This document shows positions 1-64,000 of a stretch of DNA of 64,000 bases, one piece after another. The stretch spans positions 131,037-195,036 of the forward strand of contig JAVZJD010000002.1 in assembly GCA_038870975.1 (NCBI GenBank), written 5' to 3'. The translations under genes and the position numbers were made by a program. The DNA is from Candidatus Bathyarchaeia archaeon. Lineage in GTDB: Archaea > Thermoproteota > CALKCG01 > B24. How positions within the stretch are numbered: the stretch's first letter is position 1; the number at the start of each line of letters is the position of its first letter. Below the pieces are notes generated by a model, which was not told where the DNA came from, ran no database searches, and worked only from the letters and a program-made list of their open reading frames with translations.

Positions 1-2045
1 GGGTAGTCTTCAAACCTAGGGTCGACTTTATGCGGGTCGTGTTGAGCATATGGTGGGCTTCTGAGTACGCTCATACGGATTTCTGAGCCGTACACGTCGA
101 ATCCGTATTTGGAGTCGTTTATAACTGTTAGCCCGTACTCCAATTCACGGTTTAACGTATGATACTTACCCGATACATCAACCCATCTTTGACCCGGCTC
201 CTCCTCCCCATTGGCTGGTCTAACGATAACACCGTAAGGTATCTCATAAGTCGCGGTGGATTCTTCGAGGTTTACTGGGAACGATAGTTTAAGCATTCTA
301 TGCTTCTCCCTCCAATCAACTCTAACTCTAACATCTAGAAAATCTAGCCCCCTGTAGAGTGAAAAGTACTGCCATATGGTTGAATTGCGATAGTTCGTTT
401 TAACTCTAACAGTAGCTCTAACAGGGCCAGATTCAACCAGGGAGACTTCAGCACCTCCAAATCTTCCCTCTTCAAACCTGAATTTGGAGATGCCATGGCC
501 CCAAGTATCACCCTCATCCTTCAGTACTACGGGTGAAGCACCGTAGCCGTTGAAGACGTTGATGTCAAGCCGTTTATCGTAGAGCATTTTAATAGCCCCA
601 TTCTCCTGGTCTAATTCAACTATGAGGTAGTCGTTTTCAATCCTCCCATGGGAAGCCCTTAAAACACCTTCAAATTCCTGCGGAGGTTTATCGCTTCCAA
701 CCAATCTATAGGTTTTATACCCTAAACTTGGCACGTCGGCTATGAATAGTCCTCTCTTAAGACCCGCGGTTGAAGAAGGGTGAACTGTTTGAACTGGAAT
801 AGGCTTCCCACCTCCATCTACAAGGGAATAATCCGTAGGCCAAGGCTCAACTTCCACTGGGAAGACCGCTCGAACGCCAGTCGGGTTGAAGACAACCAAA
901 GATCTACCGCTACTAGTATCGATTTGAGAGGAAACCCGTTGAACGGCTAAATTTAAGACTTCGTATGCTATGTTTAGAGATTCACCGTAGATGTTTCTAA
1001 CGTCCCAGTATGCCTCAGGTATACAAGTTCCAGCTAGAATATCGTGAAATTGGCATAAGAGGATGAGTTTCCAGCCGCGTCTAAGCCTCTCCCTTGGATA
1101 CTCCAACCCGCTGGTCACATATGCGAGTACAGATATTCTTTCAGCAGCCATAACCATGTTTTCGGCTCTCCTGTTCAGAGCTTTAACTTCAGATAGGACT
1201 GAGTAGCATCCGCTTGCATGGTGTTGAAGTTCATCTCTAACTACTGGGATATTCTGGTAGAGTTCTAAAATACGTTTGAAGAATTCCTCCGGGTTTGCAA
1301 ACGCAACCCTGCCATCTCCCACTTCTTCAGAGGCTTTACGTACTGCTTCGATATCGTTCTCAGTAGGTCCCCCTCCATGGTCTCCAGCGCCGAATAATAT
1401 TAGCAGGGCGGGTATAGGCGGGTTTGCTACACTATTCTTTACCACTCTGTAGAGTTCTCCGTTGGATACTGTGTAGCTGACTGGATGTCTATATGTTAGT
1501 ATCCTACTGCCGTCTGGAGACTCCCACCAGAAGATCGGCGATGGAAGATTCTTCTCATGGCCACCGGGTCTCATGAATATGTAGTACTTGTATCCGGTTT
1601 TCCTGAGTATTTGAGGTAGTGATGCATTATGTCCAAAGCTATCTATGTTATATCCGATCGTAACATCGAAGCCCAGCTTCTCTTTAAAGTAGGATTTACC
1701 GTAGATTGCATGGCGAACATAGGATTCACCGCATGGAATATTGCAGTCTGGTTCAACAATCCATCCCCCGACTGGAATCCACCTACTCTCTCCAACAAGT
1801 CTCTTAACTTCTTCGAAAAGTTGAGGTTCACACTCCTCAAGCCACTCGTACATTATAGCCGATGAAAATACGAAGGTTAGCGACGGATTCTTCTTCATAA
1901 GCTCGACAACACGTCTAACGGTATACCTCACAGTCCAAAAGCCTTCAAACCACCTCCAAAGCCACACTGGGTCTATGTGGGCATTACCAGCTAGAAATAG
2001 CTCGACCAAATTCAACACCGCTAGAAACCCTACGACATACGCCAA
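1..2045 (-). CDS. Alpha-mannosidase, glycoside hydrolase family 38 (5' partial at window edge; TTG start at 2045 after in-frame TAG)
   Basis: Reverse-strand translation gives ...GNAHIDPVWLWRW... (GH38 N-terminal HxDxxWxW-type motif) and ...NIDSFGHNASLPQIL... (GH38 DxFGH motif); ORF runs off window start, so absent from M-start ORF track. Confidence 0.6.
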   Translation of the reverse strand, partial: MAYVVGFLAVLNLVELFLAGNAHIDPVWLWRWFEGFWTVRYTVRRVVELMKKNPSLTFVFSSAIMYEWLEECEPQLFEEVKRLVGESRWIPVGGWIVEPDCNIPCGESYVRHAIYGKSYFKEKLGFDVTIGYNIDSFGHNASLPQILRKTGYKYYIFMRPGGHEKNLPSPIFWWESPDGSRILTYRHPVSYTVSNGELYRVVKNSVANPPIPALLILFGAGDHGGGPTENDIEAVRKASEEVGDGRVAFANPEEFFKRILELYQNIPVVRDELQHHASGCYSVLSEVKALNRRAENMVMAAERISVLAYVTSGLEYPRERLRRGWKLILLCQFHDILAGTCIPEAYWDVRNIYGESLNIAYEVLNLAVQRVSSQIDTSSGRSLVVFNPTGVRAVFPVEVEPWPTDYSLVDGGGKPIPVQTVHPSSTAGLKRGLFIADVPSLGYKTYRLVGSDKPPQEFEGVLRASHGRIENDYLIVELDQENGAIKMLYDKRLDINVFNGYGASPVVLKDEGDTWGHGISKFRFEEGRFGGAEVSLVESGPVRATVRVKTNYRNSTIWQYFSLYRGLDFLDVRVRVDWREKHRMLKLSFPVNLEESTATYEIPYGVIVRPANGEEEPGQRWVDVSGKYHTLNRELEYGLTVINDSKYGFDVYGSEIRMSVLRSPPYAQHDPHKVDPRFEDY

Positions 2046-2273
2046 CTAAAATAGAAGACGTTTCCTAATATGTCTTTTTCACTCCGAAGTTTACTAGATA
2101 GACTTCATACGATTTACTCTTCAATAGAAGAGCGTATTCTATGCGGGTTAACTCTCTAAAATCTGTAGACCCTCCACACGGTTGGAAAATAATGTATAAG
2201 CTGAGAATTCAAATGTATGGGGCCTCAAAATAAAATGTACATTTTAGAATCTGCCTATAATGAGGAGGCATTG

Positions 2274-2894
2274 TCACTCTACTTTTATCGGCTCACCTTT
2301 AAATTCTCTGCCCTTCTTCTTTGGAAGTCTAACCTCTAATACACCATTCTTGTAGGTAGATTTAGCCTCTTTTGGATCCACCTTCTCAGGCAGTTCAACT
2401 TCCTTATAGTACTTGCGTTGCTTCGATTCAGCGCTTATTACCAACGTTGTTTCCGTTGCCTGAAGTTTTATATCTTCTTTTTCAACACCTGGCAATTCGG
2501 CTATAACGTTTATTTCACCATCCGTGCTGATAACTTCAACCAGCGGCTCCCTCTCCTCGCTGACAGATATTGACGGTCTACCGAAGCCACGGACACTAGG
2601 CTTTATATTACCGAACTCTCTAATCCTAGGCTTATTATCTGGCCCTATTGTTATACTATACCCGTATACGAACGGCCCCCACTCACGTACCCTCGTACCG
2701 TCCGGTAGAACCCTTTCACGCGTCAAATCCTTAGGAATACTCTTGGATAATTCTTCGAATTCTCTCTCGAAGGCGCGCTCCATCTCCCTGAGCATTTCAT
2801 CCATTTCTCTAAAGAAGCTTGAAAAGGGCCACATACGTCTCCTAAACCATCTATCCCAAAACTCATCCCAAAACTCAGACATGACGGGCACCAA
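2274..2894 (-). CDS. Small heat shock protein, Hsp20/alpha-crystallin family
   Basis: C-terminal alpha-crystallin domain pattern (...VISTDGEINVIAELPGVEKEDIKL...GVLEVRLPKK); basic/aromatic N-terminal region typical of archaeal sHsps. Confidence 0.8.
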   Translation of the reverse strand: MVPVMSEFWDEFWDRWFRRRMWPFSSFFREMDEMLREMERAFEREFEELSKSIPKDLTRERVLPDGTRVREWGPFVYGYSITIGPDNKPRIREFGNIKPSVRGFGRPSISVSEEREPLVEVISTDGEINVIAELPGVEKEDIKLQATETTLVISAESKQRKYYKEVELPEKVDPKEAKSTYKNGVLEVRLPKKKGREFKGEPIKVE

Positions 2895-3296
2895 GATATA
2901 TTAAACTCTTCCTCCAATTAACCTTTTCTCATCCATTTAAAGCATTGCCGCATGAAGTATAGAGTAAGCTTTTTGCAACCTCTTGTGGTGAAGACCTCGC
3001 AAACTCCTTTTTCTCTCTCAATCTTTTCTTGGAAGAAGTAAGCCTATCTATAACAGAAGTTCATCGTTTTTAATGTTGAACCGTTTTTTCTACAAGTGGA
3101 TTGCTTGCATATGAATGTTTACGATGGGCTTAAATGTGAGTTTAAAGGAAGGGAAATCCATGGTCAGACCTGCTGGTTGAAACCTGAAGCCCTCCTAAAC
3201 ATAGCGATGCATAATTGCACTTATGCTGAGATTACTTTAAATATTTACTGAGGGCTTTTTCTTGGAAGAGGTAGAACAAAAATAATTAAATACTAC

Positions 3297-3325
3297 TTTA
3301 ACCTCTAGTAGTACTAGAGGTTAAA
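3297..3325. promoter_or_regulatory. Perfect 14+1+14 palindrome (TTAACCTCTAGTA-G-TACTAGAGGTTAA) abutting vapB start codon; probable antitoxin operator, AT-rich TATA-like box just upstream (~3279-3296)
   Basis: Read directly from sequence; AbrB/SpoVT-type antitoxins classically autoregulate via inverted repeats overlapping their promoter. Confidence 0.5.
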
Positions 3326-3552
3326 TGAAGGAGATATTAGTGACAAGGAAGGGTCAAGTGACTATCCCAGTAGAATACAGGAGGAAGTATAGGATTAGGG
3401 AGGGGGTTAAGGTGTTGATAGAAGATATTGGTAATGGCCTCTTGCTTAAACCAGTTCCTAGCTTAGAGGAGCAGGCTGGGATTGACGCTGGGAAGTATGA
3501 TGTTAAAGAGCTGAAGAAATTGCTTGACCGGATGCGTGAAGAGTGGCGTTGA
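3325..3552 (+). CDS. vapB: AbrB/SpoVT-family antitoxin (VapB-like)
   Basis: 75 aa, N-terminal swapped-hairpin motif (KGQVTIPVEYRRKYRIREG); overlaps downstream PIN gene by 10 nt. Confidence 0.7.
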   Translation: MKEILVTRKGQVTIPVEYRRKYRIREGVKVLIEDIGNGLLLKPVPSLEEQAGIDAGKYDVKELKKLLDRMREEWR

Positions 3553-3962
3553 GAGCGGTCTTGGATACAAGGTTCTACTTCTCATATTACAATCCAGAGA
3601 ATGGAGAAGTTGCTAGTTGGACCAGAAGTATTGTTCAGGGTATATTGAAGGGAGAACTTAAGGTAGCTTCATCTGTGATTACGATTGCTGAGCTTTATGG
3701 TACTATGGGAAGGTTGGTTGGAATGGATGCTGTGAAGTTGAGGATCGCTTCTAGTAAAGCTTCGAATATACTATTCATCCCTATAACCGAGGATATAGCC
3801 CATATTGCCGGGGAAATCACCTTAAGAACTCCGAAAATTCCATTAGCTGACGCTATAATTGCTGCAACAGCCTTAATTCACGCCCATGGAGTTGTAGTTA
3901 CAGATGATGAACACTTTAAACTCGTAAAAGGCATCGAGACAGTATGGTTAAAGAGTATTTAA
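3543..3962 (+). CDS. vapC: PIN-domain ribonuclease toxin (VapC)
   Basis: 139 aa; N-terminal LDT..., central acidic residues and C-terminal ...VVTDDEHF; typical PIN spacing; operonic with AbrB-type antitoxin. Confidence 0.75.
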   Translation: MALRAVLDTRFYFSYYNPENGEVASWTRSIVQGILKGELKVASSVITIAELYGTMGRLVGMDAVKLRIASSKASNILFIPITEDIAHIAGEITLRTPKIPLADAIIAATALIHAHGVVVTDDEHFKLVKGIETVWLKSI

Positions 3963-4170
3963 AAGTGTTTAAAAGCTTCTTTGACCTCTGGTTTTGTCAA
4001 AGCAAAAATAGAGGCCATGTGTTTAGTTAGCCACCTCCTCTAGAAATAGTATCTAATATTGATACAGGCGAGGGGTGGAGTACGCTAGAACCAAAGGCAT
4101 CATATACGTAAAGAAGGCTACTTAAACATAGAAACATTCGGAACGCTCTAATCTACATCTAGCTGGTAAG

Positions 4171-4293
4171 CTTCGAAAGCGAAGAATGCATCTGCAAGAC
4201 TGCTAAAACAGTTGAGGAAGCTAGAGGAATGATCGAAGCGAGCTTTCGAACACTATGCGAAATCGACGGGATCAAATTCTTCAGGAAGTGTAA
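4171..4293 (+). pseudogene. 3'-terminal remnant (~40 codons) of a gene homologous to the C-terminus of the frameshifted URO-D-like gene at 15898-16526
   Basis: Translation ...EECICKTAKTVEEARGMIEASFRTLCEIDGIKFFRK* aligns with ...DEYICKAAKTVEQASSLIEAGFEYVCDIEGVKLFRKRK* encoded at 16404-16526; no gene body upstream. Confidence 0.45.
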
Positions 4294-4306
4294 GTGGCCA
4301 TAGCCA

Positions 4307-4330
4307 TAATTTGAAATGGGGCCGCTGAGA
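4307..4330 (-). repeat. Imperfect copy (23/24) of the 3' end (T-arm + acceptor) of tRNA-Pro(GGG) at 16567-16641; putative att-like direct repeat / island boundary
   Basis: tggggccgctgAgatttgaaccca vs tggggccgctgGgatttgaaccca at 16567-16590, same orientation; the flanking sequence cannot fold into a complete tRNA (no matching 5' acceptor strand). Confidence 0.6.
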
Positions 4331-4848
4331 TTTGAACCCATAACATCAACGCATGGAGAAATCCCCCGCAAAACCCCCTATTTTTTCTTCTACGAGTCTG
4401 CCGTTAGGCTACCTCCCGTAGGATGGATTCTTCAGCCGGATTGTTTAGTAGTATTCAGGTTTAATATATGTGGGGTGGAAGTTAGGGGGAGGATAAATAT
4501 AGCCGCCTTCTGGCACGGCTATATTTTAACGTCATCAAACTCCATACATAGAGGCGTTAAACTCTCCAACGCAATAGCCATGTATAAAGCTGGCAGAAAA
4601 TTCGGAGTATATGTAAAACGATAGTAGGTTTGTGGAAGGAATATGCCGTCGACAAGTTTTTTCTATCCATTCTAAATGTTCCTTTTTTAATTTTTACCTG
4701 GGAATTTGCATTGGGAGTGCTGTCTGTTTCAATAATTATTCAGCCTAATACAAGTGTTTGTGAAGGCTTTGTAAACGGTATTATGAGCTTAAGTATGGGT
4801 CTATAGTTTTAGCCCTTGTCAAGGTTAGGGTTGAAGGTGGAGGCTTCA

Positions 4849-4918
4849 CGCTGAGCTGGACCTGCAACCTGGCTGAACAATGCCATAACGAAGAGTGCTT
4901 CTACGCTAAGTCTAGATC
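4849..4918 (+). repeat. ~70-bp imperfect inverted repeat partner of 10731-10800; encodes ATG-less paralog fragment of the 62-aa Cys-containing ORF at 10657-10845
   Basis: Two perfect blocks (17 and 19 nt) flanking a diverged middle; mismatches mostly preserve the amino-acid pattern FTLSWTCN..EECFYAK. Confidence 0.5.
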
Positions 4919-5093
4919 CATAGTTTAGAGTATGATTGTCAGGTTGGTTAAGCTTAAATGGTGAATACTTGAGATTATTTATTGAAGGCTATGGTTAAGT
5001 GTCCAGCTGCGGTATGGATGTTAGTCCTCATTCTCATATTTTGAGGGGATTAGTTTTAAATATGGTTAAAGGGTAACTATTACTTGACCTATA

Positions 5094-5294
5094 TTGGCTA
5101 AGTGTCCTGGTTGTGGCTTTGAAGTAGAGTCTTCGAAAGAGTGGACTTATGGTCCTAAGGGTCGTAAAGGTCCAACGTTTCAAGTGCAGGCCTTTAAATG
5201 CCCCAGCTGCGGCTTACAATTCCGAAACTACCTTCAAGAAGGCCGGGTTAAATTCACCCTGGCTTTAAGAGAGGGCAACTTTAGAAAAGTATAG
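5094..5294 (+). CDS. Small zinc-ribbon protein (two CxxC pairs)
   Basis: 66 aa with CPGCG...CPSCG; TTG start per ORF track. Confidence 0.45.
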   Translation: MAKCPGCGFEVESSKEWTYGPKGRKGPTFQVQAFKCPSCGLQFRNYLQEGRVKFTLALREGNFRKV

Positions 5295-5347
5295 CTTCCT
5301 CCCTTTGACGTATAACTGAGCAATTCATTCAGTAATCTAGAAGCCTA

Positions 5348-5662
5348 TTGGAAATGTGTACGCAAGAATACTACTTAACTACCCCTAACTGCTACTTTTC
5401 ATTTGAAATTGATCGATCTGTTTTTAAGCGGCTACGATCAATTCTATTTTTGAGGTTTATGTCCCGACGTCGTTATTCTAAGCCTGCCCGTGAGATCGTA
5501 CTGGATTTTCTGAGGAGCGCCAGTAGACCTGTTGGATTAGGCGAGATCGTCAAGAGCACGGGCATAGCGTACAATACTGTTAGAGGTCGTCTCTACGAGC
5601 TTAAGAAGAAGGGGCTTGTGAAGAGAACATCTGATGGATGGGTTGAAGTGAATGCGCCATGA
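5348..5662 (+). CDS. Winged-helix DNA-binding protein; possible controller (C-protein-like) for the downstream methyltransferase
   Basis: C-terminal ...GLGEIVKSTGIAYNTVRGRLYELKKKGLVKR... wHTH pattern; stop overlaps MTase start by 4 nt. Confidence 0.5.
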   Translation: MEMCTQEYYLTTPNCYFSFEIDRSVFKRLRSILFLRFMSRRRYSKPAREIVLDFLRSASRPVGLGEIVKSTGIAYNTVRGRLYELKKKGLVKRTSDGWVEVNAP

Positions 5663-6660
5663 GTTTTGCAATCACCAACGAGAGGAAGAGTAAGTACATC
5701 CCGATGAGACTCGTCACGCTGGAGGAGTATTTAGAGTACGTTAAAAGCCATAGCGTCGTACGCATAGAGGATGAAGAAATAGCCATAGGAAGGCCGTATA
5801 GGATTGAGAAGTATCAGCCCGATGAATTCACCCTTGAAAAGACGACTGTATGGTCTTTCCCAGATAGGGGCGACTGGGCTACGCATAGAGGCGACTACAG
5901 GGGTAATTGGGCTCCTCAGATAGCTAGAAACCTCATCCTACGCTATAGTAAGCCTGGCGAACTAGTCTTAGACCAGATGTGTGGAGGAGGAACAACACTG
6001 GTGGAGTGTAAGCTTCTAAGCCGTAATGCCATAGGCGTAGATATAAACTATGAAGCCGTCATACTAAGCCTCGACAGGCTGAACTTCACGTACAGACCCC
6101 TAGACCAGGACTATAGAGAGCCCGACGTAAAGGTATACCATGGGGATGCTAGAAACCTAAATCTGATCGAAGACGAATCTGTAGACTTGATAGCTACCCA
6201 TCCACCATATGCAAACATAATCCCATACAGTAAGAGCAGGAGGGTGGAGGGCGACCTATCACAGGTCTACAGCCTAGAGGAGTACCTGGAGGGTATGCGT
6301 GAAATAGCCATGGAAAGCTTCAGAGTTTTAAAGCCTGGAAGATTCTGCGCCATACTGATAGGCGACACCAGGAAGCATAGACACTACGTTCCAATAGCCT
6401 TCAGAGTCATGCAGCAGTTTCTAGACGTAGGATTCATACTGAGGGAGGACATAATCAAAGTCCAATGGCATACTAAGACGACTGGTAGGAAGTGGGCTGG
6501 CCTAGCTAAGACGGCTGAAGAATGCTGGGTTGAAAAGCCGCAGGACAAACGCTACTGGACGGACTTCTACCTGATCAGCCACGAACACCTATTCGTATTT
6601 AGAAAGCCGAGTAGCGGCGAAGAAAACGAAGAGTATAGGGATAGTATGAAGTGGTGGTAA
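5659..6660 (+). CDS. DNA (N6-adenine or N4-cytosine) methyltransferase with unusual motif order
   Basis: SAM-binding motif VLDQMCGGGTTLVECKLLSRNAIGVDINYEAV (resembles the FxGxGTT...GiEi..Y motif I of beta-class N6/N4 MTases) located upstream of catalytic ...DLIATHPPYANI (PPY motif IV), i.e. permuted relative to PF01555-type enzymes. Confidence 0.75.
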   Translation: MSFAITNERKSKYIPMRLVTLEEYLEYVKSHSVVRIEDEEIAIGRPYRIEKYQPDEFTLEKTTVWSFPDRGDWATHRGDYRGNWAPQIARNLILRYSKPGELVLDQMCGGGTTLVECKLLSRNAIGVDINYEAVILSLDRLNFTYRPLDQDYREPDVKVYHGDARNLNLIEDESVDLIATHPPYANIIPYSKSRRVEGDLSQVYSLEEYLEGMREIAMESFRVLKPGRFCAILIGDTRKHRHYVPIAFRVMQQFLDVGFILREDIIKVQWHTKTTGRKWAGLAKTAEECWVEKPQDKRYWTDFYLISHEHLFVFRKPSSGEENEEYRDSMKWW

Positions 6661-7304
6661 ATATCGTGAGAATGCGTAGGGAGCCCAGCTGGCTTAAGTA
6701 TAAAGTTCTCGTGGATAAGGCCATAGTTGAAGAGAACTACATCGATGGAACCGAGGCTGTTGTCGACCCCCTACCGCATCCAGACGACGTAAGGACTATT
6801 CTAGAACAGCATTTCAAAGTTCACAGCAATAGGAGCTTCAGAGTGATACTGGTCGAAGACTATGCGGATTACAAAGTGTTCATTCAGATACCTGATGGAA
6901 AGTCTGAGTACGACTTCTACGTTTGGCGTGCCATATTTGAACGTGGGAAACCTGTAGATGTGAAGGTTCCGACGCACGACGACTTAGCCGTCTTCTTCAT
7001 AGAGCTTAAATCCAAACACGAAGACTTAGAGGAGTACCTGATAAATGCCGTTGTAAAACTGATCCACCACAACTACAGATGGGGAGTCCCTAGGATAGTC
7101 TCAAAGTACTTTAACAACCTCAACGATGAGCTGAAGGGTGAAGTTGGAAAATTCCTATCGACGCTTAAATGGATAGCGCTCCAAGAAGATATAAACTACC
7201 CGCCTAAAGAGAGGAAGATAGGCTCCAAGTATACTCTAGCGGTCTACGCTCTACTAGAGGCAGGATTCACAATGAGCGAGATAAGAAGAGTCATCAGATT
7301 CTAA
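6651..7304 (+). CDS. Hypothetical protein; candidate PD-(D/E)xK-like nuclease; paralogous C-terminal domain shared with next ORF
   Basis: Overlaps MTase stop by 10 nt; ...PHPDD...(20 aa)...ILVEDYADYKVF... loosely fits PD...(D/E)xK; C-terminal LKWIALQEDINYPPKERKIGSKYTLAVYALLEAG. Confidence 0.55.
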   Translation: MVVNIVRMRREPSWLKYKVLVDKAIVEENYIDGTEAVVDPLPHPDDVRTILEQHFKVHSNRSFRVILVEDYADYKVFIQIPDGKSEYDFYVWRAIFERGKPVDVKVPTHDDLAVFFIELKSKHEDLEEYLINAVVKLIHHNYRWGVPRIVSKYFNNLNDELKGEVGKFLSTLKWIALQEDINYPPKERKIGSKYTLAVYALLEAGFTMSEIRRVIRF

Positions 7305-7359
7305 ACCCGTCAGATAGAGCTGAAGCAACATATGAACAGTTGAAGGAGGATGTAAACAT

Positions 7360-7914
7360 ATGGTTAGAAGCGTTGCAATCGGACAGATGGTAGGAGGTAA
7401 AAAAGTTCTAGCTGCTGTAAATTTATCGAACGGTTGGCAAGTGGTTAAGACAGAAGACAAAAAATCCCCACGAGATTTCAAAGTTAAGGTAATAAACCCT
7501 CAGCATCCAAAAGGACTGACGGTTAAACATGCTCACTTCGCCATCGACTTTTACGGAAAACTCTGTCAAGATGAGGAAAAGGCTATTAAAGTGCTCGAAG
7601 CAATCGGCGAAGTATGGCGTGGAAGAAGCGTAAAAGATGTAGTAGAGGAATATGAGCCGCAAATCCAGGAGCTATCTGGCTATCCCTTAGAATACATACT
7701 ACATGCTCTAAATTGGATATTAGAACAAGAGGATATCAATTTCAAAGGGCGCTCTGAAGAAAAGCAGAAAGAGATTGATGAAAAAATAAAGAAGTTAGGC
7801 ATTGAGCCTCCGAAGGATAGAAAGGGAAGCCAGCTTGAAATAGCCCTCCTCTGCGATATAGCCAGCGGTACACATCCTGTTGAAGCTTTCTATAGGGCGG
7901 GATTAAAAATCTAA
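7360..7914 (+). CDS. Hypothetical protein, paralog of 6651-7304 in C-terminal domain
   Basis: C-terminal LNWILEQEDINFKGRSEEK...GSQLEIALLCDIASG aligns with preceding ORF's LKWIALQEDINYPPKERK...GSKYTLAVYALLEAG. Confidence 0.55.
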   Translation: MVRSVAIGQMVGGKKVLAAVNLSNGWQVVKTEDKKSPRDFKVKVINPQHPKGLTVKHAHFAIDFYGKLCQDEEKAIKVLEAIGEVWRGRSVKDVVEEYEPQIQELSGYPLEYILHALNWILEQEDINFKGRSEEKQKEIDEKIKKLGIEPPKDRKGSQLEIALLCDIASGTHPVEAFYRAGLKI

Positions 7915-8051
7915 CTGCAATTTCAGCGTCAGCATGTGCTACACGTCTAGATACTGCGAGTAGCCCACCATGCACTTAGAGTTAGCAGATTCTTTAGACG
8001 GCCAAACACAACATAGTGGATGTAGAAAATGAGGAAAGGTATATATGACTT

Positions 8052-10097
8052 TTGCGAGGAATGAAATATCTGGTTAATATGGGTAAAGAAGTTACTGAAG
8101 AAAAGATCACAGTTAAAACATTGGTTTGGGTGGCTGTTTTAAGCGTTGCCGTGGCGTTTTTCTGGAATTTTTTCGAAGCTCTTTTACCGCCTTTGGCTCG
8201 GTGTACTCAGAGGGTTAATGCTTTACTTACACCGGTAGACTTTGTAGGCGGTCCGTTCGTCGCCTTCTTGATTGTTATGGTTCTTCAGTATTTCCAGCCT
8301 CTGCGGAAATATCTTAGTAGAACGAACCTAGCGTATCTCAGCATCGCTATGATAACTGTGTCGTTCTATACGCATTTTGCAACAATAGAGACTAGGAATA
8401 CGTGTTTCCTCTTGGCTAGACCTTTGATTCCGGAATCTGTTGGTAGATACGTACCATGGTTTGTATCGCTTCCATCAGAAGTTGCTGAACTGCTCATCAG
8501 AGGTACGGGTAATCTAGGGGTTCTACCATGGGATGTTTTGCTTCCGGCGATTCTATGGAGGTTCCTACTAATCGCTCTTTTTGCTGGTGTTGGTATAAGC
8601 GTAGTCAACATCTTCCGCCGTAGTTGGATAGATGTCGAAAAACTCCCATTCCCATACGTCGACGTAGTCCAGACTTGTCTAATAAACGTCGAAGGCATGA
8701 TGAAGAAAGAATGGCCATCTAAGACGCGTTTCCTTATTGGGATGCTTGTCGGGTTTTTACTCGGCATACCTTTAAGTGGTGCAACACTTTTCCCATGGTT
8801 TCCAGACCTCTACATGTGGCGTACGGATACATGCCCTCCAGGGTCTCACTGGGTAACTCCCGCAGATGTGCCGTGGCACTTAGGTATTGGTAAGCATCCA
8901 CTCATGTATCCGATAATGCTTCTAACGCCTATCCACGCTCTATTTAGCATACTGTTCTACACACTTGTCATGGAAATAGCGCTTTTCATAGCCTACTATG
9001 GCTTCGGCTATTACACGGGTATGCTTGGATCAGGCTTCTGTGGAAGAAACTGGTGTACAGGTCCAACCGTTGCACCACCGCTTTACCTTTTCACGGTATG
9101 CTCTGGTGCTGCACTCGGCTTCTTCATAATAACTGTACTATTAGAGCGACGCTATATCGTGGAAACTTTGAGGCTTGCCTTTAGAAGAACTGATGTTAAG
9201 GTCGAAGCTGGTGAACCCATGAGCTACAGATATTCTTGGATAATGCTTATGGCGTTCTCTGTATTGGTTATAGTGTTCTTTATGTATACTGGGTTGAGCC
9301 CATGGCTTTCCTTTGTAGTATTGGTTTCAACCATCATAATATGGTTCACTTTGACGCCTATATGGGGTCGAACGTTTATCACATTACAACCGTGCTACTG
9401 GCTTTCCCCAGCTATGATAAGGCTCATGGCATATCCAACATGGTACTTACCAGAGATAACATCGACCGATTTAATACTTGTACCTCTTTTAAGTGCGGAA
9501 TGGATCGGGCATACTGCAGGTGGAGGCTATGAAGGCGGAGGAGGCTTCGGCACGCCGTTCTTCGTATCTGCCTCGACTTATAGGATTGCCAGCCTCAACA
9601 GTATACATCCGAGGAACGCGTTGAAAATCATGGTTGTTTCAATGCTTATAGCATCGTTCATCACGTGCTTCAACCAAGTGGCTATTCCAGGCCTATTCGG
9701 ACATGCAACATTAGGCTACAATCTGTGGGACTATTCACAGGAGCCTGAATGGCATTTCTGGACAATACCGTACAATGGGCCGATGGTCGAGGGATGGCTT
9801 CATCTAAGCGTCGGCTTCATCCTAATGGTTGTAGGAAGATACTTATACACGAGGTTCCTATGGATGCCAGATCCATTGCTAGCGTTAGTTGCATGGAGCT
9901 GGGAAATATCCATTGACGGATTTTGGCTTGCATGTCTAGTAGCATGGATAGTGAAGTCCGCAATACTAAGGATAGGCGGAAGCAAACTCTACGAAGAATG
10001 GGTTGTACCATTCGTTGGAGGCTTCACACTAGGATATGCTTTAGAAGTCCTAATAACAGCATCAACAAGCTTCATACTATTCCCACGTATACTTTAA
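8052..10097 (+). CDS. Large polytopic membrane protein (681 aa, many predicted TM helices, Gly-rich loop GGGYEGGGGFG), unknown function
   Basis: Long hydrophobic segments throughout; no recognisable transporter signature; last gene of the wHTH-MTase-paralog block. Confidence 0.65.
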   Translation: MRGMKYLVNMGKEVTEEKITVKTLVWVAVLSVAVAFFWNFFEALLPPLARCTQRVNALLTPVDFVGGPFVAFLIVMVLQYFQPLRKYLSRTNLAYLSIAMITVSFYTHFATIETRNTCFLLARPLIPESVGRYVPWFVSLPSEVAELLIRGTGNLGVLPWDVLLPAILWRFLLIALFAGVGISVVNIFRRSWIDVEKLPFPYVDVVQTCLINVEGMMKKEWPSKTRFLIGMLVGFLLGIPLSGATLFPWFPDLYMWRTDTCPPGSHWVTPADVPWHLGIGKHPLMYPIMLLTPIHALFSILFYTLVMEIALFIAYYGFGYYTGMLGSGFCGRNWCTGPTVAPPLYLFTVCSGAALGFFIITVLLERRYIVETLRLAFRRTDVKVEAGEPMSYRYSWIMLMAFSVLVIVFFMYTGLSPWLSFVVLVSTIIIWFTLTPIWGRTFITLQPCYWLSPAMIRLMAYPTWYLPEITSTDLILVPLLSAEWIGHTAGGGYEGGGGFGTPFFVSASTYRIASLNSIHPRNALKIMVVSMLIASFITCFNQVAIPGLFGHATLGYNLWDYSQEPEWHFWTIPYNGPMVEGWLHLSVGFILMVVGRYLYTRFLWMPDPLLALVAWSWEISIDGFWLACLVAWIVKSAILRIGGSKLYEEWVVPFVGGFTLGYALEVLITASTSFILFPRIL

Positions 10098-10186
10098 GCA
10101 TCCCTTGTTTTTTATGGAAGATTTTTGATGTGTTTAAATGTGACCTCTATTTTCTTTTTCCTTTTTATTAGTTAAGGAGGAGGAAC

Positions 10187-10459
10187 TTAGTAGGGAACGA
10201 AGAATCCAAGATTTAACTCTGCCCCTCCGAAAAGCCCTATTGTAACGAGCCCTGCTATAAATCCTGTTGCTATTGGTACGTCAACATTCTTATAGAGTTT
10301 GGCTCCTCCTATTTTGAGAGCCAAGTGCTTTGACACCCATGCTACGAAGAACATTATCCATATACCTGTCAATATATCCCACCCCTCCGTTGCTATAAAC
10401 AGGCTGAGAGGTTCTAATGGGAACCATAGGAACTTAGCATGTAAGTAACTTAACATCAA
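10187..10459 (-). pseudogene. Opposite-strand 90-aa fragment paralogous to the C-terminus of the 681-aa membrane protein
   Basis: ...WVSKHLALKIGGAKLYKNVDVPIATGFIAGLVTIGLFGG... vs ...WIVKSAILRIGGSKLYEEWVVPFVGGFTLGYALEVLITAS... at end of 8052-10097. Confidence 0.4.
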
Positions 10460-10656
10460 AGCTGCTATGAAAACAGTTGCGGCTGAATTATCTAAGGCTC
10501 TGGTGCAGGGTCTAGTCTAGCATCTTCCATATTTGCCCATTCATTTATATAAGATGCATTTATCCATGAAGCTGTTCCAAGCAACCTAGAGTGCATAAAC
10601 GCATAAGATAAACATTATTTACTATAAAAGGGCTATGGTTGAGACAGCTGAAATAG

Positions 10657-10845
10657 TTACTCTATGCTCTCAGAGCTCATACCTAAATTGAGCTTCACGG
10701 AAAGAGGGCATAACTGCCTTACGGATTTAAATTTAGCGTAGAAGCACTCTTCACTGTAGTAGTGCTCGACTGGATTGCAAGTCCAGCTCAGCGTGAAGTC
10801 TACGTCTACGCTCACCACTTCCATCAGTAAAGCCTTCACGTACAC
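10657..10845 (-). CDS. Small Cys-containing protein (62 aa), paralog of fragment at 4849-4918
   Basis: ...DFTLSWTCNPVEHYYSEECFYAKFK...; DNA-level inverted-repeat relationship with 4849-4918. Confidence 0.4.
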   Translation of the reverse strand: MYVKALLMEVVSVDVDFTLSWTCNPVEHYYSEECFYAKFKSVRQLCPLSVKLNLGMSSESIE

Positions 10846-11549
10846 CAGTATTGGGCTGAATCGCTATCAAAATGGGCGACACCCAACATACATTGGAAAA
10901 CCTTAATCTTTTAAAATTTGAACTCTTCCAAATTTGCTTTATTCCGAGTGTTTTGAATATACGCTCTATGGGGGAGCCCTATTTAGCAATATCCATGTTT
11001 GAAAGGGGTCCTATTAGGTAGTGTATGAGTCATGGGAAGTCTACTCCGTATAATGAGTAGGCTAAGACTTGACTTAAACCTTCAAAGTACTGAAACTTCT
11101 TCACAACCATTATCTTAAGCTTTGTGATTTCTTCCATCACAGAAACCACATACAGATCACCTGTCCAGCGGATTCTTGGGTAAAAGTTTGGCGATGTTTT
11201 AAAATTTTGTTAAAGCTACTATTATGTTGCAACCTTTATATTCATTACTATGTCTTTAAAGAATTTTTCACAGTCTTCAATATATGGTTCTCATCTTAGT
11301 GCATTAAGCTACAGTTGACGCATCTCTATTCGCTCTTAATTATCTTGTAGTTCCCTCCTAGGGGAAACGGCAGGAGCTTATATGTTTTAACGTTTCCATC
11401 CTTTTAGCGTAGCTTGAGTATGACTACATTGCTGTATTTGGCCATAAGTGTGCGAAGACCTCTTCAAGCTTCTCGGTCTCATCTCTACCGGAAACGGTCA
11501 CACGAACCATTACACTACTATTTAAGGCTTCTATCTAAAGCTGGACGTT

Positions 11550-11965
11550 TTACAGTTCTCGCGGGTCGATTCTTTTTATCCCCGGTATGGTGTCGAACAC
11601 TGTGTCTGTTGAGATTATTGTGTGGTCTGGGACTTGGTTGAGGGCTGTGGCAGCGTAGTATGCGTCGAATATCGAGCTTATTCCATACTGTCTTACTAGT
11701 GCTAGCGCTAGAAGGTCTATTTCACATGTGGTTTCTAGGAAGACTAGGTTCTCTATCGCGGTTAAAGCGGCGAATCTAGCGATCAGTTCATCGACAGAGA
11801 CTCCCTCTTCTCTTGAAACGTAGTATATTTCGTGGAGGCTTTCTCTTGAAGCGTAAACGGTGCCAAGCCTCCCCTCGCGGTCTGCAATATAACTTTATCT
11901 GCGGTCGGCTTTAGCCAATCCTCTCTTTTGATGTAAGCGTATAGAATGTCTGTTTCAACAATCAA
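11550..11965 (-). pseudogene. vapC: VapC (PIN-domain) toxin gene disrupted by a +1/-1 frameshift (~11880)
   Basis: Frame 1 MIVETDILYAYIKREDWLKPTADKVILQTARG... stops after 60 aa; shifted frame continues ...LGTVYASRESLHEIYYVSREEGVSVDELIARF...ISTDTVFDTIPG... to stop at 11550, completing a ~135-aa PIN fold. Confidence 0.6.
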
Positions 11966-12213
11966 AGTTGCTTTCTCCTCTTTGCTCGTTTAACAGCATC
12001 TTCTCTAGCGCCTCTCTCAGCTAAAGCTTTCAATTCTCTCCTATCTTTTTCCGTGTCCAACCAGTCCCCCGCCTTCTCATGAGGTGTTTTCGGAAGTGGA
12101 ACTGCGATGAAAAAAGAACCTGCTGGTATAATAATGGCTCTGGTTTTCCTGACCCCCAGCTCCTTAGGGATAGTCATCCTCCCCCTTTCATCGACTTTGA
12201 CTACAACCATCAA
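11962..12213 (-). CDS. vapB: AbrB/SpoVT-family antitoxin (VapB-like) with basic C-terminal tail
   Basis: MMVVVKVDERGRMTIPKELGV... swapped-hairpin N-terminus; overlaps downstream PIN (pseudo)gene by 4 nt. Confidence 0.65.
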   Translation of the reverse strand: MMVVVKVDERGRMTIPKELGVRKTRAIIIPAGSFFIAVPLPKTPHEKAGDWLDTEKDRRELKALAERGAREDAVKRAKRRKQL

Positions 12214-12350
12214 ATATTCCCCCTAATCGCAATTTAACCCACAAATATAAATTTTCCCCAAAGCCTTCAAAGGGATAGAGCCACCAACAGCCACAGGATC
12301 TACAGCAAAGTCTTAAGAGGGGTAGCTTTAAACTCTCTACTACGTGAGGT

Positions 12351-12551
12351 TTGAACAACAACCTAATGGAAAGAAAACAGGGGACGATAAGAGACAGGGA
12401 AAAAGTAATGAAGGGGCTAAAAACCACTGAAACACCAATCATTCCAATGAAAAACATTTACTACGACTTCATAAGACCTCATATAGCTTTAAACGGCAAA
12501 ACACCAGCAGAAAAGGCAGGGGTGAAGGATTGGGTCAAAACAAATGGTTAA
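12351..12551 (+). mobile_element. C-terminal fragment of a DDE transposase (IS remnant)
   Basis: ...NNNLMERKQGTIRDREKVMKGLKT...YYDFIRPHIALNGKTPAEKAG matches the conserved C-terminal tail of DDE/rve-type transposases (NNxxE...GF...YNxxRPHxxL); no N-terminal catalytic region upstream in any frame. Confidence 0.5.
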
Positions 12552-13148
12552 GTCTGATAGAAAGAAGTTTGAGAATCACCAAACAAAATTTGACACACCA
12601 TTCTTGACAAACCTAAATTTGACAGAACCTTTTCCTTATGACGTCTTAGGAAGATCGTCTCCATTTGACGTCAGATTTATTTTCAGAACAATCAACACAG
12701 TGTGGGATCGTTTGGAGTCTTTTCCCTCATGAGCGCCCAACGGTTCAATTTCTGCAATAATCTTCGTTCTATCGGGAGCGTCTAGACATCTGTCACAGTC
12801 CACACGTCAGTAAACCCGCCTTTAAGAATCTTGAAGTCATAGCTTACGGAGTTGAATCGCACATGGAAGGTGAGCATTCGAACTCATAAAATTGACTTTT
12901 ACTCGTCTCTCACCGGGATTGGCCATATTATTGGGAACCACCAGAAGAAGGGCCAGATGATCAATCTCACTGATGATATTGAATCATTGGAAACATGATA
13001 AGATTAAATGTTTACTTATCCAATAAACACTTGTTAAGTCTTATTGTTGAAAGACGTCCTCTCTCCATCTTAGATCGCGATTCAACTATTTTCCATTAAG
13101 AGTTATAGGTTTACGTGCTGGAAATATTTTTAAAGGAGGCGAGTAGGT

Positions 13149-13889
13149 TTGCAGTGGTATTCTAGGGGGAGATCCCTCATAAATCCTAAACACTTTGCGT
13201 TAAAGGAACTGGGTTTTCTAAAGCTTGGAGTAATCGTTTTCATTAAACGAGTTTATGAGTGGATGAGAACGACCGCTGGAGATGTTACTATTGAGAAGCA
13301 TGATTTTCTCGGTGCACGGAGTTTTTTCGCTATTAGGGATGGGCTTGGCGTCTTCCATTCATATTTTGGCGCTCCCGCTAGTGTTCTACTTGCCGAAGCA
13401 TTGATAATCAGCGGAGTTAAAAGGCTTGTCGTATTCGGCGAGGCTGGAGCTATACATCCAAAGATGAGAATTGGAGATATACTTATCCCAACGTTTGCAG
13501 TAAGAGAGGAGGGGACCAGTTATCATTATCTACCTTATGGTATATCAGCTGGTCCGTCGCAGAAACTCCTAAGAAAGTTGAAGCATCTACTTGATAAAAC
13601 GGGTTTTACGTATGAGGAGGGTGGTATTTGGACTACTGACGCACCATTAAGAGAGACGCGTCAAAAAGTCTTAACGTATGGGGGTCTTGGAGTACTTGCT
13701 GTTGACATGGAGTGTTCGGCATTATTTGCCGTTTCAAAGTATAGGCGGGTGGAGTGTGTAGCTATGCTTACAATAAGTGATGAATTGTATGGGCGGGTGT
13801 GGAAACAGGGCTTCGATAGCGAAAAGCTTATAGATGTGGAGAAGAAATTGGTGGATGTTTTAATGGGAAATTGGCATGGGCTACTTTAA
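13149..13889 (+). CDS. PNP/UDP-family nucleoside phosphorylase/nucleosidase-like protein
   Basis: ...GVLAVDMECSALFAV... (the vEMEsaA motif of the PNP_UDP_1 family) with upstream Gly-rich beta-strand segments; true start may be the internal Met at 13263. Confidence 0.6.
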   Translation: MQWYSRGRSLINPKHFALKELGFLKLGVIVFIKRVYEWMRTTAGDVTIEKHDFLGARSFFAIRDGLGVFHSYFGAPASVLLAEALIISGVKRLVVFGEAGAIHPKMRIGDILIPTFAVREEGTSYHYLPYGISAGPSQKLLRKLKHLLDKTGFTYEEGGIWTTDAPLRETRQKVLTYGGLGVLAVDMECSALFAVSKYRRVECVAMLTISDELYGRVWKQGFDSEKLIDVEKKLVDVLMGNWHGLL

Positions 13890-13920
13890 AATATGCTTCA
13901 ACCGTTATTAGAGTTATGTG

Positions 13921-14707
13921 AGAATGAAGGTTTACGACAACCCTCTTTATTATGAAGTGGCCTTCAGCTTCTTCAACCCGAAGAAGCAGGTTGATCATTT
14001 TGAGGATATCATCAGAAGATTTAGTAGGATGAAGTTGAAAGATTTCTGGATATTGCCTGCGGACCTAGTTTACAGTTGATGGAGCTCGCTCGGAGAGGTT
14101 ATGAAGCTGTAGGTCTTGATAAACGCAGGAGGATGCTTCAATACCTTCAGAGTAAGGCTAGAGAAGAGGGTTTAAGGATTGAAACTGTTCAAGCCGACAT
14201 GACCAGATTCAGGTTGAGGAGGAAAGCCGACTTCGCCTTTATAATGATGGGTTCTTTCAGCTTCAAATCCAACGAAGACTTGTTGAAGCATTTGAATTCT
14301 GTTGCAAATTCGTTGAATAGTGGAGGCTTATACTTCATACAGAATTTTGGGGTAAACTGGAAGGTGGATTGGACAAAGGTTCAAAGGCAGACTTGGGAGA
14401 TGGAGAAAAATGGTGTAAAAGTCGAAGCAACATATGAAATAGTTGTAAAAACGTAGTCAACCAGACAATTATGGAGAAGATAATACTCGAAGTCGATGAT
14501 AGAGGCAAGAAGAGAACATTAATGCAAGAAGAAGAGCTTAAACTAGTCTTTCCTCAGGAGTTTAAGCTACTCGTTAAGATGAATGGTAGGTTTGAATTCC
14601 TCGGATGGTGGAAAGGCGACGTAGATGAGTGGTATTTAGATCAGCCGCTGGAGACGGTTTGCGACGAAAACATCAATATAAACATGGTGCTATTAAGGAG
14701 AAAGTGA
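13921..14707 (+). pseudogene. Class I SAM-dependent methyltransferase split over three reading frames (two frameshifts)
   Basis: 13921 frame: MKVYDNPLYYEVAFSF...; shifted frame ...RFLDIACGPSLQLMELARRGYEAVGLD (motif I) continuing as ORF 14076-14456; third fragment 14471-14707 in another frame. Confidence 0.5.
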
Positions 14708-15163
14708 AGTATGGCTTAACTGTGGAAGTATACGAGGTTGGAAACGGTGAGACCTGAAATATCATTCTCTGAAATGCAAATAGAAAAAGGAGTTGACATC
14801 TGTCGTTGATAGTAGAGTTTTGAAGAAATTACTTTAGGCTAAAGTATTAGCGTGGCGTACAATCTATTCCTTATCAAGCGTATTTCTAACAACGTCTAGG
14901 TTAAGTGTTTCTCATCTGTGGGTAAAATATGGAAAATGGAATAAAGGCCATAATAAGCAACCCTAAATAGGACAGCAATGAATATTGTTGCAATTTTAGC
15001 TATGTATGTGCTGTTGGGAGCTCTGCAATCAAACAGCTGATAAGCAAGAAATCGAATCGTCTAGTCTTAAGATTTTCAGTCTATGATGTCTTACTGATAA
15101 ATCCTTGTTTTCTCAGATAAGCTTAAATATCTGAGCTATAATCGAATATCTGGGTTTTGAGAG

Positions 15164-15421
15164 ATGTCTGAGGTTGAAGTTAGAGTTAGTAAGAAGAATA
15201 CGCTCTATATTCCCAAGTCTATAGCTGAGGCTTTAAGCATTCGTGAGGGAGCGCGTCTTAAGATGAGAGTTGAAGGAAATAAACTTGTAGCTGAAGTTAT
15301 TCCTGATCCATTTTGGCTAGCGCTTAAAGGGTCAAAATTCAGCTCAACTACGTTTGAAGAGTTTGAGGAAGAATCAGAAAAAATGCAGGAGGAGATTTTT
15401 GGTGGAGAAGATACTTCTTGA
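15164..15421 (+). CDS. vapB: AbrB/SpoVT-family antitoxin (VapB-like)
   Basis: MSEVEVRVSKKNTLYIPKSIAEALSIREGARL... swapped-hairpin pattern, acidic C-terminus. Confidence 0.65.
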   Translation: MSEVEVRVSKKNTLYIPKSIAEALSIREGARLKMRVEGNKLVAEVIPDPFWLALKGSKFSSTTFEEFEEESEKMQEEIFGGEDTS

Positions 15422-15848
15422 TTCAACGTATCTTCTTCCAATTGTCGGTATAGCCGTTAAAGATGTTGAAGAGATTTTAAAAGTCCTAGAGAGACTTTAT
15501 AGGGCTGACGCCATTGAACTATACTATACGCATTTCAATATTCTCGAGATAATGGGTAAGTTGAGCAGGACATGGTATGAAGTTGAAACAGTAAAAATGG
15601 GGCTTCGATCTATAATGGAGAATTTTCGGCAAGCGAGTCCAACGTATCAATCGTATGTAAAAGCTTTACAGCTTAAATCCATAGGGTTTAGAGACCTGAT
15701 AGACCTTTTACTATACACAACATCGGTGGATAATGGTCTTCAATTGCTTACAAGAGATAGGAAGCTATGGGAATTCGTAAAGAAAACTGGGGAAGGCGAA
15801 TCAAAGGCAATAATACTTGAGGAAGAGTTCTTGAAAGCACATCGATAA
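15399..15848 (+). CDS. vapC: PIN-domain toxin (VapC-like); likely TTG/GTG start at 15399/15402 rather than the track's ATG at 15354
   Basis: ...VEKILLDSTYLLPIVGI... N-terminal PIN strand and ...LLTRDRKLWEF... C-terminal motif; overlaps vapB stop. Confidence 0.6.
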   Translation: MVEKILLDSTYLLPIVGIAVKDVEEILKVLERLYRADAIELYYTHFNILEIMGKLSRTWYEVETVKMGLRSIMENFRQASPTYQSYVKALQLKSIGFRDLIDLLLYTTSVDNGLQLLTRDRKLWEFVKKTGEGESKAIILEEEFLKAHR

Positions 15849-15897
15849 CGTAAAACACATATAGAGGAACTTGAGGGTCAAGTAGTGAAGCATCCTC

Positions 15898-16526
15898 TTG
15901 AAAATTGGAGCGTTCTTGCCAGTTATAAACCAACCACCGGGTCCTACAATAAGCGTGAATTGGGATAATGTTCGGAGGGCGGCTGAAAGGGATCGGCTTG
16001 AAGGACAGCTACCTCTAAGCTGGGGATATCATGGTGGTGCCCCGTTTTTTAAGAGACTTCACTATATTAGAGGGTTTAAAAACCCCTTGATCGACTTTAT
16101 GACGGACCCGCCGGAGCTACATAAGCCCATTGATATGGTTTTAGAATATAATTATGAAACTAATAAATGGTTAGAAATTAATTTAGATGTTATGGGTTTT
16201 GGGGATGACTTTGGAACGCAAAATCTTTAATGATAAGCCCAAAGGTCTTCAAGAGATATCTGAAGTCCGGATATTCTCAGATGTTTAGTCCTTGCAGACA
16301 GGCTAATGAGCATATTCGCTTTCACTCTGATGACCATATTCTTGAAATCATTGATGACCTTGTTGAGATTGGAGTTGATATTATACGCAATTGATTAACG
16401 TTGAAGAAGACGAATACATCTGTAAAGCGGCGAAAACCGTCGAGCAGGCGTCAAGCCTCATAGAGGCCGGGTTCGAGTATGTATGTGATATCGAAGGTGT
16501 CAAGCTATTCAGAAAGAGGAAGTAGA
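15898..16526 (+). pseudogene. Uroporphyrinogen-decarboxylase (URO-D/MtaA-like) family gene fragment, frameshifted and truncated
   Basis: ...FKRYLKSGYSQMFSPCRQANEHIRFHSDDHILEIIDDLVEIGVDIIRN (URO-D family HsDG...ild.lvelGvD pattern) split across frames with internal stops; C-terminal tail homologous to 4171-4293. Confidence 0.45.
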
Positions 16527-16566
16527 CGTAAGGTGGATAAGCGCTGGTGTTTTATCCAAACGATGG

Positions 16567-16641
16567 TGGGGCCGCTGGGATTTGAACCCAGGACCGCCAG
16601 CGCCCCAGGCTGGTATCCTAGCCATGCTAGACGACGGCCCC
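16567..16641 (-). tRNA. tRNA-Pro (anticodon GGG)
   Basis: Manual fold: 7-bp acceptor GGGGCCG/CGGCCCC, T-arm CTGGG-TTCAAAT-CCCAG, anticodon stem CCAGC/GCTGG with loop CUGGGGC; 75 nt, no intron. Confidence 0.85.
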
Positions 16642-16720
16642 TTTCTTCAATCTGTTAAGCTGGATGTGGGGGTTTATAAGAGTTGTCTTCATATTTTGAG
16701 CGTTTGTTGATACTAGCTTT

Positions 16721-17479
16721 TTATAGTCCAAGCCTCCCTATTAGATTGTATAATGCTTCTTTAGACGGCCTACTCTTGTAGTTTCTAAGCCCATCTAGTA
16801 TTTCCTCTCTGCTACTGTATTGGCAAAACTTCTGGATGTTTTTTGGTAAAGTCCCTCTTATGAATAGATAGCTTACCAGTGATGAGACGTTTGAAGGTCT
16901 CCTGTTGGTGCTTGAAGAGCCGAAGTCTAAGATTATTGGCTCGTTGTTGGATTTAACGAGTATGTGTTTTGAAGCTCTACTCAGCTCCCCATGGTCAAGT
17001 CCAACCGCATCAAGCCTATATGCATCTAGTATTAATTTAAACAGCGCCCTCCTAACAACGTCACTATCCGTCTGTGTATTCATCCATTCTAGTATCGGCT
17101 TACCATCCACAAGCTCCATAAGTATCATATCGCTGTTGTAGGATACTAGCTTCGGACCTACGGATACGCTATTAGCTATCTTCATATTCTCAGCCTCACT
17201 TTTAAGGCTGGGTATTGATGAATCTAGCCGTCTAATCTTAAGAGCATATGTATAGCCTGAAACCCAGGCTTTAATGATTACACTTCTCGTACCTTTGCCG
17301 AGTAGATTCACATTGGAAACTTCCTTGGAGCCTGTAAATTCGATCAAGTTTACTCCAAGCCTTTTAACCGCTTCGATTCTACGCTTTAAAACTTCAACGT
17401 CTCTACGAGGATACGTTAATATGAAGCCCTCCTCAAGAGTTAGTAAACTATCGGGCTTTAACATCACGGGCTTCATCAA
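16721..17479 (-). CDS. RIO-type atypical serine/threonine protein kinase
   Basis: Gly-rich loop LGKGTRSVI, YALKI (VAIK-like lysine), catalytic ...GLDHGELSRASKHILV (RIO lvHgDLSeyNiLv) and metal-binding IILDFGSS. Confidence 0.55.
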   Translation of the reverse strand: MMKPVMLKPDSLLTLEEGFILTYPRRDVEVLKRRIEAVKRLGVNLIEFTGSKEVSNVNLLGKGTRSVIIKAWVSGYTYALKIRRLDSSIPSLKSEAENMKIANSVSVGPKLVSYNSDMILMELVDGKPILEWMNTQTDSDVVRRALFKLILDAYRLDAVGLDHGELSRASKHILVKSNNEPIILDFGSSSTNRRPSNVSSLVSYLFIRGTLPKNIQKFCQYSSREEILDGLRNYKSRPSKEALYNLIGRLGL

Positions 17480-18923
17480 AATTAGCTTCAGCCTCCTCCA
17501 GCCACACTTTTAACCAGATGGGTAATCCGTCTAAGAATTCGGAGATAAATAGATTGAAGTCGGCGTTTACACTCATCGTATTCCAAAGCTCTGTATTCTT
17601 CAACACTTTAAACCCCCTTCCGATGGCTTCAGCGACCTTCCCTCTGACGCCTACTGAAATCCCCCCATCCACTTTGAGAAAGTATTCAAGTAGGTCTTTC
17701 ACGTCTCTAAACCTCCTCTCAACTTCAACAAATAGTCTATCGCCTTCGATCCAAGGACCGGTTGAAGTCGCACGTTTTCCAAGATGCTTGCTTAAGAAGT
17801 TCCAAAACTCCTCTGAGAAGACGGGTGGACCCATGTGTAGCTTTAAACGGCTTAATGTGGAGCTTTCAAGCTCAAATAGGAGGACGGTTAATCCATGCTC
17901 ATCAGTCCACGCTTTAGCTCTGTAGACTTTGAAACCCCAGTTTTCAAGTAAAGCCCTCAAAGAATCTAAAGTTCTATACAACTGCCCCCATAGAACATCT
18001 GGAACCGCTTCAACAGCTCCAAAACTGACAGCTACAAGGTCTAAACCTCTACTTTCAAGCCTCCTCTTAAGAGACTCCTCTGTAAGCTTCACAGGCTTCG
18101 GAGGGTCGAAGAATACTCTCAAGGGTTTTCTGAGGAAGCATTTTGAAGCCACTATGAAGCTACATAGGGTTTCCAGTCTAACGGCGGCTGCAACGTTCCT
18201 ATTTGAATCCACCGGGTCTACTAGTACTAGGGGGTGTTGAAACTTCTTCTTAGCTTCTCCCAATCTACCGCGGTAATATCCACCGATGTCTATTATCGTC
18301 CGCCTACCCCATTTTGAAGCCGCCTCTAAAGTTTTAATGAAATCGCCGTAATTGACTATTAAGAGCTCGCACAGATATCCGCTGAAGCCTCCAGTTTTAA
18401 TATCAGCTCCATAGACACCAATACCCTTGGTAAACTTCTTTAAAAGCCTAACCTGGTCTAAGGCTTCACCGCTCAATCTGCTTTTAATATACTCTGTGTG
18501 GTAGGGGGTTCTATCTACAGCCGTCAACCACTTACCGGGCTCAGCTCTATAGCATGGAACAACATCCACCCTAATTCCGTCGATCCACCCCTCCACGTAT
18601 GGGTGGTCTGCGTACCTCTCAATCCATCTGCCTCCGAGGTCTTCAAATACCCTCTTAGCAGCTTTCAACCCTCCAGATATTAACTCTTCCCTAGGTATGC
18701 TCTTATCGGCCATGAGGAAAATGTCCAGGTCTACATCTCCTTTAAGCCACGTCCCTTTAGCCACGGAGCCGTATATTTCAACCTCTACATTCAGCCCCAA
18801 AGCCTTCGTCTCAGACTTGAGAGCATTCGTAATCTTCTCAGAGACTTCTCTAACCTTCTGCTCATCCTCAGGACTTGGTTTAACCTCCCTGAGGATGCTG
18901 TTTAAAAGCTCTTCAACCGTCAC
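17448..18923 (-). CDS. cca: Archaeal class I tRNA CCA-adding enzyme (tRNA nucleotidyltransferase)
   Basis: N-terminal ...YGSVAKGTWLKGDVDLDIFLM (GS...D.D nucleotidyltransferase motif), archaeal CCA head/neck architecture; C-terminal extension overlaps the kinase gene by ~30 nt. Confidence 0.8.
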   Translation of the reverse strand: MTVEELLNSILREVKPSPEDEQKVREVSEKITNALKSETKALGLNVEVEIYGSVAKGTWLKGDVDLDIFLMADKSIPREELISGGLKAAKRVFEDLGGRWIERYADHPYVEGWIDGIRVDVVPCYRAEPGKWLTAVDRTPYHTEYIKSRLSGEALDQVRLLKKFTKGIGVYGADIKTGGFSGYLCELLIVNYGDFIKTLEAASKWGRRTIIDIGGYYRGRLGEAKKKFQHPLVLVDPVDSNRNVAAAVRLETLCSFIVASKCFLRKPLRVFFDPPKPVKLTEESLKRRLESRGLDLVAVSFGAVEAVPDVLWGQLYRTLDSLRALLENWGFKVYRAKAWTDEHGLTVLLFELESSTLSRLKLHMGPPVFSEEFWNFLSKHLGKRATSTGPWIEGDRLFVEVERRFRDVKDLLEYFLKVDGGISVGVRGKVAEAIGRGFKVLKNTELWNTMSVNADFNLFISEFLDGLPIWLKVWLEEAEANFDEARDVKAR

Positions 18924-19483
18924 GTGCCCGCCTTTACCTCCATAATAGTTGTGTAAATAGGGCCTTTAGAAGTTAAAGTACTCCTTTTAAGTCTGACAGA
19001 CTTTACATCAGTATAGCCGAAGGAAGTATCACGGTATTCATCTAAAAGCTTAGCTAAGCCTGGTTTATTCCTGACGGCTTTAACCCTAGCTATGGTTAAA
19101 TGGGGTGAGAATTCCTCCACTCCGAAACCAAGCCTTTTAAGAATCCCATTGACTTGATTATGCAGGTCTTCAAGTTTTTCTACACCTTCTCCAACACCAA
19201 CCCATACAACTCTCACGTAGCTGAGGCTTGGAAAGACACCTAAACCTTTAAACTCTATCTTAAACGGTTTAAAACTCAAACTCTTCAACCCATCCATTAC
19301 CCGTTTAACCGCCTGCTGCGGCAGCTCACCTAGAAACCTCAACGTAAGATGCATATTCTCCACTTCAACCGTTTTAACGATATTCTCTGTCTCCTCAACC
19401 TTCTTCTGAAGGTTTTGAACGACCTGTAGTATACTGCTATCTTCAACGTCGACCGATATGAAACATCTAATAACCTCTGTCAA
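18920..19483 (-). CDS. thpR: RNA 2',3'-cyclic phosphodiesterase (2H phosphoesterase, ThpR/LigT)
   Basis: Two H-x-T-x motifs (HLTLRFLG and HLTIARV) at the spacing typical of 2H enzymes; conserved archaeal synteny with cca. Confidence 0.8.
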   Translation of the reverse strand: MTEVIRCFISVDVEDSSILQVVQNLQKKVEETENIVKTVEVENMHLTLRFLGELPQQAVKRVMDGLKSLSFKPFKIEFKGLGVFPSLSYVRVVWVGVGEGVEKLEDLHNQVNGILKRLGFGVEEFSPHLTIARVKAVRNKPGLAKLLDEYRDTSFGYTDVKSVRLKRSTLTSKGPIYTTIMEVKAGT

Positions 19484-20227
19484 GCTTCCAATCCCCAGGG
19501 ACCACTATGCTTAATTCTATATTGAAGGGTTAAGATGCTTATTAGTATTTGCAGTTGAAACGTTATCAATGGCCTTCTGATGTTTGGATTATAAAGTGAG
19601 AATAAACGCTTTTAGAAAGTCACCAATTTAATCATCGACAACGGAAATCGAGATTTACGAGCTATAAGGAATCGTCACGTAAAAGCTAAAGACTTACGAC
19701 TTTCCCATAGGTTGAATCTCTATTCAAACAAAGCTCTATTTACACTAGCGAAACGAGAAATGATTAAACCCATGGCGAAGCAAGCACCCCCTCTCTATTA
19801 TGGCAATCGAATAACAACCTCCCATCCCCATGAATCGTATTAATATTGAAACCCCCTACTCCTCAGCTGAGCAATCCTTAAATATGAAAGCCCAAGGCTA
19901 CCTACTGCAAGCAATCGTAAACCCAGGAGGTTGCTTACAGACTTAACCAGCCCCCCATCCATCTATACCTTCTCCCCCAACTCTTCTAGAAACGGGGGAA
20001 TAAGGTATGGGGGGGGTCTAAACCTCCATAAAAAACAACCATAAAATCCTCCATAAAATATCCATAAAAACGCATATTGGAGAAGAATGCAACTTCACCA
20101 CGAAATAGAAACGTTGAATATTCTTCAGATGAATGACTGAAGGATACCTTAAACAGGTCTAGAACAATCTACACTTGAGGATGAGAAAGTATTTTTAAGG
20201 CCTTCATCATAAGTTCAATGTTCGCAG

Positions 20228-20791
20228 TTGAAAATCGATAAAGTATGTATAGGACTCGCTGGCTACCCAGGCTCAGGTAAAACCCTCTTAGCCTCTGAAG
20301 CCGTGAAAAGAGGTATACCAGTTTTAAACATGGGAGACGTCGTTAGAGAAGAAGCTTTAAGAAGAGGACTTCAACCGACGAGGGAGAATATGACTCTACT
20401 CATGTGGAGGCTTAGAAGTGAAGAAGGACCTCTAGCAGTAGCTAAGAGAATCTTAGAGAAGAGTAGATGTTTCAGGGAGCACATGATAGTAGTCGACGGT
20501 CTTAGAACAATCGATGAAATGTCATTCTTCAGGGAAAACTTTAAAAAATTCATACTAGTGGTTGTCGATGCCTCGAAGGAGGAGAGGTTTAAACGGCTAT
20601 CCAAACGGGGCAGAAGCGACGACCCTAAGGACATTCAAGACCTTGAAGATAGAGATAGAGCCGAGGATGCTCTAGGATTATCTGAGCTTCTGAAGAAGGG
20701 AGATAAGATAATACTTAACGAAGGACCACCTGAGAAAGCCTTAGAAGAATTCAAACGAATACTCGAAGATGTAGCCAGGTTAAACAGTTAA
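20228..20791 (+). CDS. P-loop nucleotide/nucleoside kinase-like protein (archaeal UPF0200 / dephospho-CoA-kinase-like family); TTG start
   Basis: Walker A GYPGSGKT near N-terminus, ~185 aa, followed directly by a UPF0201-like gene as in many archaea. Confidence 0.55.
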   Translation: MKIDKVCIGLAGYPGSGKTLLASEAVKRGIPVLNMGDVVREEALRRGLQPTRENMTLLMWRLRSEEGPLAVAKRILEKSRCFREHMIVVDGLRTIDEMSFFRENFKKFILVVVDASKEERFKRLSKRGRSDDPKDIQDLEDRDRAEDALGLSELLKKGDKIILNEGPPEKALEEFKRILEDVARLNS

Positions 20792-20794
20792 GCC

Positions 20795-21250
20795 TTGGGA
20801 AAACGTTTTTCTATAGGGATCACAATAAAGAATCCGTTAAAAATGTACAAGAACGTCAAAATCAAGATTAGAGCCGAGCTCAACCCAACGGAAGACCCTG
20901 CTAAAGTTGAGAAAGCCATACGTAACATAGTTCCCTCCGCCCAGACAAGGCTCATTGAGGAAACAGGCTTTAAATATGTAGTTGGAGAAGCTGAAGGCTT
21001 AGAGGCTTTAGAACATATGAAAGCTATGCTTAAAGCGAGACGTATAAGAGATGCCGCTAGAGTAGTTATGTTGAAGTGGATGGAGCCCAATAGAGCGGTA
21101 ATATTTCTCAATAAACAAGTTGCATTCGCCGGGAATATATCGTTCTCAGAACCCTATGGAGAATCTCCTCTAGGACCGATAAGACTGGAAATTGAAGCAG
21201 ACGACCCTAAGAGTATAATAAACTGGCTGACGTCGAAAGAATCTACTTAG
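20795..21250 (+). CDS. UPF0201-like small conserved archaeal protein
   Basis: 151 aa, position immediately downstream of UPF0200-like kinase; assignment by synteny and size. Confidence 0.4.
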   Translation: MGKRFSIGITIKNPLKMYKNVKIKIRAELNPTEDPAKVEKAIRNIVPSAQTRLIEETGFKYVVGEAEGLEALEHMKAMLKARRIRDAARVVMLKWMEPNRAVIFLNKQVAFAGNISFSEPYGESPLGPIRLEIEADDPKSIINWLTSKEST

Positions 21251-22166
21251 GCCTTTGAACAACTATCTCCATAAGGTCTTCAGCTATAACCGTATTACTG
21301 AAGACCTTCCTAGCCTGTTCTAGTAGAAGCGTTGTTTCACTGTATCTAGCAGATATATGCGTTAAAGCGAGTTTAGATACATTAGCCAATCTAGCTACTT
21401 CAGCAGCCTCGACTACAGTACTATGCCCTTCAAGTCTAGCCTTATCTTTAAGTTCTCCATCAAAAGTAGCCTCATGTATAAGTAGATCTGCATTAGCCGC
21501 GAGCTTTACAAGCTTCATAGATGGACGTGTATCACCACTATAAACTATTTTCAAACCTCTTCTAGGAGGTCCTAGTACGCTTTCAGGAGTTATAACCCTC
21601 CCATCGTCGAGTGTTACAGAAAGACCCCTCTGAAGCTTTTTCCATAGAGGGCCTTCGGGAATACCTAAGGCTAAAGCCTTCTCCCTGTAGAATCTACCCG
21701 GTCTAGGGTCTTCCACTATACTGTATGAGAAGTTTTGAACACTATGATCCGTCTCAACGGCTTGAACACTGTAATCTAGGCCTCTACAAACATCCCCTTC
21801 TGAGACGCTGTACACTTCTAATGGATAATTGAGTCCAACGACAACCGTTTCAATTACATGCTCTAGGAATTCTTTAAGCTTTTGAGGACCGTAGATTTGA
21901 AGAGGCTTAACCCTACCCATTATAGACATCGTTTGTAGAAGCCCCGGTAGCCCTAGAATGTGGTCGCTATGCATATGCGATATGAATACCTTCATCGGCC
22001 TTCCAAACCCCAACCCAGCTTTAATCATCTGCCTCTGTGTTCCCTCACCGCAGTCGAACATCAGAAGCTCCCCCTCTCTTTGAACGACTAGAGAAGGCAT
22101 ACCCCTCTTAACGGTAGGTACGCTTCCAGATGTTCCAAGGAAGATTACTTTAACGCTCAACCTCAA
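21243..22166 (-). CDS. rnz: Ribonuclease Z (tRNA 3' endonuclease), metallo-beta-lactamase fold
   Basis: ...FISHMHSDHILGLPGLL... (HxHxDH motif), ~307 aa with characteristic exosite insertion length and C-terminal H motifs (THISARY). Confidence 0.8.
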   Translation of the reverse strand: MRLSVKVIFLGTSGSVPTVKRGMPSLVVQREGELLMFDCGEGTQRQMIKAGLGFGRPMKVFISHMHSDHILGLPGLLQTMSIMGRVKPLQIYGPQKLKEFLEHVIETVVVGLNYPLEVYSVSEGDVCRGLDYSVQAVETDHSVQNFSYSIVEDPRPGRFYREKALALGIPEGPLWKKLQRGLSVTLDDGRVITPESVLGPPRRGLKIVYSGDTRPSMKLVKLAANADLLIHEATFDGELKDKARLEGHSTVVEAAEVARLANVSKLALTHISARYSETTLLLEQARKVFSNTVIAEDLMEIVVQRPK

Positions 22167-22342
22167 CCCCTCGTTAGTTTTAACTGTCCTCCCATATTGG
22201 ATGCATAAGCTTTAAATAATACCATTTTCAATACTCTTAAATCTATAGTTAAGCTATTTCAAACCCCGCTCGTTTAAATCAGATTCGAAACCAATAATAG
22301 TAGGTCCTTACTCTACTTACACATAGGAGGGTTTACCTACCC

Positions 22343-23389
22343 TTGAAGGAAGCTTACCTATACAATTCCTTAAATGGTCAAGTCCAATGCAATCTATGCG
22401 CTAGAAGATGCACTATTCCAAACGGTGGAGTAGGCTTCTGCGGCGTCCGTAAAAACATAGATGGAAAGCTCTACAGTTTAGTCTACGGTAAAGCTGTAGC
22501 GGCGGCTGCAGACCCGATTATGAAGAAGCCCCTATATCATTTCCACCCCGGCTCTTCAGTCATGAGCATAGCTACGGTAGGTTGCAACTTCAGATGCCGC
22601 TACTGCGATAACTGGGTCATAAGCCAAGATAGAGAGGCTAAGGGTATGGACCTGCCTCCTAGTAAAGTCGTTCAACTGGCCTTAGAATACGATTGTCAGG
22701 GTATAAGCTATACTTACACAGAGCCTACGATATTCATGGAGTATGCTTACGATACTGCTAAACTCGCTAGAGAGAAGGGACTGTTCAACACGTTTGTAAC
22801 AAATGGATATATGACTCCTGAAGCCGTGGAATTCATATCCCCCCTCCTAGACGCAGCCACCGTAGATTTCAAAGGTTCAGCCAACCCAGAGTTTTACAAA
22901 ACCTTAGCCGCTGTACTGGATGTAGAGCCTATATACGACTGTTTAAAGGCTTTGAAGAGAAGAGATGTACATATTGAAATAACCGACCTCATAGTTACAA
23001 AGTATGGAGACTCCACAGACGACCTTAAAGCATTGGCTAGCTGGATCAAAGATAACCTCGGACCAGATACGCCATTCCACATATTGAGGTTTCACCCAGA
23101 TTATAAGCTCACCGATGTTCCATCAACTCCCTTAAATACGCTTGAGAAGGCCTATGAAACCGCTAGAGATGTAGGGCTACACTACGTCTACCTTGGAAAC
23201 GTACCGGGGCACAAGTACGAACATACCTACTGTCCAAACTGTGGCGAACGAGTCATCGAAAGATTCGGCTTCTACGTCTCTAGGTGGCTTCTAACGAAGG
23301 ATAAAAAGTGTCCAAATTGCGGATGGAGTATACCTATAAAAGGAGTTTATCATCCCGGTGGTTTGGAATACCACATGCCAGTCATATAG
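22343..23389 (+). CDS. amrS: AmmeMemoRadiSam-system radical SAM enzyme (AmrS/PFL-activase-like)
   Basis: N-terminal Cys cluster (CNLCARRC...GFCGVRKN) plus radical-SAM CNFRCRYCDNW motif and C-terminal CPNCG...CPNCG. Confidence 0.7.
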   Translation: MKEAYLYNSLNGQVQCNLCARRCTIPNGGVGFCGVRKNIDGKLYSLVYGKAVAAAADPIMKKPLYHFHPGSSVMSIATVGCNFRCRYCDNWVISQDREAKGMDLPPSKVVQLALEYDCQGISYTYTEPTIFMEYAYDTAKLAREKGLFNTFVTNGYMTPEAVEFISPLLDAATVDFKGSANPEFYKTLAAVLDVEPIYDCLKALKRRDVHIEITDLIVTKYGDSTDDLKALASWIKDNLGPDTPFHILRFHPDYKLTDVPSTPLNTLEKAYETARDVGLHYVYLGNVPGHKYEHTYCPNCGERVIERFGFYVSRWLLTKDKKCPNCGWSIPIKGVYHPGGLEYHMPVI

Positions 23390-24431
23390 CTTCTCTAGGT
23401 CTTCTAAGCTCTGGCGGTGGGAGTCTAGTAAACTCATAGTGCGGCTCATTTTGATACCAATACGCTATACTAGACCAGTCATCGCTTCTATCATTGGCAT
23501 GTCCATGCTCAATGGTTACTTTAATCGACCTCCTGAAGAATATAGGGTCTTCTATGTGAAACCTATACATTGACGATGGCCCAGTCCAATCTGGGTTGCC
23601 CATGAGTGGAAAACCGTGGAAGGGGCCATAGAATTCTCTGTTGAAACCCCAAGCTGACCCAATGTAGTCTTCAGTCCCCGTTCCATGTATAGAGGGCGGC
23701 CATTTCTCTCCGTCTACGAATATCATGTCGTCTCCTTCACCCCACCATCCAGGTTTAAGCCCATAGACACTCAAGATGCATCCAACATATCTTCCACGCC
23801 CGTAAGCTTCAAGTACTAGGTAGTTGCCTTCTCCACTGGTATTCTTCCCCTCTTCACCTGGAGGATAATACTCCGCCTCCGTCGGATTTTCCCTTCTCCA
23901 TTTAGCGTGAAATCTAAGCATATTCCCATCTAAGACTGGCAGTTCTTCATAGTCTATATGGTAGTAGAAAGCGTTAACTGGTTTATCGCTTTGATTTTCA
24001 ATTTCTATCCTCGCATTCTTGGAGAAGGGCATGGGGAAGTAGCAGTTGAAGCCTTTATCGCAGGTCATGGTAACTGGTAAAGATATGAAATGTTTAGCAA
24101 CTCCATGACCGATTCCAAAGAAGTCTCCTATTGGTGTTTCAACACTCGGATTTGGCTCCCCATCCCAGTACATTCTTAGGACTATACTCCTCAGGTAGTA
24201 CTTGTCCTCAGCGGCTATAGTACACCATACATGTCTAATTATACCAGTGCCATCTATATCTGCTAAGACTTTAGTCTCCCACGGTTTAACAACTATAAAG
24301 TCTTTATTACCCCCAGTCCTATCGAAACTTGAAACCCTCTTAGGGTAAGACTCACGGTAGTATGGTAATGCAGCTAAACCGCCTAGGATATACGGAGGTA
24401 TGCCCATGAACGATAAATAGAGTATCTCCAC
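23382..24431 (-). CDS. DUF2961 / GH172-like family protein (tentative)
   Basis: 349 aa, W/G/D-rich beta-sandwich-like sequence (GEGDDMIFVDGEKWP...GTGTEDY) resembling DUF2961; no decisive motif. Confidence 0.35.
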   Translation of the reverse strand: MEILYLSFMGIPPYILGGLAALPYYRESYPKRVSSFDRTGGNKDFIVVKPWETKVLADIDGTGIIRHVWCTIAAEDKYYLRSIVLRMYWDGEPNPSVETPIGDFFGIGHGVAKHFISLPVTMTCDKGFNCYFPMPFSKNARIEIENQSDKPVNAFYYHIDYEELPVLDGNMLRFHAKWRRENPTEAEYYPPGEEGKNTSGEGNYLVLEAYGRGRYVGCILSVYGLKPGWWGEGDDMIFVDGEKWPPSIHGTGTEDYIGSAWGFNREFYGPFHGFPLMGNPDWTGPSSMYRFHIEDPIFFRRSIKVTIEHGHANDRSDDWSSIAYWYQNEPHYEFTRLPPPELRRPREAI

Positions 24432-24448
24432 TCTTTAAATTTTTACCT

Positions 24449-25684
24449 CTATACGGATTGAGAGCGTAGCTCTTCTTTTACAAAGCTTTCAACTTGACTG
24501 AGTAAGCACTCTTCATCTACCATCTTCTTTCCCATTGAGTAGGCCTCATCTACCGCTTCAAGCACTATGTTTTTAACGTCCCTAGGCGTTATACAGTATT
24601 CATCTCTAACTTTTATATTTCTCCTAGGGATAGAGGCTTCATATACGAGCCTTCTACGCTTTATGATGGACCATATCTTTTCAAACACCTCCTCTTTCAA
24701 CACCTTGCCATCTTTAAGGCTTGCATCTAAAACTATTTTAGAGGTGTAGAAATCGAACAGCCGTTTAACAGTCTCCCTCGTCTTAGGAGGTGGAACGTAA
24801 AGGATCTTCTTTACTCTATCTAATAGGGCTGGGTCTATAACCGATGGAAAGTTCGTCGCGAATATGACAGCAATATTCCTATTCGTTTCGAAGCCTTCAC
24901 CTAGCTCTATAAGAAGTTGGTTTAACATACCCTGGACGTCTCTACCAGCATCTGTAGTTACATCAACTCTAGACCTTCCTATGGCATCTACCTCATCTAT
25001 AAACAATATACTTGGAGCCACATCCCTGGCAAGTCTGAAGATTTCTTTAATGTTCCTGGCAGATTCTCCAAGCCACTTCGACACGACTTCATACCCGTCA
25101 ACTTTTATGAAACTAGTCTTACAGCCGTATAGTGTACATGTGCCAGCTATAGCCTTAGCCATGTAGGTTTTCCCAGTACCCGGCGGACCATAGAGTAGTA
25201 CTGATCCACCTTCTTCTAGAAGTCTTTTGTCGAGGAGGAGGTTTTCTCTCCGCTCTCTACTAAGAGGGTTTAAAATCCACTCTACTACTTTTCTAAGCTC
25301 GTTAAGCTCATATTCAAGACCTACTACATCATCGTAGTATACCCGGACTTCCTTCTCAATTTTATAGCTCCAGGCGGTTCCATCTCTAAGATTCTCAATA
25401 AAACCTATGATCGTTCCCCTATTTGGAGAAAGTATCACATCCATATTGGGTGTAATCTTACCTAGGTATTCAGGTGGAATAGATACTTCGTATAATTGGC
25501 CACTGAATTTGACATAAGCCCTATTATCCCTAACGTCAACTACAGTGCCGACAGGCTTCATACCTTGCTTAAGCTCTTCAATAGTCTGATAGCACTTCCT
25601 CAACTCCATCTGCAAATACTCTATTTGGCGCTCTTTACGCATAAGCTCCCGTTCAAGCTCGTAGATTTCACTATACCTATCCAT
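24449..25684 (-). CDS. AAA+ ATPase, proteasome-activating-nucleotidase (PAN)-like with N-terminal coiled coil
   Basis: Coiled-coil N-terminus, OB-like segment, Walker A LYGPPGTGKT, Walker B ILFIDEVDAIG, second region of homology. Confidence 0.65.
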   Translation of the reverse strand: MDRYSEIYELERELMRKERQIEYLQMELRKCYQTIEELKQGMKPVGTVVDVRDNRAYVKFSGQLYEVSIPPEYLGKITPNMDVILSPNRGTIIGFIENLRDGTAWSYKIEKEVRVYYDDVVGLEYELNELRKVVEWILNPLSRERRENLLLDKRLLEEGGSVLLYGPPGTGKTYMAKAIAGTCTLYGCKTSFIKVDGYEVVSKWLGESARNIKEIFRLARDVAPSILFIDEVDAIGRSRVDVTTDAGRDVQGMLNQLLIELGEGFETNRNIAVIFATNFPSVIDPALLDRVKKILYVPPPKTRETVKRLFDFYTSKIVLDASLKDGKVLKEEVFEKIWSIIKRRRLVYEASIPRRNIKVRDEYCITPRDVKNIVLEAVDEAYSMGKKMVDEECLLSQVESFVKEELRSQSV

Positions 25685-25760
25685 TAGCCTCCTCCCTTAA
25701 TACTAAATAGTTGGAGCTTATATTTTAAGATATAGTCGGGTAAAAGTCAAGAAATACAAG

Positions 25761-26981
25761 TTATGCACCGTACTTCTCAGCTAGATTCACAATATCCAAT
25801 AGAATAGGCATTAAGTCAAGACCTCTTATCCGGTTTAAACCGCCTCTAGCAGCTTTAAATTCATCAAACCCCTCAACATCATCTCTCCTTACTTCTTCAC
25901 CGCATATCATTATCGGCACTGGATCGGCTGAGTGAGTCTTTATAGAGCATGGTGTTGAATGGTCTGCAGTGACAACTATCAAAGTATCATCTAAAAATGT
26001 CAGCGGTTTTAAAGCTTCATCTATCTGCTGTATCACCTTGATTTTCCGCCTATAATCACCGTCTTCACCCGCTAAGTCGGCTTGTTTAAAGTGGAGAAAA
26101 ACGAAATCGAAGCATCTAAGTGCTTTTAGAGAGGCTTCAACCTTAGCCTTATAGTTTGTTTCATAAGTGCCCGTTGCTCCAGGAACGTTTAAAACTTCCA
26201 TCCCGACGAATTTAGCCAAGCCCTTGTAGAGGGTTCCACCAGCTATGCATGATGCTTTAAGCTTGTACCGCTCTTTAAATCCTTCGACTTTAGTGAGTAT
26301 GCTTGCTCCTCTTGGAAGTACTACGTTAGCCGGAGGCAATCCCTGTTTAACTCTATCTCTATTAACCCAGTGATCCTTAAGAACCCTATAAGACTCTTCA
26401 ACAATCTTATTGACTAAGTTGGCTGTTTTAAGTGCCTCTGGAGATGGGTCCAGTTGTTCACACTTTTTAACCCTTAAGCCTGTTTTACCTGGATCTGTAT
26501 CTGAAACTTTCCAAGAAAGACCCTCCCCTCTCATAACGATTACTCCTCTGTGTTCAACGGCTTCCTTAAATACCAACTCCACCCCTGGAATTGAAATATC
26601 ATTTAAAGCTTTTGCCAACTCACCTGTATGTTCACTTATCCTTCCAGCTCTCCTATCAATAACAACCATCCTATCGTCTACTGTAGCGAAATTAAACCTG
26701 AAAACTACATCTCCTTCTTTCAGCTCCAACCCTAAACCCAAGGCTTCAAAAACCCCTCTACCAGTATAGTACTTCCCAGGGTCATATCCGAATATTGCTA
26801 AATGCGCTGGTGCACTTCCCGGTCTAACGCCGGGGGCTACAGTATCCATAATGCCTTTAACACCAACAGACGACAACTTCTCAAGATTCGGCTTTTCAGC
26901 GGCCGCTAATGGAGTTTTATAGTTTAATTCCTTAATAGGCCTATCACCTAAGCCATCGCATACTATCAGCAGTATCCTCAT
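25761..26981 (-). CDS. apgM: 2,3-bisphosphoglycerate-independent phosphoglycerate mutase, archaeal type
   Basis: MRILLIVCDGLGDRP... N-terminus and ...VVTADHSTPC... metal-binding motif typical of archaeal iPGM (~406 aa). Confidence 0.8.
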   Translation of the reverse strand: MRILLIVCDGLGDRPIKELNYKTPLAAAEKPNLEKLSSVGVKGIMDTVAPGVRPGSAPAHLAIFGYDPGKYYTGRGVFEALGLGLELKEGDVVFRFNFATVDDRMVVIDRRAGRISEHTGELAKALNDISIPGVELVFKEAVEHRGVIVMRGEGLSWKVSDTDPGKTGLRVKKCEQLDPSPEALKTANLVNKIVEESYRVLKDHWVNRDRVKQGLPPANVVLPRGASILTKVEGFKERYKLKASCIAGGTLYKGLAKFVGMEVLNVPGATGTYETNYKAKVEASLKALRCFDFVFLHFKQADLAGEDGDYRRKIKVIQQIDEALKPLTFLDDTLIVVTADHSTPCSIKTHSADPVPIMICGEEVRRDDVEGFDEFKAARGGLNRIRGLDLMPILLDIVNLAEKYGA

Positions 26982-27020
26982 GCTCCCAACACCTCTCCAA
27001 TAATCGGGAATATGCGTACT

Positions 27021-27422
27021 TCAACTCGGCAGTCTTCGTCCACAGCGTACACAGAATTTTGCATCAGGTGGATTTTTAAATTCACAATATGGACATATCT
27101 TCTCCAATCCGGTACCTACAGGTGGAGGGGTTGGAACGGTCGGGGGTGTTACTAGAGTTGGAGGAGGACTTGGTTTCTCATACTGAGACTTTAAAAGTAC
27201 GACATCACCGATGGCTTGAATATCAGCCCAAGGTATATTCAGTTCTCTACCGGCGCTGTCTACAGATATGGCTAATTCTACGCCCTCGGGAGTTAGGCTA
27301 AAAGAAAGATCTTTAACTGTGCCTATCACATAACCTCTCTTCTCAACTACCTGCTTACCGACGACTTCGCTCCGCTTAATGAAGACTTTACCTTCAGATT
27401 TCTCACCCAATTTACACACCAC
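27021..27422 (-). CDS. PRC-barrel domain protein with C-terminal zinc ribbon and Pro/Thr-rich linker
   Basis: N-terminal PRC-barrel-like pattern (VIGKQVVEKRGYVIGTVKDL...), linker PSPPPTLVTPPTVPTPPPVG, CPYCEF...CVRCG. Confidence 0.5.
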   Translation of the reverse strand: MVCKLGEKSEGKVFIKRSEVVGKQVVEKRGYVIGTVKDLSFSLTPEGVELAISVDSAGRELNIPWADIQAIGDVVLLKSQYEKPSPPPTLVTPPTVPTPPPVGTGLEKICPYCEFKNPPDAKFCVRCGRRLPS

Positions 27423-27552
27423 TTAACCATTCAGGGAACTTAACTAAAAACATTATGTAGTCTACTGAGATGAAGCATTGGAAAGTTGATAAATTTTCAA
27501 AGTGAAAAAGTTTAAAACCTAGAAAATACTAGTTTTCTACTGGCTGCGTATT

Positions 27553-27852
27553 TTGGGGTTAGCCTTGAGGGAGTTCAAGTACTGTTCTCCTGACTGCTCA
27601 TTCTTTAGATGTGGTAAAAAAGCTTTGAAGACTGGTAAAGGGACTATGTGGTGCACCTACACAAACGACTACTGTGTAGGATACAAATGCAACTATGCAA
27701 GTTGCATCAGAAACAAACTGTTGAATGACGGTATCTGCGGCTTAACCGTAAAACGGAAATCTGAAGATTTAGAGATACCTGAAGAGCTGGATGTTCAAGT
27801 TAAAGTTAGAAGTAAAATAATGAAGAAGTTAGGCGAGAAAGAGATATTCTAA
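27553..27852 (+). CDS. Small Cys-rich protein (99 aa), unknown function
   Basis: 11 Cys in first 70 aa, Lys-rich C-terminus; could be non-coding. Confidence 0.3.
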   Translation: MGLALREFKYCSPDCSFFRCGKKALKTGKGTMWCTYTNDYCVGYKCNYASCIRNKLLNDGICGLTVKRKSEDLEIPEELDVQVKVRSKIMKKLGEKEIF

Positions 27853-27875
27853 ATTCCATCCCCCTATTTTTAAAT

Positions 27876-28667
27876 TTAAACGAGTATGGAATTGAAGTTG
27901 CTAGGCTTACAGATTATTCTCAAGTCTGGTAGGCCATACATGAGTGTTGTTTTACCTGGTAATTCTATCTCTCGACCCAGTTTTTCAACGTAGGTTTTAA
28001 ACGGATAGTCTTCACTTTCAACTTCAACTCTCCCCCCTATGAGGAGTTCTTCTCTTTTCCAAGCGTTAACTCTTATCCTTGCTTTTAGGTCAACTATGCC
28101 TTGAACGGGTTTCCTACGGGATACCAGTGTCTGTATGTCTCCATAAGCTGTCTTCGACGGAGTTACATCTATCGTAAACTGCTCTAAGTCTCTTTCGAAG
28201 AGAAACTCAGCCCCAGGCTTTTCTGAAGGTATTGGCCCGATTATGGCCGTTGAGACGGTTTCACCTCTAAGCTTATATTTAAGCCAGAGGTTCACTAAAC
28301 CTCTTCCACTCATTTCCTCCGGTTTTAAACACCATTCTATTACGGAGAAATCTTCGTTTGAACCTTCCACACCGTCAACTTTAAAACAGACGCCCCACAG
28401 GAAGTTTGGATTCCCTATAAATTTAGGCTTTACGTAGTGCCATGATAATCTAACTCCACCTACGGATTCATTTACATACTCTGGTTGGCTCGGATAAAAG
28501 TCTTTAAAAGAACAGCCTTTAAACCCACCGATTTCAATGGTTATTTTATCCTCTGGTGAGAAGTTATGCGTTTCTGGTTGAGACGTGTGGATGGCAAGAG
28601 AAATAGATGACGGCTTAATCCCTTCTTGTGAAATATAAAATTCAACTGTTTTGAAGACTTTAAACAT
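27876..28667 (-). CDS. Hypothetical protein (263 aa), divergently transcribed from the HerA-like ATPase gene
   Basis: Long ORF with compositional coding signal; no recognisable motif. Confidence 0.5.
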   Translation of the reverse strand: MFKVFKTVEFYISQEGIKPSSISLAIHTSQPETHNFSPEDKITIEIGGFKGCSFKDFYPSQPEYVNESVGGVRLSWHYVKPKFIGNPNFLWGVCFKVDGVEGSNEDFSVIEWCLKPEEMSGRGLVNLWLKYKLRGETVSTAIIGPIPSEKPGAEFLFERDLEQFTIDVTPSKTAYGDIQTLVSRRKPVQGIVDLKARIRVNAWKREELLIGGRVEVESEDYPFKTYVEKLGREIELPGKTTLMYGLPDLRIICKPSNFNSILV

Positions 28668-28788
28668 TTTCCACCTAGAATTTTAAGGTTACATCTGTTT
28701 ATATAGGTTTGCCTATGATAAATTGCAAGTTATCCACGCTCTTCTTCAACTCGAAGAAGTATAAGAAAATTCTTTAGGAAGTTGGCAT

Positions 28789-31779
28789 ATGGTTAAAATG
28801 AGTAGTTTGTCTGAAGAGGCTATCGGGATAGTAGAGGGCGATATCTCAGTAACAAAGTTCAGGTTTAAAGCTTTAACTGAAGACGTCGGGATAAACGACT
28901 ATGTTGAACTCCGGCATGAAGGAGAGAGTTACGTAGCATTGATCACCAACGTCCATAGGACTGTAGACAGCATCCTATGTGAATGTAGCCTCATAGGTTT
29001 AGGGCCCAGAAAACCTCTACCTGTTGGAACGATGGTTTACAAAGTTTCAGAGGAAAATCTTAGAAAAAGCCTGGGTTTAACAACAGATGAGAAGAAGGGT
29101 ATATACATAGGGCGTTTGATAGGCTACGGTTGTAAAGTCTTTCTACCGATTAAAGGCATGGGTAGGATATTCATAGTCGGCAAGCCCGGCTCAGGAAAAA
29201 GCTACACTGTCGGTGTCATAGTTGAGGAGTTTCTTAAAAAGGGTATTCCAGTCGTTATAATAGACCCGCATGGTGAATACTCTAGTCTGAAGATTCCAAA
29301 CCCTTCATCAAATCAAGAAGTCGAGTCCAAATCATATGTAAACCAAGTTTTAGAATTTGGAGATCCTCAGATAAATCCAGGTGTTGATGTTGGATTAGAG
29401 TCTCTAAGGGTTGCTGAACCTGAAGACCTAGTCGTACCTGGTCAGTGCACCATTATAAACCTAAGAGGAATAGTCGAAGAAGAACAGGTTGCATTAGTAA
29501 GCGAAGTTTTAGATAAGCTTTTTCAAGCATCCATAACTAGAAGGATTAAACCCTTCTATTGCTTTATGGATGAAGCCCACAGGTTTGCGGGTAAAGAGAA
29601 GAGGTCCACGACAGAGTTTGTTAAGAGGTTTGCACAAGAAGGACGGAAATTTGGGGCAAACTTAGTAGTTGTAACTCAGAGACCCCAGCTCCTAGATACT
29701 ACTGTTAGAGGCCTTGTCGGTACTTGGATAATACACAGAGTGACAGATCCGAATGATATTAAAATAGTTTTAGAGAGTGGAGGGCTGGGGAAGAAATGGG
29801 AGGATATAATACAATGGCTTGATAAAGGTGAGGCCGTGGTCACTGGAGAAGTTGTTGAAAAAGTTCCAATACTTGTCAAAATAAGGGCTAGGGAAACCAT
29901 GCATGGTGCCCCTGGCTTCAACCCACTTGATTTTGCTGAGCCAGAGTTGAAAGATAAGATTTCACAGCGTATTAGAGATACTAAGCGTAGGCTTGTAAGT
30001 AGGCAGAGGGATGAGCAGTACTGGGATACTCCTCCAGATATAACTCCAGACCTACCTCAAGGGTTTCTACCGATGAAAATAGATGTAAAGATGATCGTGG
30101 ATAGACTTTCGAGTAAATGTCCATATCTATCTCTTGAACTCAACGATTACAGGCTCGAATTTAAGCCTGCACTTCAATATGAACTTCGAGCTCAAGTTAG
30201 TAGACGTGAGCCTAATGTAAATTTCCAGTCTGAGTTAGTCGGTTTTACGCCCTTGGCCGAGGGCTTCAATTTAGCACGTACAGATGCATATGGAGTGTCT
30301 TTCGACGAACTATCCTCCACTGTACTCTTAACCGAGCCTCCGTCTAAAGGTCGTTATGTTCAACCTGGTGTGGATTTATCTGAACGCGGATTTAAGAGGC
30401 TTCTCAGGGGTTTAAAGGTAAATACCTCTATGAGGCTTGCTCAAGTAGTCTACTATCACCCTGGCTTAGGCTACGCCTCTCAAACTTCAGATAAAAAGGC
30501 GTTCATCGAAGAGTGCCGTCGAGAGGCTAAGCGTCTAGTAGAGGAGAAGATTAAGCAGGAATTTGACAGTCTTCAGAAGGTTCTGGAGAACGTAAGAGAA
30601 GAGTATAAGCGTAAGAAAGAGATGCTGATGAAATATGTAGATGAATTGGAAGAACTCACAAAGAGCGTTAAACGACTTAAAAACGAACTTAGCGATGCCA
30701 GAAGGTCGAGTAGGCCGAATCGGAAAATTAGAATTATGGTTGAGACGAGGGAAGAGAAAATTGAAAAACTTCAGAAGAGAGTTGCCACATTGGAGGAGGA
30801 GCTTAAAGAGCTTAAAAAATATGAAGACGCTTTACTTCAAGATTGGAGCATTAAAATGAACTCAATAAAGGAGAAGTATTTGAATCTCGAAAAAACGGCT
30901 GTAAGAAGCTATGTCATACAGCCCACTTCTAAAGAGCTTGAAGTAGCCCTCCTTCAGCTTGTATGGGTTCCTACATTTAAGGCAATTTTTACAGTTTCCT
31001 CCGGTGACGTTAAGACAACTATGGTCTTATCTTGGAACGCTATCAACGGTAAAGGGTTTTATGGAGAATGCGTAGAATGCGGAAAAACCGCAGAGACGGC
31101 TGATGAGTTTCTACTGTGCGGAGTCTGTCTTAAACCGATATGTGACGAACATAAACACATATGCGAGAAATGTGGGAAACCTATATGTTCAGTTCACTCT
31201 TGGAAGTGTAGTGTTTGCAATAGAATACTATGCGATAGTGAGGGGAGATATACATGTGGTTTCTGTTCAAAGCCCGTCTGCGGAGAGTGCTCTAGAAAAT
31301 GTGCAGAATGTGAAGCCTCTATTACGTATTGTCCAGTTGACATCGTTGAATGTCCTCATTGCAGTTTAAATCTGTGTAAAGAGCATTTTAAGGAACATTT
31401 AACATGGTGTGACGTATGCGGTGAAGAGCTATGTATTAAATCTTCCTCCCTTTGCTCAGTGTGTGGTAAAACTCTCTGTACTTCATGTATAGTGAAGTGT
31501 TCTAAATGTGGTAAGCCAGTTTGTCCAGACCATGCATGGACCTGCAATGTCTGTGGAAGAAACTTCTGCTCAAATGAAGAAAAGCATATTTGTGAAATCT
31601 GCGGTAAACCACTATGCGCTGATGATTTTGTTAAGTGTCAATCTTGCGGAGCCTCCGTGGGGCGTACTCGTATAATTAAATGTCCAAGTTGCGGTAGAGA
31701 AGTGTGTGAAAACTGTCTCGTCGTTAAAAGGAAGGGTTTATTTAGAAACATCGGTTGCAAATTATGTCTTGGTGATTAG
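28789..31779 (+). CDS. HerA/FtsK-like (DUF87-type) P-loop ATPase fused to coiled-coil region and C-terminal array of ~12 tandem CxxC-x4-C zinc-ribbon modules
   Basis: Walker A GKPGSGKSYTVGV...IDPHGEY, Walker B/helicase-like CFMDEAHRF, ...VVTQRPQLLDTTVRGLVGTWIIHRVTDPNDI (HerA-type); aa ~560-690 heptad-rich; aa ~765-996 repeated CxxCGKPxCxxH/C units. Confidence 0.7.
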   Translation: MVKMSSLSEEAIGIVEGDISVTKFRFKALTEDVGINDYVELRHEGESYVALITNVHRTVDSILCECSLIGLGPRKPLPVGTMVYKVSEENLRKSLGLTTDEKKGIYIGRLIGYGCKVFLPIKGMGRIFIVGKPGSGKSYTVGVIVEEFLKKGIPVVIIDPHGEYSSLKIPNPSSNQEVESKSYVNQVLEFGDPQINPGVDVGLESLRVAEPEDLVVPGQCTIINLRGIVEEEQVALVSEVLDKLFQASITRRIKPFYCFMDEAHRFAGKEKRSTTEFVKRFAQEGRKFGANLVVVTQRPQLLDTTVRGLVGTWIIHRVTDPNDIKIVLESGGLGKKWEDIIQWLDKGEAVVTGEVVEKVPILVKIRARETMHGAPGFNPLDFAEPELKDKISQRIRDTKRRLVSRQRDEQYWDTPPDITPDLPQGFLPMKIDVKMIVDRLSSKCPYLSLELNDYRLEFKPALQYELRAQVSRREPNVNFQSELVGFTPLAEGFNLARTDAYGVSFDELSSTVLLTEPPSKGRYVQPGVDLSERGFKRLLRGLKVNTSMRLAQVVYYHPGLGYASQTSDKKAFIEECRREAKRLVEEKIKQEFDSLQKVLENVREEYKRKKEMLMKYVDELEELTKSVKRLKNELSDARRSSRPNRKIRIMVETREEKIEKLQKRVATLEEELKELKKYEDALLQDWSIKMNSIKEKYLNLEKTAVRSYVIQPTSKELEVALLQLVWVPTFKAIFTVSSGDVKTTMVLSWNAINGKGFYGECVECGKTAETADEFLLCGVCLKPICDEHKHICEKCGKPICSVHSWKCSVCNRILCDSEGRYTCGFCSKPVCGECSRKCAECEASITYCPVDIVECPHCSLNLCKEHFKEHLTWCDVCGEELCIKSSSLCSVCGKTLCTSCIVKCSKCGKPVCPDHAWTCNVCGRNFCSNEEKHICEICGKPLCADDFVKCQSCGASVGRTRIIKCPSCGREVCENCLVVKRKGLFRNIGCKLCLGD

Positions 31780-31784
31780 ACTTT

Positions 31785-32561
31785 TTGGAAGTTGTAAAAG
31801 AAGGAGACTATGTTCTTCTTTATTTAGATAGTAGGAGAGGCTTCCTAGTTGAAGTTGCGGATAGAGTTTTCCATACGCATAGAGGTTATTTAAAGCTTAA
31901 AGAGCTTGTAGGTCAACCTTACGGGTCACGTGTAAGAAGTAGTATGGGTGCTGAGTTTGTAGTATTAAAACCTACCCTGAGGGATTTCATCCTGAAAAAA
32001 TTTAGAAGACCAACTCAAATAGTCTATCCTAAGGATGTGGGTTTAATTCTAACCTACGCTGGTATAGGACCTGGGTTTAGAATCGCAGAGGCAGGTGTTG
32101 GCTCTGGTGCTCTAACGGCTTTCCTTGCATACTACGTTAGACCAACCGGGAGGGTTTACGGCTATGAGATTAGGCCTGAATTCATTAAGATCGCTAAGAA
32201 AAACCTCTCATATACCGGTTTAATGGAGTACATAGAGCTTAAGCTTAAAGATGTTAGAGATGGGTTTGACGAGAGAGATTTAGACGCTGTAGTCTTAGAC
32301 CTTCCAACACCTTGGGAGGTTATACCTAAAGCCTACGATGCTTTAAAAAACAGCGGCGTCCTCATAAGCTTCAGTCCAACTATAAACCAAGTAGAAAAAA
32401 CTGTTGAGGCGGCTAAGGGTTACGGCTTCGTCTCTGTAGAGGCTGTTGAATGTTTAGAGCGGCGCTTCAAAGTTAAAGCTGGTGAAACAAGGCCTGAAAC
32501 AGTTATGATAGGCCATACAGGCTACTTAGTTTTCACACGTAAATCGTTAAAATCGACCTAG
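31785..32561 (+). CDS. trmI: tRNA (adenine-N1)-methyltransferase TrmI (GCD14 family)
   Basis: GDYVLLYLDSRRG...HTHRGYLKLKELVGQPYGSRVRSS...TQIVYPKDVGLIL...EAGVGSGALT matches the TrmI N-terminal domain and SAM motif I. Confidence 0.8.
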   Translation: MEVVKEGDYVLLYLDSRRGFLVEVADRVFHTHRGYLKLKELVGQPYGSRVRSSMGAEFVVLKPTLRDFILKKFRRPTQIVYPKDVGLILTYAGIGPGFRIAEAGVGSGALTAFLAYYVRPTGRVYGYEIRPEFIKIAKKNLSYTGLMEYIELKLKDVRDGFDERDLDAVVLDLPTPWEVIPKAYDALKNSGVLISFSPTINQVEKTVEAAKGYGFVSVEAVECLERRFKVKAGETRPETVMIGHTGYLVFTRKSLKST

Positions 32562-32630
32562 TTTTTGATAGAAAGGTTAATAAATAATTAAGGTTATTTA
32601 TTAATTAGCCTATTAGAGGTAGTAAACCTC

Positions 32631-33374
32631 ATGTGGATTTCAAGATGGCTTGGCGAGTGCTACTCGAAACTTTATGCAAAGTTTGGAATTGATTTATTCA
32701 CTTTAAAGGAGGCTAGAGAAGTTTTACCGTTTAGTGAGAATAAGATTTCCGTTGCCTTTAGTATGCTTCATTCTAAGAGGTTTTTATTGGTTTTTAGTCG
32801 GAAAAAGCCTAGAATGTATAGGCTTTTAGACCCCGAGAACATGGTTTTCCTAGCGTCTGGACTTGTTAAGAATTTTGACAGGATTTACCAGGAAGCATAT
32901 CTAAAACTTATACTGAATTGCCTTCATGCCTCTCTAAAGCTTTTAGATTTAGAGAGTTTTGCCGTCTACGGCTCTGTAGCTAGGGGTAAGGCATCAAACA
33001 CAAGCGACTTGGATATCCTTCTTATTTCAGATTCCCTCTACGGCAGTATAGCTTCTAGGATGAGGGAGATGTATAAAATTAATGAGTTGGTTCAGGATGA
33101 ATTGAAATGGCTTAGAAGGCACGGCATATATGTAGGTTTAAGCTTCTATCCTTTGAGGAAGAGTGAAGCTGAGAAACTGCCGATTTTATTCTTAGATTTA
33201 ACTGAGGATGCCGTGATACTCTATGATAGAAGAGGCTTCTTAGAAGGCCTACTTTTAGATTTAAAGGCTAAGCTTTTAAAGAGTGGAGCAAAGAGAGTAC
33301 CCATCGATGGTAACCGTTGGTACTGGGATTTGAAGCCGGATTATAAACCTGGTGAATCCATTGAAATTGCTTAA
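32631..33374 (+). CDS. Minimal nucleotidyltransferase (MNT) with N-terminal winged helix; antitoxin-like partner of HEPN
   Basis: ...FAVYGSVARGKASNTSDLDILLISD... (GS-x9-13-DxD MNT motif); overlaps downstream HEPN gene by 23 nt. Confidence 0.7.
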   Translation: MWISRWLGECYSKLYAKFGIDLFTLKEAREVLPFSENKISVAFSMLHSKRFLLVFSRKKPRMYRLLDPENMVFLASGLVKNFDRIYQEAYLKLILNCLHASLKLLDLESFAVYGSVARGKASNTSDLDILLISDSLYGSIASRMREMYKINELVQDELKWLRRHGIYVGLSFYPLRKSEAEKLPILFLDLTEDAVILYDRRGFLEGLLLDLKAKLLKSGAKRVPIDGNRWYWDLKPDYKPGESIEIA

Positions 33375-33801
33375 AATTGCTAAGGCTTATCTTCGCCAGG
33401 CTAAGGCTAGATTGGAAGACGCAAAGGATGCTGTTGTGGATGGAAATTTCCCCTACGCTGTGAGATTGAGCCAAGAATGTGTAGAACTATGTCTTAAAGC
33501 AATTTTGAAAACTGTGGGCGTAGAGTACCCTAAGGTACATGATGTTTCAGACGTTTTACTTGAGATTAAAGATAGGTTTCCAGAGTGGTTTAAAGTCGAA
33601 TTGGATTTTTTATGCTATTCGTCTAGGATCTTAACCATGAAAAGGGAGTTGTGCTTCTATGGAGGTGAAGAAGCGCTATTGTCGCCAGATGAAGTAGTAA
33701 ATAGGGAGGATGCGGATGATGCTACATCTAGGGCTGAGCGTGTTTATACATTATGTGAAAAATTGATTAAAGAGGTTGAAAAGTATGAATCTTCACCATA
33801 G
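33352..33801 (+). CDS. HEPN-domain protein (toxin-like partner of MNT)
   Basis: ...AVRLSQECVELCLKAILKTVGVEYPKVHDVSDVL... HEPN helix with R-x4-6-H-type motif. Confidence 0.65.
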   Translation: MNPLKLLKIAKAYLRQAKARLEDAKDAVVDGNFPYAVRLSQECVELCLKAILKTVGVEYPKVHDVSDVLLEIKDRFPEWFKVELDFLCYSSRILTMKRELCFYGGEEALLSPDEVVNREDADDATSRAERVYTLCEKLIKEVEKYESSP

Positions 33802-33893
33802 GGATTTTTACAGTTTATAACGATAGATTTTTAAAGCCACGCTTTTTCAGGTTCTTAACCGTCGGCTGGATTTTTCCGTTAGTGTAACTACCT

Positions 33894-35183
33894 CTACTCT
33901 TGTAGTTCAGATGATTCAATGTTGCTATATTGCGTGCGTCTTTTTAAGAGTAAAGGTGCTAAGGATGTGATTATATTGTTTACCATGATTATATTTGTTA
34001 CAATTAGAGGATATATGGACGCTATTGCTATTTGACGCATTGTCAATTCATCGTAGACTATTAGACTCAATACAGCATTAGCCAAACCAGTTCCACACAT
34101 AAACGTCATAAATGTTCTATACTCATAAAGAGTGCTTCCATATATGGATATGTCAACTACGAGTTTACGTATTAAGAGGTTTACCCCGAGGATTATACAA
34201 GCATATAAGACTCCCGTAATGTCTGGTATGTAAATTAACCCTAGAAATAGAAAGAACAGGGCTCTAACTAGAAATGTCAGTTCGGACTGGAATGATCGAA
34301 ACTTCTCAATGTCCTCTATTAGGTCGTGCATATATTGCAAATTTAAGCGTTCTAAGAGCGCTCCAAAAGCTAAATCTAAAAATCGGAGCCCTTCTCCAGT
34401 TGGATTTAAGTACTGTAGTAACATTCCAAGTATAGCTCCGAAGGCTAAAGCCGATAAGGCTCCGCTTCCACCTAAAAATTCTACCCCAGTATAACACATG
34501 ATTAGTGCCGCTAGTGTTAGCATGTAAGTATATTCCTGTCTTCTAACGATTTCCAGTATTTTGATCCAGATTATCCCAACGATTACTCCCAATATAATGC
34601 CAAGTATAAATTTCTCCACCAATTGTGAGAATATTATCTGAACGTCGAATGATCCAATCAGATATATTTTTAAGAATACTGTAACTAGGATTACGTTAAG
34701 TACGTCCGTAAGAGTTGATTCTAGGGACAGAACTGCTTTAACTTCCTCTGGTACGTTAAGTTTAGATATCAATGGTATCACTACTACTGAGCTTGTTCCA
34801 GCGGTCATAGGACCCAATATTAATGCTTCAATCCAACGGAGTCCTAGTGCAAAATGTCCAAAAAGCGTTGTAAAGAATGTTGCGGAAAGCACGTATGAGA
34901 ATGCTAATATAGTCGATCTTACGCTCTGCGATAGAAGTTTGTAGATATTCATGTTTAAGCCTCCTTGGAAGAGGATTAACGCTAAAGTTAAAGCCATGAA
35001 AACTGGCATTACTGGTAGCAGGTTTTCCTTTGAAAATAGCCCTAGTATTGGTCCAAATATTAAACCGATGAGTATGAGGAATAGCGTATCTGGAAAACCC
35101 GTCTTTTTAAAGATAAGGTTAGCTAGAAAACCTACAGCTATTATCGTAACTGCTACTGTGAAAACCGTTATTACATCGGCCAT
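33894..35183 (-). CDS. Na+/H+ antiporter, CPA1 (NhaP-type) family
   Basis: 429 aa, ~12 TM helices, N-terminal ...LFLILIGLIFGPILGL... and ...ESTLTDVL... patterns typical of NhaP exchangers. Confidence 0.75.
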   Translation of the reverse strand: MADVITVFTVAVTIIAVGFLANLIFKKTGFPDTLFLILIGLIFGPILGLFSKENLLPVMPVFMALTLALILFQGGLNMNIYKLLSQSVRSTILAFSYVLSATFFTTLFGHFALGLRWIEALILGPMTAGTSSVVVIPLISKLNVPEEVKAVLSLESTLTDVLNVILVTVFLKIYLIGSFDVQIIFSQLVEKFILGIILGVIVGIIWIKILEIVRRQEYTYMLTLAALIMCYTGVEFLGGSGALSALAFGAILGMLLQYLNPTGEGLRFLDLAFGALLERLNLQYMHDLIEDIEKFRSFQSELTFLVRALFFLFLGLIYIPDITGVLYACIILGVNLLIRKLVVDISIYGSTLYEYRTFMTFMCGTGLANAVLSLIVYDELTMRQIAIASIYPLIVTNIIMVNNIITSLAPLLLKRRTQYSNIESSELQE

Positions 35184-35269
35184 ATAATATTCCTCAAAAT
35201 ACTCTTAGGCAGAAATATCCTTCTAGCTAGCTATATATATTTTCCGATTACGCGCAACTCTTCCGCGCA

Positions 35270-35540
35270 AGTTTAACATTTTTCAAATACCGCCACCTTA
35301 TGGAAGTGCTTTATAGCATCGTAAACCTCTTCTTCAACATCTAATCCTACGGCTGGAAGAAGGAAACTAGTATCAACAAGCACTCTAGTTGAAGCCGATG
35401 TACCTCTTCTGCTGTTCAACGCTTTCACGCTCTAAATCCTCAAGTGTAACCTTTACGATTTTCCTACAGTGAAGCGAAAGCCAAACAGCATCATATAGGG
35501 GCTCTATAACAATTCTACCCCCCTCAACCGTAATCTTCAC
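35270..35540 (-). pseudogene. Decayed vapBC remnant: AbrB-like antitoxin frameshifted within a G7 homopolymer, followed by PIN gene truncated after ~35 codons
   Basis: Minus-strand translation VKITVEGG|RIVIEPLYDAVWLSLHCRKIVKVTLEDLERE... needs a 1-nt shift in the run at 35518-35524; downstream VLVDTSFLLPAVGLDVEEEVYDAIKHFHKVAVFEKC* is a PIN N-terminus ending prematurely. Confidence 0.45.
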
Positions 35541-35894
35541 CTTACACCCTCATTTATCTGAAGCTTCTCAGCAACGGCCTTCGGAATAACGAATGTACGT
35601 CTTCTACCAATCCTAGACGTAATAATCAGAGACACTATAATCGTCAGATAAATAGCTTATTCAGAGTTAATAAATATTTCTGTCAATGAATTATGAAAAT
35701 GAATAACTATATTTATCTGTTTAATAAGGAATTAGCTGAATTAACAATTCTCAGCCAATGTTATCCATAAAAGCTAAAAACCTCTTAAGAAGACCAGCCG
35801 TTCATAGTTTCCAAACCACGATAGTGGAGTGGTTATAGGTCTCCGTACTGTAAGATTTAAAAGTTTCATCATCAGTAGTGTTGGTTGGTGGATT

Positions 35895-37403
35895 ATGTCT
35901 AGGGGTGCTAAGATAGCTTTTATAGGTGCTGGTAGTGCAAGGTGGACCAGTAGGATTCTGATCGATCTATTTTTGAACGAGGATTTACGTAAGTCTGAGA
36001 TATGGCTTATGGATATTGATGAGTATAGGCTTAGCATCATATCGACTCTTGCCAAGAGATACGTTGAGGAGTTGAAGCTTCCGGCGAGAATACATGCGAC
36101 AAAAAATAGGGAGGAGTCGATTAAAGACGCGGATTTCGTAGTCTCGACGGCATTACCTAAGGGCTACCTATACTATGAGAGAATGAGAGATTTATCTGAG
36201 GAATGCGGTTACTATAGGGGGATAAATAGCGTAGAGTGGAATTACGTTGGAGACTACCATACTATATGGGGCTACTACCTATTCAAGCTCCACATGGATA
36301 TAGCCAGGGATATAGAGGAACTGGCTCCAGATGCATGGTTCTTCATAGTTTCAAACCCAGTTCTCGAACTAACTACGATGATTGCTAGAGAGACTAAAGT
36401 TAAGGTGGTAGGCATATGCCACGGATTCCTAGGTTATAGAGCCGCCATAGATGCTCTAGCTATGCGTCTAGCGAGGGAAAAGCTGGGTAAGGATATAACC
36501 CCATATTATGCTGCTCGTAGAGTTGAATACTACACTGAAGCCGTGAAGCTTGTAGATCCAGCTGAAGTTGAGGTGGAAATGAAGGGTTTAAACCATGTCC
36601 TATGGTTAACTGGGTTCAAGTATAAAGGCGATGACGCGTACAAGTATTTGGATGATTGGATAAGGGAGGATTCCGAGGAGTACTGGGCTGTGTGGAGAGA
36701 GCATACCACAAGCCCATGGGATCTAGACTTATGCCCAGCAGCCATAGACATGTATAAAACCTACGGCTACCTACCCGTAGGGGACAGCGTCCGAGGTGGT
36801 ACGTGGAAGTACCACTGGGATCTAAAGACTAAACAGTACTGGTATGGACCATATGGAGGGCCAGATTCGGAGATAGGCTGTGGTATAAGAATTTTAAACG
36901 TCAGGAGAACCGTCAAGGAGATGGCTAGAATAGCCTTCGATACTTCTAAGCCAGTATCGCAGTCTATACCGTTACAGCCGAGCGGTGAGGTCATAGCAAC
37001 CCTTATAGATTCCATATATACGGATAAGCCAACCGATGTCTACTTGACACCGTTTTACGGCAAGCAAATACAAACCCCCTTATATGTGAACGTGATAAAT
37101 AAGGGGAGGATACCAAACCTACCGGACGATGTAGCCGTCGAAATACCTGTGAAAGTAGATGGGAAAGGTATTCACCCGATACCTAATGGTAGCATCCCGA
37201 GTAGAATCTACAAGTACTCAATGTTGCCGAGGATAACTAGGGTTGAATGGGCGCTGGAGGCCAATTTGAAGGGTGGAAGAGACACTCTATTCCAATGGCT
37301 GATAGTCGATGTGAGAACTAAGAGCATGAAGCAGGTAGAAGATGTCATAGATGCGATACTTAGACTTCCAGATAATGAGGAGATGGCTAAACACTTCGGC
37401 TGA
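35895..37403 (+). CDS. Glycoside hydrolase family 4-like (NAD-dependent glycosidase); start probably the internal Met (MSRGAKIAFIGAGS)
   Basis: N-terminal Rossmann AKIAFIGAGSARWT and conserved Cys-His ...VVGICHGF... consistent with GH4. Confidence 0.5.
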   Translation: MSRGAKIAFIGAGSARWTSRILIDLFLNEDLRKSEIWLMDIDEYRLSIISTLAKRYVEELKLPARIHATKNREESIKDADFVVSTALPKGYLYYERMRDLSEECGYYRGINSVEWNYVGDYHTIWGYYLFKLHMDIARDIEELAPDAWFFIVSNPVLELTTMIARETKVKVVGICHGFLGYRAAIDALAMRLAREKLGKDITPYYAARRVEYYTEAVKLVDPAEVEVEMKGLNHVLWLTGFKYKGDDAYKYLDDWIREDSEEYWAVWREHTTSPWDLDLCPAAIDMYKTYGYLPVGDSVRGGTWKYHWDLKTKQYWYGPYGGPDSEIGCGIRILNVRRTVKEMARIAFDTSKPVSQSIPLQPSGEVIATLIDSIYTDKPTDVYLTPFYGKQIQTPLYVNVINKGRIPNLPDDVAVEIPVKVDGKGIHPIPNGSIPSRIYKYSMLPRITRVEWALEANLKGGRDTLFQWLIVDVRTKSMKQVEDVIDAILRLPDNEEMAKHFG

Positions 37404-37461
37404 AACCTCTACTTCTCCTTCAAGATTCATCTTCGGTTTTATTGCCTGCGAAGAATCGAAA

Positions 37462-38823
37462 CTACCTGAGCATATATTCTTCATATTGTTTAACGTATTC
37501 CACTGATCTCTTGACGTCTGCGAACAGCTTTCTAACGACTTCTATATCCTCCTTGGTTACTACGTTCCTCTTCTCGGATTTTGCTTTCTCAGCCGCTGGG
37601 GATAGAAGTTGAACGGCGTATCTAAGTGATGTTTCAACACCGATTTTTGTTAGATGGTTTAAGGCATCCTCCATGATATTCACATCTTCTTCTCTGGCTC
37701 TAATCTTTAGAATCTCCATTATCTCCTCCTCGGTGTAAAGTCTTGTATTTATGATGAGCAGTCTATCTAAGAGGTCTAGAGGCATACCGTGTGGAGCCTG
37801 TAGATCAGTCCCTCTGACAGTAGTAATGCCTCTATTCGTAGCGAATATGACTATTGGTGCGAGTTCAGATTCTAAAACTGTACTTAGAAAGCTGAAAGCC
37901 TCTATATCAAGCATTGATACATCGTCTAGGAAGAAGACGCCCGGTATTATCTCAGCAGTACCATCTTCAACTCTCTGCTTAACGTATTCATCAACCCTCC
38001 TACGGATCTCGGGGTCTATCTCCTTAACCTCGCCTCCACCAAAAAGCAGTGAGAAGAACCCCCCTCTGGCTTGAGCCTGCATCTGGTCTAAATCGTGAAG
38101 TGTTACGACGTAGACGAACTCCTTCTCCTTCTCAACTGGACCTGAAGGTCTAGGTACTGGTTTTTCATCATAACCGGCAATCTCATACTTCTCAGCTACT
38201 TCTTCACTTCTACCGACTCGTATAACTTTACCAGTCTCAGCGTCTATTTGTACAACATCTCCAATTCTTATACCCTGATTAAGCATAGCTACCACTATGG
38301 AACTGCCTACGTTGAAACTTCTACTCTCACTCTTGGTGGTTAAAGTTATCCTAGCGGACTCTGGAACCTGCTGGTAGGGATTATAGGCATGCTTAGCTGT
38401 TCTAATGTCAAACTGGGTAAGTTCGCCTTCATACACCTTTCTAGTCTCGTGAAGTCTAACACCTATAGCCTTTCTAACGGCCTGCATTAGAACCTCAGTC
38501 TTCTTTAACTCACTAGAGTATATTTCAGAACCGCTTAAAGTTATGAAAGGTACATCCCTACCCAGTTCTCTGGCAATGGCGATAGCGATGGCTGTCTTAC
38601 CAGTCCCAGGGGGACCAGCCAGCAATACGGCTCTACCAGCCATCTTACCAGCCTTTATCATCCTTACAATTATACCCGCAGCCTCCCTCGCCTCAGTTTG
38701 ACCAACCATACCATCCGCTGCAAGTTTAGCCTTTAAATTTTCATCGAGACCCAACCCTTTGATATGACTATGAGCGCCCACTCTTGCAAAACCCCTAGGA
38801 GAGATAGGTGTTATAGAAGACAT
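37462..38823 (-). CDS. RuvB-like/TIP49 AAA+ ATPase (TBP-interacting protein 49 homolog)
   Basis: ...GRAVLLAGPPGTGKTAIAIAIARELG... Walker A, domain-II insertion, ...FLDDVSMLDIE... Walker B as in TIP49/RuvBL (453 aa). Confidence 0.8.
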   Translation of the reverse strand: MSSITPISPRGFARVGAHSHIKGLGLDENLKAKLAADGMVGQTEAREAAGIIVRMIKAGKMAGRAVLLAGPPGTGKTAIAIAIARELGRDVPFITLSGSEIYSSELKKTEVLMQAVRKAIGVRLHETRKVYEGELTQFDIRTAKHAYNPYQQVPESARITLTTKSESRSFNVGSSIVVAMLNQGIRIGDVVQIDAETGKVIRVGRSEEVAEKYEIAGYDEKPVPRPSGPVEKEKEFVYVVTLHDLDQMQAQARGGFFSLLFGGGEVKEIDPEIRRRVDEYVKQRVEDGTAEIIPGVFFLDDVSMLDIEAFSFLSTVLESELAPIVIFATNRGITTVRGTDLQAPHGMPLDLLDRLLIINTRLYTEEEIMEILKIRAREEDVNIMEDALNHLTKIGVETSLRYAVQLLSPAAEKAKSEKRNVVTKEDIEVVRKLFADVKRSVEYVKQYEEYMLR

Positions 38824-38921
38824 GGTCAGGAAAAATATCCATAGAATACGGAGATATAATTTTTACTGTAGAGTATTCGTACACTTAAGTCCATTAAAAT
38901 GGTAGCAGGGAAAAATTAGAA

Positions 38922-39692
38922 TCAGGTACATAGCCCTAGTCTACTACGTGCCTCCAGTATGAACTCTGCAACCTCCCATACGGGTGCAACCCATATCTTA
39001 TCTTCATTATCCTTTAGAAATTTTAAGAAACCAGTTAAATCATAGTCTGAAACCGGTAGATGTCCCTCATTAACACCGTGAAACGTATATATAGCCCATC
39101 CCCCTCCAAAGGAGGCTCTAATGGTTAATCCTATCATCTCCTCAAAACTCATCCTATGGACAGACCAAGACCAAAGCTCATGTAAATCACACGCTAGAGG
39201 TGAATTAGAGTAGCCGAGCTCCCCCCATCCTCTAGCTGCTAGGAAAATCTCTGCAACGATGGGTACGTAACTCCTCTTAGAGACTCCTCTTCCGACAGTT
39301 GTTTCAAAGCATGGATATGCAAACGTTCTACTACCGTTAGGTACGACTTCTTTAATCCTTCTATGAGCCTCCATTATATCCGCTCTTATGTCCTCAAGAG
39401 ACATTTTTTCCAAGCATTTAGCGGCTGTCCTTGCAAACTGGAAGTTGCAAGAGCATGGATGTGTGAGAGTATGATTACCTATCTCGTGGCCTCGGTCGGC
39501 AACCTCTCTCCAAGGCTTAAGCCATTCTTTATAGTCTCCAGTGGGATTTATGTAAAACGTGGCTTTAAAGCCGAATTTATCGAGAAGTGGTATGGCTAGA
39601 TTTAACTGAGAATGTAAGCCGTCATCAAACGTAAGTGAAACAGCTACCTTCTTCCCGTTAGGCCAATTGAAAGGCTCAGCCATATAGTTCAA
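38922..39692 (-). CDS. Polysaccharide deacetylase, carbohydrate esterase family 4
   Basis: ...VAVSLTFDDG... (TFDDG motif 1) and ...HEIGNHTLTHP... (motif 2). Confidence 0.7.
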   Translation of the reverse strand: MNYMAEPFNWPNGKKVAVSLTFDDGLHSQLNLAIPLLDKFGFKATFYINPTGDYKEWLKPWREVADRGHEIGNHTLTHPCSCNFQFARTAAKCLEKMSLEDIRADIMEAHRRIKEVVPNGSRTFAYPCFETTVGRGVSKRSYVPIVAEIFLAARGWGELGYSNSPLACDLHELWSWSVHRMSFEEMIGLTIRASFGGGWAIYTFHGVNEGHLPVSDYDLTGFLKFLKDNEDKIWVAPVWEVAEFILEARSRLGLCT

Positions 39693-40549
39693 CCTCCGAC
39701 CTTACAGTATTCTGTGAACAACTTGTTTAAACTCTCTGAATCGATAACACCTAAGTGAACCAACACCCTATACTTAAACCTCAGATAATCGCCTTTCCCA
39801 ACTGTCAAGGAGCCATCTAAGGACTTATCTTCTTCAAAATAGGATATGCCGAATGGGTTTGCCGTAAACAACCCGTAAGCTCTAACGTGCCAATACGTCG
39901 GATGTCTTAAATTACTAGGATGGTCAAAAACAGTTATGCCTACGGTTTTACCGTATACGGAGCCCGTGTAATCGCACCATTCAGACCTCTTACCCCAGCA
40001 TTCTTCCTCTCCAACACCTCCCCTAGAGTTTCGTATAGTTCCTCCAGTAATTCCTCTCATAGATGGAGCGACTCTTAGAGAGATTATTCCCCCCTCTTTC
40101 GTATCTCCTAACTTAACATCGCCGTAACTCGCCTTCAAGTCGACTTCTACATCTACAATCCTTAAGCCATTTGTAGTCTTCCTAAATGTAAACCTTCTAA
40201 AGACATCTACAACTGGGCTTCCAGTTTTAGCGATCCAAACTTCATCTGATTTAACAACCCCGTGATTCTCCGAATCCTCAATCGAAACCGCCTTAACGAC
40301 CTGTCTACCGCTTTCGGAGGTTTCAGTCCAAAAGTCTATACTATTGATGTCTCCATGCGCTGTCCACATAGACCTATGATGTACATGGTCTTCAGGCCCA
40401 TCCTCGGTTACACATAAACCGCCAGGTGCATTCAATGGGTAGAAGTAGGGTTTAAACTGTTTACGGTTATTGAAAAGATACTTGGACACTAGTTCACCAT
40501 TTTCATATACTTCGACAACATTCTCAATCTTCCTCAACTCAAAAGTCAT
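39689..40549 (-). CDS. DUF6807 (PmoA-like) family protein (tentative)
   Basis: ...EDGPEDHVHHRSMWTAHGDINSIDFW... resembles the DHxxH...W..HGD signature of PmoA-family proteins that co-occur with Gfo/Idh/MocA and xylose-isomerase-like genes. Confidence 0.4.
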   Translation of the reverse strand: MTFELRKIENVVEVYENGELVSKYLFNNRKQFKPYFYPLNAPGGLCVTEDGPEDHVHHRSMWTAHGDINSIDFWTETSESGRQVVKAVSIEDSENHGVVKSDEVWIAKTGSPVVDVFRRFTFRKTTNGLRIVDVEVDLKASYGDVKLGDTKEGGIISLRVAPSMRGITGGTIRNSRGGVGEEECWGKRSEWCDYTGSVYGKTVGITVFDHPSNLRHPTYWHVRAYGLFTANPFGISYFEEDKSLDGSLTVGKGDYLRFKYRVLVHLGVIDSESLNKLFTEYCKVGG

Positions 40550-40732
40550 AATAACCCCGTCAACTAAACTCTGGAAAGCCTCTTAAGAATTTCTAAACTC
40601 TGAAGGGTTGAAATATATTGTAAATGTTTAACATTGGTGTAATATTCAATATTTACACGTTGAGAATTCAACTTTAAGTATTAATCGTATTTACTTCGTC
40701 CTTATATTAGTGGTCTTTGAAGATACTATAGA

Positions 40733-41182
40733 CTAATTGCTGTTAACGTTTATACGGTAAAGCTCAAATAGAAGTTTAGCGCAAGCCTCGTAGTGTTTTC
40801 TAGCTTTTTCATAGGCTATTGGTGCATAGTCTTTAAAGTAATCTGCATCTAACCCCTTTTCATATCCATACCCAGCTAATCCTCTTAACTCTGCAAGCTC
40901 AGAGATATTAGTGGCAAGCTCATCTATTATTGAGAGAAACCACGTTGGGACATCCTCTACTTTGGAAATTCGCTTAAAGACTGCGCTTACATCGTGCTCT
41001 CTCGGGTATTCTATTCCAAGAGCTATTAAAACGGCTTTAGATACCTGTTCAACAGCCATTTGTGAAGAGTAAACTACGTCATCCCATCTTTCATCCTCTA
41101 AAGCTCTAGATGCGCCTTTTAACCATCTCTTGCCCCTTTTTAAAGCGGACGTAGCAAGGTCTATATTCGTAAGCCTATTCAA
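40733..41182 (-). CDS. HEPN-domain protein (second copy)
   Basis: ...AVEQVSKAVLIALGIEYPREHDVSAVF...; paralogous to 33352-33801. Confidence 0.65.
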   Translation of the reverse strand: MNRLTNIDLATSALKRGKRWLKGASRALEDERWDDVVYSSQMAVEQVSKAVLIALGIEYPREHDVSAVFKRISKVEDVPTWFLSIIDELATNISELAELRGLAGYGYEKGLDADYFKDYAPIAYEKARKHYEACAKLLFELYRINVNSN

Positions 41183-41936
41183 GCGCTATCACTTCTCCAG
41201 CTTTCAAATCCTTTAAAACCCAGTAGAATTTACGATTTGGTAGTGTAATCCTTACTGAACCCATATCCTCCAACTTCTTCCTCAGAGATTGAAGTAGTCC
41301 AGTTAAAAAATTGTCTTTATCGTAGAGGATTATTCCATCGATTACCGCGTCTAGGTATATTCTGTTAAACCTCTTAGCCTCTTTCAGGCTTAATGGAAAG
41401 TTTTGAATTATCGGCCAATAGCCAGCTCGTAATGCTTCTTGATACTCTAAACTTTCTTCGAGTTTTTCTTTCGCCTTCCTAAGCTCTCTAATTCTCTCCC
41501 AAACAGGCTCGCCATCCCAACCATCAGCTATCACAAGCATATCTATATCGCTGTTCATATCCCAATCCCCTCTTGCTATGGAACCGAAAAGCATGATGCT
41601 TACCAGTCTTTCCTTTAAAAGGTCGTTCAGTATCTCACAGTACCTTTTAATCAAGGGTGCGAAGTACATGTGTGGAATCTTCTCCACGTTCTCCACTTTA
41701 AACTCCGACGAATACAGAGTTTTGTTCAACTCTTCTAGAATCCTACACGTTTCAAGGCCTTTTTGAGTCAACCTGTACCCTAGATTAATGTTTTCCACCA
41801 ATTTAAGACGTTCAAGTTTCCTCAACTTGAATGAAAGAGTTCTAGGGTTTTTAATGACAGATTTAAGATCTTTGAATCTAGCCGTTCTCTTTACCTTCAG
41901 ATAAAGCAAAATCTTGAAAGAAGCTTCATCGAACAT
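41175..41936 (-). CDS. wHTH + minimal nucleotidyltransferase (MNT), second copy; overlaps HEPN gene
   Basis: ...IMLFGSIARGDWDMNSDIDMLVIADG...; paralogous to 32631-33374. Confidence 0.7.
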   Translation of the reverse strand: MFDEASFKILLYLKVKRTARFKDLKSVIKNPRTLSFKLRKLERLKLVENINLGYRLTQKGLETCRILEELNKTLYSSEFKVENVEKIPHMYFAPLIKRYCEILNDLLKERLVSIMLFGSIARGDWDMNSDIDMLVIADGWDGEPVWERIRELRKAKEKLEESLEYQEALRAGYWPIIQNFPLSLKEAKRFNRIYLDAVIDGIILYDKDNFLTGLLQSLRKKLEDMGSVRITLPNRKFYWVLKDLKAGEVIALE

Positions 41937-42134
41937 TCTAAATCTTAGATATAATTAAATACATTTAAAGTTTACTTATTTATACTACAATCTAGTTTAA
42001 TTCAGAATCCTAGTTCTTAAGCGATTTTCCACTTATGACATTCATCAAGGCTCTAAACGTACATCTGTGATGATTTTTTTCTGATAGATAACTACTATAG
42101 TTTTTAAGCACCTATTATAAACCCTCTGATAGGG

Positions 42135-42377
42135 ATGAGCAGAGCAGTATTAATAGGTATACTATTGGAGATGAGGGTTTTACTGAGTGAACCTGAGGTT
42201 GAAGAACTATATCGTGAACTCCTCACCTACTTTGGGCTTGTAGGCGCATTATATGAGTGTCAAGCCCTTGAATATGCGTGGAAAGACCCATACAATAGAC
42301 GTGAGATAGAAGGATTCATAAAAGAATGGCTTAGAAGGAGGCGGAGGCGGGAAGAAGCAATAGCTGGGGTCGTATAG
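42135..42377 (+). CDS. Small hypothetical protein (80 aa) with Arg-rich C-terminus
   Basis: ORF only. Confidence 0.3.
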   Translation: MSRAVLIGILLEMRVLLSEPEVEELYRELLTYFGLVGALYECQALEYAWKDPYNRREIEGFIKEWLRRRRRREEAIAGVV

Positions 42378-42397
42378 GTCGTAGAGATTTGACTAGG

Positions 42398-43243
42398 CTA
42401 CTCACATGTATACAAGTACTCTTTCGAGCTCTCGAAAAATTTTCTAAGAGTTTCTAGGCTTTTTCTAGCCACGTACTCAGGACTATCTTCATCCCTTAAA
42501 ACTTCAACTGAAACATACCTGCAGTATCCTACTTGCTTCAGAGCATCTGCAACCTCCCCATAATTTACAGAGCCGAAGCCAGGCCCTCCCTTATTATCGT
42601 CGTTTGCATGAAAATGCTTTAAATGTCTCGCACCGAGAAGTATCTGTTCTCTAATAGGTCTACTGGTTCCACTCATGAAGTAGACGTCGAGGATGAGTTT
42701 GAAATTCGGCTTAGCCAATTCATCTATAAGCTTTAAAGCCTCTTCAACGGTTGTTATGAAATTCGTAAGTTCGCTTCTAAGAGGTTCAATGCATAGGGTT
42801 ACATCGTAATCTGCTAGATATTCTACGCACTCTTTAAACGCTTCAACAGTCCATTCCCACGCTTCTTCATACGTTACATTTGGTAGAATCGTCCTTTGCC
42901 TAGGTGAGCCGAAGACCAAGACTTCCCCACCTAAGTCTCGACAGAAAACTCCAAGATGCTTCAAGTATTCGACAGTCTTCCGCCTCACATCTGGATTTGG
43001 ATGATTTATGTGAAGCCCCTCAGGTTTAACTAGAAGCCAATGAAGCCCGGCTATCTTCAAACCATGTTGAGTTGCGAGTCTTCTAATAGCTTCACGCTTA
43101 GATGGGGAGACCTCTCTAACATCATCGGTAATGGTGAAAGGCGCCAGTTCAACGGCGTGGTAACCCAGTTTACTAACGAAATTGAAAACCTCTGAGAGGC
43201 TCCAACCTTTAAAAAGTTCATTGCAAATTGAAAACTTCACCAA
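42398..43243 (-). CDS. Sugar phosphate isomerase/epimerase (xylose-isomerase-like TIM barrel)
   Basis: ...GYHAVELAPF... N-terminus, ...CIEPLRSE... and ...HFHANDDN... metal-site motifs of the AP-endonuclease-2/xylose-isomerase-like fold. Confidence 0.7.
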   Translation of the reverse strand: MVKFSICNELFKGWSLSEVFNFVSKLGYHAVELAPFTITDDVREVSPSKREAIRRLATQHGLKIAGLHWLLVKPEGLHINHPNPDVRRKTVEYLKHLGVFCRDLGGEVLVFGSPRQRTILPNVTYEEAWEWTVEAFKECVEYLADYDVTLCIEPLRSELTNFITTVEEALKLIDELAKPNFKLILDVYFMSGTSRPIREQILLGARHLKHFHANDDNKGGPGFGSVNYGEVADALKQVGYCRYVSVEVLRDEDSPEYVARKSLETLRKFFESSKEYLYTCE

Positions 43244-43296
43244 TAATAACCACCCAGTAATAGAGGTTAAAAAGAAGAAGGTAAAGCGTCTTCTAT

Positions 43297-44121
43297 CTAC
43301 ATCTGTAGGATTATGTCTAAAGCCGTTTTACAGTCTATGGCGGCTTTCAACGGGTCTCCCGGGTATGGTGAAACCTCCACGTTTAAAAAGTAGTCGTAGC
43401 CTATTTCTCTTAAAGCTTTCATAACGTTTTTCCATGGGACATTTCCCTCTAAGAGTGGTACAAACCTCCTCTCATTCAGTAGGAAGTCTTTAACGTGGAT
43501 GCATACTATATAACTGCCCAGTGTTTTAATCCAGTGGGTTGGATGCCCTAGAAACAGAATATTTCCAACGTCGAAGTACATTTTAACATATTCATGAGCT
43601 ATCTCATCGAGAAACCTCTTAAATTCTAAAGGACTATATAGAAACCTATTCCAGACGTTTTCAACACCTATGTAAACTCCAAAATCCTCCGCCGATGGAG
43701 CTGCTTCAAGTATAGACTTTTTAGATAGATTCCAAGCCTCTTCATACGGGACCTCAGGCATTGTGAAAGCTGGTACAACTAGTAAGCACTTAGCGTTGAA
43801 TTTGTTGGCCAGCTCGCAACCTTTCCTTATTAGTTCAACACCCTTCCGTCTTACAGATTCATCTGGACTTGCAAGGTTATATTTCCAGAATAAACCAGTA
43901 CATATACTTGGAATTTTAAGCCCTAGACTATCAGCCTCCTCTTTCACGCGTTTAACCTCGGCGTAGGTTATTTTAAAGACGTTTAATTCACCCTGCTCAT
44001 CCATGTTTAATTCAACGCCCTCATAGCCTATTTTAGCGGATTCTGTTAAAACTCTACTGATCGTAAAACCTTCAGGGTAAATCCACGCATTTACACCTCT
44101 TTTCAAAGACAACACCAGCAA
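43297..44121 (-). CDS. Sugar phosphate isomerase/epimerase (xylose-isomerase-like TIM barrel), second copy
   Basis: ...GYEGVELNMDE..., ...GVENVWN..., ...CIHVKD... pattern. Confidence 0.65.
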   Translation of the reverse strand: MLVLSLKRGVNAWIYPEGFTISRVLTESAKIGYEGVELNMDEQGELNVFKITYAEVKRVKEEADSLGLKIPSICTGLFWKYNLASPDESVRRKGVELIRKGCELANKFNAKCLLVVPAFTMPEVPYEEAWNLSKKSILEAAPSAEDFGVYIGVENVWNRFLYSPLEFKRFLDEIAHEYVKMYFDVGNILFLGHPTHWIKTLGSYIVCIHVKDFLLNERRFVPLLEGNVPWKNVMKALREIGYDYFLNVEVSPYPGDPLKAAIDCKTALDIILQM

Positions 44122-44165
44122 CTATAGAGCTGTAAACTCTATTAAATACTTAGTATATTTAATGG

Positions 44166-45575
44166 CTATTCTTTACGGTTTTCCCTAACAACAGCTTCAG
44201 CCCACCTTCCGTATTTTATCCATACCATCGAGACAACTCCTCCTACGATATTGCTCAGCGATATGGCTAACCATGCTCCGAAAGAGCCCATTCCTAGGTT
44301 GAAGGCTAGAAAGTAGCCTAAACCGATTCTTATCCCCCAGAGCCTCAACATCCCAACAACCGTCGGGAAAACAGTATGTCCCGAGCCTCTTCCAGTAGCC
44401 ATCGCAACTATGAATATTCCGAAGAATGGAAGTGTGAGCACTAGAGTTTGGAGGAAAAGGTCTGTTTCAGTTATTATACACGGGTCGTCTGCGAAAACGT
44501 CGGCTAGACTCCTCCTTAATGGGTAAACTACACACGCCCCTATTGCAGTAAGGGCGGCTATTAGAAGGGCAGACTTATAGGCGACTTCTTTAGCTCTTTC
44601 AACGTTTTCCGCTCCAAGATTCTGTCCAACCATTATACCAGTAGCTCCGCTCAATCCCCATAGGGCTGCATCCACTATATCCATTATTGTAAACCCTATA
44701 GCATAGGCGGTAGCTGCAACTATGCCTAGAAGGTTTACGATTCTCAATTGAAGGAGGAAGGCGAGGCTATTCATCAAGCCTAGTGCCAAAATGGGTAAGC
44801 CTATCCGTAAGACTAGATAGATCCATTTAATGTCAACATCTCTGGTAAAACCTACTTTAAGATCCGGGTATTCTCTCCGAGTGATACAGGCTAACGTCGT
44901 CGTCGATATTATCTTACCTATTACGTCTGTTAGAGAAGCTCCAATAACGCCTAACCTTGGAAAAGGTCCTAATCCTAAAACTAGTAGAGGGTCTAAAGCC
45001 GTGTTTACGCAAATGGCTATAGAATTTACTATGGCAGGCCTCCTAGTATCTCCGAGGCTCTGTAAAAGCGTTGTATAGGTTAAAGCCGTATAGTTGAAGA
45101 ATATGTCGAAGGCTATTACACCTGAATACTTCATCACATCTTCAAGTATCTCTGGAGGAGTAGAGATCATCTGCGTAAAAATAAATCCTCTAACGGTTAG
45201 AAGCGTGACGCTTAAAGCCATCCCGGAGAAGAATGCTAGAGTGAAGAATCTTGACGCTGAAACACTGGCATCCCTATAGTTTTTAGCTCCAATGTATTGG
45301 GAGACTATGCTTAAACATGCGGCTGTTAAAGCATTAATTAGAGCTTGAAACAGCATAATAACAGGCCACGCTTGTCTGGGTACTGCAACAGTGATCTCAC
45401 TGTAGAGGCTTAACCAGTAGGCGTCAGCTACATTATACGCAACTACTATAAGCTGGTTTAAAAGAGGGGGTGCTCCAAGCCAAAGTAGTGTACGAATGAT
45501 AGGCCCGTTAACAATTTTATCCCTATACTTGCCTATCTTATAAGTCTCCTGTGTATCGCTAGCTTCATCGGACAT
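44166..45575 (-). CDS. MATE-family efflux transporter
   Basis: 469 aa, 12 TM; ...LGAPPLLNQLIVVAYNVADAYWLS... N-terminal MATE signature. Confidence 0.75.
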   Translation of the reverse strand: MSDEASDTQETYKIGKYRDKIVNGPIIRTLLWLGAPPLLNQLIVVAYNVADAYWLSLYSEITVAVPRQAWPVIMLFQALINALTAACLSIVSQYIGAKNYRDASVSASRFFTLAFFSGMALSVTLLTVRGFIFTQMISTPPEILEDVMKYSGVIAFDIFFNYTALTYTTLLQSLGDTRRPAIVNSIAICVNTALDPLLVLGLGPFPRLGVIGASLTDVIGKIISTTTLACITRREYPDLKVGFTRDVDIKWIYLVLRIGLPILALGLMNSLAFLLQLRIVNLLGIVAATAYAIGFTIMDIVDAALWGLSGATGIMVGQNLGAENVERAKEVAYKSALLIAALTAIGACVVYPLRRSLADVFADDPCIITETDLFLQTLVLTLPFFGIFIVAMATGRGSGHTVFPTVVGMLRLWGIRIGLGYFLAFNLGMGSFGAWLAISLSNIVGGVVSMVWIKYGRWAEAVVRENRKE

Positions 45576-45704
45576 AGGCTATCTTTACTTAAACTAGCTT
45601 TATAAAAAACTATTGTTGCAGTCTTGAAATTAAACGATGAAAATGCTTTATGTTGAAAGGCGAGGACTTTATAAGGCGTTACACGTAATACTATTCTCGA
45701 AGTA

Positions 45705-46550
45705 TTGGTACGTATCGTTGTTTCAAAGCATGGCAGAGTGTATGATAATGAATTAGTTGAGATTCTAAGCATCATGCAGGAATGCTACGGTCGGCTTACG
45801 CCTCACGATGTTTCCCTTGTAGAGCTGCATATATTCGAGCGTTCATCATCCATAGAGGCGTTCCTTAAGATAGAAAGTGACGAACTCGGCGTTACGATTA
45901 CGCCGTTCACTGAATCGTTCTTTGCTATGCATGATGCGTGGAGGGGAATACCTAGGATCGCGATCTGCCTTGAGAAAATTAGAACACTACCAAGACCCGT
46001 TAGAATTGGAGGAATACGTCATGAAGTGGCTCACACGGTTTTACATGGAGGCTTAGAGTACTATGTGATTCCGACGCCGCCCGCCCTCTTGGAAATAGCC
46101 GACCAGTTTAATCTTTCCTCCGAATACACTAGGAATCTACTCTACTTGGTGTCAATCGCTGTGAAAGACTATGAAGTAACACGTCTCCTCTACAACCGGG
46201 GGTATGTTGAAGACCAAGTAGAATACGTAAAATTCCTACTGAAGGCTTCAGAAGAAGATGTGACTTCTTGGGGGCTTTCTAGGGGGAAGCCGTTGCTCGA
46301 AATCCTATGCTTAATATCGAGTTTGAAAACCGTGGGATGTGCCGCTCCTCTTTTAAACGATGTAAGATTCTGTAAGGAGATAAGGCAACTATTGGTGGAG
46401 AGTCTAAGCTACCTCCCTATAGAACTATCGGCTACGGTCTTGAAATTCGCTGAGGAGGAGTTTCCAAAACTAGGTATGGATACGTTTGAAAACATCAACA
46501 GCATAATATGTAGATGCAACCTTATCTTTGAGGCTGTCTTCCATAAATGA
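45705..46550 (+). CDS. Hypothetical protein with HExxH motif (possible zinc-dependent hydrolase)
   Basis: ...GGIRHEVAHTVLHGG... (HEVAH). Confidence 0.4.
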   Translation: MVRIVVSKHGRVYDNELVEILSIMQECYGRLTPHDVSLVELHIFERSSSIEAFLKIESDELGVTITPFTESFFAMHDAWRGIPRIAICLEKIRTLPRPVRIGGIRHEVAHTVLHGGLEYYVIPTPPALLEIADQFNLSSEYTRNLLYLVSIAVKDYEVTRLLYNRGYVEDQVEYVKFLLKASEEDVTSWGLSRGKPLLEILCLISSLKTVGCAAPLLNDVRFCKEIRQLLVESLSYLPIELSATVLKFAEEEFPKLGMDTFENINSIICRCNLIFEAVFHK

Positions 46551-46595
46551 GGTTGGAAAAAATGGGGAGAAGTATTTTGCCAATGAAAAGGCTTT

Positions 46596-46892
46596 TCATT
46601 CCATTAATTCATCAACTTCTTCTCTACCCTTCTCCAACTCTTCTACCTGCTCTTTATCCTTTCTCAACAGTAGAGTTTGAAATTCTCCGAAGTGCGTCTT
46701 CTCCTCTCTGGCTATGTCAAGGAGGATTCTTCTGAGGCCCTCATCTTCAGCTACGGCGGCTAACTGCTCGTATAGGTTTATTGCATCCAACTCGGCTATC
46801 ATTCCAATTCGCAGTATCTCCCTGTCCAGCTCCTCCCTCTTCAACCTTTTAAGATCTACAGGTATTTGAGATAACATATTTAACATCCCCAA
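46596..46892 (-). CDS. Ferritin-like four-helix-bundle protein (encapsulated-ferritin/rubrerythrin-like)
   Basis: 98 aa; ...AELDAINLYEQLA... and ...IAREEKTHFGEF... match ExxH-type ferritin-like metal-site motifs. Confidence 0.45.
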   Translation of the reverse strand: MGMLNMLSQIPVDLKRLKREELDREILRIGMIAELDAINLYEQLAAVAEDEGLRRILLDIAREEKTHFGEFQTLLLRKDKEQVEELEKGREEVDELME

Positions 46893-46966
46893 ACTTTATA
46901 ATACCAGTAGACGTCTTAATTGTTTTTGTTAAATGGCGGAATACGCATCATTGAGCAAATGCGGTT

Positions 46967-48154
46967 CTACGTCGAGAATTTTAAGACAATGGAGGATATG
47001 AGGAAGAATCCACCCACTGCTATGAACATGTGTGTGAATCCCATTGTCTGAGCGATATAAGGGCCTGTGAATGAGCCGAGTACATTACCTACACCTACTA
47101 ATGTATTGAATAAGCCAACTTTACCCTCAGACACAAGCGCCATAGATGTTGAAAGCGTATAGACGTAGAATACTGCATATGCAAATCCCATTACCATGAG
47201 TATTGATGCTATAATCGCTGTATTATACGATGGGGCATTTACCGCCATTACAATCAGGAGTGTAAGAATGCCTCGAAGAGCAGCAATCTCCCACATTCTA
47301 CTCTTCTCAATCGACCATTGTGGCACAGCCATCGTTGTTAAGTATCCTAACACGCCTCCGAGCGAATTCAAAGCGAGTATTGCAAAAACACCCCCTGTAA
47401 GGATGGGTAGGTTCATTAGAAATACTGGAAGCGGCGTGAAAAGCATGCTTGTAGCAAAAATGAATAAAGTCAAACCTACACAGAAACCATAGATATTCTC
47501 TCTTCCAACTCTCCCGTCTATCCCTACACCGGAGAACAATCCAGATAAAACAGTTAAACCTTTACATGCTAAGTCAACGGTTTTCTCAATCCGCACTAGT
47601 TTTCTTTCTATCGACAGAGGCGGGTCACTTACGAAGAATATGGATGAAGCAAACGCGGTTAAATGCAGTAGGCTACAAACCAATAGGATTGTTTCCGCGT
47701 TAAAGTTGTAAATCGAGGTTAGAAATCCTAAAAGTAGGCCTACGAGCCATCCGATTTCGGTGAAACCTTCGTAGAACGCGAAGGCTCGAATCCAATAATC
47801 ATGCTCATATGTTTCAGATATTATAACGTTTTTCGAGGGTTCATGAGCCATGTGGAAAACCGATAATAATGCATAGAGTAACGTCAGTAGCATTATACTC
47901 CTTACAAACATGAAGAGGTATAGAATAACTGCTATGGATGCAAACGACAGGAGAATACTCCACTTATACCGTTTTAATCTATCGCATAAATAACCCCAGA
48001 AGAATGAGGATACAATGGCTGATAGAAGTGCGAACATAGATATTAAACCGACGTCTATTAATGAGCCACCTATAAGGATGATGTAAAGTGGGAAGAAAAC
48101 TGAGAGGAATCCAAAGACAGCCTCGTGTAGGAAGAAGCCGAGATACTCTAACAT
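46967..48154 (-). CDS. MFS-family transporter
   Basis: 395 aa, 12 TM, ...GYLCDRLKRYKW... loop 2-3 motif. Confidence 0.7.
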   Translation of the reverse strand: MLEYLGFFLHEAVFGFLSVFFPLYIILIGGSLIDVGLISMFALLSAIVSSFFWGYLCDRLKRYKWSILLSFASIAVILYLFMFVRSIMLLTLLYALLSVFHMAHEPSKNVIISETYEHDYWIRAFAFYEGFTEIGWLVGLLLGFLTSIYNFNAETILLVCSLLHLTAFASSIFFVSDPPLSIERKLVRIEKTVDLACKGLTVLSGLFSGVGIDGRVGRENIYGFCVGLTLFIFATSMLFTPLPVFLMNLPILTGGVFAILALNSLGGVLGYLTTMAVPQWSIEKSRMWEIAALRGILTLLIVMAVNAPSYNTAIIASILMVMGFAYAVFYVYTLSTSMALVSEGKVGLFNTLVGVGNVLGSFTGPYIAQTMGFTHMFIAVGGFFLISSIVLKFST

Positions 48155-48280
48155 ACCCCCAGCGCTCAGAGCGCTGCTCTTAAAAAAGATTTTTAACTTT
48201 TCTAAGTTATCGTAGATAAAAACAGAAAAAAGTGGTTTAAGCTTTAAACTATTAAACTCGTATATCTTTTTAAGACCACT

Positions 48281-48655
48281 ATGGCTTTAAAGTTGAGATT
48301 TGTAGTCCATGAGCATAATGCGAAAAGGGCGGGGTTGCACTACGACCTTAGGCTTGAATCGAACGGTGTCCTTAAAGACTGGGCTTTTAGGAAAGCGCCG
48401 CCGGAGAGTGTAGGGGTTAAAAGATTTGGTATTTCTCAAGAAGACCACGACTTATCATGGTTAGACTTTGAGGGGGAGATTAAGGAGGGCTATGGTGCTG
48501 GAGTGATGAAAATATGGGATCGGGGATTTTACGAAGTGATTAAGAAGACGGATAAAGTTATTGTTTTAAAGTTTTATGGAAATAGACTTAAAGGAGAGTA
48601 TATGCTCATACCTTTTAAAAACGGCTGGCTGTTCTTCAAATCAAGCCCCCTATAA
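48281..48655 (+). CDS. Stand-alone LigD-type 3'-phosphoesterase (PE) domain protein
   Basis: ...FVVHEHNAKRAGLHYDLRLE...GVLKDWA... matches PE-domain H-x-H...H-YDLRLE signature. Confidence 0.7.
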   Translation: MALKLRFVVHEHNAKRAGLHYDLRLESNGVLKDWAFRKAPPESVGVKRFGISQEDHDLSWLDFEGEIKEGYGAGVMKIWDRGFYEVIKKTDKVIVLKFYGNRLKGEYMLIPFKNGWLFFKSSPL

Positions 48656-48828
48656 ACTAGATAGTTAGAGTTTTAATCGATTATAGAGACTGAGAAACCT
48701 TAACGAAACATCTAAAGCTTCAGTAATCTTCTTCAACATATCTGTTGTGGGTTTAAAGGCGTTATCCAGTTAAAACATACAATAGTATCATAACGTCTAA
48801 GAGTTTATTACTGTCTTATCTGAAGTGT

Positions 48829-49224
48829 ATGCAATCTTTATTAAAAGGGAGTATGTATTTCAAATTCGTGGGTCACGTAGAGGTTGATGTTAGAATCGGA
48901 GACTTAGATGGTAAGAAGTTTAAGGAAGTGAAGGCATTAGTAGATACGGGAGCCACGTTTACGGTTTTACCGGAAAATGTAGCTAGAGAGCTTAACCTTC
49001 CGCTAATGGGTGAGAAAGTAAGGGTTTCCACGGCAAAAGGCTATGATGAACTCGAATTAACACATGCCCTCATAGAGATCGACGGTAAAAGGAGGATAGT
49101 GCCAGTATTGGTGAGTAGACATATTGAAAGGACTTTGTTGGGAGTCATAACGCTTGAAGCTATGCAACTACGAGTCAACCCGATCACTGAAAAACTGGAG
49201 GAATACACCGCCCTCCTCTATTAA
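48829..49224 (+). CDS. Retropepsin-like aspartic protease
   Basis: ...VKALVDTGATFTVL... (D-T/S-G-A active-site motif) in 131-aa protein. Confidence 0.6.
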   Translation: MQSLLKGSMYFKFVGHVEVDVRIGDLDGKKFKEVKALVDTGATFTVLPENVARELNLPLMGEKVRVSTAKGYDELELTHALIEIDGKRRIVPVLVSRHIERTLLGVITLEAMQLRVNPITEKLEEYTALLY

Positions 49225-49235
49225 ATTCTGGAGAG

Positions 49236-49310
49236 AGGTCCGGGCGGGATTTGAACCCGCGACCCCCAGCTTACCAAGCTGGTGCCCTAACCAGGCTGAG
49301 CCACCGGACC
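49236..49310 (-). tRNA. tRNA-Thr (anticodon GGU)
   Basis: Manual fold: acceptor GGTCCGG/CCGGACC, D-arm GCTC/GGGC, anticodon stem CCAGC/GCTGG loop UUGGUAA, T-arm GCGGG-TTCAAAT-CCCGC. Confidence 0.8.
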
Positions 49311-49427
49311 TCATATTTCTGATTTTTAAACGTCTTATTTAGATTTTCTGGTCTTGTTTAATTCTCCAGATTACGCTTGTCGTCTTAAGTGGATGGTTTT
49401 CTCGAATTAAAAAGTGGAAGGATTGTT

Positions 49428-49757
49428 TTAAGTTACTTTAGAGCCTGGTGGTGCTGGCCCGTCGACGGTAAGCCAGATTGGCTTCCCACCTACGTCGGCT
49501 GCGAGGAGCATGCCTTTTGAAACTACGCCTGCTATTTCTTTAGGCTGGAGGTTGGCTAAAAGTATGAAGAGTTTATCTTTAAAGTAGTCAGGTCCGTATA
49601 TGTCTGCTCCTCCAACAACTACGGTACGTTGCTCTCCGCCGACGTCGACAATAGCCTTAAGGATTTTACTCCTACCTGGAATCCTTTCGGCAGATATTAC
49701 TCTGCATACTCTTATGTCAAGCTTTTTAAATTCTTCAATTGAAACTTCACCCGTCAA
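49428..49757 (-). CDS. tRNA-binding domain protein (Trbp111/CsaA/EMAP-like OB fold)
   Basis: ...LDIRVCRVISAERIPGRSKILKAIVDVGGEQRTVVVG... typical tRNA_bind OB domain. Confidence 0.7.
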   Translation of the reverse strand: MTGEVSIEEFKKLDIRVCRVISAERIPGRSKILKAIVDVGGEQRTVVVGGADIYGPDYFKDKLFILLANLQPKEIAGVVSKGMLLAADVGGKPIWLTVDGPAPPGSKVT

Positions 49758-49808
49758 GTAAACACCTCAACTGAAGAGTGGCATAAGGTTGTGTTTAAAT
49801 GTTTACCT

Positions 49809-51071
49809 CTAGCTAAGCTTTAAATCGTAAAGTTCTACGGGGTTTTCGTAGAACCACATACGAGCAATCTCTAAAGCTTCAGAACGCTTCATAAGCCCCC
49901 TCGAAATTCTACGCGCTAAAACCTCGGCTATATCCTCCTTAGCCATAACGAGATGTCCGTAAATCTTCTCAACGGGGATTGAATAATCTCCACCGAAACC
50001 TATTATCTTGGTGATTGGCATAAGGTCGATCCATTCGTCTAAGGCTGAGCGTGTCATTTCTTGGCTTATTACGTGGCACCAGCATAAGTTAAGCCAAACG
50101 TTTGGGAAGGTCTTACCTATAACTCCCAACTCTCTAACCCAGGGAATACCCGCGTGGTATAGGTCGAATTTCGCATCTCTATGTCTTCTAAGCATGGGAA
50201 TCATGTGCATGGGGTTTGTTGTTGAGAAGTCTTCCCAGTTGCCAGCTAGTATGCCTGTGTGGACTGAAATCACCATATCAAGCTCTGAGGCTATTTTCAC
50301 GGCTTCATCGACTAAGAAGTCGTTGAGAAGCTTAGGGTTGTCCAGTTCATCCTTAAGGAGCATTTTAAAAGCATTATCAGCCTTCTCCTTTGAAACGTCA
50401 AATGTTTCACGGGCTAGGAATTTAAGTCCTACAACGCCTTCACGTTTCCACATCTCCATCTTAGACCTGACATGGGAGAGATAATCTTCAAGGGAGGAAA
50501 CGTCTACGTTGGGTTTTAAGCCTCTAGCCTCTAGGTCGTGGGTATTCGATAAGTCTGTTATAAGCCTCATCGGTAGAATGGGGATTAAAAGGTCTCTATC
50601 TTCTTCTGGTATTCTTCCTATTTGGGTTAGAACAGCCTTTATACGGCACTTCTCCCTTAAAATCTTCCTATAGAGCCCAGGCTTATTGGCCTCCTTTATA
50701 CGCTTGGAGACTTCTAGGTAGTTTTCATCCGTTAAATCCTCTACACCGTAGAACTCTTTAAGCGCTATACGGGCGGCTCTAAAGTAGCTAGTATGTTTAG
50801 AGGCATTGTAGTAGGGTTTGAAAATCCTCCACCGCTCCTCCAAAGGGAGTGAGGGATTTAAAACTCTGTTGAAGTCTCCGAAGTTTGTCAGAAGGTCTTC
50901 AGGTAGACCAGCCGTTACAAGGTCTGTAAGAGTGTAGTGGGAGAATAGTGTGAAAACATCGACATCCCTAGAAGTCCTGTACTTCTCAGGGGGTAGATGC
51001 TCATGAGCATCTACTATTTGAAAGTCTTTAAACTCGTTTAAAAGCCAAAAGTAGACCTCCCGAAGAGACAT
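49809..51071 (-). CDS. Metal-dependent amidohydrolase-superfamily (TIM-barrel) hydrolase
   Basis: ...IVDAHEHL... N-terminal HxH metal motif, later ...SVHTG... and ...DLYHAG... Confidence 0.55.
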   Translation of the reverse strand: MSLREVYFWLLNEFKDFQIVDAHEHLPPEKYRTSRDVDVFTLFSHYTLTDLVTAGLPEDLLTNFGDFNRVLNPSLPLEERWRIFKPYYNASKHTSYFRAARIALKEFYGVEDLTDENYLEVSKRIKEANKPGLYRKILREKCRIKAVLTQIGRIPEEDRDLLIPILPMRLITDLSNTHDLEARGLKPNVDVSSLEDYLSHVRSKMEMWKREGVVGLKFLARETFDVSKEKADNAFKMLLKDELDNPKLLNDFLVDEAVKIASELDMVISVHTGILAGNWEDFSTTNPMHMIPMLRRHRDAKFDLYHAGIPWVRELGVIGKTFPNVWLNLCWCHVISQEMTRSALDEWIDLMPITKIIGFGGDYSIPVEKIYGHLVMAKEDIAEVLARRISRGLMKRSEALEIARMWFYENPVELYDLKLS

Positions 51072-51170
51072 GAAAGTTAAGTAGACGCTTGAAGAATAAA
51101 TGTCTTATCGATCAAACTCCGATAAACCTAAGAAAGGTTTTAAAGAGAGACAAACATGGCTAGAAATAGT

Positions 51171-51278
51171 GGGCCCGTAGCGCAGAGCCTCGTTTACGCA
51201 TGTAAACGGGGTGCGCAACTAGGATAGCGCGGCAGCCTCCTAAGCTGTCGGTCGTGGGTTCGAATCCCACCGGGCCCG
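51171..51278 (+). tRNA. tRNA-Arg (anticodon CCU) containing a ~33-nt non-canonical intron in the D-arm region
   Basis: Acceptor GGGCCCG/CGGGCCC, anticodon stem GCAGC/GCTGT loop CUCCUAA, T-arm GTGGG-TTCGAAT-CCCAC; 108 nt with extra hairpin-containing insert between duplicated GCGCA elements. Confidence 0.7.
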
Positions 51279-51370
51279 TTTTCAGTAAAGATTGTATACC
51301 AATCAAGTCAAGGCTATTTTGATATCAACCACTATACTACATTACACGTTAGACCCATAGTAAATCTTAA

Positions 51371-52093
51371 ATGGCTATTATATCAGAAAACCTACAAATT
51401 GGGATTATGACTCCATTTTATATTGCTTTAACCTTGGTGTTTGCCGTATTCCATCATTTCTGGACATGTAAACTTAGACATCGCTTAGCAGAGTATATCG
51501 TAGGCTATATACCAAGGCTTAGTATAGAGTGGGGTTATCATGTTCAAAACTGGTTTGTCAGGGTTCTCCTACCATTAGCTATAGTTTTAAGTCGAGGAGG
51601 AGACCCTGAAGTTTTAGGGTTTAAACTGCCGTATTTAACAGTAGAAGTATTCAGCATGGTCCTCCTACTAACAGTAGCTCTTTTTCTTATAACCACTATA
51701 ATCGTATGGTTCGCGATTTCTATATCAAAGGATCCAACCGTGATAGAAACTGTAAAAAACTGGCCTAAAAAGCCTAGCTTGAAGAAAAGTTTAGCTGGAA
51801 TACTGCTCTGGACGTTTCCTGAGGAATGCTTCCTAAGGGGGTATTTGATTTCCCAATTTATGGAATTTAATTCAACTATAGCCATTTTAATTTCTACATT
51901 TTTCACATCTATCCTTCATAAATCTCGTGGGAAATTCTGGATAACGCTATCCATATTCACAGGTCTTATCTTCGGCTTGACGTACATTTGGACTTATAGT
52001 CTACTACCTCCACTCATAGTCCACTCAATTTGTAACGAAATATTTCCATTAATTTTAACGTCATGGACTAAGAAGCTCTCTCAGGAAACGTAG
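51371..52093 (+). CDS. CPBP-family (CAAX-protease-like) intramembrane metalloprotease
   Basis: All three motifs: EECFLRGYL (EExxxR), FFTSILH (FxxxH), VHSICN (HxxxN/D). Confidence 0.75.
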   Translation: MAIISENLQIGIMTPFYIALTLVFAVFHHFWTCKLRHRLAEYIVGYIPRLSIEWGYHVQNWFVRVLLPLAIVLSRGGDPEVLGFKLPYLTVEVFSMVLLLTVALFLITTIIVWFAISISKDPTVIETVKNWPKKPSLKKSLAGILLWTFPEECFLRGYLISQFMEFNSTIAILISTFFTSILHKSRGKFWITLSIFTGLIFGLTYIWTYSLLPPLIVHSICNEIFPLILTSWTKKLSQET

Positions 52094-52186
52094 TTTCTTT
52101 TCAAGAGTTTCATACTACGAGGCTTACCCTGAATAAAAATGCCTTTTCCATTAAAAAGAGGGATTTCGGAAAGGTATCAACTTCCC

Positions 52187-53659
52187 CTATAATATAGGTG
52201 TTAGTTTGGCGATTGGGTAGGCTTTCGATGCATCGTATTCTACTGCGTAGAGGCCTATTCTAGGTTTAACGCAGTAGAATAGTAGGCAACCGTGTTCTCT
52301 TGTTAAACGAGCATAAATGTCAGATATCGCGCTTAGCTTGACAGCAAGACTTCTATAACCAGCCTTAACTAATATTACGAGACCCGCTTGGTTAAACCTA
52401 ACTGTTGAAGCAACAAGGTTTAGGATTTCTTCACACTGTTTTTCACCGTAAAGAGTTATCAGACTGTCAGTGCCAACTACTAAAATGGGTGGTTGATTTA
52501 TTTTAAACATAAGTCCATATGCAGCATCCATAACAATATTCATATCCTTCCTCCAATCTTTAGCTTTAACGGAGATGAAATTTAGTGGAATGTTTGAAGC
52601 TTCATATTCCTCCCTTAAAACAACCGTCAGGTACTGCTTCGCTGCATCATCCATGCCGTAAACTTCGCAAGTCCTATAGATGTCTAAAGGAGTAACCCCC
52701 ATAGAGGGTATTATAAACGCTCCCCTGCCTTGAGATATGAAGTTGGCTACCATAGGGGCCACCAGTAGATGATACATCTCTGTAGAAACTTTTTCGTCGA
52801 TTTCCAGTAGCATGATAAAGCCTCTGGGCAATCCCCCTTCTAACAGATCATCGAAGGACTTTGAGCCTGTTGAGTATTTGCTCGGTGGGTCTGGGGTCGG
52901 CTGGAAACACTGCTTTTTTACTATAGGTTTAGATGTAAATGGTGGGAAGGCTTTAAACCCACCTTCAAGTGTAAAGATTAGTTTAGTCTCCTTAAGTTTA
53001 ACTCCCCTCATCTTCGGTATTTCCAATTCTCTCAAACGGTAGCCTTCAAACTCACTAGTCCTAAGTACCAAAACGCCATCTGCTATAAACTCTTCAACTC
53101 CAAAGCCGATCCTCTGTTCTCCATATGGAACTTCTTCTATTAGAATCGTTGTACAGCCCATCCTACGGATAACTCTACTCAGCACTCTGTTTGTAACCAT
53201 TCTAACTTCATCCAAGTCTTTAAAGGACTGTGCAAGTGCTGTGAAAGAATCTATAACGAGGCGTTTAGCTTTAACCATATCCACAGCCTCAATGATCTCA
53301 TTTATGATAACATGAGCAGCAGGCTCCTTGAGGACAAGCATATTTGAAAGCTTCTCTTTGGCGGCTAGGAAGTCTAGGAAGTTGAACTTCCCCTCTCTTT
53401 CAAGCTTTTCAAAGTCGAATCCGTATATTTTCATGGTCTTAAAGAACACTTCCTTACTCTCAGCAGAGCTGAAGTATACGCCGCTTTCGTTATACTCGAC
53501 TGCACCATGATAGAGGAACTTGGCGGATAAAATAGTCTTACCTGTACCTGGATTACCGGCGAGAATAATCAGACTACCTTTAGGAAAACCGCCTAGAGTA
53601 TAATCCAGTCCATCCACACCCGTAGAGATAAACTGTTCACCTAGTCTTTCAGTTTCCAT
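52187..53659 (-). CDS. KaiC-like double-domain RecA-superfamily ATPase
   Basis: Two KaiC/RadA-like modules: ...GGFPKGSLIILAGNPGTGKT... and second domain ...GGLPRGFIMLLEID... Confidence 0.7.
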   Translation of the reverse strand: METERLGEQFISTGVDGLDYTLGGFPKGSLIILAGNPGTGKTILSAKFLYHGAVEYNESGVYFSSAESKEVFFKTMKIYGFDFEKLEREGKFNFLDFLAAKEKLSNMLVLKEPAAHVIINEIIEAVDMVKAKRLVIDSFTALAQSFKDLDEVRMVTNRVLSRVIRRMGCTTILIEEVPYGEQRIGFGVEEFIADGVLVLRTSEFEGYRLRELEIPKMRGVKLKETKLIFTLEGGFKAFPPFTSKPIVKKQCFQPTPDPPSKYSTGSKSFDDLLEGGLPRGFIMLLEIDEKVSTEMYHLLVAPMVANFISQGRGAFIIPSMGVTPLDIYRTCEVYGMDDAAKQYLTVVLREEYEASNIPLNFISVKAKDWRKDMNIVMDAAYGLMFKINQPPILVVGTDSLITLYGEKQCEEILNLVASTVRFNQAGLVILVKAGYRSLAVKLSAISDIYARLTREHGCLLFYCVKPRIGLYAVEYDASKAYPIAKLTPIL

Positions 53660-53929
53660 TGGTTTGAATAATCGCTATGCCTTAAGTATATTATTTTTTA
53701 AACTGGGAAGGTAAACTTTTGAAGCTTAGAACGTTAATTTTGACCAATTTAATGCTTTATGGATGACCTTTACCAACATATCCTTGGACAGCATCCTCAC
53801 ATACTTCGTAGTTCGAATTAAATACTGACGTTTCAAAAATACTTTGAATCTACTCTGATCGAATGGATTCGTTGGATTCTTACCGCCATCTGTTCTTTCG
53901 CAGGTATACCGAGATTATGGTATTTCACT

Positions 53930-55219
53930 TTAACCCAGAGGGTTAACAATTCTTCCGAGGAATAGAATGTTCCCAGTATCTCTCTGCTGTATTATGAATA
54001 TGAATGGATGGTCTGCTCTAAACACGGTTTTAGGCATGATGGCTGTAAGTTCTACACCGACTGCTGTTGCCGCCGCTGCCTCCGTACCCTCTTCATTTAC
54101 TTCTATATAGGCTTGGTGAATAACGAAGCCTACGAACAACTCTCTACCGCCTGAGATTCCTGAAAGATCTGCTTCTCCCGGCGAGAAGATGGTCGGCATT
54201 CCCATGCGGCTTAGAGTATCCTTTAGGAAGTACTTTGTATCGACTTTAAACTTCGGTAGATAGATATCATCCAATTTTGTCTCCTGCATCTGGCTTCTCC
54301 ACTCGTTGAGTTTTTCAACCGTCAGAGAGCTCTCTATAGATTCAAGGCTTCCCTTTGGCAGTAGTATCAGCATAGAGACCTCTTCGCCTTTATATGGGAG
54401 CTCTAATATCTGAAGCTCTTCTAAATCGGCGTAGTTAAACGTTGCATTTTCAGGCTTCATATGCATCATTGGAACCTTTACGACATGCGTAGGAGTGACT
54501 TTAAAGTCTTCTTCACTGGTTTCAGATTTATCAAACTCCCATACCCACATACCCTTAAAGTAGATCGCATTAGTAAGTACAAGTCTTGTCATAGGGTCTA
54601 AGTAGCCTTGGGGGATTAAATCCTTAATCTTTCCGTTTGTCTGCTCTTCTATAAAGCTGTTAATGGTTTGTCTTGACTCCTCCGTCTTACCGACGAAGTC
54701 TAGGTTTGCCGCCTTTCCACCGTAATACCGTTCAACTACGCTTATGTAGCTTTCTAGGACGGGATAGTCTTGCTGAATCCACAGGGCATTTCCAGTTCTC
54801 AACTCATACGCATCTGTTTCCCTATTGATACTGTTGTAAATTGCCGCGAAATTCGACCTTAAAACGTCGATTTCTGGAAAATGGAAAACAGACTTTACCT
54901 CGTCAGCCGTCTGTCCTCTTGCACCTTCGTATGTCATCGCCATGGCTGAGAAAATACTGTAGGGTGAGAAGAAGATATTTCCCTCATCAGTCTTACTCAG
55001 TTCAGAGTATAGTTCGAATGCAAATCGGTTGTTTGCATCCACTACCTGTCGAACTCCCTCTTCTGTAGAGCCTGTTTCATCAGCCTCAGGCGGTTTCTTC
55101 GGCTCGTAGGGGAAGAGAAACAACACTGCTTCTACGGCTACTATTGTAATAGTGATAAGCACCATTACAGCGGCTAAGATTCTCCTATCCATTGTGAATC
55201 TAATACACCGGTCTTTCAT
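53930..55219 (-). CDS. Serpin with N-terminal membrane anchor/signal segment
   Basis: C-terminal serpin signature ...FRADHPFIFIIQ..., hinge ...GTEAAAATAV..., N-terminal hydrophobic helix. Confidence 0.8.
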   Translation of the reverse strand: MKDRCIRFTMDRRILAAVMVLITITIVAVEAVLFLFPYEPKKPPEADETGSTEEGVRQVVDANNRFAFELYSELSKTDEGNIFFSPYSIFSAMAMTYEGARGQTADEVKSVFHFPEIDVLRSNFAAIYNSINRETDAYELRTGNALWIQQDYPVLESYISVVERYYGGKAANLDFVGKTEESRQTINSFIEEQTNGKIKDLIPQGYLDPMTRLVLTNAIYFKGMWVWEFDKSETSEEDFKVTPTHVVKVPMMHMKPENATFNYADLEELQILELPYKGEEVSMLILLPKGSLESIESSLTVEKLNEWRSQMQETKLDDIYLPKFKVDTKYFLKDTLSRMGMPTIFSPGEADLSGISGGRELFVGFVIHQAYIEVNEEGTEAAAATAVGVELTAIMPKTVFRADHPFIFIIQQRDTGNILFLGRIVNPLG

Positions 55220-55512
55220 ATAATTCTAAGTCTTTTAACACGATGAAAGTTCCGCCTAAAGTAGTGTCTAGTTTTTAGAACAGCGTAGTCTAATGGACAG
55301 AAAGGCTCCTTATAGACTACTGTGGAATAAAAGGTGGTTCATACATATTTCTACTCAATCTTTAGGGAAAAAGGGGTTAATATTTTTGACCTGCCTCTTC
55401 CATATTTAGAGTGGAGTATTTGTTAGAGGGTTAGACGTTAGCTGATAAACTTGCCAGTATGGGTTTCCATTTCTCCGCATATGCGATGGATGGAAATTCC
55501 GCGAAAATATGC

Positions 55513-55935
55513 TTAAACTTTCCTAGGTATTCTTATTTCAAGCACATTCCTATAGCATGTTATCGTGGCCCTATTGGGTTCAACTGATACGGGTAGGTCT
55601 ATCCTGATATGGTACTTCTTAAACGTACCGCTTCTATGCGTAATCTTAAGCGTTTGAAAGTCTAAAGTGCGTTGTAAGCGTGCTTCAATCTCCATGGTGT
55701 TTTCATCTAGGAATTTCACATTAACTCCTTCTCTATCTGCACATGGTATGTCTACAGTTACTATAACTTCTCTAGGTTCGATGAATACGTTGGCTAAAGG
55801 CTCTATGGTTTCAGATGAAGGATGCCATAATCTTCTTTCCTCAAATTCTTCTCTTATGTATCTTTCAATAGCTTCTTCCATTCTCTCCATGTAGTCTTCA
55901 ACTATGTCGAATAAGCTTCTTCTACGTCTGTCCAC
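55513..55935 (-). CDS. Hsp20/alpha-crystallin-like small heat shock protein (second, divergent)
   Basis: ...PLANVFIEPREVIVTVDIPCADREGVNVKFLDENTMEIEA...YRNVLEIRIPRK alpha-crystallin domain pattern. Confidence 0.55.
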   Translation of the reverse strand: MDRRRRSLFDIVEDYMERMEEAIERYIREEFEERRLWHPSSETIEPLANVFIEPREVIVTVDIPCADREGVNVKFLDENTMEIEARLQRTLDFQTLKITHRSGTFKKYHIRIDLPVSVEPNRATITCYRNVLEIRIPRKV

Positions 55936-55948
55936 TTACACCATCCCC

Positions 55949-56698
55949 CTAAACGTGGAGAGGTGGGACATCATACTCTTGATTCTTCCTCATTCTCGCG
56001 AGTTCACCCTCCGTCCTCCTCATAAGATCCCTAGCTGCTAATCTTATTTCTTCACCTTTCTCTCTAAGCTCAGTGACGTCTATTTCAAGCCCCATAAGCT
56101 TACCAAGTGCTTCTAACACGGAGGCGGCTGCCTCTGGATCTGGGTAGTTGAAGAAGCTTTGGGCTAAAAGCCCTATGGCTACCAGTCCATGGAGAGGTGC
56201 CCACCTCATAATTAGAGCATATGGTCCGACTAAGTATCCTCTATCTAGTATCTCCATGCCTTTAGACTTAAGTTCTTCAACCGTCTCTCTATTGGATGCT
56301 GTTACGTATACTAGGGGTTTTTCAAGTTTGTATCTCTCCTCTACGGCTATTCCTCCCATAGTCACTATGAGCTTGGCTTTCTTCTTAGAAGCCCACTCCA
56401 CTATGGCTTTGGAAACCTTAAACACGGCTGTAGCTGGTACTGCTGTCTCTGATACTATAGCCACTATTTTTCCAGACTTGAGCATTCTAACGGGGGGCTT
56501 TGGTATACCATTGTAGAGTACGACTATGGGTGGAAGTAGGTCTGATTCTAAAAACCCCACCTCCTCCATATGCATTTTAGATGCTAGGTGGAAGGTAGCT
56601 ATTGAGCCGACTAAGCCGACATCTGGTAGACCAGTGACTATAATGGGTTCTTCACCGATTTCTCTTAATTCTACAATGGATACATCTCTATTGGACAA
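55949..56698 (-). CDS. PAC2-family proteasome assembly chaperone-like protein
   Basis: ...IIVTGLPDVGLVGSIA... N-terminus and ...VGPYALIMRWA... typical of archaeal PAC2/PbaA-like proteins. Confidence 0.55.
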   Translation of the reverse strand: MSNRDVSIVELREIGEEPIIVTGLPDVGLVGSIATFHLASKMHMEEVGFLESDLLPPIVVLYNGIPKPPVRMLKSGKIVAIVSETAVPATAVFKVSKAIVEWASKKKAKLIVTMGGIAVEERYKLEKPLVYVTASNRETVEELKSKGMEILDRGYLVGPYALIMRWAPLHGLVAIGLLAQSFFNYPDPEAAASVLEALGKLMGLEIDVTELREKGEEIRLAARDLMRRTEGELARMRKNQEYDVPPLHV

Positions 56699-56812
56699 AT
56701 TGTCACCACTGATTATAACTCCTCCTCCAATATATTAGCTTATATCTGCTTTGAAAACTGGCAATATTTCGCTTACAGTTAAAAATTATACGGTTGTAAC
56801 CCATCGTGATCG

Positions 56813-57919
56813 CTAAAGTGTAATAGTAGTCTTTAAACCACTTCCAGTGAGGATTACCACAATTCCATTATCTCCTAGAGGTTTTATACTTGAAGCATGC
56901 TTCTTATAGGCTACGTATGCAACGGCAGAACTCGGCTCCACGAGAAAACCCTTCCCAGCAAGCTCTAGAAATGCTTTGAAAACCTCTTTTTCATCAACTA
57001 TAACGACGTCTCCATCCGCTCTCCTCAACTCTTCAACCATGATGTTGAGTAGTGGAGGGTTTACATTAACTAAAGCATCGGCTATAGATGCTATTTTTTC
57101 TGGGGGTTTGTATGGCATATTCTTAAACGCATGGTAGAGGGGTGAAACTTGCCTCGTTTGACAAGCCACTATCCTCGGTATTTCATCTATAACACCCGAT
57201 TCCACTAGGTGTTTAAAACCGCTTATAACGCCTAGAAGCAGAGTTCCAGCTGAAACAGGTAGGTAGATAAGCCCCGGTGTACGCCAATTAAACTGCTCCA
57301 CCAATTCGTAGGCGAGGGTTCGTATACCATCTCTAAACAGCGGGTGTAAAACGTGTCCAACGTATATCTTCCCTCTTTCACTCCTCTGCGCTTCTTCAGT
57401 GGCTTTATCCCTAGTCCCTGGAACCTCGACCACTTCTGCGCCGTAGAATTTTATCTGGTTTAGCTTTGGACCGGAGATGCTTTCTGGAACGTAGATTTTC
57501 GCTTTTAGCCCTGCACGGGCGGCGTAGGCGGCTATGGATGCGCCAGCATTTCCAGAAGAATCTTCAGATATATAACCCCCAGTTTCTTTAACCTCCCGAT
57601 GTATCGTGGAGATTAATACGGTGGAGCCTCTATCCTTAAAAGACCCCGTTGGATTTAGATTCTCAAGTTTAAAGTAGACATTTCCTGCGAATTTGACTAG
57701 AGGCGTCCATCCCTCTCCAAGTGTGACAATATCATCCTCCTCTACGTAGGGGAAGAACCTCATGTAACGCCATAAACCATAGTATTCAGCGTTGACCTCT
57801 CCAACTTTAAAATCAGATAGTGGTTTAATTGAAAGCGGTTGACCACAGTTTAAACACTTAAATTCGATGAGGCTTTTAGGTTTATAGTTACACTTTGAAC
57901 ACTTCACTTCATAAGACAT
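56813..57919 (-). CDS. Threonine-synthase-like PLP enzyme with N-terminal zinc ribbon
   Basis: KCSKCNY...CLNCGQ ribbon; PLP-lysine motif ...FKLENLNPTGSFKDRG...; Gly-rich ...SSGNAGASIAAYAA... Confidence 0.7.
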   Translation of the reverse strand: MSYEVKCSKCNYKPKSLIEFKCLNCGQPLSIKPLSDFKVGEVNAEYYGLWRYMRFFPYVEEDDIVTLGEGWTPLVKFAGNVYFKLENLNPTGSFKDRGSTVLISTIHREVKETGGYISEDSSGNAGASIAAYAARAGLKAKIYVPESISGPKLNQIKFYGAEVVEVPGTRDKATEEAQRSERGKIYVGHVLHPLFRDGIRTLAYELVEQFNWRTPGLIYLPVSAGTLLLGVISGFKHLVESGVIDEIPRIVACQTRQVSPLYHAFKNMPYKPPEKIASIADALVNVNPPLLNIMVEELRRADGDVVIVDEKEVFKAFLELAGKGFLVEPSSAVAYVAYKKHASSIKPLGDNGIVVILTGSGLKTTITL

Positions 57920-58010
57920 ACTTAACTTGATAACTTGGAAAAGGTGCGATTTAAACTATTATTAAAGGAGTTAAGCGGTTAAGAATTGAACTTTGAAAGA
58001 GGGTGAAAGT

Positions 58011-59171
58011 TTAGTTTTGTAGTTGTTCGATTTTTATACCGTCCTTTTCAAGCTCTTCGATGATTTTCTTGAAGTATTTCTCACTCATTCCAAGTCTTTC
58101 TGGTGGAACTACACCCTTCTCCTCGATCTCCTTCCCAAGTAAGAGCTGAACCACTGCTGATGCTGTATATGCAGTAGTTCTACCCATCGCCGTCACTCCC
58201 TTCTTTTCATCGTAGTAGTCTAGGAGGATGTAGGAATAATGGGTTTCCCGACCATTCTTAACACCGTCTACGTAGACTTTCATAGCCACTAGGTCTTTAA
58301 CCTCAGGTAGGCTTAGCTTCTGTTCGAAAACCCTAATTGTAAGTGTACGTGGAGGTATACCATCTATCGGTTTCTCGTCGAAAAACCCCAGATCCCTCAG
58401 CAATCTTATTTTTTCGGCATGACCTGGATACCTTAACGTCTTCTCCCACATATTCTCTACGCCTTTTATACTGTGGTGTAGAGTCCTCACTCCATCGGTG
58501 TAAAATGCTTCAAGCTTTCCAATGCCTGGGAATTCCACCTCTTCCAATCCATCCAATGCTTCAACTTCAATAGTTTCACCGCTTCTAACTATCTTCGATC
58601 TTCTCGTATATTCCTCTATCAAATCCTCCACACACCAAGTTACTTTATAATCTAAAGGGGGGATACGTTTTTGAGGAATACCTCCGACTAGAATAGTCAC
58701 GTTCTTAGCTTTGTCAAGCATGCTGACCGCTCTTCCCACGAGGATATTGCTTAAGCCTGGAGCAACCCCACAGTCGGGTATAATCGTCACCCCCGCTTTC
58801 AACGCCTTACCGTTTAAAGTCATAGGGTCTTCAGGCATATAAGAGAGGTCGACCATGTCAACGCCAGCCTCTATAGCTACTTCAACGGTCTTATATCCGA
58901 GCCTTCCCGGGGCTAGACCCACCAGGATGTCGAAGTTTTCAGCCGTTTTAACAAGCCTATCGTAATCGCGAATGTTTAATTGAAGGGGTTTAACGTTCTC
59001 TCTACCAATAGAGGAAGCTACCTTCTCTACGGCCTCTCTACTCTCATCTGAAATGACTATTTCAGCGTAGGGAGCCTTCTCCGATAAATGCCTCGCTAAA
59101 ACTGAGCCTATATAACCGCAGCCTATAGTGAGGATTCTCATACCTTCTAATTCTCGTTGATCGTTTCTCAT
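58011..59171 (-). CDS. Saccharopine-dehydrogenase-like NAD(P)-dependent oxidoreductase
   Basis: N-terminal Rossmann ...ILTIGCGYIGSVLA... and overall saccharopine DH/homospermidine-synthase-like pattern. Confidence 0.65.
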   Translation of the reverse strand: MRNDQRELEGMRILTIGCGYIGSVLARHLSEKAPYAEIVISDESREAVEKVASSIGRENVKPLQLNIRDYDRLVKTAENFDILVGLAPGRLGYKTVEVAIEAGVDMVDLSYMPEDPMTLNGKALKAGVTIIPDCGVAPGLSNILVGRAVSMLDKAKNVTILVGGIPQKRIPPLDYKVTWCVEDLIEEYTRRSKIVRSGETIEVEALDGLEEVEFPGIGKLEAFYTDGVRTLHHSIKGVENMWEKTLRYPGHAEKIRLLRDLGFFDEKPIDGIPPRTLTIRVFEQKLSLPEVKDLVAMKVYVDGVKNGRETHYSYILLDYYDEKKGVTAMGRTTAYTASAVVQLLLGKEIEEKGVVPPERLGMSEKYFKKIIEELEKDGIKIEQLQN

Positions 59172-59290
59172 AAAATTTAACCTGCAGTGTGGTATTTGAC
59201 GATCTAACGGAGAGCTGGATGTCTACAAAAATTTATAGGGTCTCTAGAGAAATGTAATGGCGGACTATCAACTACTCGAGGAGAGGTTTT

Positions 59291-60280
59291 ATGGATCCGG
59301 AGAAACTCCGCGAATTTTTAATGGGAGGAGCTGTAATATGCGTTCAACTAACTCCATTTAAAGAAGATGAAAGCGTGGATTACGAGGGTTTAAAGGAGAA
59401 TACGAGTTTTTTAGTCGAGGAGTGTAAAGGTGAACCTCTAGTTTTAACCCCTGTGGGAAGTACTGGGGAGAAGTATGCTGTTACAGATGAGGAGTGGAGG
59501 AGGATCGTTAAAACAGTTGTAGATGCTGCTAACGGTAGGGTTCCAGTTGTACCAGGTGCTTCACACTCTGGCACTAGAGTTGCGATAGAGCGTGCTAAGT
59601 ATGCTCAAGATGTTGGCGCGGATGGTGTTATGGTAGTCCTACCGTATTATCACGTTCCAGAGGAGGAGGGGCTATATCTACACTATAAGGAGATTGCAGA
59701 CTCGATAGAAATAGGCGTCATACCTTACAATAACCCGGATGTTTCAAAGATATACATGATGCCGCATGTCCTTAAGAAGCTGGTGGATAATACTACCAAT
59801 ATCGTTGCGGTAAAGGAGAATACACCATACATACAAACGCTCTACGAGCATATAAAAACTGTAGGAGATAGAGTACCGATTATGCAGGGTAGAGGTGAAT
59901 GGTGGTTTGCTGCAACAGTCTTCCTAGGCGTAAGAGGGTACATTTCTGGCTATGCAAATTTCATGCCTGAAATATCCTTTGAACTGCTTAAAGCCGGATT
60001 GAATGGAGATTACCGGAGGATGAAGGAGGTAGTGAAGAGGCTTGATCCGTATGAGGAGTTTGTAGCGAAAATCTGTAGGAAGTATGGTCCATCGACGACA
60101 ATACTGCCCTATCCCTATGTAAACTCTTACATGATATACGCTGTGATGAAGGCAACCATGGATATACTTGGGCTTAAAGGTGGACGAATGAGGCTACCTC
60201 TACTGGATTTAAAGAAGGAGGATAGGAAGGAGTTGGAGAGAATAGTATTTGAAGTGTTGAAATTGGAGAAAGTACGTTGA
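59291..60280 (+). CDS. DapA-family class I aldolase (dihydrodipicolinate synthase / 2-keto-3-deoxy-sugar-acid aldolase-like)
   Basis: ...TPVGSTGEKYAVTDEEW... (GSTGE motif), ...GADGVMVVLPYY..., Schiff-base Lys region ...IVAVKENT... Confidence 0.65.
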   Translation: MDPEKLREFLMGGAVICVQLTPFKEDESVDYEGLKENTSFLVEECKGEPLVLTPVGSTGEKYAVTDEEWRRIVKTVVDAANGRVPVVPGASHSGTRVAIERAKYAQDVGADGVMVVLPYYHVPEEEGLYLHYKEIADSIEIGVIPYNNPDVSKIYMMPHVLKKLVDNTTNIVAVKENTPYIQTLYEHIKTVGDRVPIMQGRGEWWFAATVFLGVRGYISGYANFMPEISFELLKAGLNGDYRRMKEVVKRLDPYEEFVAKICRKYGPSTTILPYPYVNSYMIYAVMKATMDILGLKGGRMRLPLLDLKKEDRKELERIVFEVLKLEKVR

Positions 60281-60293
60281 TATGCGTCGCATA

Positions 60294-61172
60294 TTAGCCT
60301 GGTAATCCCGCACTCCTCCAAACTTTCTTCAGGTAGTCGCCAGTCAATCTCACGGCGTCTTCAGGTGGCATTCTATTGACTCTATCACTGAAGGGTTCGG
60401 GTGTTACAGGCCCATCGTAGCCTATGCTTTTTAAAGCCCTGAGGAAACCTACTAGGTCGATTACACCAGTCTCTCCCGGTAGACACCGTACATTGTCGAT
60501 AAGCTTATCTATTGGCACGTCTGCCGGGGCATCGTTTATATGCACGTAGACAACGTCTCTACCTTTAAGCTTTAATATGTCTTCCAACGTTCCTCTCGAT
60601 GCATACCAATGCCAGCTATCTAAGAGTACACCTACGTTTTCCAGCTCTAAGGCTCGACATAGCTCCAGTATTCCACTCAAATCATATATGAAGCTGTACT
60701 TCCGGTTTACTCTAAGCGTCTCCGTACCCACGAACTCCAATCCGAGCCTACAATCGGCTTTGGATAAAACCTCAGCTATGGGTTTAAGTCTGGAGATGTG
60801 CCAATTAAAATTCTCTTCAAAAGGCTTATCATCTGAGAATGGCAGGATCCATGTAAAAACCCTTGTGCACTCTACTTCAGATGCTATGGAGGCTAGACGG
60901 TTTAACCTTGTTAAGCCCTTCTCGTATGTATCTACGTCTCTACGCCATTCAAACGGTAGACCCCAGCCTCCAGGCTTTACTCCTCCATCTCTGAAAAGCC
61001 TTCTCACGTAATCTATAGATTTTTCCTCTGCAAGCTTTAAAACCTCATTTATATCTATTTCAAGCCCTTGGAAACTGCCCAGCTTCGCAAGCTTGATGTT
61101 TTCATTTAGTGTTTTATGGATGCCTATAGCGTATGGACTTAAATTTCTAAACATACCCTCTAGTATGTCCAT
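60294..61172 (-). CDS. Sugar phosphate isomerase/epimerase (xylose-isomerase-like TIM barrel), third copy
   Basis: ...GLEFVGTE... and ...YVHINDAP... metal-site motifs. Confidence 0.65.
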   Translation of the reverse strand: MDILEGMFRNLSPYAIGIHKTLNENIKLAKLGSFQGLEIDINEVLKLAEEKSIDYVRRLFRDGGVKPGGWGLPFEWRRDVDTYEKGLTRLNRLASIASEVECTRVFTWILPFSDDKPFEENFNWHISRLKPIAEVLSKADCRLGLEFVGTETLRVNRKYSFIYDLSGILELCRALELENVGVLLDSWHWYASRGTLEDILKLKGRDVVYVHINDAPADVPIDKLIDNVRCLPGETGVIDLVGFLRALKSIGYDGPVTPEPFSDRVNRMPPEDAVRLTGDYLKKVWRSAGLPG

Positions 61173-61221
61173 AGTTCTTTAAAGCTTTTCACCTGCTTAA
61201 CCAAGGCTGGGGATTGTAGGG

Positions 61222-62256
61222 TTGTTAAGCTTAAATATCATTTCCTCCTCTGAGGATGTAGGTGGTCTATTGGTAAACGTCGGCATTATAGGTTGTGGAG
61301 GGATAATGAGGGGGTGTCACATACCAATACTGGCTAAAATGTCGAATGTAAAATTGGTTGCCTTCTGCGACGTTGAAATCGGTAGAGCCAGAGAGTTGGC
61401 TCAAACGTATAAAGCGAATGCTTACGCCGACTACCGGGATATGCTTCTAAGGGAGAGGCTTGACGCGGTGTTTATAGCTGTTCCACCCTATGCGCATGGA
61501 TTTGAAGTGGAGGTTGTTGAAAAAGGGATACATATTTTCGTTGAAAAGCCGGTTGCATTAGATTTAGATACGGCTAAACAGGTGGAGAAAGCCATTCAGA
61601 GGTCTGGGGTTGTAAATAGCGTGGGGTATATGTGGCGTTACCTGGATACTACGGATAAGGCTTTAGAAGTTTTAAGAGACTCCGGTCCAATAGTCCTCGT
61701 TGAGGGTCACTATATAGACCCATTTTGGCTTCCACCTGGGCATTGGTGGCTTAGTAAGAGTAAAGGTGGAGGACAGGTTATTGAACAGGCAACTCACGTT
61801 TTCGACTTGGCTAGGTTTCTAGTTGGCGATGTTGAGAAAGTATACGCTGAATTCGACTACAGTTTGATAGGTAAGTATGCAGCGGGCTCCGATGTTGAAG
61901 ACTGCTCTATAACGGTTTTAAAATTTAAAAATGGAGCCATAGGTGTTATAACTGCTACATGTATCAGTAGAAACACCTACAACTTCACAGACTTGAAAAT
62001 CCTAGCTGAGAAAACGGTTATAGAACACGGAGGACACAGAGGCTTCTTAAGATTATACAGGCACAATAGGATTGAAGAGATTAGACCGTCTGTAGACCCG
62101 TATGCTCTAGAGGATGAGATATTCATAGATGCCGTTGAGAAGGGTGATACATCTAAGATAAGGTCAAACTACAGCGACGCTGTAAAGACGTTAGAGGTTA
62201 CATTAGCCGCTAATGAATCCAGTAGTACCAGTAAATCGGTAAAACTCAGCCAGTAG
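61222..62256 (+). CDS. Gfo/Idh/MocA-family NAD(P)-dependent oxidoreductase
   Basis: ...VGIIGCGGIMRGCHIP... Rossmann N-terminus, ...VEKPVALD... (EKP motif). Confidence 0.75.
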   Translation: MLSLNIISSSEDVGGLLVNVGIIGCGGIMRGCHIPILAKMSNVKLVAFCDVEIGRARELAQTYKANAYADYRDMLLRERLDAVFIAVPPYAHGFEVEVVEKGIHIFVEKPVALDLDTAKQVEKAIQRSGVVNSVGYMWRYLDTTDKALEVLRDSGPIVLVEGHYIDPFWLPPGHWWLSKSKGGGQVIEQATHVFDLARFLVGDVEKVYAEFDYSLIGKYAAGSDVEDCSITVLKFKNGAIGVITATCISRNTYNFTDLKILAEKTVIEHGGHRGFLRLYRHNRIEEIRPSVDPYALEDEIFIDAVEKGDTSKIRSNYSDAVKTLEVTLAANESSSTSKSVKLSQ

Positions 62257-62267
62257 GTGTATCTTAT

Positions 62268-63257
62268 ATGGCTTTAGGTGTTGGAGTCGTCGGTTGTGGC
62301 GGTCAAGGCTTAGCGCATATTGAACGCTTTCTAAGAGATGGACGCGTTAAACTACAGGCGGTCTGCGATGTAGATGAAGCTAAAGCCAAGGAGGCGGCTA
62401 AACGGTTTAACGTCGAATATTACACCAGCTATGAGGAGTTCTTGGAGAATCCGAATTTAGACATCGTTAGTATTGCTACGCCTAACTACATGCATGCTTC
62501 TCAAACGGTGGCTGCTTTAAACGCCGGTAAACACACCCTGTGTGAGAAGCCCATGGCTTTAACGGTTGAAGACTGCGATGAGATGATTAAAGCCTCTGAA
62601 AAATCCGGTAGACTTCTAGCAGTAGGTTTCCAGTTAAGGTTTAAAGACGCTTTCCAAAAGGTTCGAAGTTTACTGCATGAGCTTGAAGAACCTTTAAACG
62701 CTTACGTGTTGAGGCTTTCACCCAACCCCTATGATTTAAACCTTGAGTGGAGGAGGAAGAAGTCCCTCATGGGAGGACTAATACTCAGCATGAATTGTCA
62801 TGAAATAGATATGATGAGGTGGCTCCTAGGCGAAATAGACTATGTTAAAGCGGATTTAAAAACCATGCTCTATGGAGATATCATCGACTACGAGGATAAC
62901 GCATGGCTGACTTTGGGCTTTAAAAGGGGACTAACGGCCGTGCTCGGGTCGAGTATGACTGCTCACACATCGGTATACGAGTACATGTTTATCTGTAGAG
63001 GTGGAACCGTTATTCTCCACCCGTGGGAGAATAAGATATCGGTTTTCCAAGAGCATGCCAGTAGGACGGTAATAGCCGAGAGTGATGACCCTCTGCAGAA
63101 AGAGATATCTTGCTTCATAGACTCCGTAGAAGATGGGAAGCTTAAACCGCCTCTAGCCTCAGGAATAGATGGTAGAGCTGCTACAGCGGTCATAGAGGCT
63201 GCGAGAAGGTCTTCTGAAAAAGGTGGGTTAGCTGTAAAACCTAGGGGAGGTTTTTAA
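62268..63257 (+). CDS. Gfo/Idh/MocA-family oxidoreductase, second copy
   Basis: ...VGVVGCGGQGLAHI..., ...CEKPMALT... (EKP motif). Confidence 0.75.
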   Translation: MALGVGVVGCGGQGLAHIERFLRDGRVKLQAVCDVDEAKAKEAAKRFNVEYYTSYEEFLENPNLDIVSIATPNYMHASQTVAALNAGKHTLCEKPMALTVEDCDEMIKASEKSGRLLAVGFQLRFKDAFQKVRSLLHELEEPLNAYVLRLSPNPYDLNLEWRRKKSLMGGLILSMNCHEIDMMRWLLGEIDYVKADLKTMLYGDIIDYEDNAWLTLGFKRGLTAVLGSSMTAHTSVYEYMFICRGGTVILHPWENKISVFQEHASRTVIAESDDPLQKEISCFIDSVEDGKLKPPLASGIDGRAATAVIEAARRSSEKGGLAVKPRGGF

Positions 63258-63266
63258 ACAATCCCA

Positions 63267-64000
63267 TGGCTGTGGGTTACAATAGATTGGAGGTTTGGAG
63301 CGGCTTCGACCTAGCTTCCTCTCTTAAAGCCAGTTTTTCACTCCCCCTTTTTGAAAACCCAAAGTCTGACACCTTCGTTAAAATATATGGTTATTCTGCT
63401 GGTTCGATTTTCAAAATCGAGAAAGATGCCACGTATTACTATGGTTGTAGTCTTAACGATGCACTACTTTTAAGCGGGGCTTGGTTCAACCCCCTTGAAA
63501 ACGTGAAAAAGCTCAGCCGTAGGAGGGCAGCATACGTTTACGAGTTTTTAGAGGTCTTTCCAGGTTTAAGCATAGCCGTCGATCCTTGGGATTTAAAAGC
63601 CATGTTCTACTCCATCTTCCTATCGAGGAATACGAGTTATCACATTAATACCGTCCGCTGGCTACGTTGTATGGCTGTTGAAGCGGGGGATGAGGGGAAG
63701 CTAGTCTCTCTAGACCCGAGGGTTTTCGGGAGAAGCTATCAACTCGTTCAATTGGCTGAAATCAAACCTGAGTTGGATAAAACGTTGGACTCTATAGCCC
63801 TTGAGCTTAAATTTTTTGAATATGAAGATGTTTTTTCACGTGTGAAAACTAGGCTTTTACAGCTTCCATACGTCGGCTCTAAGTCCGTACACGCCTTTGG
63901 ACTCTTCTGCCTAGGCTTAACGCGCCTTGCACCAGTGGATAGGCATTTAATGGAGATTGCCAAATCGATAGGGGTGGCGGATAATCGCTTTAAAATACCT
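63267..64000 (+). CDS. HhH-GPD DNA glycosylase, archaeal 8-oxoguanine glycosylase-like (3' partial at window end)
   Basis: ...LPYVGSKSVHAFGLFCLGLTRLAPVDRHL... helix-hairpin-helix Gly/Pro-rich loop with Asp; ORF continues beyond window. Confidence 0.5.

Follow-up and report, generated by a model that had tools for sequence, protein, structure and literature searches.

Five genes that run in the same direction lie close together in a 64,000-nt stretch of DNA from Candidatus Bathyarchaeia archaeon (GCA_038870975.1 JAVZJD010000002.1:131037-195036), referred to here as the window, and the locus raises the question of whether they form one defence system and of which kind. In a first-pass annotation, they were taken for an operon-like restriction/defence module that matched no nameable system. 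All five co-directional ORFs are present in the window at the claimed positions (Table 1), and the same five genes occur, co-directional and closely spaced, in a MAG of the same species (L013).

Table 1. Features of the locus, with positions counted from the first letter of the window.
Feature	Position	Strand	Basis or remark
Promoter/operator of the cassette	5407..5443	+	Inverted repeat, conserved palindrome and TATA-like box
Perfect 9-nt inverted repeat AATTGATCG/CGATCAATT	5407-5415 and 5435-5443		
Palindrome GATCGATC	5411-5418	+	Directly upstream of the TATA-like box
TATA-like TTTTTAAG	5421-5428	+	Directly downstream of palindrome GATCGATC
67-aa winged-helix (wHTH) regulator, controller (C-protein)-like	5459..5662	+	HTH_IclR 2.4e-6; Csa3/MarR-type wHTH matches
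333-aa circularly permuted PF01555 (N4-C/N6-A) DNA methyltransferase (MTase)	5659..6660	+	Pfam 1.3e-25
P3, 217 aa, candidate restriction enzyme, subfamily A	6651..7304	+	Unclassified superfamily
P4, 184 aa, second candidate restriction enzyme, subfamily B of the P3 superfamily	7360..7914	+	
4.39-kb segment	7373..11759	.	blastn of L079 vs window, junction alignment
DUF6785+DUF6784 polytopic membrane protein, not in the module	8052..10097	+	Pfam matches; probable start 8079

The five genes are not conserved as one unit, however, among approximately 145 related loci. Nucleotide homology with seven other loci is limited to approximately 5401-7308, a stretch comprised of the promoter, the wHTH gene, the permuted MTase gene and the P3 gene, and P4 is an add-on just outside this conserved cassette. 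What recurs is a unit of two genes, the MTase and one P3- or P4-type gene, sometimes accompanied by the wHTH gene, a pair that is built like a Type II R-M cassette and not like a novel multi-component defence system. The region 5401-7914 is read here as probably a mobile Type II R-M cassette. The module proposed earlier was retained with regard to the permuted MTase, the C-protein-like wHTH and the two paralogous unknown proteins, but not the membrane protein; its lack of a nameable counterpart holds for P3 and P4, which fit no named family or system. A PADLOC search of the island, which the first-pass annotation had proposed, revealed no catalogued multi-gene defence system: in PADLOC-DB 2.0, the MTase alone matches a system component model, while P3, P4 and the membrane protein match none.

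It could still be argued that all five genes constitute one new multi-component system with the 681-aa membrane protein as effector or sensor, given their common direction and close spacing in both the window and L013. Such a system appears extremely improbable. The membrane protein, previously described as having no transporter signature, matches both DUF6785 (9.8e-21, 74.3 bits; cut-off 25) and DUF6784 (6.6e-9, 36.3 bits; cut-off 26.4) above the gathering score. Its gene, which is called as 672 aa in L013 and probably begins at an ATG at 8079, has its own TATA-like box ~32 nt upstream of that codon (~8041-8047). Homologues accompany the cassette in none of the ~145 related loci except L013 and a rearranged relative (L082), and in the latter the orthologue flanks the cassette upstream instead. 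The homology of the seven related cassettes ends before P4 and the membrane gene, and the latter is also absent from a sister strain (L079). The DUF6785 gene is a resident neighbour and not a member of the cassette. The 4.39-kb segment, which is present in the window and L013 and missing from the sister strain, contains P4, the membrane gene and what is left of a DUF6784 gene, with an imperfect direct repeat, GGTTA(G)AAGCG, at its borders.

With regard to the MTase, the earlier observation of SAM and HPPY motifs in non-standard order was borne out. The two halves of the protein match PF01555 in swapped order, profile positions 133-216 being found at residues 54-134 and the profile's N-terminal half beyond residue 157, and PDB 2zie aligns with both halves, again with the order swapped. 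Motif X and motif I (VLDQMCGGGTT) come first and are followed by motif IV (HPPY); DQMCGGGTT, GVDIN and HPPY were all found, and both GGGTT and H181-P-P-Y184 are invariant (the latter among seven orthologues). In addition, the PADLOC MTase_II model PDLC03376 covers the protein from end to end (3.9e-75). A stand-alone DNA MTase with SAM motif I and a (D/N/S)PPY-type motif IV is one trait of Type II R-M systems.

The wHTH gene had been drawn from a TTG at 5348, which is probably wrong. The most likely start is the ATG at 5459, since a GAGG Shine-Dalgarno sequence (5452-5455) precedes it, the gene is called as 67 aa in L013, orthologue alignments begin at this Met, and the conserved promoter and putative operator fall within the longer ORF. 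The stop codon overlaps the MTase start (ATGA, 5659-5662), and the PADLOC matches of the protein are to the wHTH portions of Csa3/CARF models. Homologues adjoin the cassette in ~17 loci, including P4-type cassettes (L005, L017 and L057). Upstream, GA(T/C)CGATC and the TATA-like box are kept in seven orthologous regions despite diverged flanks. Upstream GATC clusters are confined to cassettes with the wHTH gene (mean 2.38 GATC per 150 nt, versus 0.31 in cassettes without it), and the exact palindrome GATCGATC is found in 9 of 13 wHTH-carrying cassettes. A GATC cluster as a general feature of MTase promoters was rejected, as it is seen only where the wHTH gene is present.

P4 has its own AGGAGG Shine-Dalgarno sequence (7344-7349). 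The start of P3 is probably at 6666 or 6672, judging from a 212-aa call in L013 and from homologues that open with MPR or MPK, so the 6660/6651 overlap noted earlier is uncertain, although the junction between MTase and P3 is still tight. The paralogy of P3 and P4 was supported both by BLASTP (E 2e-4 across a C-terminal motif) and by profile-profile comparison (probability 94.8%, E 4.8e-8, 120 columns); their common part had been placed in a C-terminal domain, but the 120-column match extends it to a core of ~120 residues. The two subfamilies are only ~20% identical to each other. Residues invariant in both are K84, D88, H109, E179, D180, N182 and G191-S192 (P3 numbering), a set of mostly polar positions that would fit an active site. 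The loose PD-(D/E)xK pattern noted earlier in P3 (PHPDD...ILVEDYADYK) was discarded because it is not conserved: the P3 family itself varies at D45 and D46, and P4-type proteins have nothing equivalent to E69, D70 and K75.

The P3/P4 fold is, by structure prediction, a small beta-meander with a helical bundle, belonging to an uncharacterised superfamily and unlike all five known restriction-nuclease folds. A search for the alpha-beta-beta-beta-alpha-beta core and D...(D/E)xK triad of PD-(D/E)xK enzymes found neither in P3 or P4, and no HNH, GIY-YIG, phospholipase-D or half-pipe fold or motif was recognisable, so that none of the three folds suggested earlier (PD-(D/E)xK, HNH and GIY-YIG) was matched. 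Pfam, NCBIfam, PADLOC and PHROGs gave only chance matches for P3, P4 and 75 superfamily members, PDB sequence-profile searches with A1, A2 and A5 gave none, and no nuclease, glycosylase or other catalytic domain was detectable by sequence or fold. Cluster look-ups of distant superfamily members returned only unnamed metagenomic proteins, and the literature yielded no description of the family, just the PabI precedent and archaeal R-M surveys. At 90% identity the family falls into hundreds of clusters, and at 50% it has 138 representatives; it is entirely unannotated, and every member is known from MAGs or metagenomes. P3 and P4 are the best nuclease candidates at the locus, and the case for an enzymatic role is drawn wholly from their genomic behaviour.

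This behaviour is that of a gene bound to its MTase. MTase orthologues (44-98% identity) adjoin P3- or P4-type genes in 126 of 145 loci: P4-type genes have an adjacent orthologous MTase in 57/65 GTDB species loci, and P3-type genes in 69/80 metagenome loci. The loci without an adjacent MTase are contig-edge cases or gene remnants, and two distant superfamily members (P0302 and P0269) also adjoin an MTase of the cassette type. Gene order varies among the 69 MTase-adjacent P3 loci, with the MTase gene (M) before the P3 gene (R) in 31, the reverse in 31, divergent genes in six and convergent genes in one. At 50-60% identity, the pair recurs across many phyla of archaea and bacteria in unrelated chromosomal surroundings, a pattern that together with the free gene order indicates horizontal mobility. 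Searches with P3, P4 and the MTase gave no match in PLSDB (plasmids), INPHARED (phages) or IMG/VR, so the cassette is not visibly plasmid- or virus-borne in these collections. A separate gene that is persistently linked to an MTase, variable in order and orientation, and mobile is a second trait of Type II R-M.

P3 and P4 partners are also interchangeable on the MTase. In a neighbour-joining tree, P3-linked and P4-linked MTases are intermixed, and two MTases that share 86% identity have a P3 partner in L101 and a P4 partner in L025. Trios of MTase, P3 and P4 were found in two independent cases, the window and L110/L111. Decay, scored by counting stops and frameshifts within the conserved core, affects R beside an intact M at seven loci, M beside an apparently intact R at one, and both genes at five; no well-flanked locus has an intact R but no M. 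In the sister strain (97.8% nucleotide identity), for example, the P3 frame is broken by stops at W92, Y153 and W174 and P4 is deleted, while the wHTH and MTase genes are intact. Such asymmetric decay, in which R is lost while M is kept, is a third trait of Type II R-M.

P3 and P4 might be non-catalytic partners of the MTase, such as DNA-binding, target-recognition, methyl-reader or regulatory subunits, in which case the pair would be an epigenetic module and restriction would come from an occasional DpnII-family gene. The lack of any nuclease fold or motif would suit such a role, as would the insertion of DpnII-family enzymes in ~10% of cassettes and the recurrence of EVE-domain (modified-base-binding) genes as neighbours. 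However, an obligate partner should co-evolve with its MTase, yet MTases that are 86% identical pair with either of two highly diverged subfamilies, and gene order and orientation are unconstrained. The decay of P3/P4 beside an intact MTase implies that the MTase works without them, as does a stand-alone enzyme, which the end-to-end match to the Type II MTase model also suggests. Moreover, the absence of intact P3/P4 without an MTase at well-flanked loci points to toxicity rather than help. Non-catalytic partnership is therefore considered unlikely.

Even as restriction enzymes, P3 and P4 need not be phosphodiesterases. Several DNA glycosylase families are helical, and the P3/P4 fold differs from all known restriction-nuclease folds, so a new helical fold with other chemistry, e.g., base excision plus AP-lyase as in R.PabI, is conceivable, if quite improbable. 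R.PabI, a half-pipe restriction glycosylase, is the precedent: like the P3/P4 candidates, it represents a family of ~200-aa restriction components that do not fold like the classical nucleases, and it was found by the same logic, from an M-linked gene that proved mobile in the genomes of thermophiles, namely hyperthermophilic archaea (PMC1874622, PMC10273834). A bolder reading, held tentatively and at slightly less than an even chance, is that P3 and P4 represent a class of restriction enzymes that is new in both structure and catalysis, outside the PD-(D/E)xK, HNH, GIY-YIG, PLD and half-pipe groups, which has spread horizontally among thermophilic archaea and bacteria and whose P3 and P4 types swap with DpnII-type genes on one permuted, probably GATC-specific MTase. 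Their active site may be unconventional (K, D, H, E-D-x-N) or may even carry out non-hydrolytic chemistry. At loci with a DpnII-family gene, its product could be what actually restricts DNA, with P3/P4 serving another purpose.

The target of the MTase is probably GATC. Some cassettes include genes for full-length DpnII-family enzymes (E 1e-71 to 1e-76), in the order M-DpnII-P4 in L023 and wHTH-M-P3-DpnII in L085, as well as in L105, and none of these three loci has another MTase in its flanks, which suggests GATC specificity. A distant orphan Dam could instead protect such genomes, and DpnII-family genes occur in only ~10% of cassettes. Among 4-mer palindromes, GATC shows the strongest depletion in the window (O/E 0.49) and in pooled P4 loci (O/E 0.55), whereas GGCC is the most consistently depleted (75/80 loci) and ranks first in P3 loci, all of these loci being cassette-bearing. 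Palindrome avoidance is an ambiguous guide to the site, since GATC, GGCC, GTAC and CTAG are all depleted among these cassette carriers.

Briefly, the cassette would probably work as follows. A putative GATC-containing palindromic operator flanks the TATA-like box of the promoter that would drive the regulator gene, and the regulator would probably autoregulate the operon as controller proteins do. Its gene would be translationally coupled to that of the permuted beta-type (PF01555) MTase, which would mark host DNA, probably at GATC. P3 would be the cognate restriction component, and P4 a second, homologous one protected by the same MTase. Their invariant residues (listed above) may form a site that cleaves or damages DNA at unmethylated positions, an attack on DNA that we infer from genomic behaviour.

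If P3 and P4 are indeed restriction enzymes, a large family would be added to the few architectures known for sequence-specific restriction, and it would be a source of thermostable enzymes. It would also mean that fold-based surveys still overlook restriction genes in uncultured thermophiles; in a survey of archaea, Type IIR genes were reported to be hard to detect by similarity (PMC10609329). The cassette presents P3-, P4- and DpnII-type restriction genes accumulating on, or replacing each other beside, one MTase. In genome annotation, "putative Type II restriction component" could serve as the label of the P3/P4 family, and the membrane gene (DUF6785) should be kept out of the defence genes. 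The restriction claim is cheap to test, as P3 and P4 are small and the suspected GATC site has standard methylation-sensitive controls.

Among known systems, controller-type Type II R-M systems (PvuII, AhdI and Esp1396I) share with the cassette a small DNA-binding regulator, a stand-alone MTase and a small partner gene in a compact mobile unit, a conserved palindrome (here a putative operator) ahead of the regulator gene, and a patchy, horizontally transferred distribution in which R decays and M is retained. They differ in that the cassette regulator is an IclR/MarR/Csa3-like winged helix and not an Xre-type HTH, that the genes form one C-M-R operon rather than the classical C-R operon, and that there are two homologous R candidates on one MTase, neither with a recognisable nuclease domain. 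DpnII/LlaDCHI/MboI-type GATC systems combine a Dam-like alpha-class MTase, a PF01555 DpnA-type MTase and a PF04556 endonuclease. The cassette resembles them in that its PF01555 MTase adjoins DpnII-family endonucleases at some loci, a D12-class Dam-like MTase is often also present (L003, L009, L106, L123 and L159), and GATC is depleted in the window; on the other hand, its MTase is circularly permuted with HPPY instead of DPPY, the constant partner is P3/P4 rather than the occasional DpnII, and its GATC specificity is one that we infer. Beta-class PF01555 MTases (M.PvuII, M.RsrI, M.MboIIA and TTHA0409/2zie) have the same catalytic domain and motifs, but the cassette enzyme places the motif X-I half before the motif IV-VIII half and has HPPY as motif IV. 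Some of its relatives (L005 and L007) carry a C-terminal AbrB-like extension.

It appears that the cassette in the window is probably a mobile Type II restriction-modification (R-M) system, which comprises a winged-helix controller (wHTH), a permuted beta-type MTase, a restriction gene (R) from an unclassified superfamily, and P4 as a second R gene on the same MTase. The cassette has the genomic features of a Type II R-M system. The candidate R genes P3 and P4 are homologous, and in the proposed scheme both would ride on one MTase.

The five co-directional ORFs which the first-pass annotation had combined into one defence module are present where it placed them, and two of their starts have been moved (Table). 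For the wHTH, the likeliest start is ATG 5459, giving 67 aa, instead of TTG 5348, because a GAGG Shine-Dalgarno sequence lies at 5452-5455, the call in the same-species MAG L013 also has 67 aa, and orthologues align from that Met; the probable start of P3 is 6666 or 6672 instead of 6651. The window is archaeal; P4 is 99% identical to a protein in this Bathyarchaeia MAG (L013 contig, GCA_038881855.1), whose gene order is the same as in the window. The MTase is indeed permuted, as its two halves match PF01555 in swapped order; the PADLOC Type II MTase model spans it end to end (3.9e-75), and its motifs VLDQMCGGGTT and HPPY show no variation among orthologues.

Table. Coordinates of cassette features and neighbouring elements in the window
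Feature	Position	Strand	Description
Inverted repeat	5407-5415 and 5435-5443		perfect, 9 nt; encloses palindrome and TATA-like box
Palindrome	5411-5418		GATCGATC; upstream of ATG 5459
TATA-like box	5421-5428		TTTTTAAG; directly after the palindrome
wHTH (first ORF)	5459-5662	+	HTH_IclR, 2.4e-6; Csa3/MarR-like matches
MTase (second ORF)	5659-6660	+	PF01555 N4/N6 DNA methyltransferase, profile halves swapped
P3	6651-7304	+	217 aa as first annotated
P4	7360-7914	+	184 aa
Membrane protein	8052-10097	+	681 aa; DUF6785+DUF6784
4.39-kb indel	7373-11759		versus 3467-3477 in sister strain L079; bounded by imperfect direct repeat GGTTA(G)AAGCG

P3 and P4 have no match in Pfam, NCBIfam, PADLOC, or PHROGs. 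Their suspected kinship is borne out by a weak pairwise BLASTP match (E 2e-4) and by profiles of 30 homologues each, which align over 120 columns (probability 94.8%, E 4.8e-8); on sequence grounds, they are two branches of one unclassified superfamily. In the joint alignment, K84, D88, F89, V91, H109, L172, W174, E179, D180, N182, G191, and S192 (P3 numbering) are invariant, and the PD...(D/E)xK nuclease pattern previously noticed in P3 has to be abandoned, since its residues are absent from this set. K84, D88, H109, E179, D180, and N182, the candidate active-site residues, correspond to K35, D39, H57, E124, D125, and N127 in P4. An exhaustive profile search yielded 138 cluster representatives, all of them small proteins. 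Nothing beyond chance was obtained when 75 members were scanned against Pfam, PADLOC, and NCBIfam, no relative was detected by sequence in the PDB, and none of the known nuclease folds checked was found in models of P3/P4. The family of restriction candidates is large and modelled with confidence, and no fold can be assigned to it. In spirit, R.PabI comes closest as a precedent: this restriction enzyme of new fold was found via cassette mobility in hyperthermophiles (PMC1874622, PMC10273834), and P3/P4 show no similarity to it.

The neighbourhoods in Acidilobaceae, Archaeoglobus, Thermoproteota, Bathyarchaeia, and metagenome contigs contain a two-gene unit, an orthologous permuted MTase (44-72% identical) with one P3- or P4-type gene, amid unrelated housekeeping genes. 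P4 relatives occur in many archaeal phyla and in bacteria (Thermodesulfovibrio, WOR-3, Chloroflexota, Patescibacteria, and Omnitrophota), and the MTase is adjacent in 57 of 65 GTDB species genomes, the other eight being contig-edge cases or remnants. In bacterial MAGs of WOR-3, Thermodesulfatator, and Thermodesulfovibrio, the loci L061, L062, L065, L070, L072, and L074 have decayed completely, with truncations or frameshifts in the MTase and in the P4-type gene alike; bacteria are thus losing the family as well as gaining it. For P3 relatives, the MTase is adjacent in 69 of 80 metagenome loci, with M preceding R in 31, R preceding M in 31, and divergent or convergent arrangements in six and one, respectively. 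Ten of the remaining 11 loci lack flank on one side, while the eleventh, L130, resembles L128, whose MTase sits farther upstream than the L130 contig reaches. Two distant superfamily members also adjoin an orthologous MTase, and no intact P3/P4 gene without an MTase was found among well-flanked loci.

P3-linked and P4-linked MTases intermix in the tree. The MTase of L101, with a P3 partner, shares 86% identity with that of L025, with a P4 partner, and therefore two subfamilies only ~20% identical to each other would serve one MTase specificity. One would expect such a swap from an interaction via the DNA site alone; an obligate protein partner fits it poorly. Both subfamilies also occur beside one MTase independently, and in different arrangements, in the window and in L110/L111. 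When decay was scored by stop codons, frameshifts, and truncations inside conserved cores, M was intact and R damaged in seven loci, M damaged and R apparently intact in one, and both damaged in five. In L079, the wHTH and the 333-aa MTase are intact, and P3 carries nonsense codons at W92, Y153, and W174, which are invariant or nearly invariant positions. That P3 and P4 are non-catalytic MTase partners is improbable, being opposed by the swapping, the free gene order, and the asymmetric decay.

With regard to cassette boundaries, seven related cassettes align with the window by blastn only over ~5401-7308 (promoter, wHTH, MTase, and P3), and no membrane-protein homologue lies beside the cassettes of P3/P4 relatives except in L013 and the rearranged relative L082, where the orthologue is upstream of the cassette, not downstream. 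The proposal that all five genes, including the membrane protein, form one defence system is contradicted by the end of the alignable unit at ~7308 and by this absence. A TATA-like box is located ~32 nt upstream of the likely ATG (8079) of the membrane gene, which by these comparisons is a resident neighbour, not a cassette component. In L079 (97.8% nucleotide identity), window position 7372 is joined directly to 11760. Because the P4 Shine-Dalgarno sequence and first 13 nt are retained, the difference is a 4.39-kb deletion by microhomology, which removed P4, the membrane gene, and a DUF6784 remnant from this strain.

Several minor elements surround the cassette. A 90-aa ORF (10187-10459, minus strand), convergent with the membrane gene, matches only the C-terminal DUF6784 (8.1e-14) and, together with a stop-rich region to ~11400, seems to be what is left of another, decayed copy of the membrane gene; L082 has two DUF6784-type membrane genes in tandem. 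Next to the variable segment, a 66-aa ORF at 12351-12551 may be a piece of an IS, as by eye it resembles the C-terminus of DDE-type transposases (…YDFIRPHIALNGKTPAEKAG…). Just 5′ of the cassette, another 66-aa ORF (5094-5294), a double CxxC zinc ribbon with only weak profile matches, is present in L013 and L079 and lies outside the stretch common to other cassettes (from ~5401).

Upstream of the wHTH, GA(T/C)CGATC and the TATA-like box are kept in seven orthologous regions with diverged flanks, and the exact octamer occurs in 9/13 wHTH-carrying cassettes, including the P4-type cassette L057. GATC clusters only with a wHTH gene (mean 2.38 per 150 nt, versus 0.31 without wHTH and a background of 0.32). 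This arrangement suggests an autoregulatory operator overlapping the promoter, functionally equivalent to a C-box. A preprint (bioRxiv 10.1101/2023.06.07.544091) describes prokaryotic winged helices as able to read adenine methylation in GATC context, and methylation-coupled control of the cassette is therefore conceivable. The MTases of L005:4513-5712 and L007:4517-5719 (minus strand), paired divergently with P4-type genes, are ~400 aa long, and their C-terminal extension (…PYGFVYIPKNAL…GEKLHL…) resembles by eye a swapped hairpin of AbrB/SpoVT type and may be a fused regulator in place of the separate wHTH; L011 has a 527-aa version of the extended MTase.

Several cassettes contain a full-length endonuclease of the DpnII family (PF04556, E 1e-71 to 1e-76), such as L023 (M, DpnII, and P4 in order, with gaps of 4 nt and 16 nt) and L085/L086 (wHTH-M-P3-DpnII), and no second MTase was found in the sequenced flanks of L023, L085/L086, L105, L128, and L139. 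The R-M type itself is ordinary; what is unusual is a restriction candidate family of no assignable fold that swaps with DpnII-type enzymes at a single methylase. In L003, L009, L106, L123, and L159, a complete pair of Dam-like D12 MTase and DpnII adjoins the cassette, in many cases together with an EVE-domain gene, which recalls the DpnII/LlaDCHI/MboI systems, where a Dam-like MTase is paired with a PF01555 MTase. In counts made on carriers alone, depletion among 4-mer palindromes is strongest for GATC, both in the window (O/E 0.49) and in pooled P4 loci (O/E 0.55), and GGCC is about as depleted. There is about an even chance that the MTase targets GATC.

A stand-alone EVE gene (PUA-like, modified-base-binding) recurs near the cassette (L003:4489-4929, L105, L106, L123, L128, L130, L132, and L159:8166-8597), in most cases with the DpnII/Dam pair on one side and the permuted MTase on the other, which suggests a conserved GATC-methylation island. 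In Ca. Alkanophaga, the M-DpnII-P4 operon is directly followed by a gene for an Apea-like HEPN protein (L023:3663-4370, minus strand; 2.5e-36), as would fit a defence island. In addition, AbrB/SpoVT-type antitoxin and PIN-type toxin pairs flank the cassette in the window (3325-3962, 11783-12213 on the minus strand, and 15164-15848), which therefore lies in a toxin-antitoxin-rich stretch; MazE_antitoxin and PIN Pfam matches were found for their L013 equivalents.

Follow-up and report, generated by a model that had tools for sequence, protein, structure and literature searches.

Genes and features of the locus

The window analysed here, a 64,000-nt stretch of the genome of a Candidatus Bathyarchaeia archaeon, contains a gene for a strongly constrained protein of ~1000 residues in which an ATPase core is followed by a beta-rich domain, a coiled coil and a long cysteine-rich array (Table 1). 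The sole label that the databases carry for this protein is 'DUF87 domain-containing protein', and in the literature searched neither the fusion of HerA with a zinc array nor the array itself has been described. We collected 94 full-length homologs, which have 35–100% identity to the 996-aa protein at ~99% coverage.

Both open reading frames of an earlier note on this DNA, the fusion gene and the divergent gene beside it, were confirmed at the positions given for them, as were the ATPase, the coiled coil and the Cys array. Its interpretation held in part: the protein is a non-canonical HerA-clade ATPase with a real C-terminal arm, but neither the divergent gene as its partner nor a defence reading for the family was supported. 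The window also contains an MNT-HEPN gene pair, 0.85 kb downstream of the fusion gene.

Table 1. Features of the fusion gene and its upstream flank (positions in the window)
Feature	Position	Strand	Basis or remark
Lineage-restricted orphan gene, 263 aa, predicted all-beta	27876..28667	-	Adjoins the fusion gene; no conserved system
Divergent intergenic spacer, 121 bp	28668..28788		Direct sequence reading
Fusion gene (HerA-clade ATPase, coiled coil, zinc array)	28789..31779	+	ORF of 996 aa, stop codon included
N-terminal domain, aa 1–104, presumed HAS-barrel-like	28789..29100	+	Precedes the DUF87 match
P-loop ATPase core, aa 105–385	29101..29943	+	Pfam DUF87 and AAA_10; HerA 4d2i
Walker A	29179..29202	+	
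Walker B	29554..29580	+	
VTQRPQ motif	29671..29688	+	
Beta-rich middle domain, aa 424–565	30058..30483	+	AF2 strands and helices, block pLDDT mostly 84–95
Two-helix coiled-coil segment, read as a hairpin (aa 569–639 and 645–702)	30493..30894	+	
Post-hairpin beta strands, aa 706–757	30904..31059	+	AF2; invariant W726, P728, W749, N750, G756
Zinc array, aa 758–996, predicted zinc-binding	31060..31776	+	Cys counts, conservation, ligand spectra, hhalign

An ATPase of the HerA clade

The 996-aa protein scores 61.7 bits (cutoff 23.2) with Pfam family DUF87 (PF01935, the HerA central domain) and 41.9 bits (cutoff 27.5) with AAA_10. The HerA-type motifs that had been pointed out in its N-terminal part are all present: Walker A (GKPGSGKS, aa 131–138), Walker B (FYCFMDEAH, aa 256–264) and VTQRPQ (aa 295–300), each invariant across the 94 homologs. 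In profile alignments Sulfolobus HerA (4d2i) is the top sequence match in the PDB, with E 1.9e-31; this alignment begins at residue 68 of the query and residue 93 of HerA, with aa 1–67 unaligned. The ATPase of the fusion is a member of the HerA clade of the FtsK-HerA superfamily.

Characterised HerA-clade proteins act on DNA (the matches found here are named DNA helicase or helicase HerA), and canonical archaeal HerA is the DNA-end resection helicase of the HerA-NurA-Mre11-Rad50 system. The fusion belongs to the same ATPase clade, and the two align at Walker A, at Walker B and at the conserved motifs that follow, but the stretch inserted between the two Walker motifs is much shorter in the fusion, which also has ~610 additional residues at its C-terminus (the beta domain, the coiled-coil hairpin and the zinc array). 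The view that it is not canonical HerA is borne out by the NCBIfam equivalogs for that protein, to which it gave partial matches of 101.3 bits against 970 (NF040819) and 99.6 bits against 800 (NF040937), and by its surroundings: neither NurA, Mre11 nor Rad50 was a conserved neighbour at the 50 loci compared.

Models of other families in the superfamily also scored below their cutoffs. The anti-phage HerA models NF042943 and NF042944 gave 61.7 and 52.7 bits against 800 and 850, and the model of the Ced DNA-import ATPase CedD (NF053655) gave 83.2 bits against an equivalog cutoff of 600. With 13.9 bits against 24 for FtsK_SpoIIIE (PF01580), the protein lies outside the FtsK/SpoIIIE family. PADLOC returned partial HerA and mad8 matches that cover the ATPase core only. 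No transmembrane segment is apparent: the maximum Kyte-Doolittle value in a 19-residue window is 1.57, just under the usual cutoff of ~1.6, and the segment concerned is a beta strand in the AlphaFold2 model described below.

The closest relative of the ATPase domain (47–53% identity) is a short HerA-like ATPase of Asgard archaea (~490–570 aa), which ends in a coiled-coil tail and is without the beta domain and the zinc array of the long fusion. Its setting bears on a cell-division role, in which the fusion would be a DNA pump, analogous to FtsK, that clears or segregates chromosomes together with the ESCRT/Cdv machinery. HerA was reportedly proposed as an archaeal FtsK analogue by Iyer et al. 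in 2004; on a Helarchaeota contig the short form lies inside a complete ESCRT cluster (Snf7 three times, Vps4 and an ESCRT-II subunit), and at ~16 loci of Hermod type the second gene downstream codes for a winged-helix protein with a weak likeness to EAP30. We nevertheless consider such a role improbable. The ESCRT linkage is solid at just one of 30 Asgard loci, with none in those of Loki-, Odin- and Baldr-type; no Cdv, FtsZ or SMC genes were found beside the long form at 50 TACK loci; the low FtsK_SpoIIIE score and the lack of a membrane anchor do not suit an FtsK analogue; and neither HerA nor FtsK is mentioned in a survey of ESCRT neighbourhoods in archaea published in 2024. A general association of the short form with ESCRT was accordingly downgraded to the single Helarchaeota locus.

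The divergent 263-aa gene

The divergent gene had been put forward as a candidate partner of the ATPase, perhaps with a nuclease fold. The spacer between the two genes has TATA-like elements (TTTATATA at 28698–28705 and TATAAGAAAA at ~28760–28769), which are candidate promoter elements judged by their sequence, and the divergent arrangement across it is retained in the six closest Bathyarchaeia relatives. Elsewhere the arrangement breaks down: the gene is present at six of 50 fusion-bearing loci and absent from 44, including two Bathyarchaeia loci (L010 and L012) where the flanking orf99 and TrmI are kept. Only seven homolog clusters were found, all with at least 51% identity, and the protein has no match in Pfam, NCBIfam or PADLOC. 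The partner reading is largely refuted by these counts, and we regard it as very improbable; the gene is a lineage-specific orphan. The idea of a nuclease partner was likewise rejected; the protein is predicted to be all-beta.

Beta-rich domain and coiled-coil hairpin

An AlphaFold2 model of aa 400–996 (mean pLDDT 89.3) has a beta domain and two long helices, followed by an array of short beta-hairpins. The beta-rich middle domain has no Pfam match. We read the two helices of the model as a hairpin, antiparallel and set into the beta-rich domain; the heptad-rich segment described earlier at aa ~560–690 is a real coiled coil, though on this reading not a simple linear one. The apex of the hairpin has the consensus A-x-K-E-G-R-S-T-L-K, which is moderately conserved (52–76% per column). 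Proteins of the HP0958/CT398/MSMEG_4306 family combine a coiled-coil hairpin with one C4 zinc ribbon and have no ATPase; their match to the fusion is driven by the generic hairpin.

A chain of predicted zinc-binding units

Forty-five of the 52 Cys residues of the protein lie in aa 761–996, a density of 19% compared with 0.9% elsewhere. They form 13 units of the type CxxC-x4-C-x2-[H/C/D/E] with one orphan CxxC at each end, so that the earlier description, a near-regular array of ~12 CxxC-x4-C-x5 units, was right as to the regularity and needs correction as to the number of units and the terminal pairs. Nearly all array Cys residues, together with H788, H866 and H870, are conserved in at least 94% of the 94 homologs, and most are invariant; the exceptions are C834 (91%) and C900 (56% C, otherwise D or H). 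The fourth ligand position of a unit either interchanges among H, D and C only or is an invariant E, which is the signature of a metal ligand. Apart from two natural variants with deletions of four units, the array is nearly free of indels in the full-length homologs. An internal duplication is evident, nt 31117–31392 resembling nt 31453–31722 (hhalign of the two halves, E 2e-32). The second half has a mean net charge of +7.9 across the family, and the first half is not basic. The protein of the window has lost one half-site (G958 and R961), as have its nearest relatives, so that not every site is essential.

No significant match to the Cys array was found in Pfam, NCBIfam, PADLOC or the PDB, including a phmmer search of the C-terminus against the PDB. 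The earlier note had named a match to a known characterised domain as a finding that would tell against it, and no such domain was matched. Its term 'zinc-ribbon modules' does not fit: Zn_ribbon_3 reaches 13.8 bits where 27 are required, the knuckle and the half-site within a unit are only four residues apart, and the weak matches obtained are all to cross-brace domains. At least eight FYVE structures and Prok-RING_1 match in one register, the FYVE E-values being marginal (0.003–0.1), and all Pfam scores of the array are under cutoff (14.1 bits against 27.8 for the FYVE model). The interleaved pattern C1xxC2...C3xxC4-x4-C5xxC6 keeps its register against RUFY1 and WDFY3, again at marginal E-values; rabphilin, EEA1, Vps27 and Hrs were matched as well. 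In FYVE alignments with E-values of 0.003–0.03, successive CxxC knuckles of the array and the C-x2-C half-site coincide with FYVE Cys pairs. The FYVE signatures WxxD and R(R/K)HHCR are absent from the array sequences.

In FYVE domains the first knuckle and the half-site four residues past the second one bind a Zn jointly. The array has the same CxxC ... CxxC-x4-CxxC/H spacing as the cross-brace fingers of the FYVE, B-box, RING and Prok-RING types, but, in contrast to two-zinc FYVE, B-box and RING domains, it would form a continuous chain of 13 units with each knuckle shared with a neighbour. Judged by ligand spacing, the best reading is not zinc ribbons but a series of zinc sites cross-braced in the manner of FYVE and B-box domains and linked like a daisy chain. 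One zinc would be held jointly by the CxxC knuckle of a unit (i) and by the C-x2-[H/C/D] half-site of the next (i+1), for a total of ~12–14 structural Zn in each chain; the orphan CxxC found at either end agrees with this pairing. No model or solved structure of such a putative chain of shared cross-brace sites was found.

Distribution and genomic setting

In a genome scan by two peptide patterns, from which 80 loci were kept, the full fusion was found in Methanomethylicia (including Nezha- and Culexarchaeales) and in one subclade of Bathyarchaeia. Each assembly has one locus, two complete Methanosuratincola genomes included. A neighbour-joining tree broadly tracks taxonomy, and the gene appears to be vertically inherited. 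As covered by the two peptide patterns, the distribution would suit a core gene in Methanomethylicia. The neighbours are housekeeping genes, with synteny at the level of orders; among 50 loci there was no neighbour family common to the classes and no adjacent effector or nuclease.

The earlier note had set a conserved single-copy housekeeping gene with the same fusion against its own view, and one locus per genome that follows taxonomy largely answers to that description; together with the housekeeping surroundings, these features speak against a defence reading for the fusion family. A viral or mobile origin of the fusion was considered and dropped, with no copies found on viral contigs. The tree places two loci (L016 and L046) on an oddly long branch, which is probably an artefact of the chosen ORF start.

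The arm in other proteins

The coiled-coil/zinc-rod arm is modular, an accessory that recurs with various nucleic-acid motors and nucleases: outside this family, often in defence islands, it is fused to SNF2, UvrD and HerA-like motors and to Mrr nucleases or shares an operon with them. The array profile matches 868 cluster representatives (50% identity clusters) from Archaea and Bacteria, and the matches include fusions to Mrr_cat, SNF2, UvrD with DUF559, E2 (UQ_con) and HerA-like domains; a further word-indexed homolog search with the profile returned only two proteins. All four loci examined from the largest array cluster directly couple the array protein to a SNF2 gene. One defence-type island reads SNF2, array protein, Mrr nuclease, MkoA-like helicase and DrmC-like PLD. 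Elsewhere a kinase-SNF2 protein and array adjoin GAP1-N2, DO-GTPase, TCAD9 and PglZ genes, an Mrr-array protein adjoins AIPR, and a bacterial HerA-array protein is flanked by Mrr-TPR and HNH. A link with defence is thus seen for the C-terminal module, as part of other proteins in such islands, but is not supported for the HerA fusion family.

Such islands (with SNF2, Mrr, AIPR, PglZ and HNH genes), the partial PADLOC matches and the MNT-HEPN pair of the window would agree with the fusion being a stand-alone, anciently fixed immune protein on the model of Sir2-HerA or DUF4297-HerA, its array sensing an invader and its HerA-type ring acting on foreign or self DNA. Anti-phage HerA proteins of these systems (8wiv, 8xau, 8j4u and 9c1m) do have the HerA-type core in common with the fusion, and partial profile matches, but the fusion has no Sir2 or DUF4297 effector adjacent, lies outside defence islands and appears to be vertically inherited. 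The lack of any effector or nuclease partner at 50 loci, the order-level housekeeping synteny, the agreement of tree and taxonomy, the lack of viral copies and the low scores of the anti-phage models all argue the same way. Array length is highly variable in the defence-island proteins, whereas the length and ligands of the HerA fusion are near invariant across classes. We consider the immune role unlikely.

Proposed role of the fusion protein

Our tentative proposal, to which we would give slightly less than an even chance, is that the fusion protein is a motor working on chromosomal DNA, with an arm of its own that anchors or targets it. From vertical inheritance and the single locus per genome we infer a motor for chromosomal DNA transactions (repair, segregation or compaction). 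By analogy with HerA, the soluble P-loop ATPase would form a ring that translocates DNA. In the arm of each subunit the beta-rich domain would project the coiled-coil hairpin, with ~70 residues per helix, and the arm would end in a ~240-residue rod of the 13 chained units. Anchoring or targeting of the ring may fall to the distal half of the rod, which is basic, or to the apex of the hairpin. In the Methanomethylicia/Bathyarchaeia family the arm is permanently fused to the motor, with no dedicated nuclease partner nearby.

Cross-brace zinc domains usually make protein or lipid contacts and do not bind DNA; this preference, the non-basic first half of the array and the lost half-site count against the DNA motor. 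If the substrate were not DNA, the ring would remodel proteins or RNA and the zinc rod would be a protein-protein scaffold, possibly in ubiquitin-like signalling. The FYVE/Prok-RING fingers as nearest relatives of the units, the charge of the first half and the existence of an E2 (UQ_con)-array fusion are in line with this, but the other fusion or operon partners of the array are mostly DNA enzymes (SNF2, UvrD, Mrr, HNH, Vsr-like), as are the characterised HerA-clade matches by name, and we give the idea little credence.

The chromosomal DNA motor would be part of a wider picture, possible though doubtful, in which the hairpin and daisy-chained zinc rod are an undescribed, widespread accessory of DNA motors that defines both an SNF2-coupled conflict system and a domesticated HerA fusion for chromosome maintenance. 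If true, the fusion could be the missing FtsK-like DNA pump of Methanomethylicia and some Bathyarchaeia. Found repeatedly on motors (SNF2, UvrD, HerA) and on Mrr nucleases, the arm may serve DNA translocases in general for anchoring or sensing; in defence islands it is also the mark of a so far uncharacterised system linked to SNF2. The fusion protein, soluble, from thermophile lineages and confidently predicted, is tractable for zinc stoichiometry, cryo-EM and DNA-translocation work.

The plan of the protein, in which an ATPase is combined with a long antiparallel coiled coil and with Cys residues predicted to bind zinc, recalls that of Rad50 in DNA maintenance; the likeness is conceptual only. 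Rad50 has an ATPase of ABC/SMC type and a single shared zinc at the apex of its coiled coil, whereas in the fusion the ATPase is of HerA type and the zinc array comes after the base of the hairpin.

Architecture of the fusion protein

The 996-residue window protein has a HerA-type ATPase core. Residues 105–344 match Pfam DUF87 (the HerA central domain, 61.7 bits) and AAA_10, while the NCBIfam HerA, CedD and anti-phage HerA models and the PADLOC HerA models give core-only matches far under their cutoffs. Among solved structures the closest by sequence is that of Sulfolobus HerA, 4d2i (E 5e-26 for the single-sequence query, 1.9e-31 for the family profile); bacterial defence HerA proteins come next. 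All 94 full-length homologs have Walker A (aa 131–138), Walker B (aa 256–264), QEGRKFGA and VTQRPQ unchanged, which bears out the earlier assignment of the protein to HerA-type ATPases from its Walker A/B and VTQRPQ motifs. A search of the window protein for a transmembrane segment found none.

Residues 400–996 were modelled with AlphaFold2 from a 17-sequence alignment (mean pLDDT 89.3). The prediction has a beta-rich domain (aa 424–565), two long helices (aa 569–639 and 645–702), further strands (aa 706–750) and a Cys array built from short beta-hairpins and one-turn helices. The helices, which account for the heptad-rich coiled coil proposed from sequence, can be read in the model as an antiparallel hairpin. 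The hairpin apex carries a moderately conserved motif (consensus A-x-K-E-G-R-S-T-L-K-L-S-x-Q-I, 43–77% per column), degenerate in the window protein itself; the motif suggests an interaction site.

Table. Coordinates of features in the window and at retrieved loci (L numbers, local coordinates)
Feature	Location	Strand	Remarks
AAA ATPase, 411 aa	window 24449-25684	-	N-terminal coiled coil
orf99, Cys-rich, 99 aa	window 27553-27852	+	just upstream of fusion gene
Divergent ORF, 263 aa	window 27876-28667	-	ORF call on window
Fusion ORF, 996 aa	window 28789-31779	+	ORF call on window
Hairpin apex	window 30700-30740		aa 637-651
Altered half-site	window 31660-31671		aa 958-961
MNT-HEPN pair	window 32631-33801	+	~0.85 kb downstream of fusion gene
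Helarchaeota ESCRT cluster	L052:5084-11014		contig JAHPZH010000009.1; Snf7, HerA-like, Snf7, Snf7, Vps4 (MIT+AAA+Vps4_C), ESCRT-II subunit
SNF2/array gene pair	L084:4229-8658
SNF2/array gene pair	L089:4217-9156
SNF2/array gene pair	L090:3273-10578
SNF2/array gene pair	L091:3111-10754
Divergent HerA-array fusion	L092:2781-5657		Thermoprotei archaeon
Divergent HerA-array fusion	L094:9085-12528		Asgard archaeon

A putative chained zinc array

Residues 761–996 hold 45 of the 52 cysteines of the window protein. The repeat unit is CxxC-x4-C-x2-[H/C/D/E]-x3-4, and the array comprises 13 such units with an orphan CxxC at its start (C761/C764) and end (C990/C993). Across the 94 homologs, which come from several archaeal classes, the alignment is almost free of indels; nearly all array cysteines, together with H788, H866 and H870, are at least 94% conserved and most are invariant, the exceptions being C834 (91%) and C900 (56% Cys, otherwise Asp or His). 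The fourth position of each unit swaps solely among His, Asp and Cys or stays an invariant Glu, an interchange typical of metal ligands. The array is internally duplicated (aa 777–868 versus aa 889–978, hhalign E 2e-32). Its first half is neutral; its second half is basic throughout the family (mean net charge +7.9).

Pfam, NCBIfam and PADLOC hold no model for the array, which matches no characterised domain. The sole weak matches are cross-brace fingers (Prok-RING_1, E 0.006; FYVE, E 0.05), and the family profile finds at least eight FYVE structures in the PDB (E 0.003–0.1). The earlier description as some 12 tandem zinc ribbons holds for the regularity of the array, but the units number 13 and weakly resemble cross-brace fingers instead. 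In FYVE the ligands form the pairs C1C2, C3C4 and C5C6, with one zinc common to C1C2 and C5C6. Let A(i) be the CxxC knuckle and B(i) the C-x2-[H/C/D/E] half-site of unit i; in the FYVE alignments the knuckles of two consecutive units, A(i) and A(i+1), and the half-site of the second, B(i+1), fall on successive FYVE cysteine pairs. Because of this register and the orphan CxxC at both ends, we infer a daisy chain: the knuckle of each unit would have one zinc in common with the half-site of the next, a topology that would allow up to 14 sites.

For the window protein about 12–13 sites are predicted, since one half-site has G958 and R961 in place of its Cys and His. Both substitutions are seen in P0001/P0002 (the window protein plus its closest relative), and homologs P0003–P0005 have G958 only; Cys is found at position 958 in 88 of 94 homologs and His at position 961 in 78 of 94. 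The window subclade has lost one putative zinc half-site. Two natural variants in the family, P0054 (944 aa) and P0061 (940 aa, Nezhaarchaeales), are shorter by exactly four array units (∼60 aa) with the repeat register intact, as would fit a modular chained structure.

The labels that the source databases give the fusion protein go no further than 'DUF87 domain-containing' or 'helicase HerA domain-containing', and among the papers searched no description of the fusion or the array was found. We read the protein as a HerA-family ATPase with a predicted zinc architecture for which no database model exists.

The arm in other proteins

An exhaustive search with the array profile yielded 868 cluster representatives at E ≤ 0.001 (283 at E ≤ 1e-10). 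The array occurs behind Mrr_cat and a coiled coil, inside an SNF2 helicase, after DUF559/Vsr-like and UvrD domains, after an E2 (UQ_con) domain, and behind HerA-like ATPases with a coiled coil. In the dominant cluster an uncharacterised N-terminus of 300–400 aa precedes a coiled coil and an array whose length varies greatly (up to ∼1100 aa). Profile–profile comparison shows the coiled coil and pre-array strands to be common to the window family and the Mrr cluster (probability 97%); the dominant cluster probably has them as well (93%).

In 4/4 dominant-cluster loci an SNF2 or kinase-SNF2 gene immediately precedes the array gene. Neighbourhoods of this cluster are of conflict type, with genes for Mrr nuclease, MkoA-like helicase, DrmC-like PLD, GAP1-N2, DO-GTPase, TCAD9, PglZ and WYL proteins; P0134, the one array protein of the cluster tested, matched no PADLOC model. 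The conserved SNF2 (or kinase-SNF2) and array pair is a candidate for an uncharacterised defence module. The Mrr-array fusion adjoins AIPR. More divergent fusions of HerA-like ATPase, coiled coil and array occur in a Thermoprotei archaeon, an Asgard archaeon and an Anaerolineae bacterium; Mrr-TPR and HNH genes flank the bacterial one, and no nuclease gene lies next to the archaeal ones, as is also the case for the window family.

This recurrent pairing with DNA motors and nucleases speaks for a role of the arm (coiled coil plus array) alongside DNA-translocating enzymes, in anchoring, targeting or sensing; the window family has it fused to a HerA-type motor. A role of the fusion away from DNA appears very unlikely to us.

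The Thermoprotei and Asgard fusions each adjoin a large CarboxypepD_reg/bMG3-type protein, followed at the Asgard locus by transglutaminase, DUF4350 and MoxR genes; the adjacency may be a coincidence.

Inheritance of the fusion

About 94 cluster representatives (Bathyarchaeia, Nezhaarchaeales and Methanomethylicia/Verstraetearchaeota) retain the full 990–1010-aa architecture at 35–44% identity. A scan of species-representative genomes gave about 50 loci with the full-length form, each in a different assembly, including two complete Methanosuratincola chromosomes; Culexarchaeia are represented too. Neighbour joining of the ATPase domains groups the sequences by lineage and places the Asgard short forms (490–570 aa, ATPase 47–53% identical, a ∼100-residue coiled-coil tail and no array) outside. 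Viral contigs were searched for relatives, and none were found.

The single locus per genome, the lineage-wise tree and the lack of viral copies speak against the defence side of the earlier likening to ATPase cores of recently described defence or DNA-translocation systems. The gene shows the pattern of a chromosomal gene passed on vertically and not that of a mobile defence cassette; on these grounds we tentatively favour a chromosomal DNA-transaction motor. That the gene was instead fixed anciently in an immune function seems unlikely. A DNA pump linked to cell division, which we consider improbable, takes its support from one Helarchaeota locus, where the short form lies among three Snf7 genes, Vps4 and an ESCRT-II gene; however, other Asgard loci, including those of Loki, Odin or Baldr type, show no such cluster around the short form, nor does an ATPase of this kind figure in a survey of ESCRT neighbourhoods.

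Neighbouring genes

Clustering of every ORF in the 6 kb on either side of 80 loci showed no neighbour common across classes. The most frequent neighbour is an HMGL-like synthase, which 23 of the 50 long-form (TACK) loci have, none of them from the window's Bathyarchaeia relatives; downstream TrmI is conserved within Bathyarchaeia only. Family annotation of the window places the fusion gene among archaeal housekeeping genes (tRNase Z, a radical-SAM enzyme, DUF2961, an AAA ATPase, phosphoglycerate mutase ApgM, a PRC-barrel/zinc-ribbon protein, TrmI, an MNT-HEPN pair and TIP49) in a region of flat GC (∼0.41). The tRNA methyltransferase gene TrmI (GCD14) starts 5 nt past the fusion-gene stop codon.

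The 263-aa gene lies across a 121-bp spacer in which TATA-like elements can be read, and had been proposed as a partner, possibly a nuclease. It has only seven homolog clusters (51–95% identity) and is present in 6 of 50 loci, all closest relatives of the window, which leaves little room for partnership. It looks like a lineage-specific insertion, since two loci (L010 and L012) keep orf99 and TrmI without it. Its product has no family match in Pfam, NCBIfam or PADLOC; the AF2 model is all-beta (pLDDT 64, N-terminal half ∼80), and a nuclease fold was rejected. The Cys-rich orf99, with no match in Pfam or NCBIfam, is kept in eight Bathyarchaeia loci (50–87% identity), including loci lacking the 263-aa gene.

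The 411-aa AAA ATPase, in which MIT and Vps4_C were not detected, is syntenic in the six closest relatives, and its AAA domain is ∼38% identical to that of Asgard Vps4. The overlapping NTP_transf_2 nucleotidyltransferase and HEPN genes downstream of the fusion gene form a typical MNT-HEPN toxin–antitoxin-like module.
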